DNA from: Escherichia coli
GTDB taxonomy: Bacteria > Pseudomonadota > Gammaproteobacteria > Enterobacterales > Enterobacteriaceae
Assembly (NCBI RefSeq): GCF_003018115.1
Contig: NZ_CP027457.1
Length of the DNA stretch: 64,000 nucleotides
Reading direction: 5' to 3' (one strand)
The position numbers and the translations under genes are program-made. Shown here one piece after another: positions 1 through 64,000 of the stretch (positions are counted from its first letter, which is position 1; the number at the start of each line of letters is the position of its first letter). A model generated the notes under the pieces. That model was not told where the DNA came from. It worked only from the letters and a program-made list of their open reading frames with translations, and made no database searches.

Positions 1-36
1 GCCAACCGGTTGCTGCGGTTTAAACCGAAGGAATAA
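1..36 (+). CDS. copA: Copper-exporting P-type ATPase CopA, C-terminal 11 codons plus stop (5' part outside window)
   Basis: Frame 1 from position 1 translates ANRLLRFKPKE then TAA at 34-36, matching the recalled CopA C-terminus; synteny next to ybaQ supports it. Confidence 0.75.
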   Translation, partial: ANRLLRFKPKE

Positions 37-93
37 GTACGTCATTGCGGATGCGCTGCTTTAGGGCGGCGCATTTGGCATTGACGCATGACT

Positions 94-430
<337 letters not shown>

Positions 431-452
431 GAGATGAAGCGATGTTTTGGCC

Positions 453-794
453 TTACGCGACCTTTTTTGCACGCTCTTCACGGCGTGCCAAATATTCAGC
501 CACTGTTTCAATCCGTCCCAATTCTTCCTGGGTGCGCATGTTGTTTTCAACTTCCCAAAGATCAACTGCCGCCTGGAGGTTTAGCCAAAAATCGACTGTG
601 GTATCAAAAACTTTCGCCAGACGGAATGCCATTTCAGTGGTGAGTTTACGATTATTATTGATCAGTGTACTGACGCTATTACGATGAACATGCAGCAACT
701 CTACTAACTCATTGATTTTCAAAGCGATCTGTTCCGGATATTCATAGAGAAGAATATCTCCGGGTGTCGTCGGTTTTCTTGTTGCCTGTTTCAT
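453..794 (-). CDS. ybaQ: XRE/HigA-like helix-turn-helix transcriptional regulator YbaQ (113 aa)
   Basis: ORF 453..848 (-); start set to the internal Met (MKQATRKPTTPGD...) matching the known 113-aa protein; ATG at 794. Confidence 0.9.
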   Translation of the reverse strand: MKQATRKPTTPGDILLYEYPEQIALKINELVELLHVHRNSVSTLINNNRKLTTEMAFRLAKVFDTTVDFWLNLQAAVDLWEVENNMRTQEELGRIETVAEYLARREERAKKVA

Positions 795-931
795 AGTTTT
801 TAACTGTTGCTTCCCTGTGAATAGCGATACAAGAACATACTGAATCATACAAACACATTAAACAAGTCCCCAACTCCATTTGCGCCATCCCTCCCCGCGC
901 GCTAGCATGATATTTCACAAAGGGAGGTCGT

Positions 932-1726
932 ATGGATCTGTTGTACCGGGTAAAAACGCTTTGGGCCGCGCTGCGCGGTAATCATTACACCTGGCCTGCC
1001 ATCGATATCACCCTCCCCGGCAATCGCCATTTTCATCTGATTGGCAGTATTCATATGGGTAGCCACGATATGGCTCCCCTGCCCACCCGTTTGCTCAAAA
1101 AGCTCAAAAACGCCGATGCGCTGATCGTCGAGGCGGATGTTTCCACCAGCGATACGCCTTTTGCTAATTTGCCTACTTGCGAGGCGCTGGAAGAGCGCAT
1201 TAGCGAGGAGCAACTCCAAAATCTGCAGCACATTAGCCAGGAGATGGGCATTTCTCCGTCGCTCTTTTCTACTCAACCGCTGTGGCAAATCGCGATGGTT
1301 CTTCAGGCGACGCAGGCACAAAAACTGGGGCTGCGGGCAGAATACGGTATCGATTACCAGCTATTGCAGGCGGCGAAGCAACAACATAAACCCGTGATTG
1401 AACTGGAAGGGGCTGAAAACCAGATTGCCATGTTGCTCCAGCTCCCTGACAAAGGACTGGCGCTGCTGGACGATACGCTGACCCACTGGCATACCAACGC
1501 ACGGTTGCTGCAACAAATGATGAGCTGGTGGCTGAATGCGCCGCCGCAAAATAATGAAATAACGCTGCCCAATACGTTCAGTCAGTCGCTGTACGATGTG
1601 CTGATGCATCAGCGAAATCTCGCCTGGCGGGATAAATTACGCGCCATGCCGCCGGGGCGATATGTGGTCGCGGTCGGTGCACTACACCTGTATGGAGAAG
1701 GGAATTTACCGCAAATGTTGCGCTAA
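932..1726 (+). CDS. ybaP: TraB/GumN family protein YbaP (264 aa)
   Basis: ORF-track entry 932..1726, 264 aa; recognised N-terminus MDLLYRVKTLWAALRG; synteny. Confidence 0.93.
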   Translation: MDLLYRVKTLWAALRGNHYTWPAIDITLPGNRHFHLIGSIHMGSHDMAPLPTRLLKKLKNADALIVEADVSTSDTPFANLPTCEALEERISEEQLQNLQHISQEMGISPSLFSTQPLWQIAMVLQATQAQKLGLRAEYGIDYQLLQAAKQQHKPVIELEGAENQIAMLLQLPDKGLALLDDTLTHWHTNARLLQQMMSWWLNAPPQNNEITLPNTFSQSLYDVLMHQRNLAWRDKLRAMPPGRYVVAVGALHLYGEGNLPQMLR

Positions 1727-1808
1727 AAAAATGGCCAATATCGCTATTGGCCCGTCAAAGAGGAATTTCATTTTTTTATTATTATGCCGTCACTTTAAGC
1801 GACGGTGT
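1725..1808 (-). ncRNA. chiX: ChiX (MicM/SroB) small regulatory RNA
   Basis: Reverse complement of 1725-1808 reads acaccgtcgcttaaagtgacggcataataataaaaaaatgaaattcctctttgacgggccaatagcgatattggccattttttt, matching the recalled ChiX sequence including its terminator hairpin and U-tail; it lies in the ybaP-ybaK spacer as in K-12. Confidence 0.85.
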
Positions 1809-1914
1809 AACTCGATTGTCGCTCAATCTCACCATCCTGCCAATACTCTTAGGCAAGATGACTCTTTTTTTTGGACCGCCATCAGGCGTATGCTTGCTTC
1901 GTTTTTTTGTTTAA

Positions 1915-2409
<495 letters not shown>

Positions 2410-2413
2410 GCAT

Positions 2414-2438
2414 TGTGCCGGATGCAAACATCCGGCAC
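2414..2438. terminator. Hairpin between convergent ybaK and ushA (possible bidirectional terminator)
   Basis: Inverted repeat gtgccggatg-caaaca-tccggcac directly after the ybaK stop and before the ushA stop; the U-tract is weak. Confidence 0.45.
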
Positions 2439-2445
2439 TTTCGGA

Positions 2446-4098
2446 TTACTGCCAGCTCACCTCACCTTTCGGTTCATAAACACTCACATCCAGCGGCGAG
2501 CTTTTCTGGATATACGCTTTCAGCACTTCGGCATCAATAAAGCCGGTATTCACATAGCCCGGTTTGTTATCAAGGCGCGGATATCCATCACCGCCGGTGG
2601 CATTGAAGTTTAATGTCGCCATACGGTAAGTTTTCGCCGGATCGACCGGTTCGCCTTTGATTTTAAGGTCGTTCAGTTTGCCGTCTTTCGCCACAAAGCT
2701 AACGTTGGCAAATTGCGGGTAGGCACCTGAATCTGGCTTCATCTGCGCGACGGCGGTCAGGTAATCAATCACCTCTTTACCGGTCATGTCGGCATACACC
2801 ACCACATTGCCGAATGGCTGCACTTTCAGCACGTTTTTATAGCTGATATCGCCTGCTTCGATAGAATCACGAATTCCGCCTCCGCTCATCACCGCAAAGT
2901 CGGCACCAGTGCGATCCATTTGGGCTGCCAGAATCAACCGCCCCATATTGGTCTGTACAAAACGCACTTTGTCACGATCGCCTTCCAGACGACCATTGGT
3001 TTCGCCTATTTTCACTTCCAGCTGCGCTTTGCCTTTGTTCTGGAACGGTGATAACAGCGAGATCATTTGCTGGTTTTCAGCGATTTCAGGAGTGTAAAGC
3101 ACGCGCTCGCTTTTCCCGTCTTCCCAGGTCACTTTCTTCTTCAGGTTCACCGGAATCAGCTGGTAGTTAACCATTTTCATTTCGCCATTACGAAACTCAA
3201 AATCAGCCCGTCCCACGTATTTGCCCCACTCATGCGCCTGCACAATCCAGATGCCGTTTTGTTGATCTGGTTTGCATGGCGTACCCGGCACGTAATCGAC
3301 CTGTTTTTTGTTTTCTGCCGCCATGCAGACCGGATCTTGCGAGTGACCACCGACGATCATCGCCAGCGATCCGGCAGGCAGCGCGCGTGCCATCTCCACA
3401 TCGCCCGGTGCGTTAGAGCCGTGCTCACCATTATTGTAATGCCCCATATGGGTCGCCGCGATAATAATGTCTGGCTTTTCTGTCTGTTGCAGCTCCTGAA
3501 TCACCAGCTTCGCTTCATCGGCGGGCTTACGAAATTCGATATCAGTGAAGTATTCCGGGTTACCAATTTTTGCTGTGTCATCGGTTGTCAGCCCAATAAC
3601 GGCAATTTTCAGATCCTGACGCTTAAACAGCGCCCACGGTTTAAACAGGCGCTCGCCAGTACTTTTCTGGTAGATATTCGCGGAAAGCAACGGGAACTTG
3701 GCCCACTTTTCCTGCTGGCGTAATACGGTGAGCGGATTATCAAATTCATGATTACCGATCGCCATCGCGTCATAGCCCACCAGATTCATACCGCGAAAAT
3801 CAGGTTCGGCATCCTGTAAGTCAGACTCGGGCACGCCAGTGTTAATGTCGCCACCGGAAAGTAGCAGCACGCTACCGCCTTCAGCCGCAACCTCTTTGCG
3901 GATACCATCCACCAGCGTTTTTTGCGCCGCCAGACCATATTCGCCATATTCATTGCGCCAAAAATGCCCATGATGATCATTGGTATGCAGAACTGTAATT
4001 TTGTAGGTTTTATCCTGCTCATACGCCAGAGCAGTTTCACTCGCCAGTGTAAATGTGGTTAACAGCGCTAACGCCACGCCCCGCTGCAATAATTTCAT
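2446..4098 (-). CDS. ushA: Periplasmic UDP-sugar hydrolase / 5'-nucleotidase UshA (550 aa)
   Basis: ORF 2446..4098 (-), 550 aa; signal peptide and metallophosphatase motifs (HTNDHHGH, GNHEFD); recognised as UshA. Confidence 0.96.
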   Translation of the reverse strand: MKLLQRGVALALLTTFTLASETALAYEQDKTYKITVLHTNDHHGHFWRNEYGEYGLAAQKTLVDGIRKEVAAEGGSVLLLSGGDINTGVPESDLQDAEPDFRGMNLVGYDAMAIGNHEFDNPLTVLRQQEKWAKFPLLSANIYQKSTGERLFKPWALFKRQDLKIAVIGLTTDDTAKIGNPEYFTDIEFRKPADEAKLVIQELQQTEKPDIIIAATHMGHYNNGEHGSNAPGDVEMARALPAGSLAMIVGGHSQDPVCMAAENKKQVDYVPGTPCKPDQQNGIWIVQAHEWGKYVGRADFEFRNGEMKMVNYQLIPVNLKKKVTWEDGKSERVLYTPEIAENQQMISLLSPFQNKGKAQLEVKIGETNGRLEGDRDKVRFVQTNMGRLILAAQMDRTGADFAVMSGGGIRDSIEAGDISYKNVLKVQPFGNVVVYADMTGKEVIDYLTAVAQMKPDSGAYPQFANVSFVAKDGKLNDLKIKGEPVDPAKTYRMATLNFNATGGDGYPRLDNKPGYVNTGFIDAEVLKAYIQKSSPLDVSVYEPKGEVSWQ

Positions 4099-4315
4099 AC
4101 TTCTCTCCCTGACCTGATTTCAACGTGTTGAAAAATAGTATGACGCGACATCATAGACAAGTCTGCGTCCGGTGAAGATAAATCTGCATCCAGATTAGAA
4201 ATTCTGTATTCAGCGTTGAGACTTCCTTCAGGCGGCGCATACAGGTATGTTAGTCGGGTAATAATCACAAATAAGATCATTCTTTACATCGCAACCCTGA
4301 AAAAGTGACTTTCCT

Positions 4316-5536
4316 ATGGCAATGAGTGAACAAACCCAGCCTGTGGCGGGCGCGGCTGCGTCAACGACCAAGGCCCGAACATCGTTTGGTATTTTAGGTG
4401 CTATCAGCCTCTCACATCTGCTGAACGACATGATCCAATCGCTGATTCTGGCGATTTATCCTCTGCTTCAGTCAGAATTTTCTCTGACATTTATGCAGAT
4501 TGGCATGATAACCCTCACCTTCCAGCTCGCCTCTTCGCTACTGCAACCAGTGGTCGGCTACTGGACCGATAAATATCCGATGCCGTGGTCGTTGCCAATT
4601 GGCATGTGCTTTACCTTAAGTGGTCTGGTGCTGCTTGCGCTGGCGGGCAGTTTTGGCGCAGTTCTGCTGGCGGCGGCGCTGGTCGGTACCGGTTCATCGG
4701 TCTTTCATCCGGAATCTTCTCGCGTGGCCCGTATGGCTTCCGGCGGGCGGCATGGCCTGGCACAATCTATCTTTCAGGTCGGCGGCAACTTTGGCAGTTC
4801 CCTGGGCCCCTTGCTGGCGGCGGTGATTATCGCGCCTTATGGCAAAGGCAACGTTGCCTGGTTTGTGCTTGCGGCACTGCTGGCGATCGTGGTGTTGGCG
4901 CAAATCAGCCGTTGGTACTCGGCACAGCACCGAATGAATAAAGGAAAACCCAAAGCGACGATTATCAATCCACTGCCGCGCAACAAAGTGGTACTGGCGG
5001 TCAGTATTCTGTTAATCCTCATTTTCTCGAAATATTTCTATATGGCGAGCATCAGCAGCTATTACACCTTTTATCTGATGCAAAAATTCGGATTATCTAT
5101 CCAGAATGCTCAGCTTCATCTGTTTGCCTTCCTGTTTGCCGTTGCGGCAGGTACGGTGATCGGCGGGCCTGTAGGGGATAAAATTGGGAGGAAATATGTG
5201 ATTTGGGGCTCTATCCTCGGCGTTGCGCCGTTTACGCTGATTTTACCCTACGCCAGCCTGCACTGGACGGGGGTTTTAACGGTGATTATTGGATTTATCC
5301 TCGCTTCGGCATTCTCTGCCATTCTGGTCTACGCTCAGGAGCTGCTTCCAGGACGTATCGGTATGGTTTCTGGACTCTTTTTCGGTTTTGCTTTTGGCAT
5401 GGGAGGTCTGGGAGCGGCAGTTCTGGGGCTTATCGCCGATCACACCAGCATCGAGTTAGTCTATAAAATCTGTGCTTTCCTGCCACTATTGGGGATGTTG
5501 ACCATATTCCTGCCTGATAGCCGGCATAAAGACTGA
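4316..5536 (+). CDS. fsr: Fosmidomycin resistance MFS efflux transporter Fsr (406 aa)
   Basis: ORF 4316..5536; polytopic hydrophobic protein; synteny and length match Fsr. Confidence 0.93.
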   Translation: MAMSEQTQPVAGAAASTTKARTSFGILGAISLSHLLNDMIQSLILAIYPLLQSEFSLTFMQIGMITLTFQLASSLLQPVVGYWTDKYPMPWSLPIGMCFTLSGLVLLALAGSFGAVLLAAALVGTGSSVFHPESSRVARMASGGRHGLAQSIFQVGGNFGSSLGPLLAAVIIAPYGKGNVAWFVLAALLAIVVLAQISRWYSAQHRMNKGKPKATIINPLPRNKVVLAVSILLILIFSKYFYMASISSYYTFYLMQKFGLSIQNAQLHLFAFLFAVAAGTVIGGPVGDKIGRKYVIWGSILGVAPFTLILPYASLHWTGVLTVIIGFILASAFSAILVYAQELLPGRIGMVSGLFFGFAFGMGGLGAAVLGLIADHTSIELVYKICAFLPLLGMLTIFLPDSRHKD

Positions 5537-5773
5537 TTTCATTGCAGCCAAAGGCAAACTTTGGCTGCATCGTTTTACAGTCGCCATAAGCCTTTCCTCT
5601 GTTAAACCGCCTTCTGTTTTCCGATCCGTGCTTTTTTTGCAGCTAATTCCATTTTTCTGCAAAATTCAATAATTATTCATGAACATCATCAATGAAATTG
5701 TCATAAACTATTACCTGTAATTTTGGTTTTCCCGGCCAAAAATGGACAATAACCACCAGGAAAAGGAGACGGA

Positions 5774-7450
5774 ATGCATCACGCCACCCCGCTTATCACC
5801 ACCATTGTTGGCGGCCTTGTGCTCGCCTTTATCCTCGGCATGCTGGCCAATAAACTACGTATTTCTCCTCTGGTGGGATATCTGTTAGCGGGTGTGCTGG
5901 CAGGACCATTCACTCCGGGCTTTGTTGCCGATACCAAGCTTGCGCCGGAACTGGCTGAACTGGGCGTCATTCTGTTGATGTTTGGCGTGGGTCTGCACTT
6001 TTCGCTGAAGGATTTGATGGCGGTAAAGGCCATCGCCATTCCCGGTGCGATCGCCCAGATAGCCGTGGCGACGCTGCTGGGTATGGCGCTCTCTGCCGTG
6101 CTGGGCTGGTCGTTAATGACCGGTATCGTGTTCGGTTTATGTCTTTCCACCGCCAGTACCGTGGTGTTACTGCGCGCACTTGAAGAACGGCAATTAATTG
6201 ACAGTCAGCGTGGGCAAATCGCCATCGGTTGGTTGATTGTGGAAGACCTGGTAATGGTTCTGACGCTGGTGTTGCTGCCCGCAGTGGCAGGAATGATGGA
6301 ACAGGGCGATGTGGGCTTTGCCACTCTTGCAGTCGATATGGGGATCACCATCGGCAAGGTGATCGCATTTATCGCCATTATGATGCTGGTAGGTCGCCGT
6401 CTGGTGCCGTGGATTATGGCGCGCAGCGCGGCAACCGGTTCTCGCGAGCTGTTTACCCTGTCGGTGCTGGCGCTGGCGTTAGGGATTGCCTTTGGTGCGG
6501 TGGAGCTGTTTGATGTCTCCTTTGCACTCGGTGCGTTCTTTGCCGGGATGGTACTGAACGAGTCTGAACTGAGTCACCGTGCCGCCCACGATACGCTGCC
6601 ATTGCGCGACGCGTTTGCGGTGCTGTTTTTTGTCTCCGTCGGGATGTTGTTTGATCCGTTAATTCTGATTCAGCAACCGCTGGCAGTACTGGCGACGCTG
6701 GCAATTATTCTGTTTGGTAAGTCGTTAGCCGCGTTTTTCCTGGTGCGACTGTTTGGTCACTCCCAACGTACGGCATTAACTATCGCCGCCAGCCTGGCGC
6801 AAATTGGTGAGTTCGCGTTTATCCTGGCGGGACTGGGCATGGCGCTGGATCTGTTGCCGCAAGCCGGGCAGAACCTGGTACTGGCAGGTGCGATTTTGTC
6901 GATTATGCTCAACCCGGTCCTGTTCGCATTACTGGAGAAATATCTGGCGAAGACCGAAACGCTGGAAGAGCAGACGCTGGAAGAGGCAATCGAAGAAGAG
7001 AAACAGATCCCAGTGGATATTTGCAACCATGCGCTACTGGTGGGTTACGGTCGTGTAGGCAGCCTGCTGGGGGAGAAATTGCTCGCCTCTGATATTCCGC
7101 TGGTGGTGATTGAGACGTCACGAACCCGTGTTGATGAGCTGCGAGAGCGCGGGGTCCGCGCAGTATTGGGCAATGCAGCGAACGAAGAAATTATGCAACT
7201 GGCGCATCTGGAATGTGCAAAATGGCTGATCCTGACGATCCCCAACGGTTATGAAGCGGGTGAGATTGTGGCATCTGCCCGCGCGAAAAATCCGGATATT
7301 GAGATTATTGCCCGCGCCCATTATGACGATGAAGTGGCGTATATCACCGAACGTGGTGCGAATCAGGTAGTGATGGGCGAGCGTGAAATTGCCCGTACTA
7401 TGCTGGAACTGCTGGAAACGCCACCGGCGGGTGAAGTGGTGACGGGGTAA
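5774..7450 (+). CDS. ybaL: CPA2-family cation/proton antiporter with C-terminal TrkA-N/KTN domain, YbaL (558 aa)
   Basis: ORF 5774..7450; membrane domain followed by a Rossmann-like GYGRVG motif (LLVGYGRVGSLLG); synteny. Confidence 0.93.
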   Translation: MHHATPLITTIVGGLVLAFILGMLANKLRISPLVGYLLAGVLAGPFTPGFVADTKLAPELAELGVILLMFGVGLHFSLKDLMAVKAIAIPGAIAQIAVATLLGMALSAVLGWSLMTGIVFGLCLSTASTVVLLRALEERQLIDSQRGQIAIGWLIVEDLVMVLTLVLLPAVAGMMEQGDVGFATLAVDMGITIGKVIAFIAIMMLVGRRLVPWIMARSAATGSRELFTLSVLALALGIAFGAVELFDVSFALGAFFAGMVLNESELSHRAAHDTLPLRDAFAVLFFVSVGMLFDPLILIQQPLAVLATLAIILFGKSLAAFFLVRLFGHSQRTALTIAASLAQIGEFAFILAGLGMALDLLPQAGQNLVLAGAILSIMLNPVLFALLEKYLAKTETLEEQTLEEAIEEEKQIPVDICNHALLVGYGRVGSLLGEKLLASDIPLVVIETSRTRVDELRERGVRAVLGNAANEEIMQLAHLECAKWLILTIPNGYEAGEIVASARAKNPDIEIIARAHYDDEVAYITERGANQVVMGEREIARTMLELLETPPAGEVVTG

Positions 7451-7484
7451 ACGGTGGTTGCCGGATGTAAAATATGAAAAATAT

Positions 7485-7568
7485 GTAGGCATGATAAGAC
7501 GCGCCAGCGTCGCATCAGGCATCGAGAGCCAAATGCCAGATGCGGCGTGAACGCCTTATCTGGCCTAC
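7485..7568. repeat. REP element pair (two inverted palindromic units) between ybaL and gsk
   Basis: gtaggcatgataagacgcgccagcgtcgcatcaggcat and gccagatgcggcgtgaacgccttatctggcctac are typical REP palindromes. Confidence 0.8.
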
Positions 7569-7582
7569 GAACCGACGATAAC

Positions 7583-8887
7583 TTAACGATCCCAGTAAGA
7601 CTCTTCCAGGCTGTCTTCACGCTCCGGCAAGCCGCGCGTTAAACGAGGTGAATGCTGGTTCAGTACCTGATAGCTCACACGGTTAGCATATTTACACACC
7701 TGCGCTAACGATGAATAAGTTAACCAGGTGAATTTATGTTTGCTGGAGTTTGGTACGTTGCTACGATGGTAGCTGTTGGCGGTAATGTCATGCAGCAACG
7801 CTGCCAGTGCGCCATCCCCTGCTCCGTTGGTGTTCATGATTTTTTCCGGCCCGCCCATGTACGGCGCAATGTGCGAATAGACACGCAGCGGATTCTGACA
7901 ATCCTTGTGGCGCATGGCGCGGCTAAACTCATACTGGTTGAATTCGGCTATAGCGCCCGGCAGCAGCGGATGCTGGGTTTTACGTTTCGCTTCGTCTTCG
8001 GTAAAGCCCGCCATATACAAGCCGATTGGCCCGGCGGTGCACAGCACCAGATCTACCCAGTCCAGCGCCTTGTCAGATGCCAACAACGGATCGCTCTCTC
8101 CGGTCAACGCTTCGGCTTCATCTTCGTTCATCGCAAGGATAGAAACGTGGTCTTTGAGGAATTGCTGCCACCACTGCGGATTCTCTGCAATGACAAACTT
8201 GGTGCCCAACGTCAGCACCACCGGTACGTTATATTTCTTCGCGTACTCAATGGCTTTCATGGTTGCTTCTGGCATGGGTTCACCCGGCTTGCAACGCACC
8301 AGATAAGAGGTGAGAACCAGAGCCGAGGCTCCGGCAATCACATCTTCCGGAATACTTTCAGCCCGCAGCTGGTTCATGTGGCCAGGGCTGATAGCAAAGG
8401 TACGTTCCCCGGACTCGCCAATCAGCGTAAAGCAACGACCAATCGGGCCATCCACGCCTTGTAGATAGTTAAGATCGGTACGGCTGGAGGTGTTACACAG
8501 GTAACGATAGGCATAGCTGCCAATTTCAATATTGCTGCACATGACGCCCAGCAGCACCGAACGGTCGTCCGCGAGCACCGAGTAGTTATGCATGGTGTTA
8601 CCAATGGTGCCACCCGCAAACTGATGGGTAATCAGGTTTTTCTGTTTTAGTTCCTGATAAAGCGCTTCGGCTACATCATCCTCAATCACCAGTGAATGCC
8701 CGGCGCTTAATCCATAACGCTCAATGAATTCATCATCCACTTTCGCTTCAATATCGACCAGCGTCTGGTCAATACCTACGACCCAGGCGGCGCTGGTTTC
8801 GTTTTCTGGCTGGAATTGCTGAAGCAGCGGATCGCGTGCATTTACAGGGAAGTAATGTTTGGATTTACGTTTACCGGGAAATTTCAT
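7583..8887 (-). CDS. gsk: Inosine-guanosine kinase Gsk (434 aa)
   Basis: ORF 7583..8887 (-); recognised N-terminus MKFPGKRKSKHYFPVNARDPLLQQF; PfkB-family sugar kinase motifs. Confidence 0.95.
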   Translation of the reverse strand: MKFPGKRKSKHYFPVNARDPLLQQFQPENETSAAWVVGIDQTLVDIEAKVDDEFIERYGLSAGHSLVIEDDVAEALYQELKQKNLITHQFAGGTIGNTMHNYSVLADDRSVLLGVMCSNIEIGSYAYRYLCNTSSRTDLNYLQGVDGPIGRCFTLIGESGERTFAISPGHMNQLRAESIPEDVIAGASALVLTSYLVRCKPGEPMPEATMKAIEYAKKYNVPVVLTLGTKFVIAENPQWWQQFLKDHVSILAMNEDEAEALTGESDPLLASDKALDWVDLVLCTAGPIGLYMAGFTEDEAKRKTQHPLLPGAIAEFNQYEFSRAMRHKDCQNPLRVYSHIAPYMGGPEKIMNTNGAGDGALAALLHDITANSYHRSNVPNSSKHKFTWLTYSSLAQVCKYANRVSYQVLNQHSPRLTRGLPEREDSLEESYWDR

Positions 8888-9038
8888 GGTTGTTTTTACG
8901 GGTGGTTAACTGAGCGGCGAATGTTAACACAATCTGACGGGAGCGCGCGAGACGCAGCCAGTTTCAATATCAGCAGGCGGGATCGCATTTTCATGGCAGT
9001 GGTTCCTTACAATGACGTAATTTGAAAGGAGTTTTTGT

Positions 9039-9998
9039 ATGAAGCCGGAAAACAAATTACCTGTTCTGGACCTTATTTCTGCTGAAATGAAGACCGTTGT
9101 GAATACTCTTCAGCCGGATTTACCGCCCTGGCCCGCAACGGGAACGATTGCTGAGCAACGACAGTATTACACGCTTGAGCGCCGATTCTGGAATGCGGGC
9201 GCTCCAGAAATGGCAACCAGAGCTTACATGGTTCCAACAAAATATGGGCAGGTGGAAACACGTCTCTTTTGTCCGCAGCCAGATAGCCCGGCAACGCTAT
9301 TTTATTTGCATGGAGGCGGTTTTATTCTCGGCAATCTCGATACCCATGATCGCATCATGCGCCTGCTGGCAAGCTACAGCCAATGTACGGTGATTGGCAT
9401 TGATTACACCCTTTCACCTGAAGCGCGTTTTCCGCAAGCGATAGAGGAAATTGTGGCTGCCTGTTGTTATTTCCACCAGCAGGCGGAGGATTATCAAATC
9501 AATATGTCCCGCATTGGCTTTGCCGGTGATTCCGCAGGTGCCATGCTGGCGCTCGCCAGTGCGTTGTGGTTGCGTGATAAACAGATCGATTGCGGTAAAA
9601 TTGCGGGTGTTTTGCTGTGGTATGGGCTTTACGGATTACGGGATTCCGTGACTCGTCGTCTGTTGGGCGGTGTCTGGGATGGCTTAACGCAACAGGATTT
9701 GCAGATGTATGAAGAGGCGTATTTAAGCAACGACGCGGACCGCGAGTCGCCGTATTACTGTCTGTTTAATAATGATCTCACTCGCGAAGTGCCGCCCTGT
9801 TTTATTGCCGGGGCGGAGTTCGATCCGCTGCTGGATGACAGCCGTCTGCTTTACCAGACGTTAGCGGCGCATCAGCAGCCCTGTGAGTTCAAACTCTACC
9901 CAGGCACGCTGCACGCCTTTTTGCATTATTCACGGATGATGAAAACCGCCGACGAGACTCTTCGCGACGGCGCTCAGTTCTTTACCGCTCAGCTTTAG
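9039..9998 (+). CDS. aes: Acetyl esterase Aes (319 aa), alpha/beta hydrolase
   Basis: ORF 9039..9998; HGGGF oxyanion motif and GDSAG nucleophile elbow visible. Confidence 0.95.
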
Positions 9999-10957
9999 CG
10001 ATACGCGGCAACAAGATTAGCCATCATTTCGATATGTTCCGGCGTGGCATTAAGCGCCGGAATATATTCATATTTTTTCCCGCCCGCACCGAGGAAGACC
10101 TCACGGTTTTGCTCGGCAATCTCTTCCAGCGTCTCCAGACAATCCGCAGCAAAGCCCGGGCACATCACCTGTATATGACCTACGCCTTTTTCTCCGAGCA
10201 TTTTCAGCGTTTCGTCGGTATAAGGCATCAGCCAGGGTTCCCGGCCAAAGCGCGACTGAAAGGTCATCATCACTTTTTCCGGTGCCATCCCCAGTGCGGA
10301 AGCCAGTTCGCGAGTCGTTGTGCGGCAACGTTGCGGGTAATCATCACCTTCATCTGCATAACGCTGGGGAATGCCATGATAAGAGAGCAGCAGCAGATCC
10401 GGTTCGCCATGTTTGGCAAAAGAAGCGCGTACGCTGTTCGCCAGTGCATTAATGTAATCGTGGTTATCGGCGTAATCACGTATAAACGATATCCCCGGAA
10501 TGCTACGTTTGCGCGCCAGAATGCGTGCCAGTTCATCCCATACCGCACCGACCGTAGAACAGGAGAATTGCGGATAAAGCGGCAGCACCACAATATGATC
10601 TACATGCTCTGCCAGGAGTTCATCTACGGCGCTTTCCAGTGATGGCGAGCCGTAGCTCATTCCCAGCGCTACGGGCGTCTCCGGTAAACGTTGTGCCAGC
10701 GCCTGCTGTTGCTGGCGGCTGTAAACCATCAGCGGCGAGCCACCTTCCATCCAGACAGAGGCATACAGCTTCGCCACACGCGGCGAGCGCAGCGGCAAAA
10801 TCACGCCGCGCAGCAACGGCCACCATAACAACCGTGAGGTATCAACCACGCGTCTGTCGCTTAAAAATTGTTTCAGATAGCGTTTTACCGCTTCAGGTGT
10901 GGGGGCATCGGGCGTACCCAGGTTTGCCAGCAGGATACCGGTTTTAGTCTGACGCAT
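9995..10957 (-). CDS. hemH: Ferrochelatase HemH (320 aa)
   Basis: ORF 9995..10957 (-); recognised N-terminus [28 protein letters not shown]; its stop overlaps the aes stop. Confidence 0.95.
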
Positions 10958-11088
10958 TACCGCCTCTTATCGATTCAACTTGTTGATAATTGTAGCGGAA
11001 AAGTGAGGAAGAAGAACTAATTGCTGTGAGAGGTATTGCCTGAGGTGGATGAGCAGACCTGCCCGAAAGCAGATCTGCTGCAGCTTGA

Positions 11089-11805
<717 letters not shown>

Positions 11806-11868
11806 TCAAGAAAGGCACCAGGGGCTGAAACGGTTAATGGCGAGATAATTTGCGGAAAGTGCAGATAA

Positions 11869-11908
11869 TGAAAAGAAAAATGCCGGATGACACGAAGGTC
11901 ATCCGGCA
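11869..11908 (-). terminator. Rho-independent terminator downstream of htpG
   Basis: On the minus strand, hairpin gccggatgacc-ttcgtg-tcatccggc is followed by a T-rich tract, immediately after the htpG stop at 11914-11916. Confidence 0.7.
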
Positions 11909-11913
11909 TTACA

Positions 11914-13788
11914 TCAGGAAACCAGCAGCTGGTTCATACGACGAATAAACAGGTTCGGATCTTCCAGCGTGCCGCGTTCTGCCAGCAGCGCCTGATCCAG
12001 CAGCAGTTCTACCCACTCGCTGAACTTGGCTTCATCTTCAGTATCTGCCGCACGTTTCACCAGTACGTGATCCGGGTTCAGTTCGAAGATGTATTTCACT
12101 TCTGGCACTTTCTGGCCCGCCGCAGCGAACAGTTTCGCCATCTGAGTGCTCATTTCGTCCGCGTCGGTCGAAACGATCGCTGGCGTATCGGTCAGACGGT
12201 GAGTCAGACGGACATCTTTCACGCGCTCGCCGAGCAGAGCTTTCACGCGGTCGATGAACGGAGTCAGTGCTTTCTCCGCTTCTTTCGCGCTCTCATCAAC
12301 TTCGTCAGCCAGTTTTTCCAGCGACTCGTCAACTTTAGACACCGACTGGAACGGTTTACCGTCGAACTCAGTCAGATAGTTCATCATCCACTCATCGATG
12401 CGGTCGGAAAGCAGCAGAACTTCGATGCCTTTCTTACGCAGCAGTTCCAGGTGCGGGCTGCTCTTCGCTGCCGCATAGCTGTCTGCAGTGATGTAGTAGA
12501 TTTTCTCCTGCCCTTCTTTCATGCGGGAAACGTAGTCTTCCAGAGACACGGTCTGCGCAGAAGAATCGGTATGAGTAGAAGCAAAACGCAGCAGTTTGGC
12601 GATCGCTTCCTGGTTAGCGAAATCTTCCGCCGGACCTTCTTTCAGTACCAGGCCAAACTGTTGCCAGAAGGTCTGGTATTTTTCCGCGTCGTCTTTCGCC
12701 AGTTTTTCCAGCATTTGCAGCACACGCTTGGTCAGCGCATTGCGCAGGTTACGCGTTACCGTGCTGTCCTGGAGGATTTCACGGGAAACGTTCAGCGGCA
12801 GATCGCTGGAGTCAATCAGACCACGCACGAAGCGCAGATAGTTCGGCATGAACTGTTCTGCGTCGTCCATGATGAACACACGCTGAACATACAGTTTCAG
12901 GCCGTGTTTATGATCACGGTTCCACATATCCCACGGAGCCTGGGACGGGATGTACAGCAGGCTGGTGTACTCCTGCTTACCTTCAACGCGGTTGTGGCTC
13001 CAGGTCAGCGGATCGTTAAAGTCGTGGGCGATGTGTTTGTAGAACTCTTTATACTCTTCATCGGTGATTTCCGACTTGTTACGAGTCCACAGCGCCTGCG
13101 CTTTGTTGATTTTCTCCCAGGAGATAACGGTTTCGCCGTCTTTCTCTTCGCGTTTTTCGATCTCTACCGGCAGCGCGATATGGTCGGAGTATTTGCTGAT
13201 GATGGAACGCACGCGCCAGTCATCGAGGAACTCGTCTTCGCCTTCACGCAGATGCAGGGTGATTTCAGTACCACGATCTTCTTTGGTGATGTCGGCAACG
13301 GTGTATTCACCTTCGCCAGCCGATTCCCAGAAGACGCCATTTTCTGGTTTTTCGCCTGCCGCGCGAGTACGCACGGTCACTTTGTCGGCCACGATAAACG
13401 CAGAGTAGAAACCAACACCAAACTGACCGATCAGCTGGCTGTCTTTCGCCTGGTCAGAACCCAGGGATTCGAGGAATGATTTGGTACCGGATTTAGCGAT
13501 AGTCCCCAGATGGTCAATCACTTCGTCGCGGGTCATCCCCACGCCGTTATCGGAGATGGTCAGCGTGCGCTTGTCTTTATCGAAAGAGACACGAACGCGC
13601 AGTTCGCCATCACCTTCGTACAGGTCCGGGTTAGAGAGCGCGCGGAAACGCAGCTTGTCCGCCGCATCGGAGGCGTTAGAGATAAGCTCACGCAGGAAGA
13701 TTTCTTTATTGGAATAGAGAGAATGGATCATCAGGTGCAGAAGCTGTTTCACTTCTGACTGAAAACCACGAGTTTCTTGTCCTTTCAT
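11914..13788 (-). CDS. htpG: Hsp90-family chaperone HtpG (624 aa)
   Basis: ORF 11914..13788 (-), 624 aa; recognised N-terminus [42 protein letters not shown]. Confidence 0.97.
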
Positions 13789-13840
13789 GTAGGTCTACCT
13801 CAATAATGCCATTTTAAGGTTAAAAACAGGATGAGGGAAA

Positions 13841-13868
13841 GATGGGGACAAGGGAGAATAATTTCAAG
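13841..13868 (-). promoter_or_regulatory. sigma32 heat-shock promoter of htpG
   Basis: The minus strand reads ctcgCTTGAAAttattctcccttgtCCCCATCt, matching the sigma32 consensus CTTGAAA -35 and CCCCATnT -10, about 50 nt upstream of the htpG ATG. Confidence 0.7.
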
Positions 13869-13897
13869 CGAGAGCAGGTGATCCTGCTCTCGTTTGC

Positions 13898-14502
13898 TTA
13901 AAAACGAATCTTATGACGCCCGGCAAGGGAGTGTGACAGCGTGGTGCCATCGACCATTTCCAGTTCGCCGCCAACCGGTACGCCATGAGCGATTCGGCTG
14001 GCTTCCACGTCATATTGCGCGCAAAGCTCGGCAATGTAGTTAGCGGTAGCTTCACCTTCAACCGTGGGGTTGGTGGCGAGGATCACTTCAGTGATTTTTT
14101 CCTCTGCCAGACGCTGTTCCAGACGATCAAGGCCGATATCATCCGGACCGATGCCGTCCAGCGGTGACAGATGTCCCATCAACACAAAATAACGACCTGA
14201 AAACTGCCCCGTCTGCTCAATGGCGTAAATGTCCGCCGGACTCTCCACCACGCAGATTTGACCGTTTTCCTGACGACGCGGATTCGAACAGATGTTACAG
14301 ACTTCCTGTTCGGTGAAGGTGCGGCAATCGGCGCAGTGGCCGATTTCCGACATCGCCCGGGTGAGCGCCTGCGCCAGACGCATCCCGCCGCTACGATCGC
14401 GCTGAAGCAGCGTGAACGCCATACGCTGCGCCGACTTCGGGCCAACGCCCGGCAGACAGCGCAGTGCTTCCATAAGCTGTGTTAACAGCGGGCTGGTTTG
14501 CA

Positions 14503-14503
<1 letters not shown>
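13898..14503 (-). CDS. recR: Recombination protein RecR (201 aa)
   Basis: ORF 13898..14503 (-); C4 zinc-finger motif and Toprim region; recognised N-terminus [30 protein letters not shown]. Confidence 0.96.
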
Positions 14504-14847
<344 letters not shown>

Positions 14848-14884
14848 TCACGTTAAGGATGACGAACGTAAGCTGTGCTTACGA

Positions 14885-16816
14885 TCAAATGGGGCGGATA
14901 CTTTCTTCATCCAGCTCCGCATCGAAAAACCGACGCAGGGTCTGAATATTATTATCCGCAATAATGGACTCGCGCGCCTGCGCAAGTTTTTCTTCGTATA
15001 TCGCCTGACGCCACTCCAGCGGCGTACGCACCGCGGGATTATCATCTTCAACGATAGTCAGTTCAACCGTTGAACCTTTTAACATGCTCAACGCTTCAGC
15101 CAGTTTTTGCTGTGCACCGCGGTTGTTCAAATGCCGCTGAGAGGAGCGCAAATGCAGACATACTGCGTTATCACTCTCCTCTTTCCAGGCATTTAAGGCC
15201 ACCTGTTCGACCAGTTTTGGTAGCGAAAGTTGACTCACCTGAGCCGCCCACGGGTCGCGCTCAATGGCTTCTGCCGCCAGCTTCGCCGCCAGTTCCGGCG
15301 TTTTTTCATGTTCCAGCGCTTTTTTCAGCGCCTTCGGTGTGGCGACCACTTCTTTTTGCTGCATCACTGGAGTGGTCGCCTTCCAGCGATACGCTTCTTT
15401 TTTAGCTGGCGCTTTTTCCAGCGCCGATGGCACCGGACGCGCCTGAACGCGATCCGTGACCGAAGCCAGTCTTTCCAGCGCAGCGTTATTCACCGGCCGC
15501 GCGCGGGTAGCGGCTGCCGGTTCACTCTTTTTTGCTTTGGTTGCTCCCTGCACGCGCTGCAACTGCTGGCGCGCCGCCAGCACCTGGCTGGTGGTTTCTG
15601 AGAGCGGTACAGTCGGTGCCTGCTGCGCCGCTGATTGCGGTTGCGGCGGCACCTGGGTTGGCGTCATTACTGCCGTTGGCGCGACGGGTGCAAAGGACTG
15701 GCGTGGCACTTCTGGCTCAGGCAGCGGCATACGCGGATGGAACGCCAGCGCGCGCAGCAGCGTCATCTCAACGCCCATGCGGCGGTCCGGCGCATACGGT
15801 AATTCTTTGCGACCAATCAACAGCGTCTGATAGTAAAGCTGAATATCCGTCGGCGGTATGGTGCGCGCCAGTTCACGCATCCGCAGCTCGATGGCGGCCA
15901 TGTCGTTGCCAAGTGCAGCAGGCGAAAGTTGTACCATCGCAATACGATGCAACAGGCCGAGCATTTCCACCAGCAACGCTTCCCACTCGATACCACGGGC
16001 AGCGGCTTCATTAATCAGCGCCATTACGCGCTCGCCGTTGGCCTCGACCATCGCTTCAACCAGCGACAGCGCCTGATCGTCGTCAAGCGTACCCAGCATC
16101 GCACTGACCGCCTGGGTTGAAACCTGGCCGTCACCGCTGGCAATCGCCTGGTCGGTCAGACTTAAGGCATCTCGCAGGCTGCCTTCAGCGGCGCGCGCCA
16201 GCAATTGCAGCGCCCGCGGCTCGTGAGCGATATGTTCTTCATTGAGGATGTGCTCAAGTTGATGACGAATTTGCTCGACATCCAGCGCCTTGAGATGAAA
16301 TTGCAAACAGCGCGACAAAATCGTCACCGGCAATTTCTGTGGATCGGTCGTCGCCAGCAGAAACTTAACGTGCTCCGGCGGCTCTTCAAGAGTTTTTAAC
16401 AGTGCGTTAAAGCTGTGACGCGACAGCATATGCACTTCGTCGATGAGATAAACTTTGAAACGACCACGCGCCGGAGCGTACTGGACGTTATCCAGCAGGT
16501 CGCGGGTATCTTCAACTTTGGTGCGCGAGGCGGCGTCGATTTCAATCAGATCGACAAAGCGCCCCTGCTCGATTTCACGACAATTATCGCACACGCCGCA
16601 CGGCGTCGCGGTAATGCCGGTTTCGCAGTTTAGCCCCTTCGCCAGCAGTCGGGCGATAGAGGTTTTTCCGACGCCACGGGTACCGGAAAAAAGATAAGCA
16701 TGATGAATACGCCCTAACGACAAGCCGTTCGCCAGTGCGGTCAGCACATGTTCCTGGCCGACGACGTCAGCAAAGGTTTGTGGGCGCCATTTTCGGGCTA
16801 AGACCTGATAACTCAT
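14885..16816 (-). CDS. dnaX: DNA polymerase III tau subunit (643 aa); the gamma subunit is made from the same start by a programmed -1 frameshift
   Basis: ORF 14885..16816 (-); AAA+ Walker A motif GTRGVGKTS; recognised as DnaX. Confidence 0.97.
   Translation of the reverse strand: MSYQVLARKWRPQTFADVVGQEHVLTALANGLSLGRIHHAYLFSGTRGVGKTSIARLLAKGLNCETGITATPCGVCDNCREIEQGRFVDLIEIDAASRTKVEDTRDLLDNVQYAPARGRFKVYLIDEVHMLSRHSFNALLKTLEEPPEHVKFLLATTDPQKLPVTILSRCLQFHLKALDVEQIRHQLEHILNEEHIAHEPRALQLLARAAEGSLRDALSLTDQAIASGDGQVSTQAVSAMLGTLDDDQALSLVEAMVEANGERVMALINEAAARGIEWEALLVEMLGLLHRIAMVQLSPAALGNDMAAIELRMRELARTIPPTDIQLYYQTLLIGRKELPYAPDRRMGVEMTLLRALAFHPRMPLPEPEVPRQSFAPVAPTAVMTPTQVPPQPQSAAQQAPTVPLSETTSQVLAARQQLQRVQGATKAKKSEPAAATRARPVNNAALERLASVTDRVQARPVPSALEKAPAKKEAYRWKATTPVMQQKEVVATPKALKKALEHEKTPELAAKLAAEAIERDPWAAQVSQLSLPKLVEQVALNAWKEESDNAVCLHLRSSQRHLNNRGAQQKLAEALSMLKGSTVELTIVEDDNPAVRTPLEWRQAIYEEKLAQARESIIADNNIQTLRRFFDAELDEESIRPI
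15491..15533 (-). other. dnaX programmed -1 ribosomal frameshift cassette: slippery heptamer A AAA AAG (15527-15533), -1 frame UGA stop (15522-15524) and downstream stimulatory stem-loop (about 15491-15520)
   Basis: The minus strand reads gcaaccaaagcAAAAAAGagtgaaCCGGCAGCCGCtacccGCGCGCGGCCGGtg; the heptamer sits in the zero frame at tau codons 429-430 (..ATKAKKSEP..); after the slip the reading is GAG then UGA. Confidence 0.85.
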
Positions 16817-16944
16817 TGGCAGGCTCTGAAACGCTGGAAGGTGGATTCACGAAGGGGTAATGCTAACACAGCCCCGTCAGAACGGCGAGGCTGAATGCAC
16901 ATCTTGTGCTGTCCGTAGCGTGGGCAGCACAAGACTGGCGATAA

Positions 16945-17496
16945 TTAATGGCCCGGGAACGGGACAAGGCTGTAGCTGGTAATGCCCTGTTTTTCGAGAC
17001 GCTGTTCGCCGCCGAGATCGAACAGGTTGATAATGAACGCAGCGTCAGCCACTTCACCACCCAGACGACGGATCAGTTTAACGGTCGCTTCGATAGTGCC
17101 GCCGGTTGCCAGCAGATCGTCCACCACCAGAACTTTGTCGCCCGGTTTGATGGCATCAACGTGGATTTCCAGCTGATCGGTGCCGTATTCCAGATCGTAA
17201 GTTTCACTGATAGTTTCACGCGGCAGTTTGCCCGGTTTACGGACCGGTACAAAACCAACGCCCAGACCCAGAGCTACCGGAGCGCCAAACAAGAAGCCAC
17301 GCGCTTCGGTGCCGACAACTTTGGTAATGCCCGCATTTTTGTAACGCTCAACCAGCAAGTCGATGCTGAGAGCGTAAGCTTTCGGGTCTTCCAGTAAGCT
17401 GGTGACATCGCGGAAAAGAATGCCGGGTTTTGGGTAGTCCTGAATGCTTTTGATGCTATTTTTGAGATACTCAAGCTGCTGTGCAGTCGCGGTCAT
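16945..17496 (-). CDS. apt: Adenine phosphoribosyltransferase Apt (183 aa)
   Basis: ORF 16945..17550 (-) trimmed to Met [31 protein letters not shown]; ATG at 17496. Confidence 0.95.
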
Positions 17497-17648
17497 AAGT
17501 GTATGCCTGCTTGTTACGGTGGTACTCACGGCGCGTTTTAAACGTATCAAAAGTAACAGTTGTTTAACCTTTGACCGCCTGCGCCTGTGCTCGAAAACGC
17601 CAGAATGTACTGGCTGTACGCAATAATTGCAACTGCGATTGTTGTGCT

Positions 17649-18026
17649 TCAGTGCTTTTCTTGCTTTTCATCAATCACCGGAATTCGCCACATATAGAAA
17701 AGCAAACAGGCGAGAATTACCAGCAACATGATGCGCACCCATGGCATCTGGACGAACCACAGAGAAATGGCAAACGTGAGCAAAATAAGCAAAATCGCCC
17801 GCGGTTTGACACCGCGCGGCATCGCATGATGTTTCTGCCAGAAACGTAGATAGCTGCCAAACCATGAGCGGTACAGCAACCAGGCGTGAAAGCGCGGGGA
17901 AGAACGGGCAAAGCACCAGGCCGCCAGCAGGATAAACGGCGTCGTCGGTAATACCGGTAATACCACGCCCAGCGTGCCCAGCACTACCGCCAGCCAGCCA
18001 ATGATGATTAAAATGATTCGTTGCAT
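17649..18026 (-). CDS. ybaN: Inner membrane protein YbaN (DUF454, 125 aa)
   Basis: ORF 17649..18026 (-); small hydrophobic protein; synteny with apt and priC. Confidence 0.9.
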
Positions 18027-18095
18027 ATTGAGTGTTGTCAGCTTACAGAGTGGCTACTTTAGCATAACAATTATCATTTTCATTGAGGTCTTATC

Positions 18096-18623
18096 GTGAA
18101 AACCGCCCTGCTGCTGGAAAAACTGGAAGGACAGCTCGCTACGCTGCGTCAGCGTTGTGCCCCGGTGTCACAGTTCGCCACGCTAAGTGCTCGTTTCGAC
18201 AGGCATCTTTTTAAGACTCGTGCGACAACACTACAGGCTTGTCTCGACGAGGCGGGCGATAATCTGGCTGCGCTTCGTCATGCAGTTGAGCAGCAACAGC
18301 TGCCGCAAGTGGCCTGGCTGGCGGAACATCTGGCGGCACAACTGGAAGCCATCGCGCGTGAAGCCTCCGCCTGGTCATTGCGCGAGTGGGACAGTGCGCC
18401 ACCGAAAATTGCCCGCTGGCAGCGTAAACGTATTCAGCATCAGGATTTTGAGCGGCGGCTACGTGAGATGGTTGCCGAACGCAGAGCCCGCCTGGCGCGG
18501 GTGACCGATCTCGTGGAACAGCAAACGCTGCATCGTGAAGTGGAAGCCTATGAAGCGCGCCTGGCACGCTGCCGCCATGCGCTGGAAAAAATCGAAAACA
18601 GGCTAGCGCGCTTAACCCGCTAG
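18096..18623 (+). CDS. priC: Primosomal replication protein N'' PriC (175 aa)
   Basis: ORF 18096..18623; recognised N-terminus [28 protein letters not shown]. Confidence 0.93.
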
Positions 18624-18636
18624 CAATGGAGAGAGT

Positions 18637-18798
18637 ATGTCACTGGAAAATGCCCCTGACGATGTCAAACTGGCTGTCGATTTGATTGTGCTGCTGGAAG
18701 AAAATCAGATCCCAGCCCGCACCGTGCTGCGCGCGCTGGATATTGTAAAACGCGATTATGAAAAGAAATTAACGCGCGATCATGAGGCGGAAAAGTGA
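18637..18798 (+). CDS. ybaM: Small protein YbaM (DUF2496, 53 aa)
   Basis: Below the ORF-track size cut-off; ATG at 18637 with upstream GGAGAG, translating [53 protein letters not shown], stop TGA 18796-18798. Confidence 0.85.
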
Positions 18799-18842
18799 GA
18801 AATAAATGGGGCCGCTAAATGTCCCCTAAGATTGTGGGCAAA

Positions 18843-18941
18843 CGCAAAACTGCCTGATGCGCTACGCTTATCAGGCCTACACCGCTCCTGCAATACATTG
18901 AATTCTTGCGGTTTCGTAGGCCGGATAAGGCGGTCACGCCG
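18843..18941. repeat. REP element pair between ybaM and mscK
   Basis: Palindromes gcctgatgcgctacgcttatcaggcctac and gtaggccggataaggcggtcacgccgcatccggca. Confidence 0.8.
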
Positions 18942-19009
18942 CATCCGGCATGAACAACGCGCACTTTGTCAGTAATCTCGGGGCAACTAAATGTCGCCCC
19001 CTTTGGTTA

Positions 19010-22000
19010 TTACCCTACCGCTGGCGTCGGATCGTCGCCTTTGTAGTCGCGTTTGACTTCCGTCACCTCATCGCCCTTCTCGTTGTGCAGATGCACTTCA
19101 AGCTGGTTAAAGGCAATGTTGATGTCGTTTTCACGGCACAGCTGATCGATAGTACGGTTCAGCTCATCGACAGTACGACTACGGTCACGCAGTTCACGCA
19201 CATACAGACGCAGCTCATGATCCAACGTGCTGGCACCAAATGCCGTAAAGAAGACTTCCGGCATTGGTTCGTGCATCACCCTTGGGTGCTCAGTCGCCGC
19301 CTTCAGTAACACTTTACGCACTTTTTCCAGATCGGAGCCATAGGCCACGCCGAGACGGATCACCAGACGCGTAGTAGTGTCAGTCAACGACCAGTTGATC
19401 AGACGCTCGGTAACAAACGCTTTGTTCGGGATGATCACTTCTTTGCGATCGAAATCGGTAATCGTTGTCGCACGAATACGGATCTTACTTACCGTCCCCG
19501 AGAAGCTACCAATGGTTACCGTATCGCCAATACGCACCGGACGTTCGAACAGAATGATCAAACCGGAGACGAAGTTACCGAAAATTTCTTGTAAACCAAA
19601 ACCAAGACCTACGGATAATGCTGCGGCCAGCCACTGGAGTTTATCCCAAGAGACGCCCAGCGATCCGAACACCGTCATCGCACCAACGGCAATAATGATG
19701 TAGTTAAGGATGGTAGTAATGGCATACGACGCGCCCTGACGCATATTCAGTCGCGAGAGCACCAGCACTTCCAGTAAACCAGGCAGGTTGCGAATCAACG
19801 CCCAGGCCACCATTGAGGCGATAATCGCAAACAACAGACTGCCCATGGTGACGTTTTTCACCACCGCAGCACCAGCTTCAGTACCGTTGTAATGCCACAG
19901 CGTAATGCTGTCGAGATAGCTGAACACGGTGATCAAATCGGACCAAATTGCCCAGAACATGACACCGAACAGCGCAAACATCAGCAACATGGTAATACGC
20001 AGCGTCTGCTGGTTAACCTGTTCCAGTGCAATGGTGGGTTCTTCCGGCGGTTCGGCACCTTCTGCGCCCTCTTTCACCAGATTCTGCCGACGCGCCAGCG
20101 CACGACGCCAGGCGATACGCCGCGCCGCTACGCTTAAGCCGCGCAATACCGTCTGGTAGAGCAAGTTCCAGATGATCACCAGATAAACGGTTTCAATCCA
20201 ACGCCCGGAGAGGCGCAGCGTGGTGTAGAAATAACCCGTGGCAGTCAGCACCATCAATGCAATCGGGATAATCGACAGCACGGTAATGGTGACCAGTCGC
20301 ATGGTGTGCGACTCTTTATCACGCCAGCTTTCGCGGCACATTGGCCATACCAGGAAGGCAATCAGCAGCAGGTTGAAGAAAATCATCGCCTGCCCCAGCA
20401 CATCATCCATCAGATGCAGCGGAGAAAGTTCTGCCACCACAGACCAGAAATGGATAGGCAGCAACGCGAGACTGATGCGGACAATTTGCCGACGCCAGTG
20501 GCTGGTCTGCTGCTCCGGCATGCCGAAGTGACGCACGGCAACGCCGTTCTTCTCCAGTACCTTCCAGCACAGGCCAAACACCAGCCAGAAAATCGCCAGT
20601 TTTTTGCTGAACGACCATAGCAATTCGCTGATGTTGAGCTGCATGGTCAACAGAATCAGGCCAACCGCGAGAATAATCAGGCACACCGGCAGTGCACGGA
20701 TCAGGTCGATAAGGATCGCTTTTGGTGTGTTGAGCTGGCTGTCGTTACGCAGGGAACCCACAGCGGAAGCCAGTTTTTGTTGATACGCTTTCAGCCATCC
20801 CAGACGCCAGTGGATCAGCCCGGCAATCAACAGCAGCGGCAAACCAGCGAGGAAAGCGATAAAAACGGCGGGCCAGGCTTTTTCCCAGTTCACCGTAATT
20901 TTCATCGACTTAAATTCATCTTTCAGGCTTTGCGGGAACGCTTTGATCCAGTCCCAGTCCATTGGACGGTTACTGTTCACCCAAAAGATTTGCTGAGTCA
21001 GGATGGATTTCAGGTTTTTCGACACACTCATTAACTGCTGCTGGTTGATTTGCAGGTTAATGGCCATCATCAGCTGGTTACCCAACTGTTTGTTGAGTTG
21101 ATCCAGCAATTCGCGACGCATATCAACCACTTGCAATAACGCATCGTGAACTTCGCTGTTGACTTCGTTGGTGTGACCTTCTTCCAGTTTGTTGACGAAC
21201 GCATCGCTCTGGAAGAGTGCATCACGCTGCTGGTTAACTTCAAACTGTTCGAGACGCAAATCCGCGATGCGGTTGGTCATGTTTTCCAGTTCATCCGCCG
21301 AGGGCAGCGTTTGTTGTTGTTGGTAAAGGATACGAGACAACAGCAGGCTGCCCTTCAGGACGGCAATCTGCTCTTTAATATTGCGTTCCGATTGCAGCGC
21401 CCGCTCCAGCCAGTTTTTGACTTTAATGTTTTGCTGCATCAACTGATTACCGTTTTCAGTCGCGGTAATCAGACGCTGACTTAACTGCTGGTTAATTTCC
21501 AGTTCCTGCTTCACCAGCGGATTAGCCTGAATACGTGCGGCTTCATCCGGGGAGACGGCTTCCTGCGCCGTTTTTTCGGTTAAAGTCAGGCGCTTGCTGT
21601 TTACCGCTTCTTGCAACAGTTGTAACTGGTGCTCCAGACGGGCGCTGTTCGCCGTCACGTAATCACGTTGCTTTTGCAAGGTATCCTGCAAGACGGTATT
21701 CCCTTCCAGGCTTTTACGCTGCTGGTCAATCTCCGCATTCAGCAACGCCTGCTGAGCCTGCATTAACACTTTCTGGCTGGGACGTAAGGCAGTCTCGCCG
21801 ACATCAGTCCCATCCAGACGACTGCGAATTTGTTGCAGCTGCTGCGAAGCGTTATACATCGCATTTTGCACGCGTTCGGGCTGCGTCTGTAACGAAACCA
21901 GCTGGCTGTTATAAGACGCCAGATCGTTTTGTGCGTTTTGCAAATCGTCCAGCGCCTGGGCAACGCGAGTTTCCAGCTGGCGCAACGAAAGCGTGCTCAG

Positions 22001-22372
22001 AATTTTGCGCGTTTCTTCGTCGTTATCGACATCGCTAAGTGCTGTTAACGCCGCGGTCGCCTGGCGCATTTTTTCCGGCGCTTCAGCGACTTTTTGCCGT
22101 AGCTGAACGGTCTCTTCTTTTACGCGATCGATTTTATCGAGGGTGGCTAATGTATCTGTCAGATCCTGCTGCACCAGTTTATCCTGAGCAGAAAGATCTT
22201 TTTGTTTATTTAGTGAGTCAAGTTGCGCCTGCAGGTCCGCTTTTGTCGGCAGATCACCATTCGATGACGCCCGCGCAAACGCCGTGTTCTGGCATAACAA
22301 GACAAAAACAAAAGCAATAAATGCTGAAAAAACAAAATGCCGTGATCGTTTGTAATACTGGAACATAGTCAT
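19010..22372 (-). CDS. mscK: Potassium-dependent mechanosensitive channel MscK (KefA), 1120 aa
   Basis: ORF 19010..22372 (-); signal peptide, long coiled-coil periplasmic domain, multi-TM region and C-terminal MscS-like domain. Confidence 0.95.
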   Translation of the reverse strand: MTMFQYYKRSRHFVFSAFIAFVFVLLCQNTAFARASSNGDLPTKADLQAQLDSLNKQKDLSAQDKLVQQDLTDTLATLDKIDRVKEETVQLRQKVAEAPEKMRQATAALTALSDVDNDEETRKILSTLSLRQLETRVAQALDDLQNAQNDLASYNSQLVSLQTQPERVQNAMYNASQQLQQIRSRLDGTDVGETALRPSQKVLMQAQQALLNAEIDQQRKSLEGNTVLQDTLQKQRDYVTANSARLEHQLQLLQEAVNSKRLTLTEKTAQEAVSPDEAARIQANPLVKQELEINQQLSQRLITATENGNQLMQQNIKVKNWLERALQSERNIKEQIAVLKGSLLLSRILYQQQQTLPSADELENMTNRIADLRLEQFEVNQQRDALFQSDAFVNKLEEGHTNEVNSEVHDALLQVVDMRRELLDQLNKQLGNQLMMAINLQINQQQLMSVSKNLKSILTQQIFWVNSNRPMDWDWIKAFPQSLKDEFKSMKITVNWEKAWPAVFIAFLAGLPLLLIAGLIHWRLGWLKAYQQKLASAVGSLRNDSQLNTPKAILIDLIRALPVCLIILAVGLILLTMQLNISELLWSFSKKLAIFWLVFGLCWKVLEKNGVAVRHFGMPEQQTSHWRRQIVRISLALLPIHFWSVVAELSPLHLMDDVLGQAMIFFNLLLIAFLVWPMCRESWRDKESHTMRLVTITVLSIIPIALMVLTATGYFYTTLRLSGRWIETVYLVIIWNLLYQTVLRGLSVAARRIAWRRALARRQNLVKEGAEGAEPPEEPTIALEQVNQQTLRITMLLMFALFGVMFWAIWSDLITVFSYLDSITLWHYNGTEAGAAVVKNVTMGSLLFAIIASMVAWALIRNLPGLLEVLVLSRLNMRQGASYAITTILNYIIIAVGAMTVFGSLGVSWDKLQWLAAALSVGLGFGLQEIFGNFVSGLIILFERPVRIGDTVTIGSFSGTVSKIRIRATTITDFDRKEVIIPNKAFVTERLINWSLTDTTTRLVIRLGVAYGSDLEKVRKVLLKAATEHPRVMHEPMPEVFFTAFGASTLDHELRLYVRELRDRSRTVDELNRTIDQLCRENDINIAFNQLEVHLHNEKGDEVTEVKRDYKGDDPTPAVG

Positions 22373-22499
22373 GATGAATGAAGGTTTCTGAACCTGAAGA
22401 ACGACCTGAAAAAGTCAAACCGCAAGAATATCACGACGCAGTGAACCAGAATAGCAACGACGAAAATGTCCAGGAAAAATCCTGGAGTCAGATTCAGGG

Positions 22500-23147
22500 T
22501 TATTCGTTAGTGGCAGGATTACGAAGCGTGGGGCACAGGAGATACATCTCCAGTAAGATGGCAACGTAATCGCGGGCTTCTTTTTTAAGATCAAAAGATT
22601 GCGGGGCAAAGAGCCAGTTTTCCATCAGGCCGGAAATATAGCCGCGCATAATAATTGCTGCGCGACGCGTCATTAAATCCGCAGGCAACATTTTCGCTTC
22701 AATACAATGTTTTAACGTTTGTTCTATACGGTCATAACTTTCCAGACAGAGATTACGTTGTGCCTGTTGCACAACAGCCATTTCTCCGACAAATTCGCAT
22801 TTGTGGAATATAATCTCCATCAATAATCGACGCCGTTCTTCTGTCACCGTGGATTCAAGAACATGAATTAATATCTCTCTTAATACTGAGAGTGGATCGC
22901 CAGGGAATTTTGCCTGATACTCAAGCTCTAGTTCACCAATATTGGATTCTGACAGTTCCCAGATCTCACTGAACAAATCCGACTTGTCTTTAAAATGCCA
23001 GTAGATTGCACCGCGCGTAACGCCAGCTGCTTTTGCAATCTCGCCCAGCGAGGTGGATGATACCCCCTGCTGTGAGAAAAGACGTAGAGCCACATCGAGG
23101 ATGTGTTGGCGCGTTTCTTGCGCTTCTTGTTTGGTTTTTCGTGCCAT
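22500..23147 (-). CDS. acrR: TetR-family repressor AcrR (215 aa)
   Basis: ORF 22500..23147 (-); recognised N-terminus [52 protein letters not shown]; divergent from acrAB. Confidence 0.96.
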
Positions 23148-23175
23148 ATGTTCGTGAATTTACAGGCGTTAGATT

Positions 23176-23199
23176 TACATACATTTGTGAATGTATGTA
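23176..23199. promoter_or_regulatory. AcrR operator: perfect 24-bp palindrome in the acrR-acrA divergent promoter region
   Basis: tacatacatttgtgaatgtatgta is a perfect inverted repeat (tacatacatt / aatgtatgta) located between acrR and acrA. Confidence 0.75.
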
Positions 23200-23288
23200 C
23201 CATAGCACGACGATAATATAAACGCAGCAATGGGTTTATTAACTTTTGACCATTGACCAATTTGAAATCGGACACTCGAGGTTTACAT

Positions 23289-24482
23289 ATGAACAAAAAC
23301 AGAGGGTTTACGCCTCTGGCGGTCGTTCTGATGCTCTCAGGCAGCTTAGCCCTAACAGGATGTGACGACAAACAGGCCCAACAAGGTGGCCAGCAGATGC
23401 CCGCCGTTGGCGTAGTAACAGTCAAAACTGAACCTCTGCAGATCACAACCGAGCTTCCGGGTCGCACCAGTGCCTACCGGATCGCAGAAGTTCGTCCTCA
23501 AGTTAGCGGGATTATCCTGAAGCGTAATTTCAAAGAAGGTAGCGACATCGAAGCAGGTGTCTCTCTCTATCAGATTGATCCTGCGACCTATCAGGCGACA
23601 TACGACAGTGCGAAAGGTGATCTGGCGAAAGCCCAGGCTGCAGCCAATATCGCGCAATTGACGGTGAATCGTTATCAGAAACTGCTCGGTACTCAGTACA
23701 TCAGTAAGCAAGAGTACGATCAGGCTCTGGCTGATGCGCAACAGGCGAATGCTGCGGTAACTGCGGCGAAAGCTGCCGTTGAAACTGCGCGGATCAATCT
23801 GGCTTACACCAAAGTCACCTCTCCGATTAGCGGTCGCATTGGTAAGTCGAACGTGACGGAAGGCGCATTGGTACAGAACGGTCAGGCGACTGCGCTGGCA
23901 ACCGTGCAGCAACTTGATCCGATCTACGTTGATGTGACCCAGTCCAGCAACGACTTCCTGCGCCTGAAACAGGAACTGGCGAATGGCACGCTGAAACAAG
24001 AGAACGGCAAAGCCAAAGTGTCGCTGATCACCAGTGACGGCATTAAGTTCCCGCAGGACGGTACGCTGGAATTCTCTGACGTTACCGTTGATCAGACCAC
24101 TGGGTCTATCACCCTACGCGCTATCTTCCCGAACCCGGATCACACTCTGCTGCCGGGTATGTTCGTGCGCGCACGTCTGGAAGAAGGGCTTAATCCAAAC
24201 GCTATTTTAGTCCCGCAACAGGGCGTAACCCGTACGCCGCGTGGCGATGCCACCGTACTGGTAGTTGGCGCGGATGACAAAGTGGAAACCCGTCCGATCG
24301 TTGCAAGCCAGGCTATTGGCGATAAGTGGCTGGTGACAGAAGGTCTGAAAGCAGGCGATCGCGTAGTAATAAGTGGGCTGCAGAAAGTGCGTCCTGGTGT
24401 CCAGGTAAAAGCACAAGAAGTTACCGCTGATAATAACCAGCAAGCCGCAAGCGGTGCTCAGCCTGAACAGTCCAAGTCTTAA
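23289..24482 (+). CDS. acrA: Multidrug efflux periplasmic adaptor lipoprotein AcrA (397 aa)
   Basis: ORF 23253..24482 trimmed to MNKNRGFTPLAVVLMLSGSLALTGC (lipobox); ATG at 23289. Confidence 0.97.
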   Translation: MNKNRGFTPLAVVLMLSGSLALTGCDDKQAQQGGQQMPAVGVVTVKTEPLQITTELPGRTSAYRIAEVRPQVSGIILKRNFKEGSDIEAGVSLYQIDPATYQATYDSAKGDLAKAQAAANIAQLTVNRYQKLLGTQYISKQEYDQALADAQQANAAVTAAKAAVETARINLAYTKVTSPISGRIGKSNVTEGALVQNGQATALATVQQLDPIYVDVTQSSNDFLRLKQELANGTLKQENGKAKVSLITSDGIKFPQDGTLEFSDVTVDQTTGSITLRAIFPNPDHTLLPGMFVRARLEEGLNPNAILVPQQGVTRTPRGDATVLVVGADDKVETRPIVASQAIGDKWLVTEGLKAGDRVVISGLQKVRPGVQVKAQEVTADNNQQAASGAQPEQSKS

Positions 24483-24501
24483 CTTAAACAGGAGCCGTTA
24501 A

Positions 24502-27654
<3,153 letters not shown>

Positions 27655-27671
27655 TACAACGTGTAATCACT

Positions 27672-27697
27672 AAGGCCGCGCAAGCGGCCTTTTTTAT
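27672..27697 (+). terminator. Rho-independent terminator after acrB
   Basis: Hairpin ggccgcg-caa-gcggcc followed by tttttt, 18 nt after the acrB stop. Confidence 0.8.
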
Positions 27698-28199
27698 GCA
27701 TAACCTACGAACATTAAGGAGTAATTGAACCACCAACTCAGGATCTCATACGAAAACCAGTATTAACCACGGATAAAATTCATAAAAAATACTGATTGTT
27801 AGTTAATTTATATTAAGTAGCGCTAATAGATTTAATAATCCATAATCATTTAGAGGCTATTCTTAATTATTTGCGGTAATTCTTTATTCATTCCTCGGTT
27901 ATTACGTCATATTCAGAGCAATCCTGGTATTAGTGTCACCAATTTCATCTGGCGATAATCCTGAAATGTTATGAATAGTTCGAGCAAACTGCTTTTACCT
28001 GCTGCGGGTTAGTGCTAGTATGAAAAAGTGAGTCCTGTCCCGCTTCCTTCCTAATTGTAATTTTTCGTAATAATGCGATGAAAACCTGCAAAGAGTGGCT
28101 TATAGTTAAGCTAACAAACGAGAGGGCAAGTCCAGGTCAGTAAGTTTTTTCCATCCCGAAAGGTGTCCGTTAGTTCAACCGCTAAGAAGGGGACGCGTT

Positions 28200-28574
28200 A
28201 TGGATGAATACTCACCCAAAAGACATGATATCGCACAGCTTAAGTTTCTCTGTGAAACCCTGTATCATGACTGCCTTGCAAACCTTGAAGAAAGCAATCA
28301 TGGCTGGGTAAACGACCCAACCTCGGCGATCAACCTCCAGTTGAATGAACTGATTGAGCATATTGCGACCTTCGCACTTAATTACAAAATTAAGTATAAT
28401 GAAGACAATAAGCTCATTGAGCAGATCGACGAATATCTGGATGACACCTTTATGTTGTTCAGCAGTTATGGTATTAATATGCAGGATCTTCAGAAATGGC
28501 GGAAGTCAGGTAATCGACTATTCCGTTGTTTTGTCAATGCGACGAAAGAGAATCCTGCGAGTTTATCTTGTTAG
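28200..28574 (+). CDS. tomB: Hha toxicity modulator TomB (YbaJ), 124 aa
   Basis: ORF 28200..28574; recognised sequence [31 protein letters not shown]; lies immediately upstream of hha. Confidence 0.94.
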
Positions 28575-28599
28575 AATTATTACAACCATGGGTAGAAGT

Positions 28600-28818
28600 A
28601 TGTCCGAAAAACCTTTAACGAAAACCGATTATTTAATGCGTTTACGTCGTTGCCAGACAATTGACACGCTGGAGCGTGTTATCGAGAAAAATAAATACGA
28701 ATTATCAGATAATGAACTGGCGGTATTTTACTCAGCCGCAGATCACCGCCTCGCCGAATTGACCATGAATAAACTATACGACAAGATCCCTTCCTCAGTA
28801 TGGAAATTTATTCGCTAA
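28600..28818 (+). CDS. hha: Haemolysin expression modulator Hha (72 aa), H-NS co-regulator
   Basis: Internal start of ORF 28354..28818 at ATG 28600, translating [72 protein letters not shown]. Confidence 0.95.
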
Positions 28819-28988
28819 TAAATAATTCGCTTTCGGAGCTATAACCGGCTGTTTATTAAGAATTTTATACTTTTCACCATGAAGACATACCCTATGTGAT
28901 CTTTATCACACAGATGTAATGGGAACGTTCTCTTCACTGACTTTTCGTCTTACTGTGTTGCCGCATTTTCAGCAACCGGAGGTCAGTA

Positions 28989-29540
28989 ATGAGCACAGAA
29001 AAAGAAAAGATGATTGCTGGTGAGTTGTATCGCTCGGCAGATGAGACGTTATCTCGCGATCGCCTGCGCGCTCGTCAGCTTATTCACCGATACAATCATT
29101 CCCTGGCGGAAGAGCACACATTACGCCAGCAAATTCTCGCTGATCTATTCGGTCAGGTGACAGAGGCTTATATTGAGCCAACGTTTCGCTGTGACTATGG
29201 CTATAACATTTTTCTCGGTAATAATTTTTTCGCCAACTTCGATTGCGTGATGCTTGATGTCTGCCCTATTCGCATCGGTGATAACTGTATGTTGGCACCA
29301 GGCGTTCATATCTACACGGCAACACATCCCATCGACCCTGTAGCACGTAATAGCGGTGCTGAACTGGGGAAACCCGTCACCATCGGTAATAACGTCTGGA
29401 TTGGCGGACGCGCGGTCATTAACCCTGGTGTGACCATTGGTGATAACGTCGTGGTAGCCTCAGGTGCAGTTGTCACAAAAGATGTCCCGGACAACGTTGT
29501 CGTGGGCGGTAATCCAGCCAGAATAATTAAAAAATTGTAA
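28989..29540 (+). CDS. maa: Maltose O-acetyltransferase Maa (183 aa), hexapeptide-repeat acyltransferase
   Basis: ORF 28989..29540; left-handed beta-helix hexapeptide repeats ([44 protein letters not shown]). Confidence 0.94.
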
Positions 29541-29655
29541 TCGGTTTTTCGCAACTGTTATGCAAAATTGTGGTAAATCTGTTACTTCCCCTCTACTATT
29601 CCCACGTTAAAATAGGGTGTTCCCTGGAAAGTTGCAGATACCACGAAGGCAAACG

Positions 29656-30126
29656 ATGACCGAAATACAACGCCTGCTGACCGAAACGATTGAGTCTCTG
29701 AATACCCGCGAAAAACGCGACAACAAACCCCGCTTTAGTATCAGTTTTATCCGTAAACATCCGGGGCTGTTTATCGGTATGTACGTTGCTTTTTTTGCCA
29801 CCCTGGCGGTGATGTTGCAGTCCGAAACGCTGTCAGGCTCTGTCTGGCTACTGGTTGTATTATTTATCCTGCTTAATGGTTTCTTCTTTTTCGATGTCTA
29901 CCCACGCTACCGCTATGAAGATATCGACGTGCTGGATTTCCGCGTTTGCTATAACGGCGAATGGTACAACACGCGCTTTGTACCTGCCGCGCTGGTTGAA
30001 GCCATCTTGAACTCTCCGCGTGTCGCGGATGTTCATAAGGAACAACTGCAAAAAATGATCGTCCGTAAAGGTGAACTGTCTTTTTACGATATTTTTACCC
30101 TCGCTCGCGCCGAATCAACATCTTAA
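29656..30126 (+). CDS. ylaC: Inner membrane protein YlaC (156 aa)
   Basis: ORF 29617..30126 trimmed to ATG 29656 ([22 protein letters not shown]); two predicted TM helices. Confidence 0.88.
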
Positions 30127-30283
30127 GTTAGGGTTACATACCAGGCGTAAAGCTCTGCGCCTGGTCAAATGACAATGATCGTTTCCACCCATCACTTCAT
30201 GAAATACCAGCTCTACCTCCTTATCTCCTGCCAGCCTTTTTCCACAATCAGATATACTTTCCCTACACTGTGTTAATAAGGAT

Positions 30284-31840
30284 ATGCTGGTGAGAACACG
30301 ACATCTGGTCGGCCTTATTTCGGGAGTACTGATTCTTTCAGTATTGCTGCCTGTCGGCTTAAGCATCTGGCTGGCCCATCAGCAGGTAGAAACATCGTTT
30401 ATTGAAGAGCTGGATACCTATTCCTCCCGCGTCGCTATTCGGGGCAATAAGGTGGCGACACAAGGGAAAGATGCGCTGCAAGAGCTGGAAAGATGGCAAG
30501 GCGCTGCCTGTAGCGAAGCCCATCTCATGGAAATGCGTCGGGTATCTTACAGTTATCGCTATATTCAGGAAGTGGTTTATATCGATAACAACGTTCCCCA
30601 GTGTTCGTCTCTGGAGCATGAAAGTCCGCCCGATACCTTCCCCGAGCCAGGTAAAATTTCGAAAGATGGTTATCGTGTCTGGTTAACATCGCATAACGAT
30701 TTAGGCATTATCCGTTACATGGTCGCCATGGGAACGGCACATTATGTCGTCATGATCGACCCCGCTTCCTTTATTGATGTCATTCCCTATAGCTCATGGC
30801 AAATTGATGCCGCCATTATTGGCAATGCCCATAACGTTGTCATAACCAGCAGCGATGAAATTGCTCAGGGAATTATTACCAGGCTACAAAAAACACCCGG
30901 TGAGCATATCGAAAATAATGGAATCATTTACGATATCCTGCCCTTCCCGGAGATGAATATTTCGATCATCACCTGGGCTTCAACGAAAATGTTGCAGAAA
31001 GGCTGGCATCGGCAAGTCTTTATTTGGTTACCGCTCGGGTTGGTGATTGGCCTGCTGGCAGCGATGTTTGTGCTGCGTATTTTGCGCCGTATCCAGTCAC
31101 CGCATCATCGGCTGCAGGATGCTATCGAAAATCGTGATATTTGCGTGCACTATCAGCCGATTGTCTCCTTAGCCAATGGCAAAATTGTCGGTGCTGAGGC
31201 ACTGGCGCGCTGGCCGCAGACAGACGGTAGTTGGTTGTCACCAGATAGTTTTATTCCGCTGGCACAGCAAACGGGCCTTTCTGAGCCATTGACGCTACTG
31301 ATTATAAGAAGCGTCTTTGAAGATATGGGCGACTGGCTGCGTCAGCATCCACAGCAGCATATTTCGATCAATCTTGAATCCACCGTGCTCACCTCGGAAA
31401 AAATCCCGCAATTGCTGCGTGAAATGATCAATCACTATCAGGTTAATCCCAGACAGATCGCGCTTGAACTCACTGAACGCGAGTTTGCCGATCCGAAAAC
31501 CAGCGCCCCGATAATTTCTCGCTACCGGGAGGCGGGCCATGAAATTTATCTTGATGATTTTGGTACGGGATATTCAAGTTTAAGTTATTTACAGGATCTG
31601 GATGTCGACATTCTGAAGATCGATAAATCTTTCGTTGATGCGCTGGAATATAAAAATGTCACGCCGCATATCATCGAAATGGCAAAAACACTGAAACTGA
31701 AAATGGTAGCGGAGGGAATCGAAACCAGTAAACAAGAAGAGTGGCTACGCCAGCATGGCGTGCACTACGGTCAGGGCTGGCTCTACAGCAAGGCATTACC
31801 GAAAGAAGATTTCTTACGCTGGGCCGAGCAACATTTGTGA
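30284..31840 (+). CDS. pdeB: c-di-GMP phosphodiesterase PdeB (YlaB), periplasmic CSS domain plus EAL domain
   Basis: ORF 30284..31840; EAL-domain motifs (EALARW, DDFGTGYSSLSYL); the annotated start may be the GTG two codons downstream (30290), an uncertainty of 6 nt. Confidence 0.9.
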   Translation: MLVRTRHLVGLISGVLILSVLLPVGLSIWLAHQQVETSFIEELDTYSSRVAIRGNKVATQGKDALQELERWQGAACSEAHLMEMRRVSYSYRYIQEVVYIDNNVPQCSSLEHESPPDTFPEPGKISKDGYRVWLTSHNDLGIIRYMVAMGTAHYVVMIDPASFIDVIPYSSWQIDAAIIGNAHNVVITSSDEIAQGIITRLQKTPGEHIENNGIIYDILPFPEMNISIITWASTKMLQKGWHRQVFIWLPLGLVIGLLAAMFVLRILRRIQSPHHRLQDAIENRDICVHYQPIVSLANGKIVGAEALARWPQTDGSWLSPDSFIPLAQQTGLSEPLTLLIIRSVFEDMGDWLRQHPQQHISINLESTVLTSEKIPQLLREMINHYQVNPRQIALELTEREFADPKTSAPIISRYREAGHEIYLDDFGTGYSSLSYLQDLDVDILKIDKSFVDALEYKNVTPHIIEMAKTLKLKMVAEGIETSKQEEWLRQHGVHYGQGWLYSKALPKEDFLRWAEQHL

Positions 31841-31881
31841 ATTTTTGGGCTGACGGCACGCCGCACAGCCCGTCACGCTAC

Positions 31882-32235
31882 CTATTCGTCGATGATTGAC
31901 TCGAATCCGCCATAGATCATTCGCTTGCCGTCAAACGGCATGGACTCGCCGAACTCTTTCATCCGTGGGTCCGACATCATCTTTTGATTAGCAGCGTCGC
32001 GGACCTCTTTTGAAGGGTATTCAATCCAGCTAAAGACAACCTCTTCATTCTCTTCCGCTTTCACCGCCATACGAAAATCGGTCACTTTGCCATCCGGTAC
32101 ATCGCTGGCCCAGCATTCGACAATACGAAGCGCGCCAAACTCTTTAAACAATGGCGCAGCCTTAGCGGCCATTTCCCGATAGGCATCCTTTTTATCGGCA
32201 GGAACGGCAACCACAAAACCATCAACATACTTCAT
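31882..32235 (-). CDS. ybaA: DUF1428-family protein YbaA (117 aa)
   Basis: ORF 31882..32235 (-), 117 aa; recognised N-terminus MKYVDGFVVAVPADKKDAYREMAAKAAPLFKEFGALRIVECW. Confidence 0.92.
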   Translation of the reverse strand: MKYVDGFVVAVPADKKDAYREMAAKAAPLFKEFGALRIVECWASDVPDGKVTDFRMAVKAEENEEVVFSWIEYPSKEVRDAANQKMMSDPRMKEFGESMPFDGKRMIYGGFESIIDE

Positions 32236-32345
32236 CAGACATACCTCCGAAGCGTACTGCGCAGCCAGACAATTCTTGCGACGTCAGTTGTGGTTAAAGT
32301 TTAGCCATGTTGGGGTTTTTTGACGAAACGGTGGGAGGCAGAAAT

Positions 32346-32459
32346 GGGTGGGGGCCCTGCCAGCTACATCCCGGCACACGCGTCATCTGCCTTGGCTGCT
32401 TCCTTCCGGACCTGACCTGGTAAACAGAGTAGCGTTGCGGGAGAACCAACAGAGCCCCC
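32346..32459 (-). ncRNA. ffs: 4.5S RNA, the signal recognition particle RNA
   Basis: The reverse complement reads GGGGGCUCUGUUGGUUCUCCCGCAACGCUACUCUGUUUACCAGGUCAGGUCCGGAAGGAAGCAGCCAAGGCAGAUGACGCGUGUGCCGGGAUGUAGCUGGCAGGGCCCCCACCC, the E. coli 4.5S RNA with its conserved domain IV. Confidence 0.95.
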
Positions 32460-32535
32460 ATTGAGAGCGTTGAGAACCAACGCGCAGGCGCATTATCACT
32501 GCTGCCCCGGCTAATTGCAACCCATCGCGTGCCAG

Positions 32536-32925
32536 ATGCTGGTTTCTTGCGCAATGCGACTTCACTCGGGCGTTTTTCCAGATTATGCTGAAAAATTACC
32601 TCAGGAAGAAAAGATGGAAAAAGAAGATTCATTTCCCCAACGCGTCTGGCAAATCGTCGCCGCTATTCCCGAAGGCTATGTCACCACTTACGGTGATGTG
32701 GCGAAACTGGCGGGATCGCCCCGCGCCGCGCGCCAGGTGGGCGGTGTGTTAAAGCGTCTCCCTGAAGGCAGCACCTTACCCTGGCACCGGGTGGTTAATC
32801 GCCACGGCACAATTTCGCTAACCGGACCGGATTTACAGCGTCAGCGACAGGCATTACTGGCAGAAGGTGTGATGGTATCGGGAAGCGGGCAAATCGACTT
32901 GCAGCGTTATCGCTGGAACTACTAA
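32536..32925 (+). CDS. atl: Alkyltransferase-like protein Atl (YbaZ), 129 aa; O6-alkylguanine-binding, non-catalytic
   Basis: ORF 32515..32925 trimmed to ATG 32536 (MLVSCAMRLHSG...); the MGMT-fold motif reads PWHRVV, with Trp in place of the catalytic Cys of PCHRV. Confidence 0.9.
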   Translation: MLVSCAMRLHSGVFPDYAEKLPQEEKMEKEDSFPQRVWQIVAAIPEGYVTTYGDVAKLAGSPRAARQVGGVLKRLPEGSTLPWHRVVNRHGTISLTGPDLQRQRQALLAEGVMVSGSGQIDLQRYRWNY

Positions 32926-32955
32926 CCCTCTCCGGGCGGAGAGGGTTAACGTCGC

Positions 32956-33528
32956 TTAATATTGCGTAGGAGCTGGAACTGCCGAAGACGGATTCACCTG
33001 AGTTGGTGAAGTCGAAGGTACGGTAGTCGTTGCACCACCGCTGGCCTGAACCGGCACGGCGGTTTGCTGCACCGGCACCAATGTCAGGTCGGCTTTAGTT
33101 CCGCCCTTGTTGATCACCGGCTGAACGGTATCGGTAATAAATACCAGTTTGTCATTCACGGTAATCGCCGCACTCAACAGAATACGCGCGTTCGGCTGAA
33201 CATCTGCCGGATTAAATGGCAGAACAAAGCTGAATGGTGACTGTTTACCTTCGGTACGCACCGCTTTCTGCGCCAGCACTTTTGACGGTGCATCGGCTAA
33301 CGACGCGTCAGAAAGTGTCACGGTCAGCACAGCATCAGGCGGCAGTGCGACTTTCTGCCGGATCCAGACGGTACCGGAGACATTCGGTTGCTGGATAGCA
33401 GGTTGTTGTGTTGCTGAAATAGACGTATTTGCAGCCGGGGCTGGCGTCTGAATATCCGCGCTTTTATCTGCGCAAGCCGCCAACGCAATCGCAACCGCTA
33501 AACCACTGGCCATGTGCACGAGTTTCAT
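32956..33528 (-). CDS. ybaY: Lipoprotein YbaY (190 aa)
   Basis: ORF 32956..33528 (-); signal peptide with lipobox LAAC (MKLVHMASGLAVAIALAACADK). Confidence 0.92.
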   Translation of the reverse strand: MKLVHMASGLAVAIALAACADKSADIQTPAPAANTSISATQQPAIQQPNVSGTVWIRQKVALPPDAVLTVTLSDASLADAPSKVLAQKAVRTEGKQSPFSFVLPFNPADVQPNARILLSAAITVNDKLVFITDTVQPVINKGGTKADLTLVPVQQTAVPVQASGGATTTVPSTSPTQVNPSSAVPAPTQY

Positions 33529-33745
33529 TCATTTCTCCTTATTATCAATGCACCAGCGGGCTAACTTTCCTCGCCGGAAGAGTGGTTAACAAAATAGTAA
33601 CGTCAACAAGTGTGGCACACATCACGCATTTCTGCCTGTAATAAGCCCGTAATTCAGACCATTGCACCCATCGGACCAGTAGCAAATTTGCGTTATACTC
33701 AACTCACTTTGGCTTGCTGCGGCAGCTTTGTTACTGGAGAGTTAT

Positions 33746-34606
33746 ATGAGTCAGGCGCTAAAAAATTTACTGACATTGTTAAATCTGGAAAAAATTGAGG
33801 AAGGACTCTTTCGCGGCCAGAGTGAAGATTTAGGTTTACGCCAGGTGTTTGGCGGCCAGGTCGTGGGTCAGGCCTTGTATGCTGCAAAAGACACCGTCCC
33901 TGAAGAGCGGCTGATACATTCGTTTCACAGCTACTTTCTTCGCCCTGGCGATAGTAAGAAGCCGATTATTTATGATGTCGAAACGCTGCGTGACGGTAAC
34001 AGCTTCAGCGCCCGCCGGGTTGCTGCTATTCAAAACGGCAAACCGATTTTTTATATGACGGCCTCTTTCCAGGCACCAGAAGCGGGTTTCGAACATCAAA
34101 AAACAATGCCGTCCGCGCCAGCGCCTGATGGCCTGCCTTCGGAAACGCAAATCGCCCAATCGCTGGCGCACCTGCTGCCGCCAGTGCTTAAAGATAAATT
34201 CATCTGCGATCGTCCGCTGGAAGTCCGTCCGGTGGAGTTTCATAACCCACTGAAAGGTCACGTCGCAGAACCACATCGTCAGGTGTGGATCCGCGCAAAT
34301 GGTAGCGTGCCGGATGACCTGCGCGTTCATCAGTATCTGCTCGGTTACGCTTCTGATCTTAACTTCCTGCCGGTAGCTCTACAGCCGCACGGCATCGGTT
34401 TTCTCGAACCGGGGATTCAGATTGCCACCATTGACCATTCCATGTGGTTCCATCGCCCGTTTAATTTGAATGAATGGCTGCTGTATAGCGTGGAGAGCAC
34501 CTCGGCGTCCAGCGCACGTGGCTTTGTGCGCGGTGAGTTTTATACCCAGGACGGCGTACTGGTTGCCTCGACCGTTCAGGAAGGGGTGATGCGTAATCAC
34601 AATTAA
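33746..34606 (+). CDS. tesB: Acyl-CoA thioesterase II TesB (286 aa)
   Basis: ORF 33728..34606 trimmed to ATG 33746 ([31 protein letters not shown]). Confidence 0.95.
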
Positions 34607-34612
34607 AAAAAT

Positions 34613-34645
34613 AGCCGGAGGTGAAAACCGTCCGGCTGTTTTTTG
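34613..34645. terminator. Bidirectional rho-independent terminator between convergent tesB and amtB
   Basis: Hairpin agccgga-ggtgaaaaccgt-ccggct flanked by aaaaaaat on the left and gtttttt on the right, so it can terminate both strands. Confidence 0.8.
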
Positions 34646-34654
34646 CAGTGCTTG

Positions 34655-35941
34655 TTACGCGTTATAGGCATTCTCGCCGTGACTGTTGACATCCAGCCCT
34701 TCTCGCTCCTGCTCTTCCGGTACACGCAGACCAACCGTCAGATCCGCCAGTTTGTAGCCAATAAATGCCACCACACCGGACCAGACGATCGTAATGGCGA
34801 TGCTTTCCAGCTGTACCAGCAACTGATGGCCCATCGTCACACCTTCAGCGAAGCCCACGCCACCCAGCGAACTGGCGGCAAAAATCCCAGTCATGATACA
34901 GCCGACAATGCCACAAACGCCGTGCACACCGAAGACATCGCAGGGATCATCCACCCGCAGCAAGCGTTTGAGCATAGTAACGCCCCACAAGCCCGCCAGA
35001 CCAGCTACCACGCCGATAATCAACGCGCCGCCAACCCCAATGTAGCCACACGCTGGCGTCACGCCGACCAGACCGGCAATCGCGCCAGAACACGCTCCAA
35101 GCAGAGAAGGCTTACCACGCAGCGCCCATTCACCGAAGATCCAGCCAAGAATTGCCGCCGCCGTTGCGACCACAGTATTCACAAATGCCAGTGCCGCGAT
35201 TTCATTCGCCGTGCCCGCTGACCCGGCGTTAAAGCCAAACCAACCAATATAGAGAATGGCAGTACCGGTGAAGACCATTGGCAGGTTGTGCGGTTTAAAC
35301 GCCTCTTTGCCGAAGCCCACGCGTTTGCCTATCAGATACGCGCCCACCAGACCGGCGATTGCGGCGTTAATATGCACCACCGTGCCACCCGCGAAATCCA
35401 GCGCACCGTGAGAAGCCAGCAAACCACCGCCCCACACCATATGCGCAATCGGAATGTAAGAGAGCGTCAGCCATACCACCACGAAAATCAACACAGCTGA
35501 GAAGCGGATTCGTTCCGCCAGCGCCCCAACGATCAAGCCGACGGTAATGCAGGCAAACGAGCCCTGAAACGCCACGTGGATATACTGATAAATGCTGCCC
35601 ATCACCGCCGTCAGTTCGATGTTTTTTAGCATCAACCAGTTAATGTTGCCGAAGAAGTTGTTGCCCTCACCAAACGCCAGCGAGTAACCGTAAACCACCC
35701 AGAGAATACAGACCAGTGCAAACGTCACCGTCACCTGCGTCAGCATCGACAGCACGTTTTTGCCGCGAATCAACCCACCGTAAAACAGGGCAATCCCCGG
35801 AATAGTCATAAACAGCACCAGCGCAGTACAAATCATCATAAACGCATTGTCGGCTTTATCGGCCACCGCAGGTGCAGCCATTACCAGTCCCGGCAGCATC
35901 GCCAGTGAAGCAAGCCCAGTTTTTATCGTCGCTATCTTCAT
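34655..35941 (-). CDS. amtB: Ammonium transporter AmtB (428 aa)
   Basis: ORF 34655..35941 (-); signal peptide plus Amt/MEP family membrane protein; cotranscribed downstream of glnK. Confidence 0.97.
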   Translation of the reverse strand: MKIATIKTGLASLAMLPGLVMAAPAVADKADNAFMMICTALVLFMTIPGIALFYGGLIRGKNVLSMLTQVTVTFALVCILWVVYGYSLAFGEGNNFFGNINWLMLKNIELTAVMGSIYQYIHVAFQGSFACITVGLIVGALAERIRFSAVLIFVVVWLTLSYIPIAHMVWGGGLLASHGALDFAGGTVVHINAAIAGLVGAYLIGKRVGFGKEAFKPHNLPMVFTGTAILYIGWFGFNAGSAGTANEIAALAFVNTVVATAAAILGWIFGEWALRGKPSLLGACSGAIAGLVGVTPACGYIGVGGALIIGVVAGLAGLWGVTMLKRLLRVDDPCDVFGVHGVCGIVGCIMTGIFAASSLGGVGFAEGVTMGHQLLVQLESIAITIVWSGVVAFIGYKLADLTVGLRVPEEQEREGLDVNSHGENAYNA

Positions 35942-35970
35942 TTTTCGTTCCTGTTGCTGTGTGCCAGAGA

Positions 35971-36309
35971 TTACAGCGCCGCTTCGTCGGCTTCGCCGGT
36001 ACGAATACGAATGACGCGTTGCAATTCAGCGACGAAGATTTTGCCGTCGCCAATTTTTCCGGTGTAAGCCGCCTTACTGACGATATCGATCACTTCATCG
36101 AGTTGGTCATCAGCAATCGCCACATCAATTTTTACTTTTGGCAGGAAGTTGACGCTGTATTCCGCCCCCCGGTACAGCTCGGCATGCCCTTTCTGACGCC
36201 CGAAACCTTTCACTTCGGTGACGGTCAGGCCCTGAATACCAATGGAAGATAACGCTTCACGAACGTCTTCCAGCTTGAATGGTTTGATTATCACGGTCAC
36301 CAGCTTCAT
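35971..36309 (-). CDS. glnK: Nitrogen regulatory protein PII-2 GlnK (112 aa)
   Basis: ORF 35971..36447 (-) trimmed to MKLVTVIIKPFKLEDVREAL, with T-loop residues RGAEY; ATG at 36309. Confidence 0.96.
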   Translation of the reverse strand: MKLVTVIIKPFKLEDVREALSSIGIQGLTVTEVKGFGRQKGHAELYRGAEYSVNFLPKVKIDVAIADDQLDEVIDIVSKAAYTGKIGDGKIFVAELQRVIRIRTGEADEAAL

Positions 36310-36361
36310 AGATCCCCTCCGGTCAGAATTCGGTAATGGTTCTGCTACACGAAGAAGGTAT

Positions 36362-36377
36362 TGCAAGCGGTGTGCCA
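36362..36377 (-). promoter_or_regulatory. sigma54 (-24/-12) promoter of the glnK-amtB operon
   Basis: The minus strand reads TGGCACaccgcTTGCA, a match to the RpoN consensus TGGCAC-N5-TTGCA, about 55 nt upstream of the glnK ATG; an NtrC-like half-palindrome (cgcactatgacagtgca, 36430-36446) lies further upstream. Confidence 0.7.
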
Positions 36378-36489
36378 GAAATGAAAAACGAGAAAGAGAG
36401 CAGGAAGTTAAGAAGATTGAAAATGAAAACGCACTATGACAGTGCACAGTGCGTTACATTTTTGCACCAACGATGAAATATTGCGCTAT

Positions 36490-40036
<3,547 letters not shown>

Positions 40037-40065
40037 GCGTTGTGTCCTGACCTGATTCTGGATAT

Positions 40066-40524
40066 TTATTCGATGGGTAAAGAAGTGGTGTATTTAATCT
40101 GTTCCATCGCGAAGCTGGAAGTGACGTCCGACAGCCCCGGCACGCTGTTTACCAGACGCTTATAAAACTCGTCGTAGCGTTTCATGTCGGCAACCTGGAC
40201 GCGCATCAGATAATCGTATTCACCGGCCATGCGCCAGAACCCCAGCACTTCTGGCATTTCGGTAACCACCGTGACAAAGCGGCAATACCATTCGCTGCTG
40301 TGATGTTGCGTTTTTATCAGCACAAAGGCGGTCAGGCCGAGGCCTATTTTTTCCGGATCCAGCAGGGCGACTTTGCCGATAAGGATACCGTCGTCCTCCA
40401 GCCGTTTCAGGCGCTTCCAGCAAGGGGTGGTTGTCAGATTAACGGCTTCAGCCAGTGCCTGCAAAGAGAGGGTGCAATCCTGCTGCAGTAAGGCCAGCAG
40501 CTTACGGTCAATTTTATCTAACAT
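40066..40524 (-). CDS. decR: Lrp/AsnC-family transcriptional regulator DecR (YbaO), 152 aa
   Basis: ORF 40066..40752 (-) trimmed to [48 protein letters not shown] (ATG 40524). Confidence 0.92.
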
Positions 40525-40676
40525 AGCCCTTCCACAGAGAATTTTTTTCTCTTTTAATTCTATTTTAAAGGTGAAATCGCGACAATTTATTCTGTGCGGT
40601 TTAAACACCACGGCACAAAATGACAAATTCAACGCAAAAAAAACCGGGCAATTGCCCGGTGCTGGAAGGGATCTCG

Positions 40677-41495
40677 TTATTCGGGGGAATAAGGTAGATG
40701 TGGATAGTCCAGCCAGTGCGTCAAATAGTGAGAGACAGCCTGATTTCGACAATGTCCAATCACCGGTAAATGCGGGAGCTCCGCGCGTAGTTGCGGCATC
40801 GCATTGCCCATAATAAATCCGCTACCGACGCTGCCTAACATTTCGCGATCGTTCATCGCATCACCAAAGGCCATGCAATCGCGCAACGATAAACCTAAAT
40901 GTTGGGTCAGCACCGTCAATGCAGCGCCTTTATTGCAGCCCACCGGCAGCACTTCGAGGCAATCCGTGGCGGAAAAACACAAATGTGCACGCTCGCCTAA
41001 TGCTTCGTATAGCTGGATCTGCAAGCGTGTAAGATCGTCGTGATCGCCACAGAAGCAGATCTTGGTGACGCTGCCGAGTGGCATTTTTTTGACATCGATT
41101 ATCTGATAACGAAAACCGCTATAGACAAATGCCTGCAACAACGCAGGGATCTCTTTCCCGGTAAACCAACCGTCGTCATTGAAGATATGCATGCTGGCTC
41201 GGGTATCCCATTGCTGATACAGCACCAGCTCCGCGACATCCGCAGGTAAATCATCACGATGTAAAAGTTCACCTTCCAGAGAATGCACGCGCGTTCCGTT
41301 GCCGGTAATCAAATATGCATCCAGCGATAGCGCCCCGAGAATATGCTGCATCTCCAGCGCATGACGCCCCGTGGCAAAAGTGAGGGTAATGTCGCGTTCA
41401 CGCAGTCGCGCCAAAGTAGAGAGGGTTTTCTCACCTAAATGATGGTCAGGCATCAATAAAGTTCCATCCATATCAAATGCTGCCAGACGAGCCAT
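40677..41495 (-). CDS. cof: HAD-family phosphatase Cof (HMP-PP phosphatase), 272 aa
   Basis: ORF 40677..41507 (-) trimmed to [14 protein letters not shown] (HAD motif I DxDGT); ATG at 41495. Confidence 0.93.
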
Positions 41496-41594
41496 TTCTT
41501 TCTCCACTCTGTGACACGGTTAATGGTGATTGAGTATCACCTGATATATACGGAAGTAATAGTGAATAGTTAAATAATATTGTTCCGGGTTTAT

Positions 41595-43295
41595 ATGCGA
41601 CTGCTCAACCGTCTTAACCAGTATCAACGTCTGTGGCAACCTTCAGCCGGAAAGCCGCAAACCGTCACCGTCAGCGAACTGGCCGAACGCTGTTTTTGCA
41701 GCGAACGCCATGTTCGTACGCTGTTGCGTCAGGCACAGGAGGCGGGATGGCTGGAGTGGCAGGCGCAGTCAGGACGCGGAAAGCGCGGACAACTACGCTT
41801 TCTGGTCACGCCAGAATCGCTACGCAATGCGATGATGGAACAGGCACTGGAAACCGGAAAGCAGCAAGATGTGCTGGAGCTGGCGCAACTGGCCCCAGGT
41901 GAGCTGCGCACTCTGTTACAGCCGTTTATGGGCGGACAATGGCAAAACGATACGCCCACGTTGCGTATTCCCTACTATCGCCCGCTCGAACCGCTACAAC
42001 CGGGCTTTTTGCCCGGCCGTGCCGAGCAGCATCTCGCCGGACAGATATTTTCCGGCCTGACCCGCTTCGATAATAATACCCAGCGCCCGATTGGCGATTT
42101 AGCGCATCACTGGGAAACCTCTGCTGACGGGTTACGCTGGGACTTTTATCTTCGTTCAACCCTACACTGGCATAACGGCGATGCAGTAAAAGCCTCACAC
42201 TTACACCAGCGATTATTGATGCTGTTACAACTGCCAGCACTGGATCAATTATTTATTAGCGTGAAGCGTATTGAGGTCACCCATCCGCAGTGTCTGACCT
42301 TCTTTTTACATCGCCCTGATTACTGGCTTGCGCACCGGCTGGCGAGCTATTGCAGCCATCTGGCGCATCCGCAATTCCCACTGATCGGCACGGGTCCTTT
42401 TCGCTTAACACAATTCACAGCGGAGCTGGTGCGCCTGGAAAGCCATGATTATTACCATTTACGTCATCCGCTGCTTAAAGCGGTTGAGTACTGGATAACT
42501 CCGCCGCTTTTCGAAAAAGATTTGGGAACCAGTTGTCGGCATCCCGTGCAAATCACCATCGGCAAACCGGAGGAGCTGCAACGGGTCAGCCAGGTCAGTA
42601 GTGGCATCAGTTTAGGTTTTTGCTATTTAACGTTGCGCAAAAGTCCCCAACTCTCCCTCTGGCAGGCGCGAAAAGTAATCTCCATTATTCATCAATCCGG
42701 TTTATTACAAACGTTAGAAGTCGGAGAAAACCTGATCACCGCCAGTCATGCATTACTGCCAGGCTGGACTATTCCGCATTGGCAAGTACCGGATGAAGTC
42801 AAACTACCGAAAACCTTGACGCTGGTTTATCACCTACCGATAGAACTTCATACCATGGCAGAACGCCTACAGGCGACACTGGCAGCGGAAGGCTGTGAAC
42901 TCACAATTATTTTTCATAACGCAAAAAACTGGGACGACACGACCCTACTGGCACACGCAGACCTCATGATGGGCGACAGATTAATTGGCGAAGCACCGGA
43001 ATATACTCTGGAGCAATGGCTACGTTGCGATCCACTGTGGCCACATGTTTTCGACGCTCCAGCATATGCCCATTTGCAATCGACACTGGACGCGGTGCAA
43101 GTAATGCCTGATGAGGAAAACCGATTTAATGCCCTGAAAGCGGTTTTTAGCCAGTTAATGGCAGACGCGACGCTGACGCCGCTATTCAACTATCACTATC
43201 GCATTAGTGCCCCTCCCGGCGTGAACGGTGTGCGACTGACACCGCGCGGCTGGTTTGAATTTACCGAAGCCTGGCTTCCCGCGCCGTCGCAATGA
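41595..43295 (+). CDS. ybaE: Solute-binding-protein-like protein YbaE with an N-terminal winged-helix region (566 aa)
   Basis: ORF 41580..43295 trimmed to ATG 41595 (MRLLNRLNQYQRLWQP); synteny. Confidence 0.9.
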   Translation: MRLLNRLNQYQRLWQPSAGKPQTVTVSELAERCFCSERHVRTLLRQAQEAGWLEWQAQSGRGKRGQLRFLVTPESLRNAMMEQALETGKQQDVLELAQLAPGELRTLLQPFMGGQWQNDTPTLRIPYYRPLEPLQPGFLPGRAEQHLAGQIFSGLTRFDNNTQRPIGDLAHHWETSADGLRWDFYLRSTLHWHNGDAVKASHLHQRLLMLLQLPALDQLFISVKRIEVTHPQCLTFFLHRPDYWLAHRLASYCSHLAHPQFPLIGTGPFRLTQFTAELVRLESHDYYHLRHPLLKAVEYWITPPLFEKDLGTSCRHPVQITIGKPEELQRVSQVSSGISLGFCYLTLRKSPQLSLWQARKVISIIHQSGLLQTLEVGENLITASHALLPGWTIPHWQVPDEVKLPKTLTLVYHLPIELHTMAERLQATLAAEGCELTIIFHNAKNWDDTTLLAHADLMMGDRLIGEAPEYTLEQWLRCDPLWPHVFDAPAYAHLQSTLDAVQVMPDEENRFNALKAVFSQLMADATLTPLFNYHYRISAPPGVNGVRLTPRGWFEFTEAWLPAPSQ

Positions 43296-43359
43296 ATAGC
43301 TGGTCCGGGTTAATCGCAGGCGTTACCATAACGCTTTTATTGTTCAAGCAGGATTATCT

Positions 43360-44055
43360 ATGAAACGTGCTGTCGTTGTGTTCAGTGGAGGCCAGGATTC
43401 CACCACCTGTCTGGTGCAGGCATTACAACAATATGATGAAGTCCATTGCGTGACGTTCGATTACGGTCAGCGCCATCGCGCAGAAATCGACGTGGCACGC
43501 GAACTGGCGCTGAAACTGGGGGCACGCGCGCATAAGGTTCTTGATGTAACGCTGCTCAACGAGCTGGCGGTCAGCAGCCTGACGCGTGACAGCATTCCGG
43601 TGCCTGATTATGAACCTGAAGCCGATGGCATCCCGAATACGTTTGTCCCAGGGCGTAATATTTTGTTCCTGACGCTGGCGGCAATATATGCGTATCAGGT
43701 AAAAGCAGAAGCCGTAATTACCGGCGTCTGCGAAACGGATTTCTCCGGCTACCCGGATTGCCGCGATGAGTTTGTGAAAGCACTAAACCATGCCGTCAGT
43801 TTGGGCATGGCGAAAGATATTCGTTTTGAAACGCCGCTGATGTGGATTGATAAAGCGGAAACCTGGGCGCTGGCAGATTATTACGGCAAACTGGATTTAG
43901 TCCGTAACGAAACGTTGACCTGCTATAACGGCATTAAAGGCGACGGTTGCGGTCATTGTGCGGCATGTAATTTACGCGCCAACGGTTTGAATCATTATCT
44001 GGCCGATAAACCGACGGTGATGGCAGCGATGAAGCAGAAAACCGGGTTGAAGTAA
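43360..44055 (+). CDS. queC: 7-cyano-7-deazaguanine synthase QueC (231 aa)
   Basis: ORF 43360..44055; PP-loop motif SGGQDS and C-terminal zinc-binding cysteines ([16 protein letters not shown]). Confidence 0.95.
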
Positions 44056-44069
44056 TTATTCCGGGTGTC

Positions 44070-44094
44070 GCCGGATGCGGCTTGAGCATCCGGC
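44070..44094. repeat. REP-like palindrome / hairpin between convergent queC and fadM
   Basis: gccggatgcggc-ttgagc-atccggc; no clear U-tract on either side, so it is more REP-like than a canonical terminator. Confidence 0.55.
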
Positions 44095-44106
44095 ACCACA
44101 AAACGT

Positions 44107-44505
44107 TTACTTAACCATCTGCTCCAGCTTTTCGCGCAATTCCCCTTCCAGAGCTAATGCTTTCTGCGTTTTAAGATCAATACAAACAAAGGTAATAAGC
44201 GCATCCGCTACTACCTGCCCTTCCGGCTCCAGTGTAATGACCTGGCTTAAGATGCCGCTTTTACCGTTTAATTGCTGTAACTGGCTCGTAATGGTTAACA
44301 AGTCGCTTAATACCGCCGGACGACGATAATTAATATTGATATTCACCACCACGAAAGCGATGTTATGGGCCGTCATCCAGTGAAAACTGTCGCTATTTTC
44401 CAACCCATCCCAGCGGGCTTCTTCGAGAAATTCAAGGTAGCGGGCGTTGTTTACGTGCTGGTAAACGTCGAGATGATATCCACGAACTTTGATTTGTGTT
44501 TGCAT
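44107..44505 (-). CDS. fadM: Long-chain acyl-CoA thioesterase III FadM (YbaW), 132 aa
   Basis: ORF 44107..44505 (-); hot-dog fold thioesterase; recognised N-terminus MQTQIKVRGYHLDVYQHVNNARYLEFLEEARW. Confidence 0.94.
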   Translation of the reverse strand: MQTQIKVRGYHLDVYQHVNNARYLEFLEEARWDGLENSDSFHWMTAHNIAFVVVNININYRRPAVLSDLLTITSQLQQLNGKSGILSQVITLEPEGQVVADALITFVCIDLKTQKALALEGELREKLEQMVK

Positions 44506-44558
44506 AGCGCAATAACCTTACGTTGTTTTTATAAAAACTGTTATAAGTACAGAGGTCA

Positions 44559-45025
<467 letters not shown>

Positions 45026-45026
45026 G

Positions 45027-47004
<1,978 letters not shown>

Positions 47005-47130
47005 GGTGTAACAACACTCCGCTGTAGATGACTGTGTACCTCACGCAACGTATCGATGCGCGCAAAGGCCTATTGTGACAAGAAACGGGGGCAATTGTCA
47101 GCCCACAAGACACAGAAAGTCACCGAATAC

Positions 47131-47160
47131 AAATAAAAAAGGCACATCAGTAGATGCGCC
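47131..47160 (-). terminator. Rho-independent terminator downstream of hupB
   Basis: On the minus strand, hairpin ggcgcatctactgatgtgcc is followed by ttttttatttg. Confidence 0.8.
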
Positions 47161-47195
47161 CTTGAACTTCGTCACATCCCCACTGGGGACAACGC

Positions 47196-47468
47196 TTAGT
47201 TTACCGCGTCTTTCAGTGCTTTACCTGCACGGAAGCTCGGTACTTTAGCGGCAGCGATGGTGATCTCTTTACCGGTCTGCGGGTTGCGGCCAGTACGGGC
47301 AGCACGCTCTTTAACGGCAAAAGTACCAAAACCTACCAGTGCTACATCATCCCCTTCTTTCAGAGATTCAGTTACGGAAGCAATAATAGCATCTAACGCA
47401 CGGCCAGCCGCAGCTTTAGAGATATCAGCCCCTGCAGCAATCTTGTCGATCAATTGAGATTTATTCAC
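47196..47468 (-). CDS. hupB: DNA-binding protein HU-beta (90 aa)
   Basis: ORF 47196..47468 (-); recognised sequence [69 protein letters not shown]. Confidence 0.98.
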
Positions 47469-47607
47469 TCTTCTCTTCCTCTTTATAATTTATATCGCAC
47501 TTGAATCCTTCAAGGTACGAACGCGCAGCAGTTATATCAGGCCAGCCATCCCCTTACAACACCCCTTAATAAGGGCAAGCCCGATCCGCCATCTAACTTA
47601 GCGAGAC

Positions 47608-47647
47608 AAAAAAAGGCTGGCAAGCCCGAATTAGCCTGCCAGCCCTG
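47608..47647 (-). terminator. Rho-independent terminator downstream of lon
   Basis: On the minus strand, hairpin agggctggcaggc-taattc-gggcttgccagcc is followed by tttttttg. Confidence 0.8.
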
Positions 47648-47676
47648 TTTTTATTAGTGCATTTTGCGCGAGGTCA

Positions 47677-50031
47677 CTATTTTGCAGTCACAACCTGCAT
47701 GCCAGACGGTTCATTTTGCAGCGCCAGAGTCAGAACTTCCTCAATGCGCTTCACAGGATGAATGTCCAGATCGGCAATTACGTTGTCAGGAATCTCTTCC
47801 AGATCGCGTTTATTTTCGAACGGAATTAACACTGTTTTAATCCCGCCGCGATGCGCTGCCAGTAGTTTTTCTTTCAAACCACCGATCGGCAGTACCTGAC
47901 CACGCAGAGTGATCTCACCGGTCATTGCCACATCGGCACGAACCGGGTTACCGGTCAGGCAAGAAACCAGCGCGGTGCACATAGCAATACCAGCACTCGG
48001 ACCATCTTTCGGCGTCGCACCTTCCGGTACGTGGACGTGGATGTCGCGTTTTTCGTAGAAATCAGGGTTGATCCCCAGTTTTTCCGCACGCGCACGAACC
48101 ACCGTTAACGCCGCCTGAATGGACTCCTGCATCACTTCACCGAGCGAACCGGTATAGGTCAGTTTGCCTTTCCCCGGAACGCACGCGGTTTCAATGGTCA
48201 GCAAGTCACCGCCCACTTCCGTCCACGCCAGACCGGTTACCTGACCGACACGGTTTTCGTTATCCGCGCGTCCATAGTCAAAACGCTGAACACCGAGATA
48301 GTCATGCAGGTTATCGCCGTTAATTTCGATATGTTTTAATGACTTATCGAGCAGTAACTGCTTAACCGCTTTACGGCACAGTTTGGAGATTTCACGCTCC
48401 AGACCACGCACGCCCGCCTCACGGGTGTAGTAACGAATAATGCCGATAATGGCGCTATCGTCGACGGTCAGCTCACCTTTTTTCAGTGCATTACGTTCAA
48501 TCTGCTTCGGCAGCAGGTGACGTTTGGCGATGTTCAGTTTTTCATCTTCGGTATAACCGGAGAGGCGAATCACTTCCATACGATCCAGCAGCGGTGCCGG
48601 AATGTTCATGGAGTTCGACGTCGCGACAAACATCACGTCGCTGAGATCGTAATCCACTTCCAGGTAGTGGTCGCTGAACGCTACGTTCTGCTCTGGATCG
48701 AGCACTTCAAGCAGTGCAGAGGCCGGATCGCCTCGCATGTCAGAAGACATTTTGTCGATCTCATCGAGCAGGAACAGCGGGTTTTTCACGCCCACTTTCG
48801 CCATTTTCTGGATCAGTTTACCCGGCATAGAACCGATGTAAGTACGGCGGTGACCACGGATTTCCGCTTCATCACGCACGCCGCCCAGCGCCATACGGAC
48901 ATATTTACGCCCAGTGGCTTTGGCGATGGACTGACCCAGGGAGGTTTTACCTACCCCCGGCGGCCCTACCAGGCAGAGGATCGGTCCCTTGATTTTGTTG
49001 ACACGGCTTTGAACCGCAAGATACTCAAGGATTCGATCTTTCACGCGCTCCAGACCATAATGGTCGGTATCAAGGATTTCCTGCGCCTGACGCAGGTCTT
49101 TTTTGACCTTGCTGCGCGCATTCCACGGTACCTGTACCATCCAGTCGATATAACCACGCACTACGGTCGCTTCTGCCGACATCGGAGACATCATTTTCAG
49201 CTTCTGCAACTCTGCTTCCGCTTTCTCTTTTGCCTCTTTCGGCATCTTCGCCGCGTCGATTTTGCGCTTCAGGGCTTCGTTTTCGTCCGGCGCGTCGTCC
49301 ATTTCACCGAGTTCTTTCTGAATAGCTTTCATTTGCTCGTTCAGATAGTACTCACGCTGGGATTTCTCCATCTGCTTTTTAACGCGGTTGCGAATGCGTT
49401 TCTCAACCTGCAGCAGATCGATTTCCGATTCCATCATTGCCATCAGATATTCCAGACGTTCGTTAACGTCGGACATCTCCAGAACGGACTGTTTGTCAGC
49501 CAGTTTCAGCGGCATATGTGCAGCAATGGTATCCGCCAGACGCGCCGGATCGTCGATGCTATTCAGCGACGTCAGCACTTCTGGTGGGATTTTTTTGTTC
49601 AGCTTGATGTAGCCTTCGAACTGGCTGATTGCAGTACGCACCAGCACTTCCTGTTCTCGCTCATCAATGGTCGGCGACTCCAGATACTCCGCCTTCGCAG
49701 AAAAGTGTTCGCCATTGTCAGAGAGCGCAGAAATACGCGCGCGCTGTAACCCCTCGACCAGCACTTTGACGGTGCCGTCAGGCAGCTTCAGCATCTGCAA
49801 TATAGAGGCCACGGTCCCGACGGTGAAAAGATCGTTTACACCCGGCTCATCCGTTGAAGCTTCTTTCTGCGCGACCAGCATAATTTTTTTATCATGGTCC
49901 ATCGCCGCTTCCAGACAACGGATAGATTTTTCCCGCCCGACAAATAAGGGGATGACCATGTGCGGATAAACCACCACATCGCGCAGCGGCAATACGGGGA
50001 TTTCAATGCGTTCAGAACGCTCAGGATTCAT
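47677..50031 (-). CDS. lon: ATP-dependent Lon protease (784 aa)
   Basis: ORF 47677..50076 (-) trimmed to [18 protein letters not shown] (ATG at 50029-50031); Walker [10 protein letters not shown]; catalytic serine in PKDGPSAG. Confidence 0.97.
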
Positions 50032-50114
50032 AGAGCTCTCTCTTAGTTTAATTTCCGCCAGGTAATCAGATGACACGACTGTGCTTCACGCCATCTATTA
50101 ACATGTACGTCAGT

Positions 50115-50149
50115 ATATGGGGATGTTTCCCCCACATTCAACGCCGAGA
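50115..50149 (-). promoter_or_regulatory. sigma32 heat-shock promoter of lon
   Basis: The minus strand reads tctcggcgTTGAAtgtgggggaaacatCCCCATATa, matching the sigma32 -35 and CCCCATnT -10, about 85 nt upstream of the lon ATG. Confidence 0.7.
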
Positions 50150-50151
50150 AT

Positions 50152-50187
50152 AGAGGAAAAATTAAAGGGGAGATAAAATCCCCCCTT
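50152..50187 (-). terminator. Terminator downstream of clpX
   Basis: On the minus strand, hairpin aggggggattttatctcccct is followed by ttaatttttcc. Confidence 0.65.
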
Positions 50188-50218
50188 TTTGGTTAACTAA
50201 TTGTATGGGAATGGTTAA

Positions 50219-51493
50219 TTATTCACCAGATGCCTGTTGCGCTTCCGGCTTGCCATAAATCAGCAACGGTTTGCTTTGACCATCAATTACCGACTCGTCG
50301 ATAACCACTTTTTCGACATCTTCCATGGACGGCAGATCGTACATGGTATCGAGCAGTGCGGCTTCTACGATGGAACGCAGGCCACGGGCACCGGTTTTAC
50401 GCGCCATCGCTTTCTTAGCGATAGCATCCAGCGCCTCGTCACGGAATTCCAGATCCACGCCTTCCAGATTAAACAGCGCCTGATACTGCTTGGTCAGGGC
50501 GTTTTTCGGCTCTTTGAGGATCTGAATCAGAGCTTCTTCGCTCAGTTCATTCAACGTTGCGACAACCGGCAGACGACCAATGAACTCAGGGATCAGACCA
50601 AACTTGATCAGATCTTCCGGTTCAACCTGCGCCAGCAGCTCGCCTTCGCTTGCTTTGTCGGACTTCGCTTTTACCGTCGCGCCAAAACCAATGCCGGAGC
50701 CGGTTTCTACACGATGGGAAATCACTTTATCCAGACCGGCAAACGCACCGCCACAAATAAACAGGATCTTAGAGGTATCAACCTGCAAGAATTCCTGCTG
50801 CGGATGTTTACGCCCACCTTGCGGTGGAACAGCAGCTACCGTACCTTCGATCAGTTTCAACAGTGCCTGCTGTACGCCTTCACCGGAAACGTCACGGGTA
50901 ATAGACGGGTTGTCTGACTTACGAGAAATCTTGTCGATTTCATCGATGTAGACAATCCCGCGCTGCGCTTTCTGTACGTCGTAATCGCACTTTTGCAACA
51001 GCTTCTGAATGATGTTTTCAACGTCTTCGCCCACATAACCGGCTTCGGTCAGCGTGGTTGCGTCGGCCATGGTGAACGGGACGTCCAGCAGGCGCGCCAG
51101 CGTTTCAGCCAGCAGCGTTTTACCGGAACCAGTCGGACCGATCAGCAGAATGTTACTTTTGCCCAACTCGACACCATTGCTGGTATCGCCGTTGCGCAGA
51201 CGTTTGTAATGGTTGTATACCGCGACCGCCAGCACTTTTTTCGCCTGTTCCTGGCCGATAACGTAATCGTCCAGGTGGTTACGAATTTCATGCGGCGTCG
51301 GTAGCGCACTGCGTTCACGATGCGGTGCAACTTCTTTAATCTCTTCGCGAATGATGTCGTTACATAAATCAACACATTCGTCGCAGATATACACGGATGG
51401 ACCGGCAATCAGCTTGCGCACTTCATGCTGGCTTTTGCCGCAAAAAGAGCAATACAGCAATTTGCCTGAGCCATCTTTGCGTTTATCTGTCAT
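50219..51493 (-). CDS. clpX: ATP-dependent Clp protease ATP-binding subunit ClpX (424 aa)
   Basis: ORF 50219..51493 (-); N-terminal C4 zinc finger (CSFCGK...CDEC), Walker A GPTGSGKT. Confidence 0.98.
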
Positions 51494-51618
51494 GGGTCAA
51501 AACCTCTTCTTTGTACTTTGTGCCGCACACGACGACGCAAATGCCATTCTCAGGCGCAAGCCGCTTACAGCGTTGTGCCGCCCTGGATAAGTATAGCGGC
51601 ACAGTTGCGCCTCTGGCA

Positions 51619-52242
51619 TCAATTACGATGGGTCAGAATCGAATCGACCAGACCGTATTCCACCGCTTCAGGGGCGGAAAGGAAGCGATCGCGCTCGGTA
51701 TCACGTTCAATCTGTTCTAATGATTGACCCGTATGAAGCGCCATAAGTTCATTCATACGCCCTTTAACTTTCAGAATTTCACGGGCATGAATTTCGATAT
51801 CGGTCGCCTGGCCCTGGTAGCCGCCCAACGGTTGGTGAATCATCACGCGCGAATTCGGCAGGCAAAAACGTTTACCTTTTGCCCCTGCGGTCAGCAAGAA
51901 AGCGCCCATCGAGGCCGCCTGGCCCATACAGATGGTGCTGACATCAGGCTTGATAAACTGCATGGTGTCATAGATAGACATCCCGGCAGTAATCACCCCG
52001 CCTGGAGAGTTAATGTACAGATAGATATCTTTTTCTGGGTTTTCTGCTTCCAGGAACAGCATCTGCGCCACAATCAGGTTAGCCATGTGGTCTTCAACCT
52101 GGCCAGTTAGAAAAATGACGCGTTCCTTAAGTAGACGAGAATAGATATCAAAAGAGCGCTCACCTCGTGAGGTCTGTTCAATGACCATCGGCACCAGCGC
52201 CATATGGGGTGCAAAGTTATCTCGTTCGCCGCTGTATGACAT
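51619..52242 (-). CDS. clpP: ATP-dependent Clp protease proteolytic subunit ClpP (207 aa precursor)
   Basis: ORF 51619..52242 (-); recognised N-terminus [38 protein letters not shown]; catalytic GQAASMG. Confidence 0.98.
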
Positions 52243-52321
52243 TTCCGTCTCCTGGATAAAATTGAAAAAACCTGCTGTACCGATTGTAACCTTATGGACG
52301 GATTATCAGCTAGTCCCTGTG

Positions 52322-52354
52322 TTATGGGTACGGCATCACCATATTTCAAGCATA
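52322..52354 (-). promoter_or_regulatory. Putative sigma32-type promoter upstream of clpP
   Basis: The minus strand reads tatgCTTGAAAtatggtgatgccgtACCCATAAc, a CTTGAAA -35 with an imperfect CCCCAT-like -10; weaker match than at htpG and lon. Confidence 0.45.
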
Positions 52355-52421
52355 ACAATCTTTTGTTGTTACGCTAACACCGAAAGAGGCTTTTCGCACG
52401 GTTCCATGCAAAATTCATGAC

Positions 52422-52456
52422 AAAAAAAAGCCCACCACCTGGCGGTGACGGGCCTT
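52422..52456 (-). terminator. Rho-independent terminator downstream of tig
   Basis: On the minus strand, hairpin ggcccgtcaccgccaggtggtgggc is followed by ttttttttg. Confidence 0.8.
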
Positions 52457-52487
52457 TGTGCGAATTTAGCGCGTTATGCTGCGTAAA

Positions 52488-53795
<1,308 letters not shown>

Positions 53796-54129
53796 TCAAA
53801 AAATCACAGTGCTCGGTCAACTCTTACCCCGCAAGCACAGGTTGTTGGCTTCGCGGAACCGGGATGTTCTTATAATCAATCACATTCCCTGTTACCAGAA
53901 TCATCCCGAAAGCATTCAAATAGGACGCGGCATTATAGCGGCATCACTTTTATGAGTCGAGAACGGTTATTGCGCGCTGTCGCGTATTTTTTCACAATTC
54001 CCGGGCAATTTTCGTCTGAATGCTGGGCAAAAAGCGCAAAATCCAGACAAAACAAAACGGCCCGCAGGCCGTTTTTCATAAAATCTTTAGCAACATACTG
54101 GAAAAGCGCCGACAGTTGCAAATGCGTTT

Positions 54130-54447
54130 TTACGCGATGCTTCCTGCTCCACGACAGGGAGGAGAGGCAAAGACGGTGTCCTGCAACCCTTCCCACTCCT
54201 TAATAGTGTAAGTATGCAGAGCCAGCGCATGAACGGTAGTAGAGAGTTCCTCCGCTAAAGTACTGTAAATCATTCGATGACGATTCAGAAAACGTTCACC
54301 CGTAAAACGATCGCTGACCAGCACAACTTTAAAATGGCTTTCAGAGCCGGCTGGGACATTGTGACGATAGCTTTCATCCACTACTTCGAGGAATACGGGT
54401 TGGAACGCCGCCCTTAATTTTTCTTCTATCCGCTCACGTATCATCAT
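54130..54447 (-). CDS. bolA: Stress-induced morphogene/transcriptional regulator BolA (105 aa)
   Basis: ORF 54130..54480 (-) trimmed to [31 protein letters not shown] (ATG 54447). Confidence 0.93.
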
Positions 54448-54751
54448 GAAATATCTCCTCCGACAACGCTGAGATGTCATCCATCCCTTTAAATACTAGC
54501 CGCTTTTACCGTTTCCATTGCAGCTTAACAACAAATATTTAGGTTTCGTCCTGGTTTTTCCGTCAAGCGTATGAAGTTTACTGATTTAAAGATTGAAACA
54601 CAGGCCTCGCATCAGCGTTTCTTTTACCAGGGGCGATTATTTCGTCAACATGATGAATTTACATGCCTTACCTACTTCCCCTCGCCGTTGGCAATGTTAT
54701 GATGGCGGGAATTTTTACCAAACACGCTTAAGAGTCTCTGAGAGCCCGAAC

Positions 54752-55330
54752 ATGTTCAAAAAAATCCTCTTCCCGTTAGTTGCTCTGTTTATGCTTGCAG
54801 GATGCGCAAAACCGCCAACAACTATTGAAGTTTCCCCGACGATTACACTGCCACAGCAGGATCCAAGCCTGATGGGCGTCACCGTAAGCATTAATGGTGC
54901 CGATCAGCGTACCGATCAGGCGCTGGCAAAAGTCACCCGCGATAATCAAATCGTTACCCTGACCGCCTCCCGCGATCTGCGTTTCCTGCTGCAAGAAGTG
55001 CTGGAAAAACAGATGACCGCGCGTGGTTACATGGTTGGTCCGAATGGCCCGGTTAATCTGCAAATCATCGTTAGCCAACTGTATGCTGACGTGTCCCAGG
55101 GCAACGTGCGCTACAACATCGCTACCAAAGCGGATATCGCCATCATCGCTACCGCGCAGAATGGCAACAAAATGACCAAAAACTATCGTGCCAGCTACAA
55201 CGTTGAAGGTGCGTTCCAGGCCTCCAACAAAAATATCGCCGATGCGGTTAACAGTGTGCTGACCGATACCATCGCTGATATGTCTCAGGACACCAGCATT
55301 CACGAATTCATCAAGCAGAACGCGCGTTAA
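54752..55330 (+). CDS. yajG: Lipoprotein YajG (192 aa)
   Basis: ORF 54593..55330 trimmed to ATG 54752 (MFKKILFPLVALFMLAGCAKPP, lipobox LAGC). Confidence 0.92.
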   Translation: MFKKILFPLVALFMLAGCAKPPTTIEVSPTITLPQQDPSLMGVTVSINGADQRTDQALAKVTRDNQIVTLTASRDLRFLLQEVLEKQMTARGYMVGPNGPVNLQIIVSQLYADVSQGNVRYNIATKADIAIIATAQNGNKMTKNYRASYNVEGAFQASNKNIADAVNSVLTDTIADMSQDTSIHEFIKQNAR

Positions 55331-55373
55331 TTTCTGCCCTCTGGCCCGGTGCAAGCCGGGCCTGTAGACGCCC

Positions 55374-56849
55374 ATGTCCAGTCAATATTTACGTATTTTT
55401 CAACAGCCGCGTTCAGCCATATTGCTGATCCTGGGTTTTGCTTCCGGGCTACCGCTCGCCCTGACATCCGGCACCTTACAGGCCTGGATGACGGTCGAGA
55501 ATATTGATCTCAAAACCATTGGTTTCTTCTCTCTGGTAGGCCAGGCTTACGTTTTTAAATTCCTCTGGTCACCGCTGATGGACCGCTACACGCCCCCATT
55601 TTTTGGGCGGCGGCGCGGTTGGCTGCTCGCCACGCAAATCCTGTTATTAGTCGCCATTGCGGCGATGGGTTTTCTCGAACCTGGCACCCAACTCCGCTGG
55701 ATGGCGGCACTGGCGGTGGTGATCGCTTTTTGCTCGGCCTCCCAGGATATTGTCTTCGATGCGTGGAAAACCGATGTGCTCCCGGCAGAAGAACGTGGTG
55801 CGGGCGCGGCAATCAGCGTGCTGGGTTACCGTTTAGGGATGCTGGTTTCCGGCGGCTTAGCCCTGTGGCTGGCAGATAAATGGCTGGGCTGGCAGGGCAT
55901 GTACTGGTTGATGGCGGCGCTGTTGATCCCTTGTATTATCGCGACGTTGCTTGCACCAGAACCGACCGACACCATTCCTGTGCCAAAAACGCTGGAACAA
56001 GCGGTTGTTGCACCTCTGCGAGATTTCTTTGGCCGAAATAATGCGTGGCTGATTCTGCTGTTAATCGTTCTGTACAAGCTGGGCGATGCTTTCGCCATGA
56101 GCCTGACAACCACCTTTTTGATTCGCGGCGTCGGATTTGATGCCGGCGAAGTGGGTGTAGTTAACAAAACGCTCGGTCTGCTGGCGACCATCGTCGGCGC
56201 ATTGTTCGGCGGAATTTTGATGCAGCGCCTGTCATTGTTCCGTGCGCTCATGATTTTCGGTATTTTACAAGGCGCGTCCAACGCAGGTTACTGGCTGCTT
56301 TCCGTGACTGATAAGCATCTCTACAGCATGGGCGCGGCCGTCTTTTTCGAAAACCTGTGTGGTGGGATGGGTACATCGGCGTTTGTAGCGCTGTTAATGA
56401 CTTTGTGTAATAAGTCATTTTCCGCCACCCAGTTTGCTCTACTCTCGGCGCTTTCTGCTGTAGGACGGGTTTATGTAGGACCAGTAGCTGGTTGGTTTGT
56501 GGAAGCTCACGGCTGGCCGACGTTCTATCTGTTCTCTGTTGCCGCCGCCATACCAGGACTTATTCTGCTGCTGGTCTGCAGACAGACGCTGGAGTACACG
56601 CGGGTCAATGACAATTTTATCCCACGTACCGAGTATCCATCAGGTTATGCCTTCGCCATGTGGACCCTTGCGGCGGGCTTCGGTCTTTTGGCCGTATGGC
56701 TATTGCTGTTAACGATGGATGCCCTGGATTTGACCCACTTCTCCTTCCTGTCTGCTCTACTGGAAGTCGGCGTTTTAGTCGCCCTGTGCGGTGTCGTGCT
56801 TGGTGGTTTACTGGATTACCTGGCGCTACGAAAAACGCATCTGACGTAA
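55374..56849 (+). CDS. ampG: Anhydromuropeptide permease AmpG (491 aa), MFS transporter
   Basis: ORF 55374..56849; recognised N-terminus MSSQYLRIFQQPRSAILLILGFASGLPLALTSGTLQAWM. Confidence 0.95.
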   Translation: MSSQYLRIFQQPRSAILLILGFASGLPLALTSGTLQAWMTVENIDLKTIGFFSLVGQAYVFKFLWSPLMDRYTPPFFGRRRGWLLATQILLLVAIAAMGFLEPGTQLRWMAALAVVIAFCSASQDIVFDAWKTDVLPAEERGAGAAISVLGYRLGMLVSGGLALWLADKWLGWQGMYWLMAALLIPCIIATLLAPEPTDTIPVPKTLEQAVVAPLRDFFGRNNAWLILLLIVLYKLGDAFAMSLTTTFLIRGVGFDAGEVGVVNKTLGLLATIVGALFGGILMQRLSLFRALMIFGILQGASNAGYWLLSVTDKHLYSMGAAVFFENLCGGMGTSAFVALLMTLCNKSFSATQFALLSALSAVGRVYVGPVAGWFVEAHGWPTFYLFSVAAAIPGLILLLVCRQTLEYTRVNDNFIPRTEYPSGYAFAMWTLAAGFGLLAVWLLLLTMDALDLTHFSFLSALLEVGVLVALCGVVLGGLLDYLALRKTHLT

Positions 56850-57308
56850 ACTGTGAATATTATTTAGCTGTAGTAATCACCCGGCGTAATTATTACGGCT
56901 AAATAAACATCAGCATCGCTTATTAATATTTGTTCTTTTGTGCGGCTTAGCGTTTGGAAATTATTGGCGCCATTTATAAATTCTATTTTTCTTACACGAT
57001 TCAGCTAATGAGTCTTTATTTTCTCACCACCCAGTTGTCACTCCAATGATAATTATTTGTTAAATAATTGTTTTATTTCGCATTGGTTATACCAATTGCC
57101 CGCCCAGACTCCTTCTGCACTCCCCTTTTGTTATAACGCCCTTTTGCAACAGCTTCTTAAAATCAACCTGATATGTTTTGCAACATATGTGACCTGACAG
57201 CCAAATCCAAGTAACAGGAATTTAATCATGTTTACAGTAATGTAACCTTCCCGTAAAATGCCCACACACTTTAAACGCCACCAGATCCCGTGGAATTGAG
57301 GTCGTTAA

Positions 57309-58256
<948 letters not shown>

Positions 58257-58265
58257 AGGGGTTGA

Positions 58266-61202
<2,937 letters not shown>

Positions 61203-61213
61203 GAGCGGCGGTT

Positions 61214-62104
61214 ATGATGTTTAAGCAATACCTGCAAGTAACGAAACCAGGCATCATCTTTGGCAACCTGATCTCGGTGATTGGGGGATTCCTGCTGGCC
61301 TCAAAGGGCAGCATTGATTATCCCCTGTTTATCTACACGCTGGTTGGGGTGTCACTGGTTGTGGCGTCGGGTTGTGTGTTTAACAACTACATCGACAGGG
61401 ATATCGACAGAAAGATGGAAAGGACGAAGAATCGGGTGCTGGTTAAAGGCCTGATCTCTCCTGCTGTCTCGCTGGTGTACGCCACCTTGCTGGGTATTGC
61501 TGGCTTTATGCTGCTGTGGTTTGGCGCGAATCCGCTGGCCTGCTGGCTGGGGGTGATGGGCTTTGTGGTTTATGTCGGCGTTTATAGCCTGTACATGAAA
61601 CGCCACTCAGTCTACGGCACATTGATTGGTTCGCTCTCCGGCGCTGCGCCGCCGGTGATTGGCTACTGTGCAGTAACCGGCGAGTTCGATAGCGGCGCAG
61701 CGATCCTGCTGGCTATCTTCAGCCTGTGGCAGATGCCTCACTCCTATGCCATCGCCATTTTCCGCTTTAAGGATTACCAGGCGGCAAACATTCCGGTATT
61801 GCCAGTGGTAAAAGGCATTTCGGTGGCGAAGAATCACATCACGCTGTATATCATCGCCTTTGCCGTTGCCACGCTGATGCTCTCTCTTGGCGGTTACGCT
61901 GGGTATAAATATCTGGTGGTCGCCGCGGCGGTTAGCGTCTGGTGGTTAGGTATGGCTCTGCGCGGTTATAAAGTTGCTGATGACAGAATCTGGGCGCGCA
62001 AGCTGTTCGGCTTCTCTATCATCGCCATCACTGCCCTCTCGGTGATGATGTCCGTTGATTTTATGGTGCCGGACTCGCATACGCTGCTGGCTGCTGTGTG
62101 GTAA
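61214..62104 (+). CDS. cyoE: Haem O synthase (protohaem IX farnesyltransferase) CyoE (296 aa)
   Basis: ORF 61169..62104 trimmed to ATG 61214 ([22 protein letters not shown]); UbiA-family prenyltransferase. Confidence 0.95.
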
Positions 62105-62123
62105 CAAAACCTCTCTATTAAAA

Positions 62124-62146
62124 AGGTGCTACGGCACCTTTTTTCT
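62124..62146 (+). terminator. Rho-independent terminator of the cyo operon
   Basis: Hairpin aggtgc-tacg-gcacct followed by tttttt, 20 nt after the cyoE stop. Confidence 0.85.
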
Positions 62147-62252
62147 TAGCATTAGAAACATATCCCTCTCGAAATATTTACTAAAAAATCCCCATGTTTA
62201 CCCCATTCGTTTGCCGCTTTACACTAGTCGTGAATTTAAAACAGAGGTGGTA

Positions 62253-63617
62253 ATGAACGATTATAAAATGACGCCAGGTGAGCGGCGCGCGACCTGGGGT
62301 TTAGGGACCGTATTCTCGTTGCGCATGCTGGGCATGTTCATGGTTCTGCCGGTTCTGACCACGTACGGCATGGCTCTGCAAGGTGCCAGCGAAGCATTAA
62401 TCGGTATTGCCATTGGTATTTATGGTCTGACTCAGGCCGTTTTTCAGATTCCGTTTGGCCTGCTTTCCGACCGCATTGGTCGCAAACCATTAATTGTCGG
62501 TGGGCTGGCAGTGTTTGCCGCCGGTAGCGTTATCGCTGCGCTTTCTGACTCCATCTGGGGAATTATTCTGGGCCGGGCGCTACAAGGCTCCGGTGCGATT
62601 GCCGCTGCCGTTATGGCGCTGCTTTCCGATCTCACGCGCGAACAAAACCGCACCAAAGCAATGGCGTTTATCGGCGTGAGCTTTGGCATTACCTTCGCCG
62701 TTGCGATGGTGCTTGGCCCGATCATCACTCACAAACTTGGGCTGCACGCGCTGTTCTGGATGATCGCTATTCTGGCAACGACCGGCATTGCGTTGACCAT
62801 TTGGGTTGTGCCCAACAGTAGCACTCACGTACTTAATCGTGAGTCCGGAATGGTGAAAGGCAGTTTCAGTAAAGTGCTGGCGGAACCGCGGCTGCTGAAA
62901 CTCAACTTTGGCATTATGTGTCTGCATATTTTGCTGATGTCGACGTTTGTTGCCCTGCCCGGACAACTGGCTGATGCGGGGTTCCCGGCGGCTGAACACT
63001 GGAAGGTCTATCTGGCGACAATGCTAATCGCCTTTGGCTCGGTCGTGCCTTTCATTATCTACGCTGAAGTTAAGCGCAAAATGAAGCAAGTCTTTGTCTT
63101 CTGCGTCGGGTTGATCGTGGTTGCGGAAATTGTGTTGTGGAACGCGCAAACGCAGTTCTGGCAACTGGTGGTCGGCGTGCAGCTTTTCTTTGTGGCGTTT
63201 AATTTGATGGAAGCCCTCCTGCCCTCACTTATCAGTAAAGAGTCGCCAGCAGGTTACAAAGGTACGGCGATGGGTGTTTACTCCACCAGCCAGTTTCTTG
63301 GCGTGGCGATTGGCGGTTCGCTGGGCGGCTGGATTGACGGCATGTTTGACGGTCAGGGGGTATTTCTCGCTGGCGCAATGCTGGCCGCAGTGTGGCTGGC
63401 AGTCGCCAGTACCATGAAAGAACCGCCGTATGTCAGCAGTTTGCGCATTGAAATCCCGGCGAACATTGCCGCAAACGAGGCGTTAAAAGTGCGTTTGCTA
63501 GAAACTGAAGGCATCAAAGAAGTGTTGATTGCAGAAGAAGAACATTCAGCTTATGTGAAAATCGACAGCAAAGTGACGAATCGCTTTGAGGTTGAACAGG
63601 CAATTCGCCAGGCATAA
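62253..63617 (+). CDS. yajR: MFS transporter YajR (454 aa) with a C-terminal cytoplasmic domain
   Basis: ORF 62055..63617 trimmed to ATG 62253 (MNDYKMTPGERRATWGLGTVFSLRMLGMF). Confidence 0.93.
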   Translation: MNDYKMTPGERRATWGLGTVFSLRMLGMFMVLPVLTTYGMALQGASEALIGIAIGIYGLTQAVFQIPFGLLSDRIGRKPLIVGGLAVFAAGSVIAALSDSIWGIILGRALQGSGAIAAAVMALLSDLTREQNRTKAMAFIGVSFGITFAVAMVLGPIITHKLGLHALFWMIAILATTGIALTIWVVPNSSTHVLNRESGMVKGSFSKVLAEPRLLKLNFGIMCLHILLMSTFVALPGQLADAGFPAAEHWKVYLATMLIAFGSVVPFIIYAEVKRKMKQVFVFCVGLIVVAEIVLWNAQTQFWQLVVGVQLFFVAFNLMEALLPSLISKESPAGYKGTAMGVYSTSQFLGVAIGGSLGGWIDGMFDGQGVFLAGAMLAAVWLAVASTMKEPPYVSSLRIEIPANIAANEALKVRLLETEGIKEVLIAEEEHSAYVKIDSKVTNRFEVEQAIRQA

Positions 63618-63632
63618 AAGCGAGGCGAAATT

Positions 63633-63722
63633 GCCTGCTGCGCTACGCTTATCAGGCCTACTAAGTTCCTGATTTACAAACCTTTGTAGGCCGAACCAAG
63701 CGTTCATGCCGCATCTGACATG
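63633..63722. repeat. REP element pair between convergent yajR and yajQ
   Basis: Palindromes gcctgctgcgctacgcttatcaggcctac and gtaggccgaaccaagcgttcatgccgcatctgacatg. Confidence 0.8.
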
Positions 63723-63744
63723 AACAAAGCGCAGGTTGTCGCGA

Positions 63745-64000
63745 TTAATCGCGGAAGTTTTTGAACTGGAACGGCTGACCCAGATCGCCACCGCGCACCA
63801 TCGCCATGACAGCCTGCAAATCATCACGAGATTTGCCAGTCACGCGGATCTCATCGCCCTGAATTTGCGCCTGCACTTTCAGTTTGCTGTCTTTGATCAT
63901 CTTGACGATTTTTTTCTGAGTGGCGCTCTCAATGCCCTGTTTCAGTTTCGCTTCCACAAACCAGGTTTTACCGCTATGAACGATATTTTCCGGTACATCC
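63745..64000 (-). CDS. yajQ: Nucleotide-binding protein YajQ, C-terminal part (start lies beyond the window end)
   Basis: ORF 63745..63957 (-) plus an open frame continuing to position 64000; C-terminus ...[33 protein letters not shown] matches YajQ. Confidence 0.9.

Follow-up and report, generated by a model that had tools for sequence, protein, structure and literature searches.

ybaQ of Escherichia coli, very probably the surviving antitoxin gene of a chromosomal higBA module between copA and ybaP

Introduction

The antitoxins of GraTA from Pseudomonas putida and of HigBA from P. aeruginosa (PA4674) and Proteus vulgaris are, according to the titles of their structure entries, dimeric helix-turn-helix (HTH) repressors of their own operon, and all of these systems have been studied as intact toxin-antitoxin pairs. 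An example of a chromosomal orphan or anti-addiction antitoxin is provided by the ccd of Erwinia, which acts against the ccd of the F plasmid. Chromosomal antitoxins of this kind have been discussed in general terms (PMC10790755, PMC7354431).

The orphan state of ybaQ in E. coli has already been published. YbaQ was described by RASTA-Bacteria (2007, PMC2374986) as a solitary antitoxin, the first reported from this species, and its cognate toxin gene, higB-1, was described in phylogroups B2 and F in 2020 (Rousset et al., bioRxiv 10.1101/2020.05.25.114553). In the latter study, ybaQ was essential by CRISPRi in 5 of 18 strains. In particular, the strains that require ybaQ are those of B2 and F with higB-1 upstream, the exception being CFT073, in which higB-1 is truncated; wherever higB-1 is absent or truncated, ybaQ is non-essential. 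Moreover, knockdown of ybaQ derepressed higB-1 in strain S88, most phylogroups were found to be without higB-1, and phylogroup D has lost both genes. The C-terminus of YbaQ is a known degron for ClpXP/ClpAP and is employed as a tag, and YbaQ builds up in cells with a clpX null mutation (PMC2907309, PMC8652233). The present analysis adds the anatomy of the replacement that separates toxin-less from paired loci, an operator consensus, population frequencies, a degenerate allele and a link to phage D6.

The ybaQ locus

The window, that is, the whole stretch of 64,000 nucleotides that was analysed, is a segment of E. coli chromosome with best matches (99.8%) to O169:H41 strains. The open reading frame of ybaQ, its coordinates and both of its flanks, a REP array on one side and divergent ybaP on the other, are as the initial annotation had given them. 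The following features are referred to below; "paired" denotes loci with higB-1 next to ybaQ and "solo" those with ybaQ only.

1-36, plus strand: 3' end of copA (protein ending in LLRFKPKE, then the stop codon), convergent with ybaQ
93-431, no strand assigned: REP/BIME array between the stop codons of copA and ybaQ, 3.4 copies of a 101-bp unit at 98% identity
453-794, minus strand: ybaQ, ATG at 794, TAA at 453-455, 113 amino acids; in RefSeq, "HigA family addiction module antitoxin" of E. coli
795-931: intergenic region between ybaQ and ybaP, 137 bp
795-800, minus strand: six bases 5' of the ybaQ ATG (AAAACT on the gene strand), the end of the sequence common to the paired allele on the ybaQ side
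801-870, no strand assigned: solo-specific segment, 70 nt in place of about 403 nt of the paired allele
871-931, no strand assigned: ybaP-proximal part of the intergenic region, common to solo and paired alleles
932-1726, plus strand: ybaP, TraB/GumN family, divergent from ybaQ; the neighbour on the higB side in paired strains

Each unit of the REP/BIME array is matched on both strands by naRNA4 (Rfam RF02564). The array is lacking from the paired-type (higB+) locus L001, where a short GC-rich hairpin is all that is found between copA and ybaQ. Beyond ybaP, the window continues with ChiX/sroB, ybaK and ushA. The sroB/ChiX small RNA (Rfam RF00368, 82 bits; 1725-1808, minus strand) overlaps the final two bases of ybaP on the opposite strand and corresponds to the annotated chiX of K-12. 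A longer open reading frame of 131 amino acids (453-848) was considered as the true gene and rejected because a stop codon breaks its N-terminal extension in the orthologous solo locus L005.

YbaQ is a HigA-type protein

The affiliation of YbaQ, which the initial annotation had described as HigA-like from its size and HTH architecture, is borne out by both sequence and structure. The protein encoded in the window scores 89.5 bits and that of the common allele 105.3 bits against NCBIfam TIGR02607, "HigA family addiction module antitoxin", a curated equivalog-level model with a cutoff of 47.7 bits. The match of the window protein to Pfam HTH_3 (PF01381) is, at 25.9 bits, barely over the cutoff of 23; the common allele reaches 43.6 bits. 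The crystal structure of K-12 YbaQ is available as PDB 2EBY, which is followed, among PDB sequence matches, by VapI/HigA of Coxiella (3TRB) and GraA of P. putida (6F8S, 6F8H); further matches are HigA of P. aeruginosa (7CSV, 6JPI), of CFT073 (2ICP) and of Proteus vulgaris (4MCX).

An AlphaFold (AF2) model of YbaQ (pLDDT 88) matches 2EBY. A Foldseek search with this model ranked 2EBY first, followed by 39 chains belonging without exception to HigA, GraA or VapI, with target-normalised TM scores of 0.70-0.91, in agreement with the ranking by PDB sequence comparison. The first generic Cro/C1 controller appeared only after the HigA-type chains, with a query-normalised TM score of 0.46. The fold has an XRE helix-turn-helix core, to which a helix is added at the N-terminus and further helices at the C-terminus, unlike minimal Cro/C1 proteins. 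Because of the family model, the neighbours of 2EBY and the gap in the Foldseek ranking, YbaQ is a HigA-type protein and not a generic Cro/C1 regulator. The C-terminal degron for ClpXP (RAKKVA) is intact in the window protein, and turnover by ClpXP/ClpAP fits a labile antitoxin.

The window holds no toxin gene

The view that neither flank of ybaQ carries a HigB/RelE-like open reading frame was likewise upheld. A profile search of eight small open reading frames within about 500 bp of ybaQ returned no Pfam match at E<=10, and tblastn with six HigB proteins against the whole 64 kb gave a best E of 0.11, with no match in 795-931. A HigB profile run against the six frames of positions 1-2000 reached at most 0.3 bits. 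After these searches, a higB remnant in or near 795-931 was rejected. A complete type II higBA module would have an adjacent PF05015 toxin gene in the same operon, and none lies next to ybaQ in the window.

Paired, solo and absent states in E. coli

An intact pair is found at the orthologous locus of other E. coli strains. In the paired strain MS1679 (locus L001), a gene for 100 amino acids lies between ybaQ and ybaP, 35 nt 5' of ybaQ and on the same strand, and its product matches PF05015 (HigB-like toxin) with 111.6 bits. Complete E. coli genomes (5426) were searched with ybaQ and the start of ybaP, ybaQ being scored as present at a cover of at least 80%. The states of the locus were distributed as follows.

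Paired: 1266 of 5426 genomes (23%), with higB-1 always present once and always on the chromosome
ybaQ present, paired or solo: 4828 of 5426 genomes
Solo: about 3560 genomes (66%), by subtraction
ybaQ absent: about 600 genomes (11%)

These counts and loci agree with the findings of Rousset et al. They support the conclusion that ybaQ encodes the antitoxin of a former pair and that most E. coli lineages, that of the window among them, no longer have its toxin gene, higB-1. The initial annotation had offered two alternatives, an orphan antitoxin-derived regulator or the remnant of a lost pair; both amount to the same thing and are supported by the evidence.

Several stages of decay can be recognised in the sequences: the intact pair, a pair with frameshifted higB (ATCC 25922), solo ybaQ, damaged solo ybaQ and loci without ybaQ. 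In Escherichia sp. E1V33, the solo gene is frameshifted, and indels after about codon 93 wreck the C-terminus. At locus L002, ybaQ has been deleted internally from a solo-type allele; about seven last codons with the stop codon and the solo-specific upstream DNA are kept. In some E. coli without the gene, exemplified by Nord122 (L003, 1133-1560), the gap between copA and ybaP is occupied by an unrelated filler of 428 bp without ybaQ, and the context of the copA stop codon differs.

The solo state is a replacement

The solo allele is collinear with the paired one across ybaQ and the six bases that precede its start codon, and once more from window position 871 in the direction of ybaP. In the interval, about 403 nt of paired-allele sequence, comprising the higB promoter/operator, higB itself (303 nt) and the 35-nt spacer with the Shine-Dalgarno sequence of ybaQ, are replaced by the 70-nt segment. 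Thus, the solo state is a replacement rather than a clean deletion, and no fragment of higB is left. The spacer of the paired allele holds a good Shine-Dalgarno sequence, GAGAAAGGTAAAACTATG, which is lost in the solo allele (ACAGTTAAAAACTATG).

By eye, the 70-nt segment resembles the promoter/spacer of the paired allele (ACTTG..TGTG..ATGATT), which would make it a diverged form of that DNA; local alignment led to the rejection of this idea. The score observed for the whole segment was reached by 857 of 1000 shuffles, and those of its two collinear halves by 169 and 879 of 2000 shuffles, respectively. As the filler has no detectable homology, the loss of higB cannot be read from a deletion scar, and its direction rests on parsimony. 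The same 137-bp solo intergenic region is present in the GTDB representative of E. coli, in Escherichia sp. MOD1-EC7003 and in Escherichia sp. E1V33, and therefore the solo form arose once. If the two genomes labelled "Escherichia sp." lie outside E. coli, the polymorphism would be old or borne by recombination.

The replacement also removed the regulatory DNA. A conserved promoter/operator consisting of ATGCACTTGCGCACAGTGCAT, then nAGTGCGC, then TATnAT lies 5' of every higB compared, including that of the paired E. coli allele; no copy with three or fewer mismatches was found in the 64-kb window. An autoregulated promoter with the antitoxin's palindromic operator is thus missing from the window, which retains one half-site-like arm: CATTTGCGC at 877-885 is a lone half-site here but, in the paired allele, forms an inverted repeat together with the operator (GCGCAAGTG). 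The promoter of ybaQ must now be supplied by the 70-nt segment. A scan of the solo intergenic region for promoter consensus sequences found none; TTGGGG-18-TATGAT, picked out by eye, is a weak candidate.

Relatives in other genera and on mobile elements

A scan of 100,044 species representatives yielded ten loci, three of which are the copA-ybaP locus, all solo. The other seven are located in Trabulsiella, two Enterobacter, Escherichia sp. ESNIH1, E. albertii, Sodalis and, as a second copy, E1V33, and their antitoxins are 62-83% identical to the common YbaQ. Each of these seven loci has a higB homologue directly upstream (61-79% identical to HigB-1), which is frameshifted at L010 and interrupted near the 5' end of its frame at L011. 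Homologues of YbaQ are therefore linked to toxin genes at all seven loci outside copA-ybaP, as they are on phage D6-type plasmids (see below), and the idea that they might never be so linked does not hold. Toxin and antitoxin have co-diverged as a unit; therefore, the pair appears to be ancestral and the solo gene its remnant. This polarity, with the solo state derived, follows from parsimony and would be the most economical reading of the sequences.

Two of these loci showed further peculiarities. Escherichia sp. E1V33 combines its decayed solo ybaQ at copA-ybaP (L008, 3001-3335) with an intact higBA elsewhere (L009), a copy resembling those of E. albertii and phage D6. In E. albertii (L013, approx. 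2510-2626), tandem AATGACC repeats (ATGACCAATGACCAATGACC...) directly precede the start of higB, which makes its start codon ambiguous and possibly slippage-variable.

Among mobile elements, phage D6-type plasmid prophages carry the addiction module most closely related to higB-1/ybaQ. A HigB with 80-81% identity to HigB-1 is encoded on 92 plasmids from E. coli, Salmonella and Citrobacter. On the one plasmid examined (NZ_CP076307.1; L023, 2501-3212), higBA lies between phage tail and baseplate genes, and the module is 99.7% identical to that of Escherichia phage D6 (MF356679, 67514-68225). Among the 5426 E. coli genomes, the D6-type module occurs in 76 (1.4%), on plasmids of approx. 90 kb and never on the chromosome.

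Selection on solo alleles and the allele of the window

The common protein, WP_000806442.1, is encoded by all five sampled paired alleles and also by the solo alleles of K-12 and O157, which differ from paired ybaQ by four and two synonymous changes, respectively. Other solo alleles carry W70R, which falls in the invariant FWLNLQ motif, Q89L, D24A/A43T or E54D/A75V/V98A. Eight solo alleles have 11 nonsynonymous and 15 synonymous variable sites (omega roughly 0.2), whereas the five paired alleles have none and four, a sample too small for a significant contrast with the solo set. From these numbers, constraint on the solo gene looks relaxed but not gone. The pattern of substitutions points to a solo ybaQ that is not decaying freely and may retain some function.

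The window allele has gone further. Its product differs from WP_000806442.1 by L20P, P22Q, L23I, D24A, A31V and A43T (pN/pS 0.58), and the allele is rare: only five records have at least 99% identity, and as a whole it was seen only in O169:H41-like records. In an alignment of ten sequences, the window is alone in its changes at L20, P22, L23 and A31, and it shares a change at A43 with its close relative L004 and no other sequence; position D24 varies. The substitutions map, in the predicted model, to the end of helix 1 (11-23), helix 2 (27-34) and recognition helix 3 (38-46), and together they lower the score by 16 bits for TIGR02607 and by 18 bits for HTH_3. Four of the nonsynonymous changes fall within 13 nt in codons 20-24 (724-739), where CTGGAACCGCTCGAT of the common allele reads CCGGAACAGATCGCT in the window; conserved LEPLD thereby becomes PEQIA, and a GATC site is created. 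These four substitutions within five codons probably represent one multi-nucleotide event. As five of the six residues replaced are invariant in the other orthologues compared, the window allele is probably weakened in function.

Proposed history and alternative explanations

Taken as a whole, the evidence makes it very probable that ybaQ survives here as the antitoxin gene of a type II higBA module (higB-1/ybaQ), whose chromosomal site in Escherichia lies between copA and ybaP. When the module is intact, a single promoter 5' of higB would drive both genes, with an overlapping operator of the form ATGCACTTGCGCACAGTGCAT-nAGTGCGC-TATnAT, present at the paired loci compared here. YbaQ would repress this promoter, as the published derepression of higB-1 indicates, and neutralise HigB-1, an mRNase of RelE fold, in keeping with the published finding that ybaQ is essential only together with higB-1; ClpXP would turn YbaQ over via the C-terminal degron known from the literature. 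In an ancestor of most E. coli lineages, one event then probably swapped the promoter/operator, higB and the spacer with the ribosome-binding site for 70 nt of unrelated DNA; the junctions and the loss of the operator are visible in the alleles compared, and the direction of the event is what parsimony suggests. The remnant in the window would be a small HigA-type DNA-binding protein, still expressed, with neither its toxin target nor its operator. We infer that solo ybaQ is now largely dispensable, with constraint relaxed but present. In the O169:H41-like lineage, it appears to have drifted further, the six substitutions observed probably weakening YbaQ.

It is somewhat unlikely that toxin-less YbaQ has been recruited to chromosomal genes via operator-like sites elsewhere and is maintained for that purpose. 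ChIP-exo sites and a MEME motif have been obtained for YbaQ in K-12, together with RNA-seq of a ybaQ deletion (Gao et al. 2018, PMC6237786), and Rousset et al. (10.1101/2020.05.25.114553), who place the ChIP-exo motif in the higB-1 promoter, suggest "other functions". The omega of about 0.2 among solo alleles would agree with such a role, as would the fact that YbaQ can be detected and builds up when clpX is inactivated by a null mutation. However, the texts on YbaQ that were consulted, PMC6237786 among them, name no target gene or phenotype, and the 64-kb window has no operator-like site within the mismatch limit given above; moreover, strains with a truncated higB-1 or none do not require the gene, and roughly 11% of complete genomes have no ybaQ. 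Another proposal, which we regard as unlikely, is that orphan YbaQ is kept to neutralise HigB of mobile higBA modules, above all those of the D6 type, and thus blunts post-segregational killing, an idea treated in general terms in PMC10790755. The residual purifying selection on solo alleles is compatible with it, as is the occurrence of close HigB relatives on the 92 plasmids, among them the near-identical copy of the D6 module between tail and baseplate genes, of D6-type modules on the approx. 90-kb plasmids of 76 E. coli genomes, and of a D6 HigA that shares 76% identity and the same operator with YbaQ. Nevertheless, the two proteins differ strongly over their C-terminal 18 residues, D6-type plasmids are rare, ybaQ has repeatedly been lost or damaged, and the window allele is changed at conserved positions. 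The specific case that orphan YbaQ, as found in two-thirds of E. coli, acts in trans as immunity against D6-type HigBA would seem quite unlikely. Were anti-addiction nonetheless its role, alleles like that of the window (LEPLD to PEQIA, A31V, A43T) would mean that the role has been lost or that an arms race over specificity is under way. The D6 plasmid-prophage link makes an anti-addiction role of orphan YbaQ conceivable and directly testable.

Extremely unlikely is the remaining possibility, that YbaQ is a generic Cro/C1 regulator that is merely HigA-like and was never paired at this locus, with higB a later insertion in B2 and F. Its Pfam match is solely to the generic HTH_3 family, the 70-nt solo segment has no similarity to higB DNA, and two genomes that carry no label beyond "Escherichia sp." also have solo loci, all of which would suit this reading. 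It is already contradicted by the paired homologues, the shared operator and the Foldseek neighbours: YbaQ passes the equivalog model by a wide margin, its structural neighbours are exclusively HigA-type, and each homologue elsewhere comes with a HigB that has diverged in step with it and with the same operator. Moreover, an insertion would have had to place higB, promoter and Shine-Dalgarno sequence precisely before an unrelated resident gene. The loss of higB-1 from an ancestral module remains the preferred reading. On this reading, the ybaQ locus is a clean and well-populated case of chromosomal toxin-antitoxin decay, with all stages, from intact pair through frameshifted toxin, orphan antitoxin and damaged orphan to empty site, within one species, and ybaQ is a core-genome gene that is essential in some strains only.

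Comparison with known systems

In GraTA of P. putida and HigBA of P. aeruginosa and Proteus vulgaris (compared through 6F8S, 6F8H, 7CSV, 6JPI and 4MCT), the HigA fold is shared with YbaQ at target-normalised TM scores of 0.75-0.91 and 28-34% identity. These Pseudomonas and Proteus antitoxins are thus distant from YbaQ in sequence, and the C-terminal helical tail of YbaQ is longer and ends in the ClpXP degron. Like anti-addiction antitoxins of the Erwinia ccd type, YbaQ is an antitoxin homologue encoded on the chromosome that lacks, or does not depend on, a toxin of its own, and it has relatives on plasmids; by this analogy, cross-protection by YbaQ would be a lead rather than a result.

The HigBA module of phage D6 is closer. 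It has the same toxin-first order and operator consensus as higB-1/ybaQ, and identity amounts to 76% between its HigA and YbaQ and to 80% between its HigB and HigB-1. It differs in residing on a mobile plasmid prophage and in its 70-nt spacer between higB and higA, whereas the window is toxin-less, and the C-terminal 18 residues of the two antitoxins diverge strongly.

The closest described system is the higB-1/ybaQ module of phylogroups B2 and F (e.g., S88 and MS1679/L001), which occupies the orthologous locus between copA and ybaP. At the DNA level, the ybaQ genes share 97-99% identity, and K-12, O157 and the paired strains all encode one and the same YbaQ protein. Compared with this module, the window is without higB, the promoter/operator and the Shine-Dalgarno spacer, carries the 70-nt filler in their place, and encodes a YbaQ with six substitutions.

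Follow-up and report, generated by a model that had tools for sequence, protein, structure and literature searches.

The chiX small RNA gene between ybaP and ybaK of Escherichia coli and its two-nucleotide overlap with the ybaP stop codon

The 84 nt at positions 1725-1808 on the minus strand of the window (the whole stretch of 64,000 nt from E. coli contig NZ_CP027457.1 that was analysed) are almost certainly the E. coli chiX gene, encoding an Hfq-dependent sRNA with its own promoter, an intrinsic terminator and a chiP-silencing seed, and located between ybaP and ybaK. In an Rfam scan of all 64 kb, the family RF00368 (sroB, that is ChiX/MicM/RybC) matched at 1725-1808 on the minus strand with 82.1 bits (gathering score 44; E = 1.8e-10), and the model was covered end to end (positions 1-83 of 83), as is expected of a family member. 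A permissive Rfam rescan of 1500-2100 gave no match besides RF00368. The full-length match shows that the coordinates, strand and length given for ChiX by the earlier note, which had been read from the letters alone, were exact. In addition, the 84 nt of chiX and about 130 nt upstream are 100% identical to E. coli K-12 MG1655, where RefSeq annotates the ncRNA chiX (b4585, small regulatory RNA ChiX) at 507204-507287 (+); the window carries the same locus in reversed orientation. A single base difference from MG1655 is found inside ybaP, 16 nt past the ChiX 3' end, and looks synonymous. The MG1655 gene thus has the same 84-nt sequence, promoter, 5' hairpin, A-rich stretch, seed, terminator, flanks and overlap as the gene described here. 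The features of the locus are collected in Table 1.

Table 1. Features at and around chiX, in window coordinates.
Feature	Position	Strand	Basis or remark
chiX (ChiX/MicM/SroB/RybC sRNA, 84 nt)	1725..1808	-	start 1808, 3' end 1725; Rfam, MG1655 identity, Term-seq
chiX -35-like hexamer TTGGCA	1838..1843	-	consensus scan; MG1655 identical
chiX -10-like hexamer GACAAT	1815..1820	-	positions -12 to -7 relative to 1808
ChiX 5' stem-loop (nt 4-22)	1787..1805	-	fold; sequence differs among genera
A-rich stretch AUAAUAAUAAAAAAAUGAAAU (nt 24-44)	1765..1785	-	sequence; putative Hfq distal-face site
ChiX seed (nt 45-58, UCCUCUUUGACGGG)	1751..1764	-	exact complement to chiP and chbBC
ChiX intrinsic terminator hairpin GGCCAAUAGCGAUAUUGGCC	1733..1752	-	terminator scan and fold
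ChiX 3' U-tract (7 U)	1725..1731	-	last two U (1726, 1725) within ybaP TAA
ChiX terminator read-through zone, antisense in ybaP	1544..1724	-	MG1655 507288-507468 (+), coordinates transferred
ybaP (TraB/GumN family, 264 aa)	932..1726	+	TAA 1724-1726; ORF list; RefSeq
ybaP-ybaK spacer, 203 nt	1727..1929	+	antisense of chiX within; one weak terminator-like site
ybaK (Cys-tRNA(Pro) deacylase), downstream of ybaP, same strand	1930..2409	+	ORF list
ybaQ	453-848	-	ORF list
ushA	after ybaK	-	ORF list, first 2.6 kb

The 84-nt sequence occurs in 5422 of 5426 complete E. coli genomes, once in each, and chiX was found at 99% identity or more in 5011 of the complete genomes. It is nevertheless missing from the PGAP-annotated E. 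coli records examined. This is an annotation gap and not an absence of the gene; because PGAP omits chiX, the region looks like empty spacer in those records. The identification made in the earlier note is borne out by the Rfam score, the 100% identity to b4585, the intact seed and the ybaK-chiX-ybaP synteny, and we found nothing that speaks against it. One might suppose that the locus resembles ChiX by chance or is a degenerate copy without function. No point in favour of this view was found, and it is contradicted by a full-length match with the above E value over the whole window, by a sequence and promoter 100% identical to those of the functional K-12 gene, and by a single-copy locus at a conserved genomic position. 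We consider it refuted by the Rfam match, the MG1655 identity and the synteny, its probability being negligible. Since sequence and promoter are identical to those of MG1655, we infer that ChiX is expressed in this strain. Public annotation and data already contain chiX, with its known function and neighbouring genes, as well as the 2-nt overlap with ybaP described below.

A consensus scan of 800-2600 found one promoter-like site, the sigma-70-like TTGGCA-17 nt-GACAAT at 1843-1815 of the minus strand, which is the same in MG1655. From this sigma-70-type promoter, transcription of chiX would start at 1808 and end at the intrinsic terminator, with the hairpin followed by the U-tract. Folding of the ChiX RNA gave a minimum free energy of -24.1 kcal/mol (z = -3.9) and predicted two hairpins, one at the 5' end (nt 4-22) and that of the terminator (nt 57-76), behind which come seven U; the A-rich nt 24-44 and the seed lie between the two hairpins. 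The 8-bp stem followed by 7 U has the form of a Rho-independent terminator with a U tail. Among the matches listed in the cross-species search described below, all six predicted pairs of the terminator stem are preserved in every one of the 107 distinct homologues, and A-U to G-C compensatory exchanges occur at two of the stem positions. Meanwhile, the 5' hairpin is weakly conserved in the alignment of these matches. ChiX has been treated as a Class II sRNA, which uses both the proximal and the distal face of Hfq (PMC12262471). The A-rich stretch is read here as a putative A-R-N-type distal-face site of such an sRNA, and together with the U tail it would provide the expected Hfq contacts.

The seed is intact. 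In the Shine-Dalgarno region of chiP, the sequence CGUCAAAGAGGA, which ends 8 nt before the AUG, is exactly complementary over 12 nt to ChiX nt 45-56, and in the chbB-chbC spacer CCCGUCAAAGAG is exactly complementary over 12 nt to nt 47-58; the longest complement to the seed among 1000 random 131-nt pieces of the window was 11 nt. The divergence in the seed region that the earlier note had named as evidence against ChiX is therefore not present. ChiX nt 38-44 also pair with AUUUCAU of chbBC, as judged by eye on the printed sequences. The exact-complement search with its random control was used because folding of whole-molecule duplexes between ChiX and the chiP or chbBC leaders gave unrealistic long structures.

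As summarised by Adams et al. (2021, PMC7815308), chiP was validated as a target of ChiX through compensatory mutations, and ChiX is removed by two sponges, the chbBC spacer and ChiZ. In Salmonella, ChiX is an 84-nt RNA, one of the three most abundant Hfq-bound sRNAs, and is flanked by ybaK and ybaP in the orientation <- -> <- (PMC2515195). The single-stranded seed (nt 45-58) pairs with the Shine-Dalgarno region of chiP, which keeps the chitoporin mRNA silent, and the same seed pairs with the chbB-chbC spacer and with ChiZ, which comes from the chiP 5' UTR; these decoys remove ChiX when chitosugars are present. The description of ChiX in the earlier note as a silencer of chitoporin and chitobiose mRNAs is right for chitoporin (chiP) but imprecise for chitobiose (chb). 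Calling it a silencer of chitobiose mRNAs is loose wording, because the chb mRNA is mainly a decoy that promotes ChiX decay. The expression of ChiX, its Hfq dependence, the silencing of chiP, the decoys and the exact 3' end are taken from the literature and not from this analysis.

The gene lies at the expected genomic position, in the ybaP-ybaK spacer, on the opposite strand and convergent with ybaP. YbaP is a TraB/PrgY/GumN protein (Pfam PF01963, E = 7e-44), and the intact ybaK ORF encodes 159 aa with a tRNA-editing domain by Pfam. In E. coli F9792, which matches the window at 100% over 1400-2100, ybaK is a frameshifted pseudogene according to RefSeq. The last two U of ChiX and the AA of the ybaP TAA are the same base pairs; with the TAA at 1724-1726 and the ChiX 3' end at 1725, the 3' ends of the two genes have 2 nt in common. 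The MG1655 RefSeq record places ybaP at 507286-508080 (-), so that a 2-bp overlap with chiX is annotated there, and the layout is ordinary in the sense that it is already annotated. By Term-seq, the ChiX 3' end was mapped to MG1655 507287 (= window 1725) in three growth conditions, with the class 'primary (chiX), antisense (ybaP)' and scores from 445,279 to 955,394 (Adams et al. 2021, PMC7815308). The overlap thus has experimental backing besides its annotation. RefSeq annotation and Term-seq likewise show that the ChiX terminator and the ybaP 3' end share DNA, as the earlier note had stated. The earlier note had ChiX begin within 2 nt of the ybaP TAA; the closeness is real, but it is the 3' end of ChiX, and not its beginning, that sits there. 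It had also called ChiX antisense to ybaP. The genes are indeed convergent, and the antisense region comprises merely 2 nt of coding sequence, but all of any ybaP 3' UTR.

Several other elements were seen in the window. A REP array at 93-431, just past the end of ybaQ and towards copA, is built of a 101-bp unit that is repeated in tandem 3.4 times at 98% identity; every copy contains a REP-type palindrome, and the array has Rfam matches to naRNA4/CssrE at 148-225, 249-326 and 350-427 on both strands. 'Orphan' 3' ends were reported by Term-seq in the equivalent REP region of MG1655 (Adams et al. 2021, PMC7815308). The further Rfam matches above cut-off are the sraA sRNA at 50103-50198 (+), the dnaX programmed-frameshift element at 15488-15552 (-), the SRP (4.5S, ffs) RNA at 32355-32451 (-) and another REP/naRNA4 unit at 7488-7565 (-), all of which are expected in this part of the E. 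coli chromosome.

An exact-pattern scan with one genome per species returned at least 120 loci; the conservation of nt 41-60 among them is partly imposed by the search pattern. In nearly all of the matches listed, chiX has ybaK upstream and ybaP facing it in convergent orientation, a synteny that holds in about 110 species, and the literature on the ybaK-chiX-ybaP gene order agrees (PMC4355480, PMC2515195). One pattern match listed was outside the Enterobacterales, in a Candidatus Lindowbacteria metagenome-assembled genome; it has no terminator, ybaP or ybaK nearby, appears to be a chance 19-base match and was rejected. Among the matches listed, the ybaP stop is a TAA consisting of the two final T of the ChiX U-tract followed by the next A in 87 of the 115 assessable enterobacterial species. 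A 1-nt overlap through TGA was seen in four species and a 17-nt overlap in another four, and in the remaining matches the two genes are 3-230 nt apart; these matches are from Pantoea, Erwinia, Buttiauxella, Rouxiella and Hafnia and from single loci in several further genera. In four Phytobacter/Kosakonia-like genomes (L043, L050, L068 and L096), the U-tract of ChiX is followed by G, so that no TAA arises and the ybaP frame extends 17 nt into the ChiX terminator hairpin. One locus (L028) has an apparent overlap of 87 nt between ybaP and chiX by frame extension, in which assembly or frame errors are possible.

Among the species that have the 2-nt overlap, the YbaP tail after the conserved GxLH motif has 11, 12, 13, 14 or 15 residues. 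Since the tail varies in length while these species share the overlap, the YbaP frame simply remains open up to the terminator. Selection for a compact layout might account for the kept overlap, and a neutral ratchet is just as conceivable, because no spacer remains to take insertions. The position of chiX between ybaP and ybaK is not universal, as the arrangement in Proteus shows. In Proteus cibi and Proteus faecis, 34 nt separate ybaP from its neighbour ybaK, and chiX is found about 1.5 kb away, where it faces copA in convergent orientation at a distance of roughly 120 nt; a different location of chiX in Proteus has also been stated previously (PMC4355480). This arrangement suggests that ybaP and ybaK may ancestrally have been one unit.

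RNA from both strands of the locus is present in public supplementary tables, as Rho-limited ChiX read-through and as Hfq-associated ybaP-sense fragments. On the chiX strand, a Rho termination region was mapped at MG1655 507468 (+), approximately window 1544, with a Rho score of 3.7 and P = 4e-10 (Adams et al. 2021, supplementary file 2, PMC7815308), suggesting that some polymerases pass the ChiX terminator and continue about 180 nt into ybaP until Rho stops them. In addition, 'ybaP.AS' fragments at 507307-507377 (+) were found to pair with ArcZ in a 2025 RIL-seq study (odds ratio 51). On the ybaP strand, the ybaP-sense fragment of an Hfq-CLASH hybrid in a published supplementary table corresponds to window 1692-1761 (+) and spans the last 11 codons of ybaP, the stop and the hairpin, as far as the anti-seed. 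Meanwhile, a RIL-seq feature named 'ybaP.EST3UTR' (MG1655 507215-507289 (-), that is window 1723-1797 (+)) was recovered as RNA1 in chimeras with ArcZ (540 fragments, one library, odds ratio 2.6) and with SdsR; chiX itself, which lies on the plus strand of MG1655, was recovered as RNA2 with about 5.3 million fragments, and the authors 'considered ybaP.EST3UTR to be ChiX' (McQuail et al. 2023). The feature may represent a genuine ybaP 3' UTR associated with Hfq, or else a strand artefact arising from the enormous abundance of ChiX. The signal of the ybaP strand amounts to about 0.2% of that of ChiX, so that an artefact is possible, for instance copying of ChiX cDNA by reverse transcriptase. Duplex energies of ArcZ and SdsR with ChiX and with anti-ChiX gave z from -0.3 to -2.7 and were dominated by spurious pairing of A-runs with U-runs.

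The earlier note had proposed that convergent transcription could affect the formation of the ybaP 3' end. This is plausible and fits with the missing conserved terminator on the ybaP strand and with the RNA from both strands. How ybaP transcripts end may be explained in different ways. The ChiX terminator might be bidirectional and also end ybaP transcripts just past the stop, so that one common terminator serves both genes and the ybaP mRNA carries about 30 nt of anti-ChiX. The hairpin is nearly palindromic and begins 6 nt past the ybaP stop, and known bidirectional intrinsic terminators likewise place one hairpin between convergent units, with a stop codon near the stem. A preprint (bioRxiv 10.1101/2022.10.23.513370) describes bidirectional terminators between convergent genes as common in E. 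coli and proposes that head-on polymerase collisions aid bidirectional termination. However, the chiX hairpin is asymmetric in comparison with such terminators, its A-tract/U-tract serving the ChiX direction alone. Past the hairpin, the plus strand reads CGTCAAAGAGG and has no U-tract such as a bidirectional terminator would have; the ybaP strand reads CGUCAAAGAGG there (CGUCAAAGAGGAAUUUC), and the first U run comes 17 nt later. The terminator scan called a terminator at the ChiX hairpin on the minus strand and predicted none there on the plus strand. Moreover, the Hfq-CLASH fragment passes through the hairpin to the anti-seed, the RIL-seq reads of the ybaP strand start as far away as window 1797, and the Term-seq tables of Adams et al. 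(2021) list no 3' end on the ybaP strand. The bidirectional terminator was rejected on sequence grounds, the ybaP strand having neither a U-tract nor a predicted terminator, and we regard it as very improbable.

Alternatively, ybaP and ybaK may form one transcription unit that runs antisense through chiX and its promoter, with a regulatory role for the overlap. The abundant ChiX might pair with the ybaP 3' UTR or the spacer, to which it is perfectly complementary, and alter the processing, stability or read-through of a ybaP-ybaK mRNA; the ybaP transcript might serve as an anti-ChiX RNA encoded in cis; or polymerases arriving from ybaP might be blocked where chiX is densely transcribed. In favour of a common unit, a terminator-like site between the ybaP stop and the ybaK start, on their strand, was found in just 21 of 110 species among the matches listed and was weak in all of them. 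In the window, the sole candidate on the ybaP strand (1883-1896, 5 pairs) is weak and not conserved, no conserved intrinsic terminator was found between chiX and ybaK on the ybaK strand, and the scan of 800-2600 found no plus-strand promoter-like site upstream of ybaK. The ybaP mRNA may thus run on to ybaK, and since its strand is without a conserved terminator, every complete ybaP mRNA would have to extend antisense into chiX. The adjacent genes of Proteus are as expected of an ancestral operon, the ybaP-sense anti-ChiX RNA appears in both Hfq-CLASH and Hfq RIL-seq, and the 2-nt overlap is kept in most of the species assessed. On the other hand, a ChiX-ybaP interaction is not discussed in the searched literature naming both genes, and no experiment there ties ChiX to ybaP or ybaK levels. 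The base mean of ybaP is about 45-67 against 8269 for ChiX, values that come from separate studies, strains and data sets; with ybaP expressed so far below ChiX, sponging of ChiX by the ybaP mRNA would be negligible. The RIL-seq signal of the ybaP strand is low, with a small odds ratio, and open to the strand artefact described above, and the neutral account, with no spacer left for insertions, suffices for the kept overlap. We therefore regard a regulatory overlap in a common ybaP-ybaK unit as rather unlikely. The more specific proposal that chiX sits inside an ancestral ybaP-ybaK operon, and that ChiX or its convergent transcription sets the 3' end of that mRNA, its stability or its read-through into ybaK, is decidedly unlikely; we place the same low confidence in the proposal that such a cis-antisense role is visible in the Hfq interactome tables but was relabelled there as ChiX.

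The layout of chiX and ybaP is not unique, since ArcZ and arcB of E. coli K-12 are similar: the sRNA ArcZ, too, depends on Hfq, and its terminator shares DNA with the 3' end of a protein gene that converges on it. The arcZ gene lies at 3350577-3350697 (+) and the RefSeq annotation of arcB runs from 3350689 (-), an overlap of 9 nt against 2 for chiX and ybaP. Unlike ChiX, ArcZ is processed to a 3' fragment, and arcB has no same-strand gene across the sRNA gene, whereas ybaP has ybaK. A transcript of the ybaP strand also resembles the chbBC and ChiZ decoys in that it contains CCCGUCAAAGAGGAAUUUCAU, with the ChiX-binding motif of chiP and chbBC. However, the anti-ChiX RNA of the ybaP strand is cis-encoded, fully complementary and weakly expressed, while the chbBC and ChiZ decoys are partially complementary and experimentally shown.

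As such, the finding is a textbook sRNA at its annotated place and matters little. What is new but minor is the cross-species conservation of the TAA in the U-tract, the ybaP strand without a conserved terminator and the RNA of both strands in the tables; the conserved stop-in-U-tract layout and the ybaP-strand interactome reads are modest leads, not discoveries. Interactome labels such as 'ybaP.EST3UTR' and 'ybaP.AS' can obscure the strand from which reads come. If the overlap were regulatory, ChiX would be a dual sRNA, acting both in trans and in cis, and the locus would offer a function-linked handle on the poorly understood ybaP and ybaK.

Follow-up and report, generated by a model that had tools for sequence, protein, structure and literature searches.

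The window analysed here, a stretch of 64,000 nucleotides of Escherichia coli DNA, carries on its minus strand an open reading frame that, on sequence grounds, is dnaX, and within it a compact group of recoding signals. The features are listed below, with positions counted from the first letter of the window; a range in descending order follows the direction of reading.

14885 to 16816, minus strand: dnaX open reading frame, translated in the zero frame into tau (643 aa, 71.1 kDa); the stop codon lies within the coordinates.
15522 to 16816, minus strand: coding extent of gamma (codons 1 to 430 in frame 0, a -1 shift, Glu, stop).
15488 to 15552 (read 15552 to 15488), minus strand: DnaX ribosomal frameshifting element at its full extent (Rfam RF00382), from a cmscan match.
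15544 to 15549 (read 15549 to 15544), minus strand: internal Shine-Dalgarno-like (SD-like) AGGGAG, 10 nt upstream of the heptamer.
15533 to 15527, minus strand: slippery heptamer A_AAA_AAG, nucleotides 1284 to 1290 of the open reading frame.
15522 to 15527, minus strand: -1 frame codons GAG (Glu431 of gamma) and UGA (15524 to 15522); the G that begins GAG is the last base of the heptamer.
15493 to 15520, minus strand: predicted stimulatory stem-loop of 28 nt, CCGGCAGCCGCUACCCGCGCGCGGCCGG, GC-rich, with 11-12 bp and a 6-nt spacer from the heptamer.

The product of the open reading frame matches the NCBIfam equivalog NF005942 with 978 bits (cut-off 613) and TIGR02397 with 445 bits, and the Pfam families PF13177, PF22608, PF12169, PF12168 and PF12170 follow one another in the order of domains I-V. 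This layout places an AAA+ clamp-loader module, a lid and domain III (residues 232-358) ahead of the DnaB-binding domain IV (PF12168, residues 417-498) and the alpha-binding domain V (PF12170, residues 500-640). The DnaX family is marked by a full-length equivalog match, by tau domains IV and V and by an N-terminal AAA+ clamp-loader module, and we found all of these. Residues 1-643 of the window's tau match PDB tau chains (8gj0 and others) over their full length, and the exact protein is recorded in E. coli on 132 contigs. The surroundings are likewise those of E. coli, with apt upstream and ybaB, recR and htpG downstream of dnaX, and collinearity with K-12 extends over the whole window, yajQ through copA, with an identity of about 98.7%. 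Within dnaX, 28 of 1932 nucleotides differ from K-12 (98.55% nucleotide identity), 26 of them silently; the only amino acid changes, P397A and P406S, fall in the Pro-rich linker common to tau and gamma.

The recoding element itself is free of these differences, and its 65 nt are identical base for base to those of K-12. The cmscan match to RF00382 covers model positions 1-65 of 65 and scores 96.8 bits against a gathering score of 35 (E = 5.8e-20). Among complete E. coli genomes, the cassette is matched in 5423 of 5426, at 99% identity or more in 5372 of the 5423 and at 95-99% identity in the other 51; one E. coli genome has dnaX without a 65-nt megablast match. All matching records listed carry, at the equivalent position, the RefSeq annotation "DnaX frameshifting element". 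Every sequence-level feature that defines an RF00382 cassette (score, heptamer phase, -1 stop, hairpin and SD-like element) was found here. We also considered a chance origin and rejected it. Taken alone, the heptamer is frequent enough to be unremarkable; chance does not, however, account for the composite signal and its phase, nor for the Rfam score. With two mismatches allowed, the composite AGGGAG-N10-AAAAAAGAGTGA occurs once in the window and in none of 100 shuffles.

To follow the signals across species, we scanned one genome per species and obtained dnaX from 80 species, all of them Enterobacteriaceae, with 80-99% protein identity; together with the window, this gives 81 sequences. Read on the minus strand, the site runs ...GUGCAGGGAGCAACCAAAGCAAAAAAGAGUGAACCGGCAGCCGCUACCCGCGCGCGGCCGGUGAAUAAC..., and the heptamer stands in the X_XXY_YYZ phase, its first A closing codon 428 as the third base and the rest forming AAA (Lys429) and AAG (Lys430). 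It is the only in-phase X_XXY_YYZ motif (Y = A/T) within dnaX, and in 81/81 sequences it is in phase and invariant. The bare motif AAAAAAG is present in 22 copies in the window versus 14.8 ± 3.6 expected, a count that 5 of 100 shuffles reach. Two further copies within dnaX (15403 to 15397 and 15325 to 15319) were set aside, since they start at codon position 1 and so lack the X_XXY_YYZ phase. A single tRNA-Lys, of anticodon UUU with a modified U34, reads both Lys codons in E. coli, and AAG is shift-prone as a result; the pairing of this tRNA is stronger on AAA than on AAG and would therefore favour re-pairing in the -1 frame (PMC5009743). A search of the 64-kb window for tRNA genes, tRNA-Lys included, found none.

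In the -1 frame, the heptamer leads through one Glu codon into UGA, and this one-residue tail followed by the stop is kept in 81/81 sequences. The predicted gamma consists of 430 residues common with tau plus Glu, 431 aa in all (47.5 kDa, C-terminus ...KAKKE). It aligns from residue 1 to 431 with PDB chain 8giy_B, itself 431 aa long and ending in KKE, and differs from it only at A397 and S406. A shift at residue 430 would therefore lose nearly all of domain IV and the whole of domain V. An earlier note on this DNA, made from the sequence alone, had read an A AAA AAG heptamer, a -1 frame UGA "immediately following" and a gamma of 430 residues plus Glu at this site. The heptamer stands as described, in phase on the minus strand; the UGA is where the note's own arithmetic puts it, after one Glu codon; and the length of gamma proves exact, as the alignment with 8giy_B illustrates.

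That note listed its elements correctly within 15491-15533; it left the strand unstated and missed AGGGAG, which lies outside that interval. The AGGGAG window forms a predicted duplex with the anti-SD sequence of -7.4 kcal/mol, rank 16 of 1920 windows in dnaX, and its stimulatory role is taken from the literature (PMC5389563, PMC5009743). AGGGAG is kept in 67 of the 81 Enterobacteriaceae sequences; the remainder carry CGGGAG, AGGAGG, CAGGAG, AGGGGG, AAGGAA or AGGGTG, most of them with a GGAG/GAGG core, at an unchanged spacing of 10 nt. In 81/81 sequences the predicted anti-SD pairing is at least as strong as -5.4 kcal/mol, with a mean of -7.5 against a gene background of -1.7 ± 2.3.

Downstream of the heptamer, the GC-rich stem-loop that the earlier note had read directly from the sequence is recovered on folding. 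From 15520 to 15493 it reads CCGGCAGCCGC-UACCC-GCGCGCGGCCGG, and its lower stem is CCGGC/GCCGG, above which come an A.G apposition and then an upper stem interrupted by a bulged C; the loop is UACCC, and a basal A-U pair at 15521/15492 is optional. The published dnaX hairpin likewise has 11 bp, a bulged C and an A:G apposition (PMC5009743). The minimum free energy is -19.7 kcal/mol, with a z-score of -2.63 against dinucleotide shuffles and of only -1.1 when the hairpin is folded in a 91-nt context; these scores are modest because the region is GC-rich. Folding energy by itself would not prove the structure, and we relied on conservation across species instead.

Under the Rfam structure, 88% of cells paired among the orthologs, and 28-51% did so once the partners had been slid. 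No change is seen in the five C-G/G-C pairs of the lower stem, and 6 of the 11 pairs in all never vary. Strict covariation is thin: RNAalifold recovered the lower stem and two pairs only, with a covariation term of -0.24, and the only clean compensatory change is that of the basal A-U pair to G-C in 7 sequences, probably a single event in the Cedecea/Buttiauxella lineage. Rfam upper-stem pairs appear broken in many orthologs because these use a different upper-stem register. The Enterobacter, Lelliottia, Cedecea and Buttiauxella types have an upper stem of 4 bp, GCGC/GCGC, closed by a loop of 8 nt. Folded singly, all 44 distinct ortholog variants form hairpins of -18.4 to -23.9 kcal/mol, with the main stem starting 5-6 nt past the heptamer in 44/44 and the A.G apposition almost always kept; in 16 variants the fold adds a short outer helix that begins nearer the heptamer. 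The geometry and stability of the hairpin are thus kept despite the change in upper-stem sequence. The position of the site ranges from codon 421 to codon 439 among orthologs as the linker varies in length, and the in-phase heptamer, the Glu codon and the UGA are still kept.

We considered whether the heptamer and hairpin could be by-products of encoding the Lys-Lys-Ser-Glu-Pro-Ala-Ala... linker, with the short product, if there is one, cut from tau by proteolysis, the route by which gamma arises in Caulobacter (PMC5009743). The commonness of bare AAAAAAG in the window would suit such a reading, as would the GC-richness of the region, whose shuffles fold well too. What speaks against it is the pattern of synonymous change. 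On a codon alignment, a fraction of 0.42 (sd 0.096) of synonymous codon pairs differ gene-wide, and this falls to 0.10-0.17 in the 11-codon windows centred on codons 424-437; the gene-wide minimum (0.10) lies at the cassette, whose flanking amino acids vary, and the 15 lowest windows all lie at these codons, one of them centred on an alignment column that is gapped in the window sequence. Several amino acid positions vary inside the same stretch, and low synonymous diversity despite variable amino acids marks the RNA, and not the protein, as the target of selection. Moreover, AAA and AAG are never exchanged at the two Lys codons of the heptamer and the -1 UGA is kept in all 81 species, the hairpin is preserved even where amino acids change, and mutagenesis of the heptamer abolishes the shift (PMC5389563). 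On these comparative data, the RNA signals are under strong purifying selection across the Enterobacteriaceae, and an origin as coding by-products is highly improbable.

Together, the anatomy of the site, its identity to K-12 and its conservation indicate that it is very probably (roughly 97%) the programmed -1 ribosomal frameshift cassette of E. coli dnaX, the frameshifting itself being taken from the literature. A ribosome arriving at A_AAA_AAG would hold tRNA-Lys on AAA in the P site and on AAG in the A site, while the 3' end of 16S rRNA would be paired to AGGGAG, 10 nt upstream. The GC-rich hairpin would lie 6 nt downstream, at the mRNA entry channel, and translocation would be hindered. 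In about half of the ribosomes, the tRNAs would re-pair one base back, on AAA AAA; these ribosomes would read GAG (Glu) and then UGA, releasing a gamma of 431 aa that keeps clamp-loader domains I-III but has neither domain IV, which binds DnaB, nor domain V, which binds alpha. Unshifted ribosomes would continue to the end of tau, 643 aa.

In published work on dnaX, this spacing brings the hairpin to the entry channel and the SD duplex close to the E site when the heptamer occupies the P and A sites (PMC5389563), and a hairpin 11-12 nt from the P-site codon hinders binding of the A-site tRNA (PMC7282821). Half of the ribosomes (50%) shift and terminate one codon later (PMC5009743). On a model mRNA in vitro, frameshifting reached about 84% when all three signals were present; mutating the SD left about 50%, removing the hairpin about 20%, and changing the heptamer to G_AAG_AAG about 2% (PMC5389563). 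The kinetic step at which the slip occurs is still debated in the literature.

Gamma could conceivably arise during transcription, by RNA polymerase slipping on the A run. Thermus thermophilus dnaX takes this transcriptional-slippage route (PMC5009743), and the site does contain a homopolymeric A run. That run is of 6 A only (GCAAAAAAGAG), against the roughly 9 A/T cited for bacterial transcriptional slippage (PMC5009743); an SD-like element selected at a precise spacing and an RNA hairpin suit the ribosome and not RNA polymerase; and purified translation of a synthetic dnaX mRNA reproduces the shift (PMC5389563). Transcriptional slippage therefore seems a very remote prospect for this gene.

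We give just as little credence to the view that the cassette works as described, yet sends a substantial share of ribosomes by -2/+1 or -4 into extra products. Past the site, the other frame runs for 11-12 codons before a stop, and there a product of 430 + 12 residues would carry the tail RVNRQPLPARGR, and -4 frameshifting has been reported with optical-tweezer constructs (PMC5009743); these constructs had stems of 25-55 bp, whereas the native stem has 11 bp, and the review that describes them urges caution in extrapolating (PMC5009743). Minor non-canonical products may in principle accompany gamma in the window.

The -1 ribosomal frameshift at dnaX is already known, annotated and experimentally characterised, and the window adds nothing new to it. 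The identical K-12 sequence has been characterised since 1990 and is a textbook example of recoding. The earlier note's description of a textbook dnaX recoding site is accordingly borne out by the RF00382 match, the identity to K-12 and the RefSeq annotation. The site determines how much gamma is made relative to tau for the replicative clamp loader of DNA polymerase III, and it is a main model system for -1 frameshifting. Here, its practical use is as a positive control for recognizing recoding sites from raw sequence.

Compared with the E. coli K-12 cassette, the window shares the same 65 nt, gene, phase, SD-like element at 10 nt, hairpin at 6 nt and gamma, and the 28 substitutions in dnaX, P397A and P406S among them, all fall outside it; the window cassette is the type sequence of the E. 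coli dnaX -1 programmed ribosomal frameshifting (PRF) family. The -1 PRF sites of IS3/IS911-family elements and of retroviruses and coronaviruses likewise combine X_XXY_YYZ slippage with a downstream structure, and IS elements often use A_AAA_AAG and an upstream SD as well (PMC5009743). In those systems, the shift extends translation into a fusion protein, with pseudoknots or three-way junctions often serving as stimulators, whereas the dnaX shift cuts the protein short after a single codon. Thermus thermophilus and Caulobacter dnaX reach the same outcome as the window, tau and a shorter gamma from one gene (PMC5009743), by different mechanisms: transcriptional slippage in Thermus and proteolysis in Caulobacter, as against a 6-A run with ribosomal stimulators here.

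Closer to E. coli, the Enterobacter/Cedecea/Buttiauxella-type cassettes (our ortholog loci L019, L070-L082 and others) have the window's heptamer, Glu-UGA tail, A.G apposition and CCGGC/GCCGG lower stem, and their SD-like element likewise lies at 10 nt. They differ in their upper stem, in which a GCGC/GCGC helix of 4 bp and a loop of 8 nt stand in place of the window's 5-bp bulged helix with a 5-nt loop. It is a speculative and rather unlikely possibility that the E. coli-type and Enterobacter/Cedecea-type hairpins set measurably different tau:gamma ratios between genera. Some of the Enterobacter/Cedecea/Buttiauxella-type cassettes combine a G-C basal pair with a canonical AGGAGG.

Searching 5426 complete E. 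coli genomes, we found dnaX, the gene encoding the tau and gamma subunits, in 5424 of them, and its 65-nt ribosomal frameshifting cassette was matched by megablast in 5423, compared to the 5424 with dnaX. Cassette identity was 95-99%, instead of at least 99%, in 51 genomes. For two matches, the record carries a plasmid label.

The tau/gamma protein encoded in the window differs at two codons from K-12 and from the closest complete genome, both of which carry proline at each position:

15628, minus strand: dnaX codon 397, Ala397
15599-15601, minus strand: dnaX codon 406, Ser406

Both residues belong to the Pro-rich linker and precede the shift site, and exact copies of the tau protein with Ala397 and Ser406 were found on 132 E. 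coli contigs.

Among the Enterobacteriaceae dnaX loci returned by a scan of one genome per species, a second hairpin architecture was observed in Enterobacter, Lelliottia, Leclercia, Cedecea, Buttiauxella, and related genera (loci L019, L022, L024-L026, L030, L034, L036, L041, L053, L059, L067, L070-L075, and L078-L082). Its upper stem is a 4-bp GCGC/GCGC helix with an 8-nt loop, while the other type combines a 5-bp stem containing a bulge with a loop of 5 nt. At the loci with this alternative hairpin, the cassette is positioned at approximately 2750-2840; the basal pair of the hairpin is G-C in the Cedecea/Buttiauxella group, and four Cedecea-type loci (L072-L075) possess a canonical AGGAGG. 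Another locus in the scan, L038 (CACSKA010000001.1, dnaX at 1501-3432), comes from a record titled 'Chryseobacterium sp. 18061'. Its DnaX shares 86% identity with that of E. coli, and the gene has a complete Enterobacteriaceae frameshift cassette. The same study also produced L029, which bears the title Citrobacter. The L038 assembly is probably mislabelled or contaminated.

Elsewhere in the window, four other RNA elements were matched by Rfam, all exceeding the gathering score:

1725-1808, minus strand: sroB sRNA, 82.1 bits
7488-7565, minus strand: additional naRNA4/REP element, 74.3 bits
32355-32451, minus strand: 4.5S/SRP RNA ffs, 68.1 bits
50103-50198, plus strand: sraA sRNA, 106.7 bits

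The ffs position matches the K-12 annotation, while those of sraA and sroB come from Rfam alone, since neither is annotated in the K-12 record used for comparison.

The window also differs from K-12 between adk and hemH, where 53 nt (11035-11087) stand in place of 157 nt. The K-12 segment that is replaced includes CCCCTCGCCCCCTCGGGGAGAGGGTTAGGGTGAGGGG, a G/C-rich repeat, as well as a hairpin resembling a terminator. The 53-nt segment has a small inverted repeat of its own, GCAGCAGATCTGC...GCAGGTCTGCTC. At the start of the window, positions 93-431 form a tandem array (unit 101 nt, 3.4 copies, 98% matching), and three naRNA4 (REP/BIME-type) Rfam matches at 148-427 coincide with it. Since the alignment from ybaQ to copA is offset by 101 nt, K-12 NEB5-alpha has one 101-nt unit fewer than the window's array.

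Follow-up and report, generated by a model that had tools for sequence, protein, structure and literature searches.

The 64,000 nucleotides of DNA analysed here, referred to below as the window, carry the Escherichia coli acrR/acrAB locus, an assignment that follows from curated protein models and from 100% DNA identity to annotated genomes (Table 1). The regulator gene acrR and the first pump gene acrA are divergent and are separated by an intergenic gap of 141 bp (23148-23288), and an ORF of 1120 aa located upstream in the window is assigned to MscK by the NCBIfam models.

Table 1. Genes and regulatory features of the acrR-acrAB region, in window coordinates
Feature	Position	Strand	Basis
acrR, TetR-family repressor, 215 aa, intact	22500..23147	-	ORF; NCBIfam AcrR equivalog
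Marbox (MarA/SoxS/Rob activator site)	23127..23147		PMC11642870; boundaries approximate
acrAB promoter -35 hexamer TTTACA	23174..23179	+	Promoter scan; hexamer mutated in "acrA down", PMC12825309 Table S2
AcrR operator TACATACATT-TGTG-AATGTATGTA (24-mer TACATACATTTGTGAATGTATGTA)	23176..23199		Exact sequence; published 24-mer
Left half-site (arm) TACATACATT, 10 nt	23176..23185		Unchanged in 79/79 loci, Escherichia to Pantoea, Erwinia and Serratia
4-nt centre TGTG, non-palindromic, species-variable	23186..23189		Cross-genus comparison
Right half-site (arm) AATGTATGTA, 10 nt	23190..23199		97.7% mean conservation
acrR transcription start, within operator right arm	23192	-	Same reading of marks as for the acrAB start, PMC12825309 Table S2
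acrAB promoter -10 hexamer TACCAT	23198..23203	+	Promoter scan; PMC12825309 Table S2; invariant across genera
acrR promoter -10 hexamer TATGGT	23199..23204	-	PMC12825309 text and Table S2
acrAB transcription start (A)	23210	+	Reading of unexplained asterisk marks, PMC12825309 Table S2
acrR promoter -35 hexamer CTGCGT (weak)	23222..23227	-	PMC12825309 Table S2; made TTGACA in "acrR up"
acrA, pump periplasmic adaptor, 397 aa	23289..24482	+	NCBIfam AcrA equivalog, 885 bits vs cut-off 765
acrB, RND permease, 1049 aa	24505..27654	+	NCBIfam AcrB equivalog, 2422 bits vs cut-off 2150

Against the NCBIfam AcrR equivalog, whose cut-off is 271, the regulator encoded in the window reaches 419 bits, and its sequence is the same as that of RefSeq WP_000101737.1 from another E. 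coli genome. These two results bear out the initial annotation, which had described acrR as a full 215-aa ORF free of frameshifts; the protein is the full-length common allele. Its entire length aligns with the E. coli AcrR structures 2QOP and 3BCG, and these, together with 3LHQ, are the only PDB entries for AcrR itself, all of them solved TetR-fold structures. Among the NCBIfam models, those for AcrR, EnvR and MtrR match along the whole protein, EnvR being second best at 179 bits, and those for TetR, BetI, FabR, SlmA and others match its N-terminal part. The cognate regulator is thus present and intact, with an N-terminal helix-turn-helix domain of the TetR type and a C-terminal ligand-binding domain.

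The intergenic gap contains an inverted repeat that the initial annotation had placed between the divergent acrR and acrAB genes, and the repeat finder recovered it at exactly the same coordinates. Its two 10-nt arms are 100% complementary and are separated by 4 nt, and the sequence agrees with its reverse complement at 20 of 24 positions. The earlier description of a perfect 24-bp palindrome holds for the arms and fails at the centre, where TGTG is not self-complementary and breaks the symmetry; the element is properly written as 10+4+10, and a 10-4-10 interrupted inverted repeat is also how the AcrR site is described in the relevant passages of PMC10597343. The pattern TACATACATT-N4-AATGTATGTA occurs exactly in the window, and the entire sequence equals the published 24-mer base for base, in agreement with the earlier statement that this copy is intact. 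The repeat has a GC content of 25% and is not followed by a T-tract.

The position of the repeat relative to the promoters can be defined precisely, as the -35, -10 and start positions of PMC12825309 Table S2 map exactly on the window. The two start sites are interpreted from marks that the table leaves unexplained, and the interpretation was checked by the spacing of the hexamers; the transcription start sites of that study were derived from cappable-seq. Mapping the Table S2 elements by script gives spacers of 18 nt in the acrAB direction and 17 nt in the acrR direction, and a consensus promoter scan independently found the TTTACA-18-TACCAT arrangement. Relative to PacrA, the repeat extends from -34 to -11 and includes four of the six bases of the -35 hexamer (in the left arm), the whole spacer, and the first two bases of the -10 hexamer (in the right arm). 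Relative to PacrR, it extends from -7 to +17 and includes the last base of the -10 hexamer, the start site and the early transcribed region. The two -10 hexamers have five positions in common, within a segment (23198-23204) that reads TACCATA on the plus strand and TATGGTA on the minus strand, that is, TAnnnTA on both, and the divergent starts are 18 bp apart, an arrangement that qualifies as a bidirectional promoter in the sense of Warman et al. The site therefore lies between divergent acrR and acrAB as a dyad-symmetric element overlapping a -35 hexamer, a spacer and a -10 hexamer. Another candidate for the acrR promoter, TTAATA...TATATT/TATTAT (minus-strand scan matches ending at 23213-23215), was dropped in favor of the experimentally manipulated CTGCGT/TATGGT.

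Other elements accompany the promoters. The marbox lies within the initial ~21 nt of acrR coding sequence, with its centre at about -73 from the acrA start, consistent with the report of a site for MarA/SoxS/Rob within the first ~20 nt of that gene (PMC11642870). A strongly conserved block at 23221-23237, AACGCAGCAATGGGTTT, holds the acrR -35 hexamer on the minus strand and corresponds to about +12 to +28 of the acrAB leader; it is overlapped by an imperfect inverted repeat (23218-23226 / 23231-23239). The likewise strongly conserved acrAB 5' leader CCATTGACCAATTTGAAATCGGACACTCGAGGTTTAC (block 23250-23288) includes TCGGA, a motif reported as a CsrA site in Salmonella (PMC5727465).

The repeat is well characterised in the literature as a site for AcrR. 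Where PMC9769551 and PMC10597343 deal with the acrAB promoter, citing Su et al. 2007, they name the exact 24-mer as its known AcrR-binding site, and a review gives the same 24-mer, attributed to Li et al. 2007, as its example of a TetR-family binding site. In EMSA, purified AcrR shifts acrAB promoter DNA and not gapA promoter DNA (PMC9769551), and in vitro it represses both the acrA and the acrR RNAs (Warman et al., NAR 2026, PMC12825309); the substrates of both experiments were whole promoter fragments and not operator point mutants. Deletion of acrR raises the fluorescence of an acrAB reporter, PacrA/acrR is described as a bidirectional promoter with overlapping -10 hexamers, and SoxS, and more weakly MarA, activates the acrA direction (PMC12825309). 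Together with footprinting, the published 24-mer, the EMSA and the in vitro repression uphold the initial identification of the palindrome as the AcrR operator. The repeat at 23176-23199 is thus almost certainly the operator of the TetR-family repressor AcrR, through which both acrAB and acrR are repressed. Su et al. are also said, in the passages of later papers that refer to their 2007 work, to have observed AcrR binding to a 24-28-bp duplex with only the repeat. The finding is already known: the element is the same as the characterised AcrR operator, wild type and ordinary.

The geometry described above suggests how repression would operate. The helix-turn-helix domains of AcrR would recognise both 10-bp arms, possibly as two dimers per 24-bp site on opposite faces of the DNA, a stoichiometry suggested where PMC10597343 discusses the complex. 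The site takes up the entire interval separating the two hexamers of the acrAB promoter, and it also covers the edge of the acrR -10 hexamer, the acrR start and the first 17 transcribed bases. One occupied site would then keep RNA polymerase off both promoters, presumably by steric occlusion, and exclusion of the polymerase in both orientations would account for the repression of both transcripts. A ligand on the C-terminal domain of AcrR would cause release from the DNA, in line with the ligand-induced release summarised in PMC8277102, and MarA, SoxS or Rob at the marbox, ~73 bp upstream of the acrA start, would activate the acrAB direction.

Chance does not account for the operator repeat. 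When any centre is allowed and up to three mismatches are tolerated, its pattern is present once in the 64-kb window, and none of 100 dinucleotide-preserving shuffles contained any match at this threshold. No further AcrR site with three mismatches or fewer was found in the window; once the site itself, which matches in either orientation, is set aside, the best remaining local matches differ at 9-10 positions and represent self-overlaps or chance-level similarity. Matches to the 24-mer on both strands number 41 per 64 kb at up to 10 mismatches and 182 at up to 11. Several "predicted AcrR sites" in the literature (puuA, mdtUJI, flhDC, soxRS, marRAB) differ from the 24-mer at 9-12 positions, and because matches with 10-11 mismatches are so frequent, such predictions are, as sequence matches, at background frequency and depend wholly on EMSA support.

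Two weaker resemblances to the operator occur close to it. At 23143-23166, 33 bp away and over the acrR start codon and the marbox, is a degenerate version of the operator core that agrees with it at 14 of 24 positions; the repeat D2, 23145-23162 versus 23178-23195, corresponds to this resemblance. The second is AGGTTTACATA, at the ribosome-binding site and start codon of acrA (23279-23289), which repeats AGATTTACATA (23171-23181), that is, the acrA -35 hexamer and the beginning of the operator left arm. This second copy is kept within the Enterobacteriaceae and could be due to chance or be a weak extra half-site.

These copies raise the question of whether the operator is aided by weak auxiliary half-sites (23143-23166, and TTTACATA at 23279-23289), with AcrR oligomerising or looping and competing with MarA/SoxS/Rob. 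If true, this could account for the several shifted bands obtained in EMSA and for the mild effect of deleting acrR. It is nevertheless very unlikely, as both candidates are chance-level matches and are less conserved than the main site; the copy at 23143-23166 has 10 mismatches in 24, and its cross-genus conservation falls below that of the operator.

Conservation of the operator was determined by a scan with AcrR, taking one genome per species, which gave 80 loci, 79 of them usable, with AcrR identities from 98% down to 60%. The loci range from Escherichia, Salmonella, Citrobacter, Klebsiella and Enterobacter to Serratia, Erwinia, Pantoea and Rouxiella. All 79 usable loci have their best operator match 27-29 nt from the acrR start codon with no more than three changes, and the changes fall almost entirely in the centre. 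Over the 79 distinct sequences, mean conservation reaches 100% in the left arm and 97.7% in the right arm, compared with 83.5% in the 4-nt centre and 76-89% in the rest of the intergenic region, making the arms the most conserved block of that region by phylogenetic footprinting. Invariance extends from TTTACA across the repeat as far as TACCATAGCA, and the marbox block, TTTGGTTTTTCGTGCCAT, is invariant in seven genera. The centre appears across genera as TGTG, TATG, CGCG, TGCG, CATG or TTTG. Some of these variants complete the symmetry: the palindrome is perfect over its 24 bp in Serratia ureilytica, S. bockelmannii and S. marcescens (loci L069-L071), which have CGCG between intact arms, and in Rouxiella (L077), which has CATG. 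The other Serratia loci and Chimaeribacter (L065, L067, L068, L072, L073) share the CGCG centre, but their right arm begins with T in place of A.

Because the arms overlap the -35 and -10 hexamers of acrA and the start of acrR, which are themselves constrained, their conservation is partly confounded. It could even be argued that the repeat is maintained only as part of the bidirectional-promoter elements, its dyad symmetry being incidental and AcrR acting elsewhere in the region. The arms do overlap TTTACA, TACCAT/TATGGT and the acrR start, the conserved block does reach past the repeat (TTTACA...TACCATAGCA), and the whole region is 76-89% conserved. However, positions 23180-23197 form the PacrA spacer, where RNA polymerase needs a given length and not a given sequence, and 14 of the 18 spacer bases lie in the arms and are at or near invariance in the 79 loci, with only the four central bases varying. 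An invariant spacer sequence in a promoter points to a constraint beyond RNA polymerase, and the combination of an invariant spacer with variation only at the dyad centre is, as judged from the alignment, the signature of a symmetric protein-binding site. Furthermore, the symmetry is complete in the Serratia and Rouxiella loci just mentioned, TtgR and PmeR, which are homologous repressors, bind symmetric sites of nearly the same sequence, and in their treatment of this promoter PMC9769551 and PMC10597343 regard the 24-mer as the AcrR site on the grounds of direct binding assays. A promoter-only origin of the conservation is thus most improbable, and the AcrR operator remains the preferred reading.

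The operator is one of five perfect 10-4-10 repeats in the window, where ~0.06 of any sequence would be expected per 64 kb (64000 x 4^-10), and it is the only AT-rich one. The other four (2415-2438, 13869-13892, 32924-32947 and 62120-62143) are hairpins of 42-67% GC, each either GC-rich itself or with a T-rich stretch after it, and are probably terminators or REP-like hairpins. This resemblance of the companion repeats to RNA hairpins, and the expected folding of an RNA copy into a 10-bp stem closed by a 4-nt loop, could suggest that the operator repeat works in the leader of acrR or acrAB at the RNA level, for instance as a terminator, an attenuator or an element governing stability. Such a role is scarcely credible: acrAB transcription begins at 23210, downstream of the repeat, and acrR transcription begins at 23192, inside the right arm, so neither mRNA contains both arms. 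Nor does the repeat, with its low GC content and missing T-tract, have the makeup of an intrinsic terminator; it was not called in a terminator scan of the window, and Rfam gave no match to it at E<=1.

Almost no credence can be given to the idea that the site mainly serves another or additional TetR-family repressor, such as EnvR/AcrS, the acrEF regulator, with AcrR playing a minor part: this acrEF-adjacent regulator also binds upstream of acrAB and regulates it (PMC6790063), the score of the EnvR model on AcrR implies related DNA-binding domains, and some MICs hardly change when acrR is deleted (PMC12825309 Table 1), but such binding would supplement that of AcrR and not replace it, AcrR binding and repression have been directly shown (PMC9769551, PMC12825309), and every locus examined has the operator together with acrR, the distance between them being fixed.

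Among characterised systems, the AcrR operator of E. coli K-12 acrAB does not differ from the one in the window in sequence (base for base), position, repressor allele or promoter elements. The closest relatives outside AcrR are TtgR of Pseudomonas putida (ttgABC) and PmeR of P. syringae (mexAB-oprM), TtgR being the closest non-AcrR homolog of AcrR in the PDB (E about 1e-43). Their operators are 10-4-10 repeats as well and, with sequences taken from PMC4538802, share 18 of their 24 positions with the AcrR operator, among them seven of the ten in the left arm and nine of the ten in the right arm. The left arm is TACAAACAAC in the two Pseudomonas systems and TACATACATT in AcrR, the centres of the former are CATG or CGCG, and the same TTT directly precedes all of these operators. 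TtgR, PmeR and AcrR each repress an RND efflux operon, whereas the genus and the inducing ligands differ. The recognition element is therefore common to this TetR-like subfamily of efflux repressors.

TetR, the archetype of the family, resembles AcrR in the N-terminal domain alone (28 bits). The tetO operator of Tn10 is a 15-bp palindrome that binds one dimer, and it is present as two tandem operators. The TetR/tetO system resembles that of AcrR in having a helix-turn-helix repressor divergent from the efflux gene that it controls and a palindromic operator over divergent promoters, with repression in both directions relieved when a ligand releases the repressor (family description in PMC6790063, PMC8277102). 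The AcrR site, in contrast, is single and longer, with 24 bp and, where PMC10597343 discusses its occupancy, two suggested dimers.

MtrR of Neisseria gonorrhoeae is a further homolog of AcrR (E about 1e-32), and its gene is likewise divergent from an RND pump operon, mtrCDE, with overlapping divergent promoters. Cis mutations in the 13-bp inverted repeat between mtrR and mtrCDE raise expression of the pump (PMC8277102), and the clinically prevalent one, a 1-bp deletion in that repeat, is common in Neisseria. E. coli differs in that its operator is nearly invariant and resistance arises mostly through lesions in the acrR coding sequence (PMC11702832, PMC8277102).

This near-invariance was apparent in the complete E. 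coli genomes. A 241-bp segment (23100-23340) is at least 99% identical in 5,421 of 5,426 genomes, where it is annotated as acrR/acrA, and identity of at least 99% over the 44-bp core (23166-23209) is seen in 5,363 of 5,423; of the 60 genomes with a variant core, 20 have the centre changed from TGTG to TATG. The acrR-acrA region is wholly absent from 3 of the 5,426 genomes, and 2 of the 5,423 matching records are annotated as plasmid and not as chromosome. The degree of identity suggests that operator changes are rare in nature.

The initial annotation had also considered point changes at this site clinically relevant to efflux up-regulation. For the operator itself this is thinly documented. 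The well-documented clinical route to AcrAB overexpression is a loss-of-function mutation of, or an IS insertion into, the acrR coding sequence (PMC8277102, PMC11702832). As for the operator, intergenic variants overlapping the AcrR site reached frequencies of up to 99% under drug pressure in morbidostat evolution (PMC11702832), and a SNP in the putative AcrR site was found in one clinical isolate of K. pneumoniae (bioRxiv 10.1101/138248).

One natural rearrangement was observed next to the operator. In an E. coli isolate from chicken (L081, NZ_CP148461.1), an IS481-family element of ~1.1 kb occupies positions 1900-3005, corresponding to about 23170-23174 in the window, with an apparent TAGAT target duplication directly upstream of the acrAB -35 hexamer. 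The operator and promoter remain intact, the marbox and acrR are displaced by ~1.1 kb, and the annotated transposase CDS crosses the operator.

The operator is the local brake on AcrAB-TolC, the principal intrinsic multidrug efflux pump of E. coli. Because regulator, operator, promoters and marbox are all wild type in the window, no up-regulation of efflux via this locus is predicted. The arrangement is one in which a single operator, placed asymmetrically on a bidirectional promoter, would block transcription in both directions. In the Enterobacterales, the invariance of its arms and the drift of its 4-bp centre give a clean definition of the recognition element.

Follow-up and report, generated by a model that had tools for sequence, protein, structure and literature searches.

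Hha acts together with H-NS in the silencing of virulence genes and of genes gained by horizontal transfer, and is itself modulated by TomB. Because of these roles, control of the tomB-hha operon matters for biofilm formation, persistence and the regulation of virulence. The stretch between acrB and tomB in Escherichia coli is a known, ordinary regulatory region, whose promoter and start site have already been published, as have its connections with CpxR and H-NS. Positions given below are those of the window, that is, the whole stretch of DNA that was analysed (64,000 nucleotides). By genomic SELEX the hexamer pair ATGAAA/TATAGT has been described as a constitutive sigma-70 promoter, and the tomB-acrB spacer was flagged with an in vitro binding site for H-NS (PMC3946193). 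Genome-wide mapping revealed only one transcription start site (TSS) for tomB, at 480019 in the older K-12 numbering, which corresponds to window position 28113; the tomB orthologue of K. pneumoniae has the same promoter and a 97-nt leader (PMC3415461 supplement). A ChIP-seq peak of sigma-S RNA polymerase covers positions 28017-28212 (PMC4447067). When fragments of the Salmonella spacer were fused to GFP, expression was driven solely by the tomB-proximal fragment, and two more distal predicted promoters were inactive (PMC5133643). In the ymoBA operon of Yersinia pseudotuberculosis, CpxR~P was shown by EMSA to bind a motif equivalent to the one discussed below, lying 56 bp ahead of TSS2, the main start (PMC13353760).

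The gene order in the window is acrA-acrB-tomB-hha-maa-ylaC-pdeB, in an orientation that is reverse-complemented relative to K-12 MG1655. The acrB ORF extends from 24505 to 27654 and the tomB ORF from 28200 to 28574, and the length of 545 bp given in the first-pass annotation for the spacer (27655-28199, from the stop codon of acrB ending at 27654 to the tomB ATG at 28200) is exact. The gap between tomB (b0461) and acrB (b0462) of MG1655 is the same 545 bp and carries no annotated features; a single base differs, at 27681 (C here, T in MG1655), within the hairpin loop of the acrB terminator. Since the spacer is that of K-12 but for one base, the published K-12 maps are usable here, the K-12 coordinate being 508908 minus the window position in the current numbering and 508132 minus the window position in the older one. 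Of 5426 complete E. coli genomes, 5423 contain the spacer, the only annotation in it being an occasional IS1.

The AT-richness noted before is borne out by the numbers: the GC content of the spacer is 0.380, versus 0.537 over the final 1 kb of acrB and 0.516 for the 64-kb window. Taken in steps of 200 bp (mean 0.516, sd 0.050), the three lowest GC values of the whole 64 kb (0.29-0.315) all fall in 27701-28000, with a minimum about 4.5 sd under the mean, and the GC content of 0.29-0.32 over these 300 bp is as expected of an AT-rich region bound by H-NS. The spacer is also the longest gap separating clear genes in the window, the runner-up being a gap of 460 bp ahead of a cyoA-like ORF, and it is devoid of a convincing ORF, as had been stated: the longest one lying wholly within it has 40 codons' worth of amino acids (40 aa). 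The GC content of tomB-hha is low as well (0.40), so that the low GC goes on into the operon and delimits an AT-rich unit of approximately 1.3 kb (about 27700-29000). Elsewhere in the window, the AT-richness of the acrB-tomB spacer is equalled only in a long spacer of about 460 bp at 56850-57308, with GC values as low as 0.315 per 200 bp, located upstream of a 315-aa ORF that was taken as cyoA.

With high probability, the spacer holds the 3' terminus of the acrAB transcription unit and, after it, the region from which transcription of the tomB-hha operon is controlled. The features on which this reading is based are collected in Table 1.

Table 1. Features of the acrB-tomB spacer and natural IS1 variants (window coordinates).
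Feature	Position	Strand	Description
acrB intrinsic terminator	27672-27697	+	AAGGCCGC-GCAA-GCGGCCTT followed by TTTTTT (terminator scan)
Escherichia-specific segment, ~75 bp	27700-27774		unalignable with other genera
Block A, conserved, AT-rich	27792-27839	+	family consensus CTTATTGT...TTTATTT...TATAAT; moderate conservation
Block B, RcsB/RcsAB-like palindrome	27913-27926		E. coli TCAGAGCAATCCTG; family consensus TAAGAATATTCCTA; high conservation
Block C, conserved	27960-27985	+	family consensus GCTAAC..AATGAA..TAAGG; moderate conservation
Candidate promoter P2	28013-28021	+	extended -10 TGcTAGTAT; -35-like TTTACC at 27994-27999; unproven
CpxR-type box	28057-28071	+	GTAATTTTTCGTAAT, directly 5' of the P1 -35 (pattern search)
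tomB-hha core promoter P1	28078-28106	+	-35 ATGAAA (28078-28083), 17-bp spacer, -10 TATAGT (28101-28106)
tomB 5' UTR, 87 nt	28113-28199	+	mapped TSS; conserved CCAUCCC at 28151-28157
IS1, strain FAM21845	28092-28100		separates the -35 from the -10 of P1
IS1, strain C 236-04A	28034-28043		just 5' of the CpxR box
IS1 and 380-bp deletion, strain TUM13773	27763-28142		P1 and start site removed

For comparison across the family, tomB loci were taken from 80 species-level Enterobacteriaceae genomes; acrB is the immediate upstream neighbour in 73 of them, and these 73 spacers were aligned and converted into an information-content profile, from which the footprint of conserved bases was read. Spacer length ranges from 435 to 559 bp (median 509), and in the 22 species for which it was computed the GC content is 0.36-0.39 in the spacer and 0.39-0.415 in tomB-hha. 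Conservation of both length and low GC throughout the family indicates that they are an old property of the spacer-tomB-hha module rather than the mark of a recent acquisition. A search for TomB homologues did not return Yersinia YmoB among the 120 matches listed. In an Erwinia-like contig (locus L085, 1350-1500) the upstream neighbour of tomB-hha is a 117-aa ORF instead of acrB and the spacer measures 143 bp; a CpxR-like sequence, GTAATTTTTAGTAAG, is retained upstream of tomB. Several predicted proteins of 185-205 aa (P0005, P0008, P0010, P0026 and others) combine a TomB domain (PF10757) with an Hha domain (PF05321), and are presumably gene calls made by read-through or frameshift over the 25-bp gap between tomB and hha.

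At its acrB end the spacer begins with an intrinsic terminator, which closes the acrB transcription unit: 18 nt past the stop codon starts a hairpin (27672-27691) with an 8-bp stem containing 6 GC pairs, followed by a run of T (U in the transcript). Stem and T run are kept across the 73 species. The adjoining segment is 3-8% identical to E. coli in the 73-species alignment and is a gap in most genera, which explains the longer spacer of Escherichia. Within this segment, at 27719-27768, TAAGGAG precedes a 13-codon ORF with a TTG start; even E. albertii does not conserve the sequence, which is therefore probably meaningless.

At the other end, the hexamers of P1 match the consensus in 9 of 12 positions (promoter scan), and the published 5' end lies about 7 nt past the -10 hexamer, as expected of a sigma-70 promoter. 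The sequence listed upstream of the mapped TSS, TTTCGTAATAATGCGATGAAAACCTGCAAAGAGTGGCTTATAGTTAAGCTA, is identical to that of the window. The tomB-hha operon is transcribed from a single mapped sigma-70 promoter, P1, with a start at 28113 and a leader of 87 nt. The interval 28053-28108 is nearly invariant across the 73 species, from TAATTGTAATTTTTCGTAATA through the -35 hexamer to TTATAGTTAA. These data support the proposal of the first-pass annotation that the spacer is a regulatory region of tomB-hha, the P1 promoter having been mapped within it. They do not agree with its suggestion of a long regulatory leader: the sole mapped start is 87 nt from the ATG, the K. pneumoniae leader is of similar size, and in Salmonella activity was confined to the tomB-proximal fragment (see above). 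The same annotation had set against its own reading a single promoter close to tomB with neither transcription nor protein binding upstream. The first half of that picture is correct, a single proximal promoter being present and no upstream transcription having been detected, but the second is not, as protein binding has been reported and conserved motifs are present upstream.

In the leader, CCATCCC is more than 90% conserved, and the Shine-Dalgarno/start region is highly conserved too. The two are complementary (CCAUCCC with GGGGA..AUGG), and the RNAalifold consensus of 35 leaders, which has 7 base pairs, pairs them with one another; none of its pairs shows a compensatory change. Given this lack of compensatory change, occlusion of the tomB ribosome-binding site by the CCAUCCC motif is plausible but unproven. 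The single-sequence fold of the leader is ordinary (z = -0.28), and with this value, its 87 nt and 7 pairs free of compensatory change the leader does not have the characteristics of a long structured one such as a riboswitch or attenuator. A local 4-bp hairpin (CAUC/GGUG) was also considered and dropped, being too small, disrupted in Kosakonia-type sequences and passed over by RNAalifold.

Promoters of hha sit inside tomB. An E. coli TSS listed at 479647 (older K-12 numbering) corresponds to window position 28485, and at 28371-28400 there is a promoter-like sequence, TTCGCA-18-TATAAT, the counterpart of what precedes the hha TSS in K. pneumoniae. With these internal promoters hha can be transcribed independently of tomB.

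The CpxR-type box agrees with the tandem GTAAA-N5-GTAAA motif in 8 of 10 specified bases, is positioned upstream of the -35 hexamer as such boxes are expected to be, and is almost invariant in the 73 species. RegulonDB/iModulon lists both tomB and hha as targets of CpxR. By the indirect evidence of orthology with Yersinia and of this database listing, the putative box just 5' of the -35 hexamer ties tomB-hha to the Cpx envelope-stress response. A 12-nt inverted repeat (28016-28027 and 28061-28072, 83% complementary, 33 nt apart) links the -10 region of the candidate promoter P2 with the CpxR box; it may have arisen by chance.

The first-pass annotation had also envisaged an H-NS binding region, and this part of the reading holds in vitro, the genomic SELEX site being located in the spacer (PMC3946193). 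No in vivo H-NS ChIP result for the spacer and no silencing effect of H-NS on tomB were found in the literature searched. PdhR was rejected as a feature of the spacer: the published 'tomB' box, AACGGAATCGACCAGCT, maps inside acrB at 27184-27200, about 450 bp ahead of the acrB stop codon, and matches the consensus in 8 of 14 positions.

Between the Escherichia-specific segment and P1 the family alignment contains three blocks of conserved sequence (Table 1). Block A appears in E. coli as CTGATTGT (27792-27799), TTTATATT (27807-27814) and AATAAT (27834-27839). It may be either a site for a nucleoid protein or transcription factor, or a silent -10-like element; as read from the alignment, its -10-like element has no -35 at a distance of 16-18 bp in most species. 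A Salmonella fragment, p622, that by an estimate of position roughly corresponds to block A was inactive as a GFP fusion (PMC5133643). In block C, E. coli has retained TATGAA (27970-27975) and lost TAAGG.

Block B is a palindrome with four bases that are invariant in all 73 species, GA at positions 4-5 and TC at positions 10-11 of the box. Its family consensus is matched in at least 12 of 14 positions in 50 of the 73 species, versus about 1% of shuffled spacers, and in nearly all of these the spacing between the match and the tomB ATG is conserved, at about 300-327 bp. In Cedecea, which was looked up separately, the block reads TAAGAATATTCTTA and is 338 bp from the ATG. Block B resembles both the RcsAB box, TaAGaatatTCctA, and the RcsB consensus, TN(G/A)GAN4TC(T/C)NA. 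The E. coli copy agrees with the strict consensus in only 9 of 14 positions, and because it fails at the last RcsB position, a strict pattern search finds no box in the spacer. No link of RcsB to tomB, hha or ymoBA was found in the literature searched. The assignment of block B as a putative RcsB-type site should be regarded as a lead, not a finding. That the block is a functional site for RcsB or RcsB with a partner, that Cpx and Rcs converge on tomB-hha, and that the Escherichia copy has partly decayed is a doubtful interpretation, put forward only tentatively. If it were true, both the Cpx and the Rcs envelope-stress systems would directly control the operon of Hha, an H-NS co-repressor, and of TomB, its modulator; block B would act on P1 from afar or else on a condition-specific upstream promoter, P2, and the partial decay in Escherichia would represent lineage-specific rewiring.

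A condition-specific second promoter upstream of P1 is the best surviving alternative, although we consider it unlikely; it could be P2, whose -10 occupies 28016-28021, or the TATAAT-like sequence at 27834-27839. Transcription would then take in part of the spacer, and the leader would be about 170 to 350 nt long, as first proposed; from P2 itself a start at about 28029 and a leader of about 171 nt are predicted. Citrobacter, Salmonella, Raoultella and E. coli all carry an extended -10 of the TGnTAAAAT/TGnTATAAT type, separated by a fixed 41-45 nt from the CpxR box downstream of it; this -10 scores at least 6 in 21 of 72 species versus 9% of control windows. It is missing, however, from the Enterobacter clade and from other Escherichia species, its columns are information-poor in the family-wide alignment, and the E. 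coli sequence matches in only 8 of 12 positions. The two mapped starts of Yersinia ymoBA are 82 nt apart, which is close to the 84 nt between the predicted P2 start and the mapped P1 start (PMC13353760), and the sigma-S polymerase peak (see above) spans both of these E. coli starts (PMC4447067). Against this, a P2 start is absent from the TSS maps of E. coli and K. pneumoniae (PMC3415461 supplement), even though the aligned Klebsiella species have TATAAT at the P2 position. These maps cover few growth conditions, so that condition-specific upstream starts may have escaped them. A search by coordinate in part of the Cappable-seq supplement gave no hits. As for the TATAAT-like element, it is conserved within block A, but the distal Salmonella fragment p622 gave no GFP (PMC5133643). 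Transcription from P1 alone remains the preferred reading.

It is improbable, more so than a second promoter, that the 300 bp upstream of P1 are functionless AT-rich filler kept by mutational bias, all regulation being contained in the 60 bp around P1. Such an explanation would fit the observations that the segment 27700-27774 is not conserved and that much of 27930-28050 is poorly conserved and variable in length. It would also fit the existence of natural variants: IS1 is present in the spacer of three complete E. coli genomes (loci L082, L083 and L084; Table 1), and these isolates survive the insertions and, in one case, the 380-bp deletion, which means that the spacer tolerates disruption in nature. 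Discrete blocks with invariant bases have nevertheless lasted through 73 species amid freely drifting sequence, spacer length is held within the range given above, and the palindrome of block B is retained far more frequently than in shuffled spacers. The IS1 strains offer ready-made tests of what the spacer does.

That the spacer encodes a small RNA or small protein missing from the annotation, as had been suggested, is very improbable and was found to be unsupported on either count. An ATG at 27971, in block C, is conserved in 68 of 73 species and is followed by a loose M-x-x-K pattern, but the ORFs behind it vary from 3 to 46 aa, have no Shine-Dalgarno sequence and are conserved neither in length nor in sequence; the conserved bases show no codon pattern, and a 21-codon ORF at 28078 opens within the -35 hexamer of P1, upstream of the TSS. 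An RcsB-dependent promoter on the minus strand, made up of block B and an ATTCTT motif at a distance of about 38 nt, is conceivable, but the terminator scan showed no minus-strand terminator-like site in the spacer and no second terminator. With permissive thresholds, Rfam gave five weak, sub-threshold matches in 27400-29100, all of them look-alikes located on the acrB terminator hairpin (the Trp and Phe leader matches are this hairpin alone), and no TSS has been mapped for a small RNA or ORF in the upstream spacer (PMC3415461 supplement). The spacer thus has no Rfam family, no TSS and no second terminator that would mark a small RNA gene, and the fold of the tomB leader is ordinary (see above). 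In the part of the ribosome-profiling table of Stringer that was used, whose coordinates are offset by approximately 31 kb from MG1655 as estimated from two landmark genes, no initiation peak is present in the estimated spacer interval on the strand opposite to tomB, which is a weak negative.

Returning to the spacer as a control region of tomB-hha, the following mode of action can be proposed. The roughly 300 bp upstream of P1, which are extremely AT-rich, bind H-NS, as reported in vitro. From this platform H-NS would damp P1, and further factors may act on the same platform, as the conserved blocks and above all the RcsB-like palindrome suggest. In the transcript, pairing of CCAUCCC with the ribosome-binding site may limit translation of tomB.

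In comparison with the literature found, what appears to be new is modest and consists of the conserved upstream blocks only, especially the putative RcsB-like palindrome, all of them recognized by sequence comparison. The value added is a family-wide footprint of constrained upstream bases and a testable hypothesis of an RcsB-type site.

The closest described system is the tomB-hha (ybaJ-hha) promoter of E. coli K-12, which is the same locus with identical -35 and -10 hexamers, TSS and 87-nt leader; the published descriptions of K-12 tomB leave the 350 bp upstream of the promoter undissected. The AT-rich promoters of E. coli that bind H-NS, represented by the 140 sigma-70 SELEX spacers flagged for H-NS, resemble the tomB spacer in their very low GC content, and have in common with it a constitutive sigma-70 promoter with an in vitro H-NS site. 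With the RcsB and RcsAB boxes of rprA, osmC, wza and flhDC, block B shares the form of a 14-bp pseudo-palindrome with an invariant GA-N4-TC. Most species match in 12-14 of 14 positions; the E. coli copy is degenerate. It differs from the usual RcsB site, which adjoins the -35 hexamer, in lying 193 bp (E. coli) to an estimated 220 bp or so (other genera) upstream of the start. The ymoB-ymoA operon of Yersinia pseudotuberculosis is orthologous to tomB-hha, likewise encodes an H-NS co-repressor, and has its CpxR motif just upstream of the main start (PMC13353760). In contrast to E. coli tomB, for which one start has been mapped, ymoBA has two, 188 and 106 nt from the ATG (PMC13353760).

What the first reader, a model, noticed from the sequence alone, without database searches (positions are those of the whole stretch)
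32536..32925. Atl: an MGMT-fold protein with the catalytic cysteine replaced by tryptophan (PWHRV)
Where O6-alkylguanine alkyltransferases carry PCHRV, this ORF reads PWHRVV, so it can bind but not repair alkylated guanine. This is the known alkyltransferase-like damage-sensor class that hands lesions to nucleotide excision repair, and the substitution is directly visible in the sequence.
Basis: partly seen in the sequence, partly recalled or inferred. Interest (0 to 1): 0.3.

Follow-up and report, generated by a model that had tools for sequence, protein, structure and literature searches.

The report
E. coli Atl (YbaZ) damage sensor

Summary
The ORF 32536..32925 (+) is nucleotide-for-nucleotide identical to E. 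coli K-12 b0454 ybaZ/atl ("DNA base-flipping protein", 129 aa). It matches the AGT DNA-binding domain (PF01035, E 3.9e-27). Its best solved relatives are the two ATL structures, Vibrio vpAtl and S. pombe Atl1. In a gap-free alignment with E. coli Ogt and Ada, Trp83 lies exactly on the acceptor Cys of PCHRV. The conserved core contains no cysteine at all. It also shows the other ATL hallmarks: no AGT N-terminal domain, Tyr52 and Arg66 retained, Leu at the Asn-hinge position, and a C-terminal extension. Published work on this very protein shows no transferase activity, tight O6-alkylguanine binding and UvrA/UvrC interaction. One refinement concerns the start. Five lines of evidence favour the ATG at 32614 (103 aa, the RefSeq/PGAP call) over 32536: invariant Met27, a conserved Shine-Dalgarno, no upstream in-frame start in Klebsiella or Raoultella, non-coding substitution pattern in codons 1-26, and pLDDT below 50 there. 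The ATG at 32536 sits 16 nt from the ffs promoter -35. Interest is low.

The parts
32614..32925 (+). Conserved Atl core CDS (103 aa, Met27 to Tyr129 in K-12 numbering). This is the most likely real coding region and is the RefSeq/PGAP call.
   Evidence: PGAP CDS WP_000409911.1 maps to 32614..32925. Met27 is invariant in 16 enterobacterial homologues. AF2 pLDDT is above 90 for residues 31-129. E. coli/Salmonella differences by codon position are 11/6/53.
32536..32613 (+). 26-codon N-terminal extension of the K-12/UniProt annotation (129-aa form). It is probably the atl promoter and 5' UTR rather than coding sequence.
   Evidence: K-12 b0454 is 390 nt. The extension is poorly conserved and carries indels. 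Codon-position differences are 11/6/7, with Fisher p 1.3e-4 against the core. Raoultella and Klebsiella have no in-frame start upstream. pLDDT is below 50. No Shine-Dalgarno precedes 32536.
32603..32608 (+). Shine-Dalgarno-like AGGAAG, 5 nt (AGGA: 7 nt) before the ATG at 32614.
   Evidence: Read directly. AGGA or GGAG is found 6-9 nt upstream of the core ATG in all five genera compared.
32779..32793 (+). P-W-H-R-V motif (Pro82 to Val86). Trp83 (32782-32784) replaces the acceptor Cys of AGTs.
   Evidence: Aligned to PCHRV of Ogt and Ada and of M. tuberculosis OGT. W83 is invariant in 19 ATL sequences including Vibrio and S. pombe.
32689..32733 (+). Helix-turn-helix segment carrying Tyr52 (32689-32691) and the arginine finger Arg66 (32731-32733).
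   Evidence: Y52 and R66 are invariant across Atl, Ogt, Ada, vpAtl and Atl1. Helices 52-58 and 65-73 appear in the AF2 model. [quoted passage not shown]
32758..32760 (+). Leu75, at the position of the AGT asparagine hinge (8 residues before the Cys/Trp).
   Evidence: Alignment A1 pairs RLPEGSTLPW with SNPISIVVPC of Ogt. L75 is invariant in ATLs. The review states the Asn hinge is missing in ATLs.
32872..32922 (+). ATL-specific C-terminal extension (residues 113-129), absent from Ogt and Ada.
   Evidence: A1 shows Ogt and Ada ending where Atl, vpAtl and Atl1 continue, with conserved Y125 and W127. The review describes a C-terminal extension loop that contacts DNA.
32923..32948 (.). Hairpin with an 11-bp stem, between the convergent atl and ybaY genes. 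It is probably a shared terminator.
   Evidence: MFE -20 kcal/mol, z -3.6 against shuffles.
32346..32459 (-). ffs (4.5S / SRP RNA), the divergent neighbour of atl.
   Evidence: Exact match to K-12 ffs. Rfam RF00169, 68.1 bits.
32492..32520 (-). Sigma-70-like promoter of ffs (-35 TTGCAA at 32520..32515; -10 GATAAT at 32497..32492). It lies 16 nt from the ATG at 32536.
   Evidence: Promoter scan, 9 of 12 matches. Both hexamers are conserved in Salmonella, Raoultella and Buttiauxella.

Best explanation
This is E. coli atl (ybaZ), an alkyltransferase-like (ATL) protein. It is a stand-alone copy of the C-terminal DNA-binding and base-flipping domain of O6-alkylguanine-DNA alkyltransferases. It uses the conserved helix-turn-helix, the Arg66 finger and Tyr52 to flip O6-alkylguanine into a pocket. 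Where the acceptor cysteine should be there is Trp83, so no alkyl transfer can occur. Instead it stays tightly bound, bends the DNA and recruits UvrA/UvrC, which routes O6-alkylguanines (especially bulkier ones) into nucleotide excision repair. Fold, motif register and identity with K-12 ybaZ are shown here. Binding, lack of catalysis and the link to excision repair are taken from the literature on this same protein. The native protein is most likely the 103-aa form starting at 32614; that point is inferred from comparative evidence.
For: Identity and distribution:
- 0 nt differences from K-12 b0454.
- Present in 5424 of 5426 complete E. coli genomes.
- K-12 annotates it as 'DNA base-flipping protein'.

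Family and fold:
- PF01035 E 3.9e-27.
- Only the C-terminal 88-169 of the 171-position Ogt model is matched, well below the equivalog cutoff (44 against 192 bits).
- The best solved relatives are ATLs: 2kif at 1.8e-28 and 3gva at 1.7e-17.
- The AF2 core has pLDDT above 90, and Foldseek's top hits are 2kif (TM 0.89, rmsd 1.5), 3gva and 3gx4.

Motif and hallmarks:
- W83 sits on the Cys of PCHRV, Y52, R66 and E110 are invariant across Atl, Ogt, Ada, vpAtl and Atl1 (H84 is Phe in vpAtl), L75 sits at the Asn hinge, and there is a C-terminal extension.
- The core 27-129 contains no cysteine.

Selection: the core differs from Salmonella mostly at third codon positions (11/6/53) with 87% aa identity.

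Literature on this protein (review PMC10779285; also PMC7835731 and PMC6449902):
- No transferase, glycosylase or endonuclease activity.
- W-to-C does not restore activity.
- Nanomolar or tighter O6-alkylG binding.
- UvrA/UvrC interaction and co-translocation.
- Enhancement of NER and prevention of MMR toxicity.

Start at 32614.
Against: Nothing found here contradicts the ATL assignment. The genomic context gives no independent support for an excision-repair link: the neighbours are ffs, ybaY, ybaA and tesB, and there are no uvr genes. On the start site, the 129-aa ORF stays open without indels in E. coli, Salmonella and some Citrobacter. K-12 and UniProt-style annotation keeps 129 aa. A minor longer isoform in that lineage is therefore not excluded.
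Confidence: 0.97

Rival explanations
1. It is a functional O6-alkylguanine alkyltransferase whose real acceptor cysteine lies elsewhere, because the motif was read out of register.
For: It is homologous to Ogt and Ada. His84, Arg85 and Glu110 of the AGT active-site network are retained.
Against: The alignments are gap-free through the motif and place W83 on the Cys. The conserved core has no cysteine at all; the only Cys (C5) is in the doubtful N-terminal extension. The N-terminal AGT domain and the Asn hinge are absent. Published assays on E. coli ATL find no transferase activity, even after W-to-C.
Confidence: 0.01
2. It is a decaying remnant (pseudogene) of an alkyltransferase, with no function of its own.
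For: It lacks both the catalytic residue and the N-terminal domain. It is a short gene.
Against: It is present in 5424 of 5426 E. coli genomes. The core is 84-90% identical across Enterobacteriaceae, with 64 invariant positions. Third-position differences dominate against Salmonella (53 of 70). W83 is conserved out to Vibrio and fission yeast. Phenotypes and biochemistry have been published.
Confidence: 0.01
3. The native protein is the 129-aa form starting at 32536, as in K-12 and as marked by the first reader. It would carry a lineage-specific disordered N-terminal tail.
For: The K-12 reference annotation has it. The ORF is open and indel-free between E. coli, Salmonella and some Citrobacter, and MLVSCA is conserved. 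The DNA block around the ATG at 32536 is conserved.
Against: - There is no Shine-Dalgarno before 32536, whereas a conserved one precedes 32614.
- The ATG lies 16 nt from the -35 of the divergent ffs promoter, which can explain the DNA conservation.
- Codon-position differences of 11/6/7 are not coding-like (p 1.3e-4).
- Klebsiella and Raoultella cannot make such an extension.
- In Buttiauxella the ATG is GTG, and the sequences between differ by indels.
- pLDDT is below 50.
- PGAP chooses 32614.
- vpAtl and Atl1 begin at the Met27-equivalent position.
Confidence: 0.15

Closest known systems
E. coli K-12 Atl / YbaZ (b0454, 'DNA base-flipping protein', eATL)
   Same: Identical: 0 nucleotide and 0 amino-acid differences over 390 nt. 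The neighbours are the same: pdeB, ybaA, ffs, atl, ybaY, tesB.
   Different: Nothing differs in sequence. Only the annotated start differs between K-12 (129 aa) and RefSeq/PGAP (103 aa).
Vibrio parahaemolyticus vpAtl (PDB 2kif/2kim)
   Same: 52% identity over residues 31-128, E 1.8e-28. The model superposes with TM 0.89 and rmsd 1.5 A. It has the same PW-RV motif position, the same LPEGS capping-loop sequence and the same C-terminal extension.
   Different: vpAtl has PWFRV (Phe instead of His84) and has no counterpart of the 26-residue extension.
Schizosaccharomyces pombe Atl1 (PDB 3gva, 3gx4 with DNA)
   Same: About 40% identity, E 1.7e-17. It has PWHRV, the Tyr and Arg finger, and no N-terminal domain. 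It links O6-alkylguanine to NER.
   Different: It is eukaryotic. It has small insertions in the C-terminal part and partners with the eukaryotic NER machinery (Rad13/XPG).
E. coli Ogt and Ada C-terminal domain; human MGMT/AGT
   Same: They share the C-terminal domain fold with HTH, Tyr, Arg finger, His-Arg-Val and Glu (33-36% identity).
   Different: They have the acceptor Cys (PCHRV), the Asn hinge and an N-terminal domain, and they carry out suicide alkyl transfer. Atl has Trp83 and Leu75, no N-terminal domain and an added C-terminal loop.

Membership tests
Alkyltransferase-like (ATL) proteins | Homology to, and fold of, the AGT C-terminal DNA-binding domain | tested here: met
   PF01035 E 3.9e-27 covering 2-81 of 81 model positions. 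AF2 core pLDDT is above 90, and the Foldseek top hits are ATL and AGT structures.
Alkyltransferase-like (ATL) proteins | Acceptor cysteine of PCHRV replaced (Trp in most ATLs) | tested here: met
   W83 aligns with the Cys of Ogt, Ada and M. tuberculosis OGT without gaps. The core has no Cys.
Alkyltransferase-like (ATL) proteins | No AGT N-terminal domain | tested here: met
   Only positions 88-169 of 171 of the Ogt model and 270-345 of 354 of the Ada model are matched. The protein is 103-129 aa, and residues 1-29 are unstructured and unconserved.
Alkyltransferase-like (ATL) proteins | HTH with arginine finger and conserved tyrosine for base flipping | tested here: met
   Y52 and R66 are invariant in A1 and A3. 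Helices 52-58 and 65-73 are in the model.
Alkyltransferase-like (ATL) proteins | Asparagine hinge missing (capping loop) and a C-terminal extension loop | tested here: met
   Leu75 occupies the Asn position. Residues 113-129 extend beyond the ends of Ogt and Ada and align with vpAtl and Atl1. The features are as described in the review.
Alkyltransferase-like (ATL) proteins | No alkyl transfer, tight O6-alkylguanine binding, interaction with UvrA/UvrC and enhancement of NER | not testable with these tools
   Reported for this exact E. coli protein in the literature summarised in PMC10779285, PMC7835731 and PMC6449902. The sequence here is identical to K-12.
O6-alkylguanine-DNA alkyltransferases (Ogt/Ada-C/MGMT) | Acceptor cysteine in the PCHRV motif | tested here: not met
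   Trp is at that column. NCBIfam Ogt and Ada equivalog scores are far below their cutoffs: 44 against 192 and 37 against 345.
O6-alkylguanine-DNA alkyltransferases (Ogt/Ada-C/MGMT) | Two-domain architecture with an N-terminal domain | tested here: not met
   No match to the N-terminal parts of the Ogt or Ada models.

The most novel reading that the evidence does not exclude
The reference (K-12/UniProt-style) 129-aa model of Atl is mis-started. The native protein would be the 103-aa core from 32614. Positions 32536-32613 would instead hold a small atl promoter, with a conserved TATNCT -10-like block at 32584-32589, packed back-to-back with the ffs promoter. If so, recombinant 'full-length' eATL made from the 129-aa ORF carries 26 non-native residues. 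RefSeq/PGAP already uses the short start, so this would correct an annotation and would not be a discovery.
Probability: 0.8. Interest if true: 0.15.

Novelty: already known. Interest (0 to 1): 0.08.

Why it matters
It matters little as a discovery. Atl/YbaZ has been characterised biochemically, genetically, structurally (through homologues) and at the single-molecule level since 2005. The practical value is a confirmed annotation for this window. There is also a reminder that the legacy 129-aa start is probably wrong, which is relevant to anyone expressing eATL or interpreting the tight ffs-atl divergent promoter region.

Tried and rejected
- **Register error or hidden cysteine.** Rejected by three independent alignments and by the absence of cysteine in the core.
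- **Pseudogene.** Rejected on conservation and codon-position pattern.
- **Operon context linking atl to uvr or alkylation genes.** None was found. The neighbours are ffs, ybaA, ybaY and tesB.
- **Primary papers.** I tried to read Pearson 2005 PMC1175458, Aramini 2010 PMC2859536, Mazon 2010 PMC2964255 and Tubbs 2009 PMC2729916, to see which protein length was expressed. None is held in the library, so the literature claims rest on reviews.
- **Start-site evidence in papers.** A search for 'ybaZ' plus 'start codon' gave nothing relevant.
- **Promoter scan.** It found no + strand promoter at its 9-of-12 threshold. The atl promoter proposal (TTCACT-N17-TATGCT, 8 of 12) comes only from my own reading.
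- **Odd E. coli-like variants.** Those with unusual N-termini (P0001, P0010, P0014, P0018) look like assembly or frameshift artefacts and were not used.

Full report
**Where the window comes from.** The 801 bases around the finding match E. coli chromosomes at 100% identity and are present in 5424 of 5426 complete genomes. The local gene order is pdeB (30284..31840, +), ybaA (31882..32235, -), ffs (32346..32459, -), the finding (+), ybaY (32956..33528, -) and tesB (+). This is the K-12 region b0452-b0457 in reverse orientation.

**The observation.** The ORF 32536..32925 (+) translates to 129 aa containing ...EGSTLPWHRVVNRHG..., with Trp83 encoded by TGG at 32782-32784. It has 0 nucleotide differences from K-12 b0454 ybaZ, which is annotated 'DNA base-flipping protein'. 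The similarity to alkyltransferases is far beyond chance:
- Pfam PF01035 scores E 3.9e-27 and spans the whole 81-position model.
- The best solved relatives are the two ATL structures, Vibrio parahaemolyticus vpAtl (2kif, E 1.8e-28, 52% identity) and S. pombe Atl1 (3gva, E 1.7e-17). Genuine AGTs follow at about 1e-9 to 1e-10.

I fetched E. coli K-12 ogt and ada and aligned them with the ORF, vpAtl and Atl1 (A1).
- From the helix-turn-helix to the motif there is no gap in any sequence, and Trp83 occupies the column of the Cys in PCHRV of both Ogt and Ada.
- HMMER independently pairs 'lpwhrvv' with 'vpchrvi' of M. tuberculosis OGT.
- The conserved core (residues 27-129) contains no cysteine at all, so no alternative acceptor is possible.

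The motif is therefore in register and the refutation fails.

**Other ATL hallmarks.**
- Tyr52, Arg66 (the arginine finger), Arg85, Val86 and Glu110 are invariant between Atl, Ogt, Ada, vpAtl and Atl1; His84 is shared by all but vpAtl, which has Phe.
- Leu75 lies 8 residues before Trp83, at the position of the AGT asparagine hinge (SNPISIVVPC in Ogt against RLPEGSTLPW here).
- Residues 113-129 extend beyond the C-termini of Ogt and Ada and align with vpAtl and Atl1, with Tyr125 and Trp127 invariant.
- Only the C-terminal halves of the Ogt and Ada models are matched, with scores far below the equivalog cutoffs: 44 against 192 bits and 37 against 345 bits. There is no AGT N-terminal domain.
- An AlphaFold2 model built on a 19-sequence alignment has pLDDT above 90 for residues 31-129. 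Foldseek ranks vpAtl first (TM 0.89 on the target, rmsd 1.5 A), then Atl1 free and DNA-bound, then AGTs from M. tuberculosis, human, Sulfolobus and Ada-C.

**What it does.** The mechanism cannot be tested with these tools, but it has been published for this exact protein. According to the 2023 review PMC10779285:
- ATLs lack the N-terminal domain and the active-site cysteine, which is Trp in E. coli ATL and Atl1.
- E. coli ATL has no alkyltransferase, glycosylase or endonuclease activity.
- W-to-C in PWHRV does not restore activity.
- The Asn hinge is replaced by a capping loop.
- Binding to O6-alkylguanine is nanomolar or tighter, and the DNA is bent by about 45 degrees.
- E. coli ATL binds UvrA (KD about 100 nM, co-translocation on DNA) and UvrC.

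PMC7835731 and PMC6449902 summarise Mazon et al. They report that the ybaZ product enhances NER of O6-alkylguanine adducts and prevents mismatch-repair-mediated toxicity. One nuance is that loss of the Cys is not the only reason for inactivity.

**It is not a pseudogene.** The core is 84-90% identical across Enterobacteriaceae, with 64 invariant positions in 16 sequences. Against Salmonella the core differs at codon positions 1/2/3 by 11/6/53 nucleotides, with 87% amino-acid identity.

**Refinement of the start codon.** K-12 annotates 129 aa from 32536. RefSeq/PGAP annotates 103 aa from 32614 (locus 3315 corresponds to window 32614). Several lines of evidence favour 32614:
1. Met27 is invariant in all 16 enterobacterial homologues. 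Residues 1-26 are poorly conserved, carry indels, and are absent from most annotated homologues.
2. vpAtl and Atl1 start at the Met27-equivalent position.
3. In Raoultella and Klebsiella there is no in-frame ATG, GTG or TTG upstream of the core ATG.
4. An AGGA or GGAG Shine-Dalgarno lies 6-9 nt before the core ATG in all five genera. In the window it is AGGAAG at 32603-32608. Nothing comparable precedes 32536.
5. E. coli/Salmonella differences in codons 1-26 are 11/6/7 by codon position, with 50% amino-acid identity. That is not coding-like, and Fisher p is 1.3e-4 against the core.
6. AF2 gives pLDDT below 50 for residues 1-29.
7. The ATG at 32536 lies only 16 nt from the -35 hexamer of a sigma-70-like promoter on the minus strand (-35 TTGCAA at 32520..32515, -10 GATAAT at 32497..32492). 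That promoter is conserved across genera and is placed to give ffs a leader of about 24-26 nt. This fits what I recall from general knowledge about the RNase P-processed 4.5S precursor; it was not tested here.

The conserved DNA around 32536 can thus be explained by promoter function. A block TTAT-N-CTG at 32583-32590 is conserved in all five genera even though its distance to the core ATG is 33 nt in E. coli and 37 nt in Raoultella, so the reading frames differ. That argues for a DNA-level element. I read it as a candidate atl -10 (TATGCT) with a weak -35 (TTCACT, 17-nt spacer). This is my inference and falls below the scan's threshold. The long form is not excluded in the E. coli/Salmonella/Citrobacter lineage, where the ORF remains open. 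I give it about 15%.

**Surroundings.** atl and ybaY converge on a 30-nt spacer containing a hairpin with an 11-bp stem (32923..32948; -20 kcal/mol; z -3.6), which is probably a shared terminator. No repair genes are adjacent, so context adds nothing to the functional assignment.

**Verdict.** It is the type bacterial ATL gene. The only added value is the start-site correction, which RefSeq has already made. Interest is low.

Noticed in passing
window 32536-32613: The K-12 reference annotation (129 aa) and RefSeq/PGAP (103 aa, start 32614) disagree on the atl start. Comparative, Shine-Dalgarno, codon-position and pLDDT evidence all favour the short form.
   Followed up: yes
window 32346-32520 (-): ffs (4.5S SRP RNA) lies divergent to atl. 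A conserved sigma-70-like promoter (-35 at 32520..32515, -10 at 32497..32492) implies a 5' leader of about 24-26 nt. It leaves under 100 bp for the atl promoter and 5' UTR.
   Followed up: partly
window 32534-32552 and 32583-32590: Two short DNA blocks (GATGCTGGTTTCTTGCGCA and TTATGCTG) are conserved across E. coli, Salmonella, Raoultella and Buttiauxella, and the second also in Klebsiella. Indels change the reading frame between them and the core ATG. They are candidate regulatory or promoter elements for atl or ffs.
   Followed up: partly
window 32923-32948: A strong GC-rich hairpin (11-bp stem, -20 kcal/mol, z -3.6) fills the 30-nt gap between the convergent atl and ybaY genes. It is a likely bidirectional terminator, though it lacks a T-run and the terminator scan did not call it.
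   Followed up: partly
window 32352-32366 (inside ffs): A Salmonella ChIP-seq study (PMC10268841) lists a MarA/RamA/SoxS peak 'ybaZ' with the marbox GCCCTGCCAGCTACA. That sequence lies inside the ffs gene, not in atl or its promoter, so the assignment to ybaZ is doubtful.
   Followed up: no
L007 (Klebsiella quasipneumoniae) 728-1200; L006 (Raoultella) upstream of 1201: The ffs-atl spacing is not fixed. Raoultella carries an insertion of roughly 100 nt between the ffs promoter and atl. In K. quasipneumoniae the 290 nt upstream of atl do not align with ffs at all, and a 135-aa ORF is called there.
   Followed up: no
window 15488-15552 (-), 50103-50198 (+), 1725-1808 (-), 148-427 and 7488-7565: Other Rfam matches in the window are all expected for this E. 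coli region: the dnaX programmed-frameshift element, sraA, sroB, and clusters of naRNA4/REP-type repeats.
   Followed up: no
proteins P0001, P0010, P0014, P0018: A few database E. coli-like Atl entries have duplicated or frameshifted N-terminal or C-terminal segments. One example is P0001, with a repeated MEKEDSF...TTY block. They are probably assembly or sequencing artefacts.
   Followed up: no

What the first reader, a model, noticed from the sequence alone, without database searches (positions are those of the whole stretch)
36310..36489. sigma54 promoter with upstream NtrC-like site driving glnK-amtB
A clean TGGCAC-N5-TTGCA element lies at 36362-36377 on the minus strand and a TGCAC-type half-palindrome about 55 bp further upstream, consistent with nitrogen-limitation control of the PII/ammonium channel pair. 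The promoter is identifiable by eye without any search.
Basis: partly seen in the sequence, partly recalled or inferred. Interest (0 to 1): 0.25.

Follow-up and report, generated by a model that had tools for sequence, protein, structure and literature searches.

The report
Known E. coli glnK-amtB nitrogen promoter

Summary
The window is E. coli chromosome. Coordinates 36310-36489 are the whole mdlB-glnK intergenic region on the minus strand. TGGCAC-N5-TTGCA lies exactly at 36377-36362, 68 nt before the glnK ATG, and is the only exact match in 64 kb. The same 17-mer is the published sigma-54 ChIP-seq and gSELEX site for glnK. Papers read here report an 18.8-fold fall in glnK expression in a rpoN deletion and almost no glnK mRNA without NtrC. 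The "TGCAC half-palindrome" is a full 17-bp NtrC-type dyad (box A, 36446-36430, centre -87). A weaker box B lies 20 bp upstream.

In 120 Enterobacterales orthologues, a GG-N10-GC core is kept in 119 and box A in 117.

Side observations:
- The box A-to-promoter distance changes only in whole helical turns (-87 to about -141), a fingerprint already published for Vibrio qrr enhancers.
- Box A with its flank also forms a terminator-like hairpin plus T-run just after the mdlB stop. Possible dual use is untested.
- A CCUUCUUC tract at -7 to +1 can sequester the glnK ribosome-binding site only in read-through RNA, as already published.

No mapped start site was retrievable.

The parts
36450..36466 (-). 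NtrC box B (weak), TGCAAAAATGTAACGCA, centre at -107 from the predicted start
   Evidence: Matches 9 of 14 specified consensus positions of TGCACCA-N3-TGGTGCA and has 1 mismatch to GCAnnAnnnTnnTGC. It is centred 20 bp, two helical turns, upstream of box A. The same or a similar box lies 20 bp upstream of box A in Escherichia, Citrobacter and several other genera.
36430..36446 (-). NtrC box A (main dyad), TGCACTGTCATAGTGCG, centre at -87
   Evidence: TGCAC-N7-GTGC is an exact match, and 10 of 14 consensus positions match. [TCA]GCAC-N7-GTGC[GA] is conserved in 117 of 119 orthologues. NtrC ChIP-seq and gSELEX signals fall on this intergenic region.
36418..36455 (-). Terminator-like hairpin (stem 36455-36428, AACGCACUGUG/CAUAGUGCGUU, loop CACUGU) followed by a UUUCAUUUUC tail, 35 nt after the mdlB stop. 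It overlaps box A and the right half of box B.
   Evidence: The terminator scan finds it. The fold gives an 11-bp stem of -14.4 kcal/mol, and the region has z = -2.8 against shuffles. A T4-T9 run follows box A in 87 of 116 orthologues, and the stem is 79% paired across 76 distinct sequences against 30-64% in slid controls. No experimental 3'-end data were found.
36378..36429 (-). Pyrimidine/T-rich looping spacer between the enhancer and the promoter. It includes the conserved block TTTTCATTT at 36387-36379 (-36 to -28).
   Evidence: The anchored profile gives information content of about 0.8-1.5 bits at -36 to -28. The spacer sequence is unrelated between genera, but its length changes only in steps of about 10.7 bp. 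There is no IHF core match with up to 1 mismatch in this spacer.
36362..36377 (-). Sigma-54 core promoter TGGCAC-ACCGC-TTGCA (GG at 36376-36375 = -25/-24; GC at 36364-36363 = -13/-12)
   Evidence: Established. The sequence is identical to the published ChIP-seq and gSELEX motif.
36351..36358 (-). CT-rich anti-Shine-Dalgarno tract CCTTCTTC (-7 to +1). It is transcribed only in read-through RNA coming from mdlB.
   Evidence: In read-through RNA, 36357-36351 pair with the SD at 36320-36314 with P = 0.80-0.99. In the sigma-54-initiated RNA the SD is about 0.5 paired. This matches the 7-nt CT-rich region centred at -4 that was mutationally defined by Levy et al. (10.1101/086108). Across orthologues the effect does not exceed composition-matched shuffles.
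36310..36351 (-). Predicted 42-nt 5' UTR. The predicted +1 is C36351, with conserved CGTGT at +1 to +5 (36351-36347) and the SD GGAGGGG at 36320-36314.
   Evidence: The start site is inferred as 12 nt downstream of the GC, as in PMC4591121, which gives a distance of 42. CGTGT is conserved in orthologues at 0.6-1.3 bits. The start site itself is not mapped in any source I could read.
35971..36309 (-). glnK coding sequence (112 aa PII-family protein)
   Evidence: NF007946 equivalog, 236.8 bits. RefSeq annotation is glnK. The 158-aa ORF listed from GTG 36447 is only a mechanical upstream extension.
34655..35941 (-). amtB coding sequence (428 aa ammonium channel), 29 nt after glnK
   Evidence: NF007947 equivalog, 880.5 bits. 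RefSeq annotation is amtB. The scan of 35900-36700 found no terminator-like site in the glnK-amtB gap.

Best explanation
This is glnKp, the sigma-54 (RpoN)-dependent, NtrC-activated promoter of the E. coli glnK-amtB operon.

Proposed mechanism:
1. RNA polymerase carrying sigma-54 binds the -24/-12 element at 36377-36362 as a closed complex that cannot start on its own.
2. Under nitrogen limitation, phosphorylated NtrC assembles on two adjacent dyads centred at -87 and -107, on the same face of the helix.
3. NtrC reaches the polymerase by looping the short T-rich spacer and uses ATP hydrolysis to open the promoter.
4. Transcription then starts near C36351 and yields a 42-nt leader, glnK and amtB.

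Shown directly here: the sequence elements, their positions, their conservation and the identity of the genes. Shown in papers read here: sigma-54 and NtrC occupancy, and dependence on rpoN, glnG and nitrogen limitation. Inferred: the exact start site, which bases NtrC contacts, and looping.
For: - The core motif is exact and unique in the window.
- The window is identical to E. coli glnK upstream DNA, which is present in 5423 of 5426 complete genomes.
- The genes are GlnK and AmtB.
- No sigma-70-like promoter lies in 35900-36700.
- The strict TGGCA[CT]-N5-TTGC[AT] core is kept in 118 of 120 Enterobacterales orthologues with a variable spacer, and 119 of 120 keep a GG-N10-GC core.
- Box A is kept in 117 of 119 orthologues.
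- The box A-to-promoter distance is restricted to whole helical turns: R = 0.84 at a period of about 11 bp after collapsing to 76 units, with 0 of 20000 null draws reaching that value. This is what a looping activator predicts.
- Literature read here: sigma-54 ChIP-seq OS03; RpoN and NtrC gSELEX; 18.8-fold loss in the rpoN deletion; NtrC ChIP-seq peak 1 and loss of glnK mRNA in the glnG deletion; 400-fold higher NtrC-specific activity at glnKp in starved cells; Salmonella reporter rising from 1.1 to 1778 Miller units.
Against: - No mapped transcription start site could be retrieved, and the 2015 ChIP-seq table still marks the promoter 'P' (predicted in EcoCyc).
- The two NtrC boxes are weak matches (10/14 and 9/14). 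The degenerate NtrC pattern is not enriched in the window, with 42 found against 42 expected.
- The published NtrC ChIP-seq interval (471741-471821, which equals window 36390-36310) lies over the core promoter, 60-100 bp from boxes A and B. It therefore does not resolve which bases are contacted.
- The primary footprinting paper (Atkinson et al. 2002) was not available.
Confidence: 0.95

Rival explanations
1. The upstream dyad is, also or instead, the intrinsic terminator or 3' hairpin of the co-directional mdlAB transcript. Read as RNA, the right flank of box B pairs with the right half of box A, and a U-rich tail follows. This would stop or stabilise mdlAB mRNA 35-70 nt after its stop codon and keep polymerase out of glnK.
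For: - The terminator scan finds a hit at 36455-36428.
- The stem is 11 bp at -14.4 kcal/mol, with similar hairpins of -10 to -15 kcal/mol in Citrobacter, Enterobacter, Leclercia and Klebsiella.
- mdlB lies upstream and co-directional in 115 of 117 loci.
- A T4-T9 run immediately follows box A in 87 of 116 loci.
- The stem is 79% paired against 30-64% in slid controls, with a C-G to U-A exchange at a position in the gap between the two NtrC boxes.
- The 29 loci without a T-run keep a different 12-bp box B/box A inverted repeat that is 86% paired, with compensatory changes at the central positions NtrC does not specify.
Against: - NtrC half-sites are complementary to one another by definition, so adjacent boxes give hairpin potential for free.
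- The E. coli U-tract is interrupted (UUUUCAUUUUC).
- The T-run could instead serve DNA bending for a very short loop.
- No Term-seq or 3'-end table that I could read lists mdlB or glnK.
- As a replacement for the NtrC reading, it is contradicted by the phase-locked distance to the promoter and by NtrC ChIP and gSELEX.
Confidence: 0.4
2. The TGGCAC-N5-TTGCA match is a non-productive sigma-54 binding site, and glnK-amtB is expressed by read-through from mdlAB or from a sigma-70 promoter.
For: Many sigma-54 ChIP sites in E. coli are intragenic or transcriptionally silent (PMC4591121). mdlB is co-directional and only 180 bp away. The window-wide chance of one exact match is about 10%.
Against: - No sigma-70-like site lies in the region.
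- Expression falls 18.8-fold in the rpoN deletion.
- The core motif is conserved in 119 of 120 orthologues at a fixed distance from the ATG.
- Read-through RNA is predicted to have its ribosome-binding site sequestered, and glnKp was shown experimentally to silence upstream-driven expression.
Confidence: 0.02
3. The promoter is activated by a sigma-54 enhancer-binding protein other than NtrC.
For: The boxes are weak matches to the NtrC consensus. In Salmonella, a promiscuous activator (DctD250) can fire the promoter from solution.
Against: There is an NtrC ChIP-seq peak and glnG dependence, NtrC gSELEX binding, and induction specific to nitrogen limitation. The dyad half-sites GCAC/GTGC are the invariant core of the NtrC box.
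Confidence: 0.02

Closest known systems
E. coli K-12 glnKp (promoter of glnK-amtB, b0450-b0451)
   Same: It is the same locus. The 17-mer CTGGCACACCGCTTGCA, its position at -68 to -51 from the ATG, the predicted 42-nt leader, the flanking genes mdlB, glnK, amtB and tesB, and the CT-rich tract at -4 all match published descriptions.
   Different: Nothing of substance differs. The window is the reverse complement of K-12 orientation and comes from a strain whose intergenic region is 100% identical to many sequenced E. coli.
E. coli glnAp2 (the archetypal NtrC/sigma-54 promoter)
   Same: It has the same two-part logic: a -24/-12 core plus tandem NtrC dyads upstream on one helical face, acting by looping (one search gives the glnAp2 sites at -108 and -140).
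   Different: The glnK boxes are closer to the promoter (-87 and -107) and 20 bp apart rather than 32. They match the consensus less well. No overlapping sigma-70 promoter (glnAp1) or low-affinity 'governor' sites were seen. From my memory of Atkinson et al. 2002, which I could not read here, glnKp needs more NtrC-P than glnAp2.
Vibrio qrr small-RNA enhancers (LuxO/sigma-54), Brunwasser-Meirom et al. 2016, PMC4740811
   Same: The evolutionary fingerprint is the same: looping lengths in related species cluster in classes about 11 bp apart, so enhancers tolerate indels of whole helical turns. The glnK orthologues show classes at -87, -97, -108, -118, -129 and -141.
   Different: The activator (NtrC rather than LuxO), the gene and the clade (Enterobacterales) all differ. 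I did not find the glnK case in the literature I searched, but the principle is published.
Anti-Shine-Dalgarno 'insulator' in sigma-54 promoters (Levy et al., bioRxiv 10.1101/086108)
   Same: The same CT-rich tract just upstream of the glnKp start is predicted to pair with the ribosome-binding site only in read-through RNA.
   Different: That work used synthetic constructs with a reporter RBS. Here the pairing is computed for the native glnK SD. Across 118 orthologues it does not exceed composition-matched shuffles.

Membership tests
Sigma-54 (RpoN) -24/-12 promoter | GG and GC doublets exactly 10 bp apart within a TGGCAC-N5-TTGCW consensus | tested here: met
   Exact match at 36377-36362 on the minus strand. 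GG-N10-GC is kept in 119 of 120 orthologues.
Sigma-54 (RpoN) -24/-12 promoter | Intergenic, oriented toward a downstream gene at a leader-length distance | tested here: met
   The motif is 68 nt before the glnK ATG and the predicted leader is 42 nt. The same geometry, mostly 64-71 nt, is found in orthologues.
Sigma-54 (RpoN) -24/-12 promoter | No need for, and usually no presence of, a sigma-70 -35/-10 promoter | tested here: met
   There are 0 sigma-70-like sites in 35900-36700 against 0.7 expected. This is a weak test because the scan uses a simple consensus.
Sigma-54 (RpoN) -24/-12 promoter | Sigma-54 occupancy and rpoN-dependent expression | not testable with these tools
   Reported in papers read here: ChIP-seq OS03, FAT 18; gSELEX; 18.8-fold drop in the rpoN deletion.
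Sigma-54 (RpoN) -24/-12 promoter | Transcription start about 12 nt downstream of the GC | not testable with these tools
   No mapped start site was retrievable, and EcoCyc status was 'predicted' in the 2015 table. Indirect support: CGTGT is conserved at the predicted +1 to +5.
NtrC (NRI) enhancer / upstream activating sequence | 17-bp dyad resembling TGCACCA-N3-TGGTGCA | tested here: met
   Box A TGCACTGTCATAGTGCG matches 10 of 14 positions, with both GCAC and GTGC cores intact. Box B matches 9 of 14. The GCAC/GTGC cores are invariant in 105 distinct orthologous sequences.
NtrC (NRI) enhancer / upstream activating sequence | Two or more sites on the same helical face, about 80-150 bp upstream of the promoter | tested here: met
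   The centres are at -87 and -107, 20 bp apart. In orthologues box A lies at -87 to -144, in phase-locked classes.
NtrC (NRI) enhancer / upstream activating sequence | NtrC binding and glnG-dependent, nitrogen-limitation-induced expression | not testable with these tools
   Reported in papers read here: NtrC ChIP-seq peak 1, 39.7-fold, and loss of glnK mRNA in the glnG deletion; NtrC gSELEX. ChIP resolution does not pin the contact to boxes A and B.
Intrinsic (Rho-independent) terminator (of mdlAB) | Stable G+C-containing stem-loop shortly after a co-directional stop codon | tested here: met
   An 11-bp stem of -14.4 kcal/mol starts 35 nt after the mdlB TGA.
Intrinsic (Rho-independent) terminator (of mdlAB) | Uninterrupted U-tract immediately after the stem | tested here: inconclusive
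   E. coli has UUUUCAUUUUC, which is interrupted. Many relatives have T6-T9. 29 of 116 loci have no T-run.
Intrinsic (Rho-independent) terminator (of mdlAB) | RNA 3' ends mapping to the U-tract | not testable with these tools
   The supplementary tables of two Term-seq papers that are held as text do not mention mdlB or glnK. For three other papers no supplements are held.
Anti-SD read-through insulator of sigma-54 promoters | CT-rich tract upstream of the start site that pairs with the downstream SD only in read-through RNA | tested here: inconclusive
   In E. coli, SD pairing is P = 0.80-0.99 in read-through RNA against about 0.5 in the native transcript. Across 118 orthologues read-through gives 0.79, native 0.51 and composition-matched shuffle 0.78, p = 0.33.

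The most novel reading that the evidence does not exclude
The glnK enhancer may be a dual-use sequence. As double-stranded DNA it would be the NtrC binding site. As RNA transcribed from the upstream mdlAB operon, the same bases would fold into that operon's terminator or 3' hairpin. The anti-SD tract at the start site would act as a second barrier. Together these would isolate a tightly nitrogen-gated operon from a constitutive neighbour 180 bp away. Evolution has meanwhile trimmed the loop between enhancer and promoter only in whole helical turns.
Probability: 0.4. Interest if true: 0.35.

Novelty: already known. Interest (0 to 1): 0.12.

Why it matters
GlnK and AmtB gate ammonium uptake and nitrogen signalling, and glnKp is a standard reporter of NtrC activity, so identifying it correctly matters for annotation. 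It adds no new biology. The comparative side results are modest. They give a clean natural example of helical-phase constraint on a bacterial enhancer, and a testable suggestion that an activator site doubles as the neighbouring operon's terminator.

Tried and rejected
- **Primary sources not held.** Atkinson et al. 2002 (PMC135341) and the van Heeswijk 2013 review (PMC3973380) are not in the library. The documented footprint and any mapped start site could therefore not be read.
- **No 3'-end data.** I looked for mdlB 3' ends or glnK starts in Term-seq and operon-architecture supplements (PMC7815308, PMC6061677, PMC9023263, PMC12207403, PMC4161252). There were no mentions, or no supplements were held. 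ChIP-exo supplements of PMC9853098 are not held.
- **Third NtrC-like box inside mdlB (36648-36632) rejected.** It matches 11 of 14 positions, better than boxes A or B. However, it encodes the conserved D-T-I-L-V-L motif, and its synonymous positions vary freely in orthologues.
- **Slippage rejected as the cause of the spacing classes.** Spacer sequences are unrelated between genera and fall into 73 sequence clusters, yet the periodicity persists.
- **Conserved, specific anti-SD:SD pairing not supported.** Across orthologues it does not exceed composition-matched shuffles.
- **No IHF site in the loop**.
- **Gene context cannot separate the terminator and NtrC readings.** mdlB is upstream in nearly all loci.
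- **The degenerate NtrC pattern alone has no discriminating power** in the window, with 42 found against 42 expected.

Full report
**What is there.** On the minus strand, the stretch 36489-36310 runs from the mdlB stop codon (TGA, 36492-36490) to the ATG of a 112-aa ORF at 36309. That ORF is GlnK (NF007946 equivalog, 236.8 bits against a cut-off of 181). The next ORF, 29 nt later, is AmtB (NF007947, 880.5 bits). The upstream ORF is MdlB/SmdB, and tesB lies downstream on the other strand. A 311-nt query across the region is 100% identical to many E. coli chromosomes and is present in 5423 of 5426 complete E. coli genomes, annotated mdlB | glnK. The window is therefore E. coli chromosome in the reverse of K-12 orientation. 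The conversion is U00096.2 coordinate = 471822 + (36309 - window position).

**Checking the observation.** This is the only exact TGGCAC-N5-TTGCA in 64 kb, against 0.12 expected, and 10 of 100 shuffles gave at least one match. Relaxed to two mismatches the pattern is not enriched. The count alone is thus only suggestive, and the case rests on position and conservation. The 'TGCAC half-palindrome' is in fact a complete 17-bp dyad, TGCACTGTCATAGTGCG, at 36446-36430 (box A). A second, weaker box, TGCAAAAATGTAACGCA, lies at 36466-36450 (box B), centred exactly 20 bp further upstream. Taking the C of the GC doublet (36363) as -12, the predicted start is C36351. The boxes are then centred at -87 and -107, and the leader is 42 nt long.

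**Independent test by comparison.** I collected 120 orthologous glnK loci from Enterobacterales genomes using a degenerate pattern for the GlnK N-terminus. They span Escherichia, Citrobacter, Salmonella, Enterobacter, Klebsiella, Pantoea, Erwinia, Serratia, Yersinia, Dickeya and others.
- TGGCA[CT]-N5-TTGC[AT] is present in 118 of 120, usually 64-71 nt before the ATG, and the five spacer bases vary freely.
- Of the two exceptions, one has TTGCC, which is still GG-N10-GC. The other (Kluyvera genomosp. 3, L074) has a spacer one base short.
- An anchored profile shows three further conserved blocks: TTTTCATTT at -36 to -28, the core itself, and CGTGT at +1 to +5, which is where initiation is predicted.
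- Box A ([TCA]GCAC-N7-GTGC[GA]) is found in 117 of 119 loci.
- No sigma-70-like promoter is detected in the region.

**What the literature already says.**
- The identical 17-mer CTGGCACACCGCTTGCA is sigma-54 ChIP-seq site OS03 for glnK, with the predicted start 42 nt before the gene (PMC4591121).
- It is the RpoN gSELEX motif for the mdlB>glnK spacer, which also binds NtrC in vitro (PMC8743547).
- It is listed among 18 known sigma-54 promoters at -68 to -51, with an 18.8-fold fall in the rpoN deletion (PMC2831329).
- NtrC ChIP-seq peak 1 in nitrogen-starved cells is glnK-amtB, and glnK mRNA is not readily detected without glnG (PMC4066584).
- NtrC-specific activity at glnKp is 400-fold higher in starved cells (PMC3870243).
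- The Salmonella glnKamtB-lacZ fusion goes from 1.1 to 1778 Miller units on nitrogen limitation (PMC3844500).

Three caveats remain. I could not retrieve a mapped start site, and the 2015 table marks the promoter as 'predicted' in EcoCyc. The NtrC ChIP interval (window 36390-36310) sits over the core promoter rather than over boxes A and B, so it does not resolve the contacts. The primary footprinting paper was not available.

**Mechanism.** Sigma-54 holoenzyme forms a closed complex on the -24/-12 element. Phosphorylated NtrC oligomerises on boxes A and B, loops the short T-rich spacer and opens the promoter using ATP. This is established knowledge of the NtrC/sigma-54 class, and it is inferred for this sequence. 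Looping over only about 60 bp of intervening DNA implies that helical phase should matter, and the orthologues show exactly that. The box A-to-start distances fall into six tight classes: -87 (8 loci), -97/-98 (13), -107 to -109 (11), -117 to -119 (10), -128 to -131 (16) and -138 to -144 (59). Nothing lies between the classes.

Spacer sequences are unrelated between genera, and single genera occupy several classes: Citrobacter has -97, -118/-119, -130 and -140, and Enterobacter has -97, -108/-109 and -140. After collapsing to 73 spacer-sequence clusters, coherence is R = 0.84 at a period of about 11 bp. For the shortened lineages alone it is R = 0.93 at 10.7 bp. In both cases 0 of 20000 uniform null draws reach the observed value. 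E. coli has the shortest loop. This fingerprint was already published for 61 Vibrio qrr/LuxO enhancers (PMC4740811), so it is a new example of a known principle. No IHF core site lies in the loop.

**A second reading of the dyad.** The terminator scan flags 36455-36428, where AACGCACUGUG pairs with CAUAGUGCGUU (11 bp, -14.4 kcal/mol) and UUUCAUUUUC follows. The stem begins 35 nt after the mdlB stop. mdlB is upstream and co-directional in 115 of 117 loci. In 87 of 116 loci box A is followed at once by T4-T9. Across 76 distinct sequences of that group the stem is 79% paired, against 30-64% in slid controls, and it shows a C-G/U-A exchange at a position in the gap between the two NtrC boxes. The 29 loci without a T-run (Pantoea, Erwinia, Yersinia, Dickeya, Serratia and others) instead keep a 12-bp inverted repeat of box B against box A. 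That repeat is 86% paired, with compensatory changes at central positions that NtrC does not specify.

This fits an RNA hairpin at the 3' end of mdlAB mRNA that shares its bases with the NtrC enhancer. However, adjacent NtrC half-sites are complementary by nature, and the T-run might instead aid DNA bending. No 3'-end data were available. I rate dual use at about 0.4.

**The published insulator.** Levy et al. showed that glnKp silences expression driven from upstream through a CT-rich tract centred at -4, which acts as an anti-Shine-Dalgarno. On the native sequence, read-through RNA pairs the glnK SD (36320-36314) with CCUUCUU (36357-36351) at P = 0.80-0.99. The sigma-54-initiated RNA lacks that tract and leaves the SD about half paired. 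Across 118 orthologues the read-through RNA is more sequestered than the native RNA (0.79 against 0.51), but composition-matched shuffles do equally well (0.78, p = 0.33). The effect is therefore compositional rather than a conserved specific pairing.

**Verdict.** Interest is low. The only open, mildly novel point is whether the enhancer doubles as the mdlAB terminator.

Noticed in passing
L002-L121 (orthologous glnK loci); window 36378-36429 for the E. coli spacer: The distance from NtrC box A to the sigma-54 promoter takes only values about one helical turn apart (-87, -97, -108, -118, -129, -141) across 117 Enterobacterales. Spacer sequences are unrelated, and the changes occurred repeatedly within genera. 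E. coli has the shortest loop.
   Followed up: yes
window 36418-36455 (-): NtrC box A plus the flank of box B folds into a terminator-like hairpin with a U-rich tail 35 nt after the mdlB stop. The T-run after box A is conserved in most Enterobacteriaceae. Pantoea, Yersinia and similar genera keep a different 12-bp box B/box A inverted repeat with compensatory changes.
   Followed up: partly
L004-L120, about 62 bp upstream of box A; window 36482-36498 for the E. coli counterpart: Many genera carry a third, distal NtrC-like box (for example TGCACCAAAATCAGGCA) exactly 62 bp upstream of box A, starting right after the mdlB stop codon. E. coli lacks it. E. coli has only a GCGC-type dyad, AGCGCCTGAATAGCGCA (9/14), overlapping the mdlB stop, 52 bp upstream of box A.
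   Followed up: partly
window 36632-36648 (-), inside mdlB: A sequence that matches the NtrC consensus better than boxes A or B (gACACCATTCTGGTGCt, 11/14). It encodes the conserved D-T-I-L-V-L motif of the ABC ATPase, and its synonymous sites vary freely in orthologues, so it is most likely a coding by-product.
   Followed up: yes
window 52407-52422 (-): TGTCATGAATTTTGCA is a 2-mismatch sigma-54-like site. It matches the published sigma-54 ChIP-seq site OS02 (TTGTCATGAATTTTGCA) upstream of clpP in E. coli K-12, and the homologous Salmonella site is also reported.
   Followed up: partly
window 36310-36340 (-) and orthologues: The distal part of the glnK leader (ACCGAATTCTGACCGGAGGGGATCT before the ATG) looks nearly invariant across many Enterobacteriaceae genera, while the first 15-20 nt of the leader vary. 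Conservation seems to extend beyond the Shine-Dalgarno itself. It was not quantified.
   Followed up: no
L074 (Kluyvera genomosp. 3 strain YDC799): The glnK promoter reads TGGCACGCCCTTGCT, with a 4-base instead of 5-base spacer, which should inactivate a sigma-54 promoter. It is either a real lesion or an assembly error.
   Followed up: no
window 35971-36447 (-): The mechanical ORF list shows a 158-aa ORF from GTG 36447 that runs through the promoter into glnK. It is an artefact of the first-start rule, and the real glnK starts at ATG 36309.
   Followed up: yes
window 148-427, 1725-1808, 7488-7565, 15488-15552, 32355-32451, 50103-50198: Rfam gathering-score hits elsewhere in the window: naRNA4 repeat copies (148-427 and 7488-7565), sroB, the DnaX frameshift element, the SRP RNA (ffs) and sraA. 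All are expected for this part of the E. coli chromosome.
   Followed up: no
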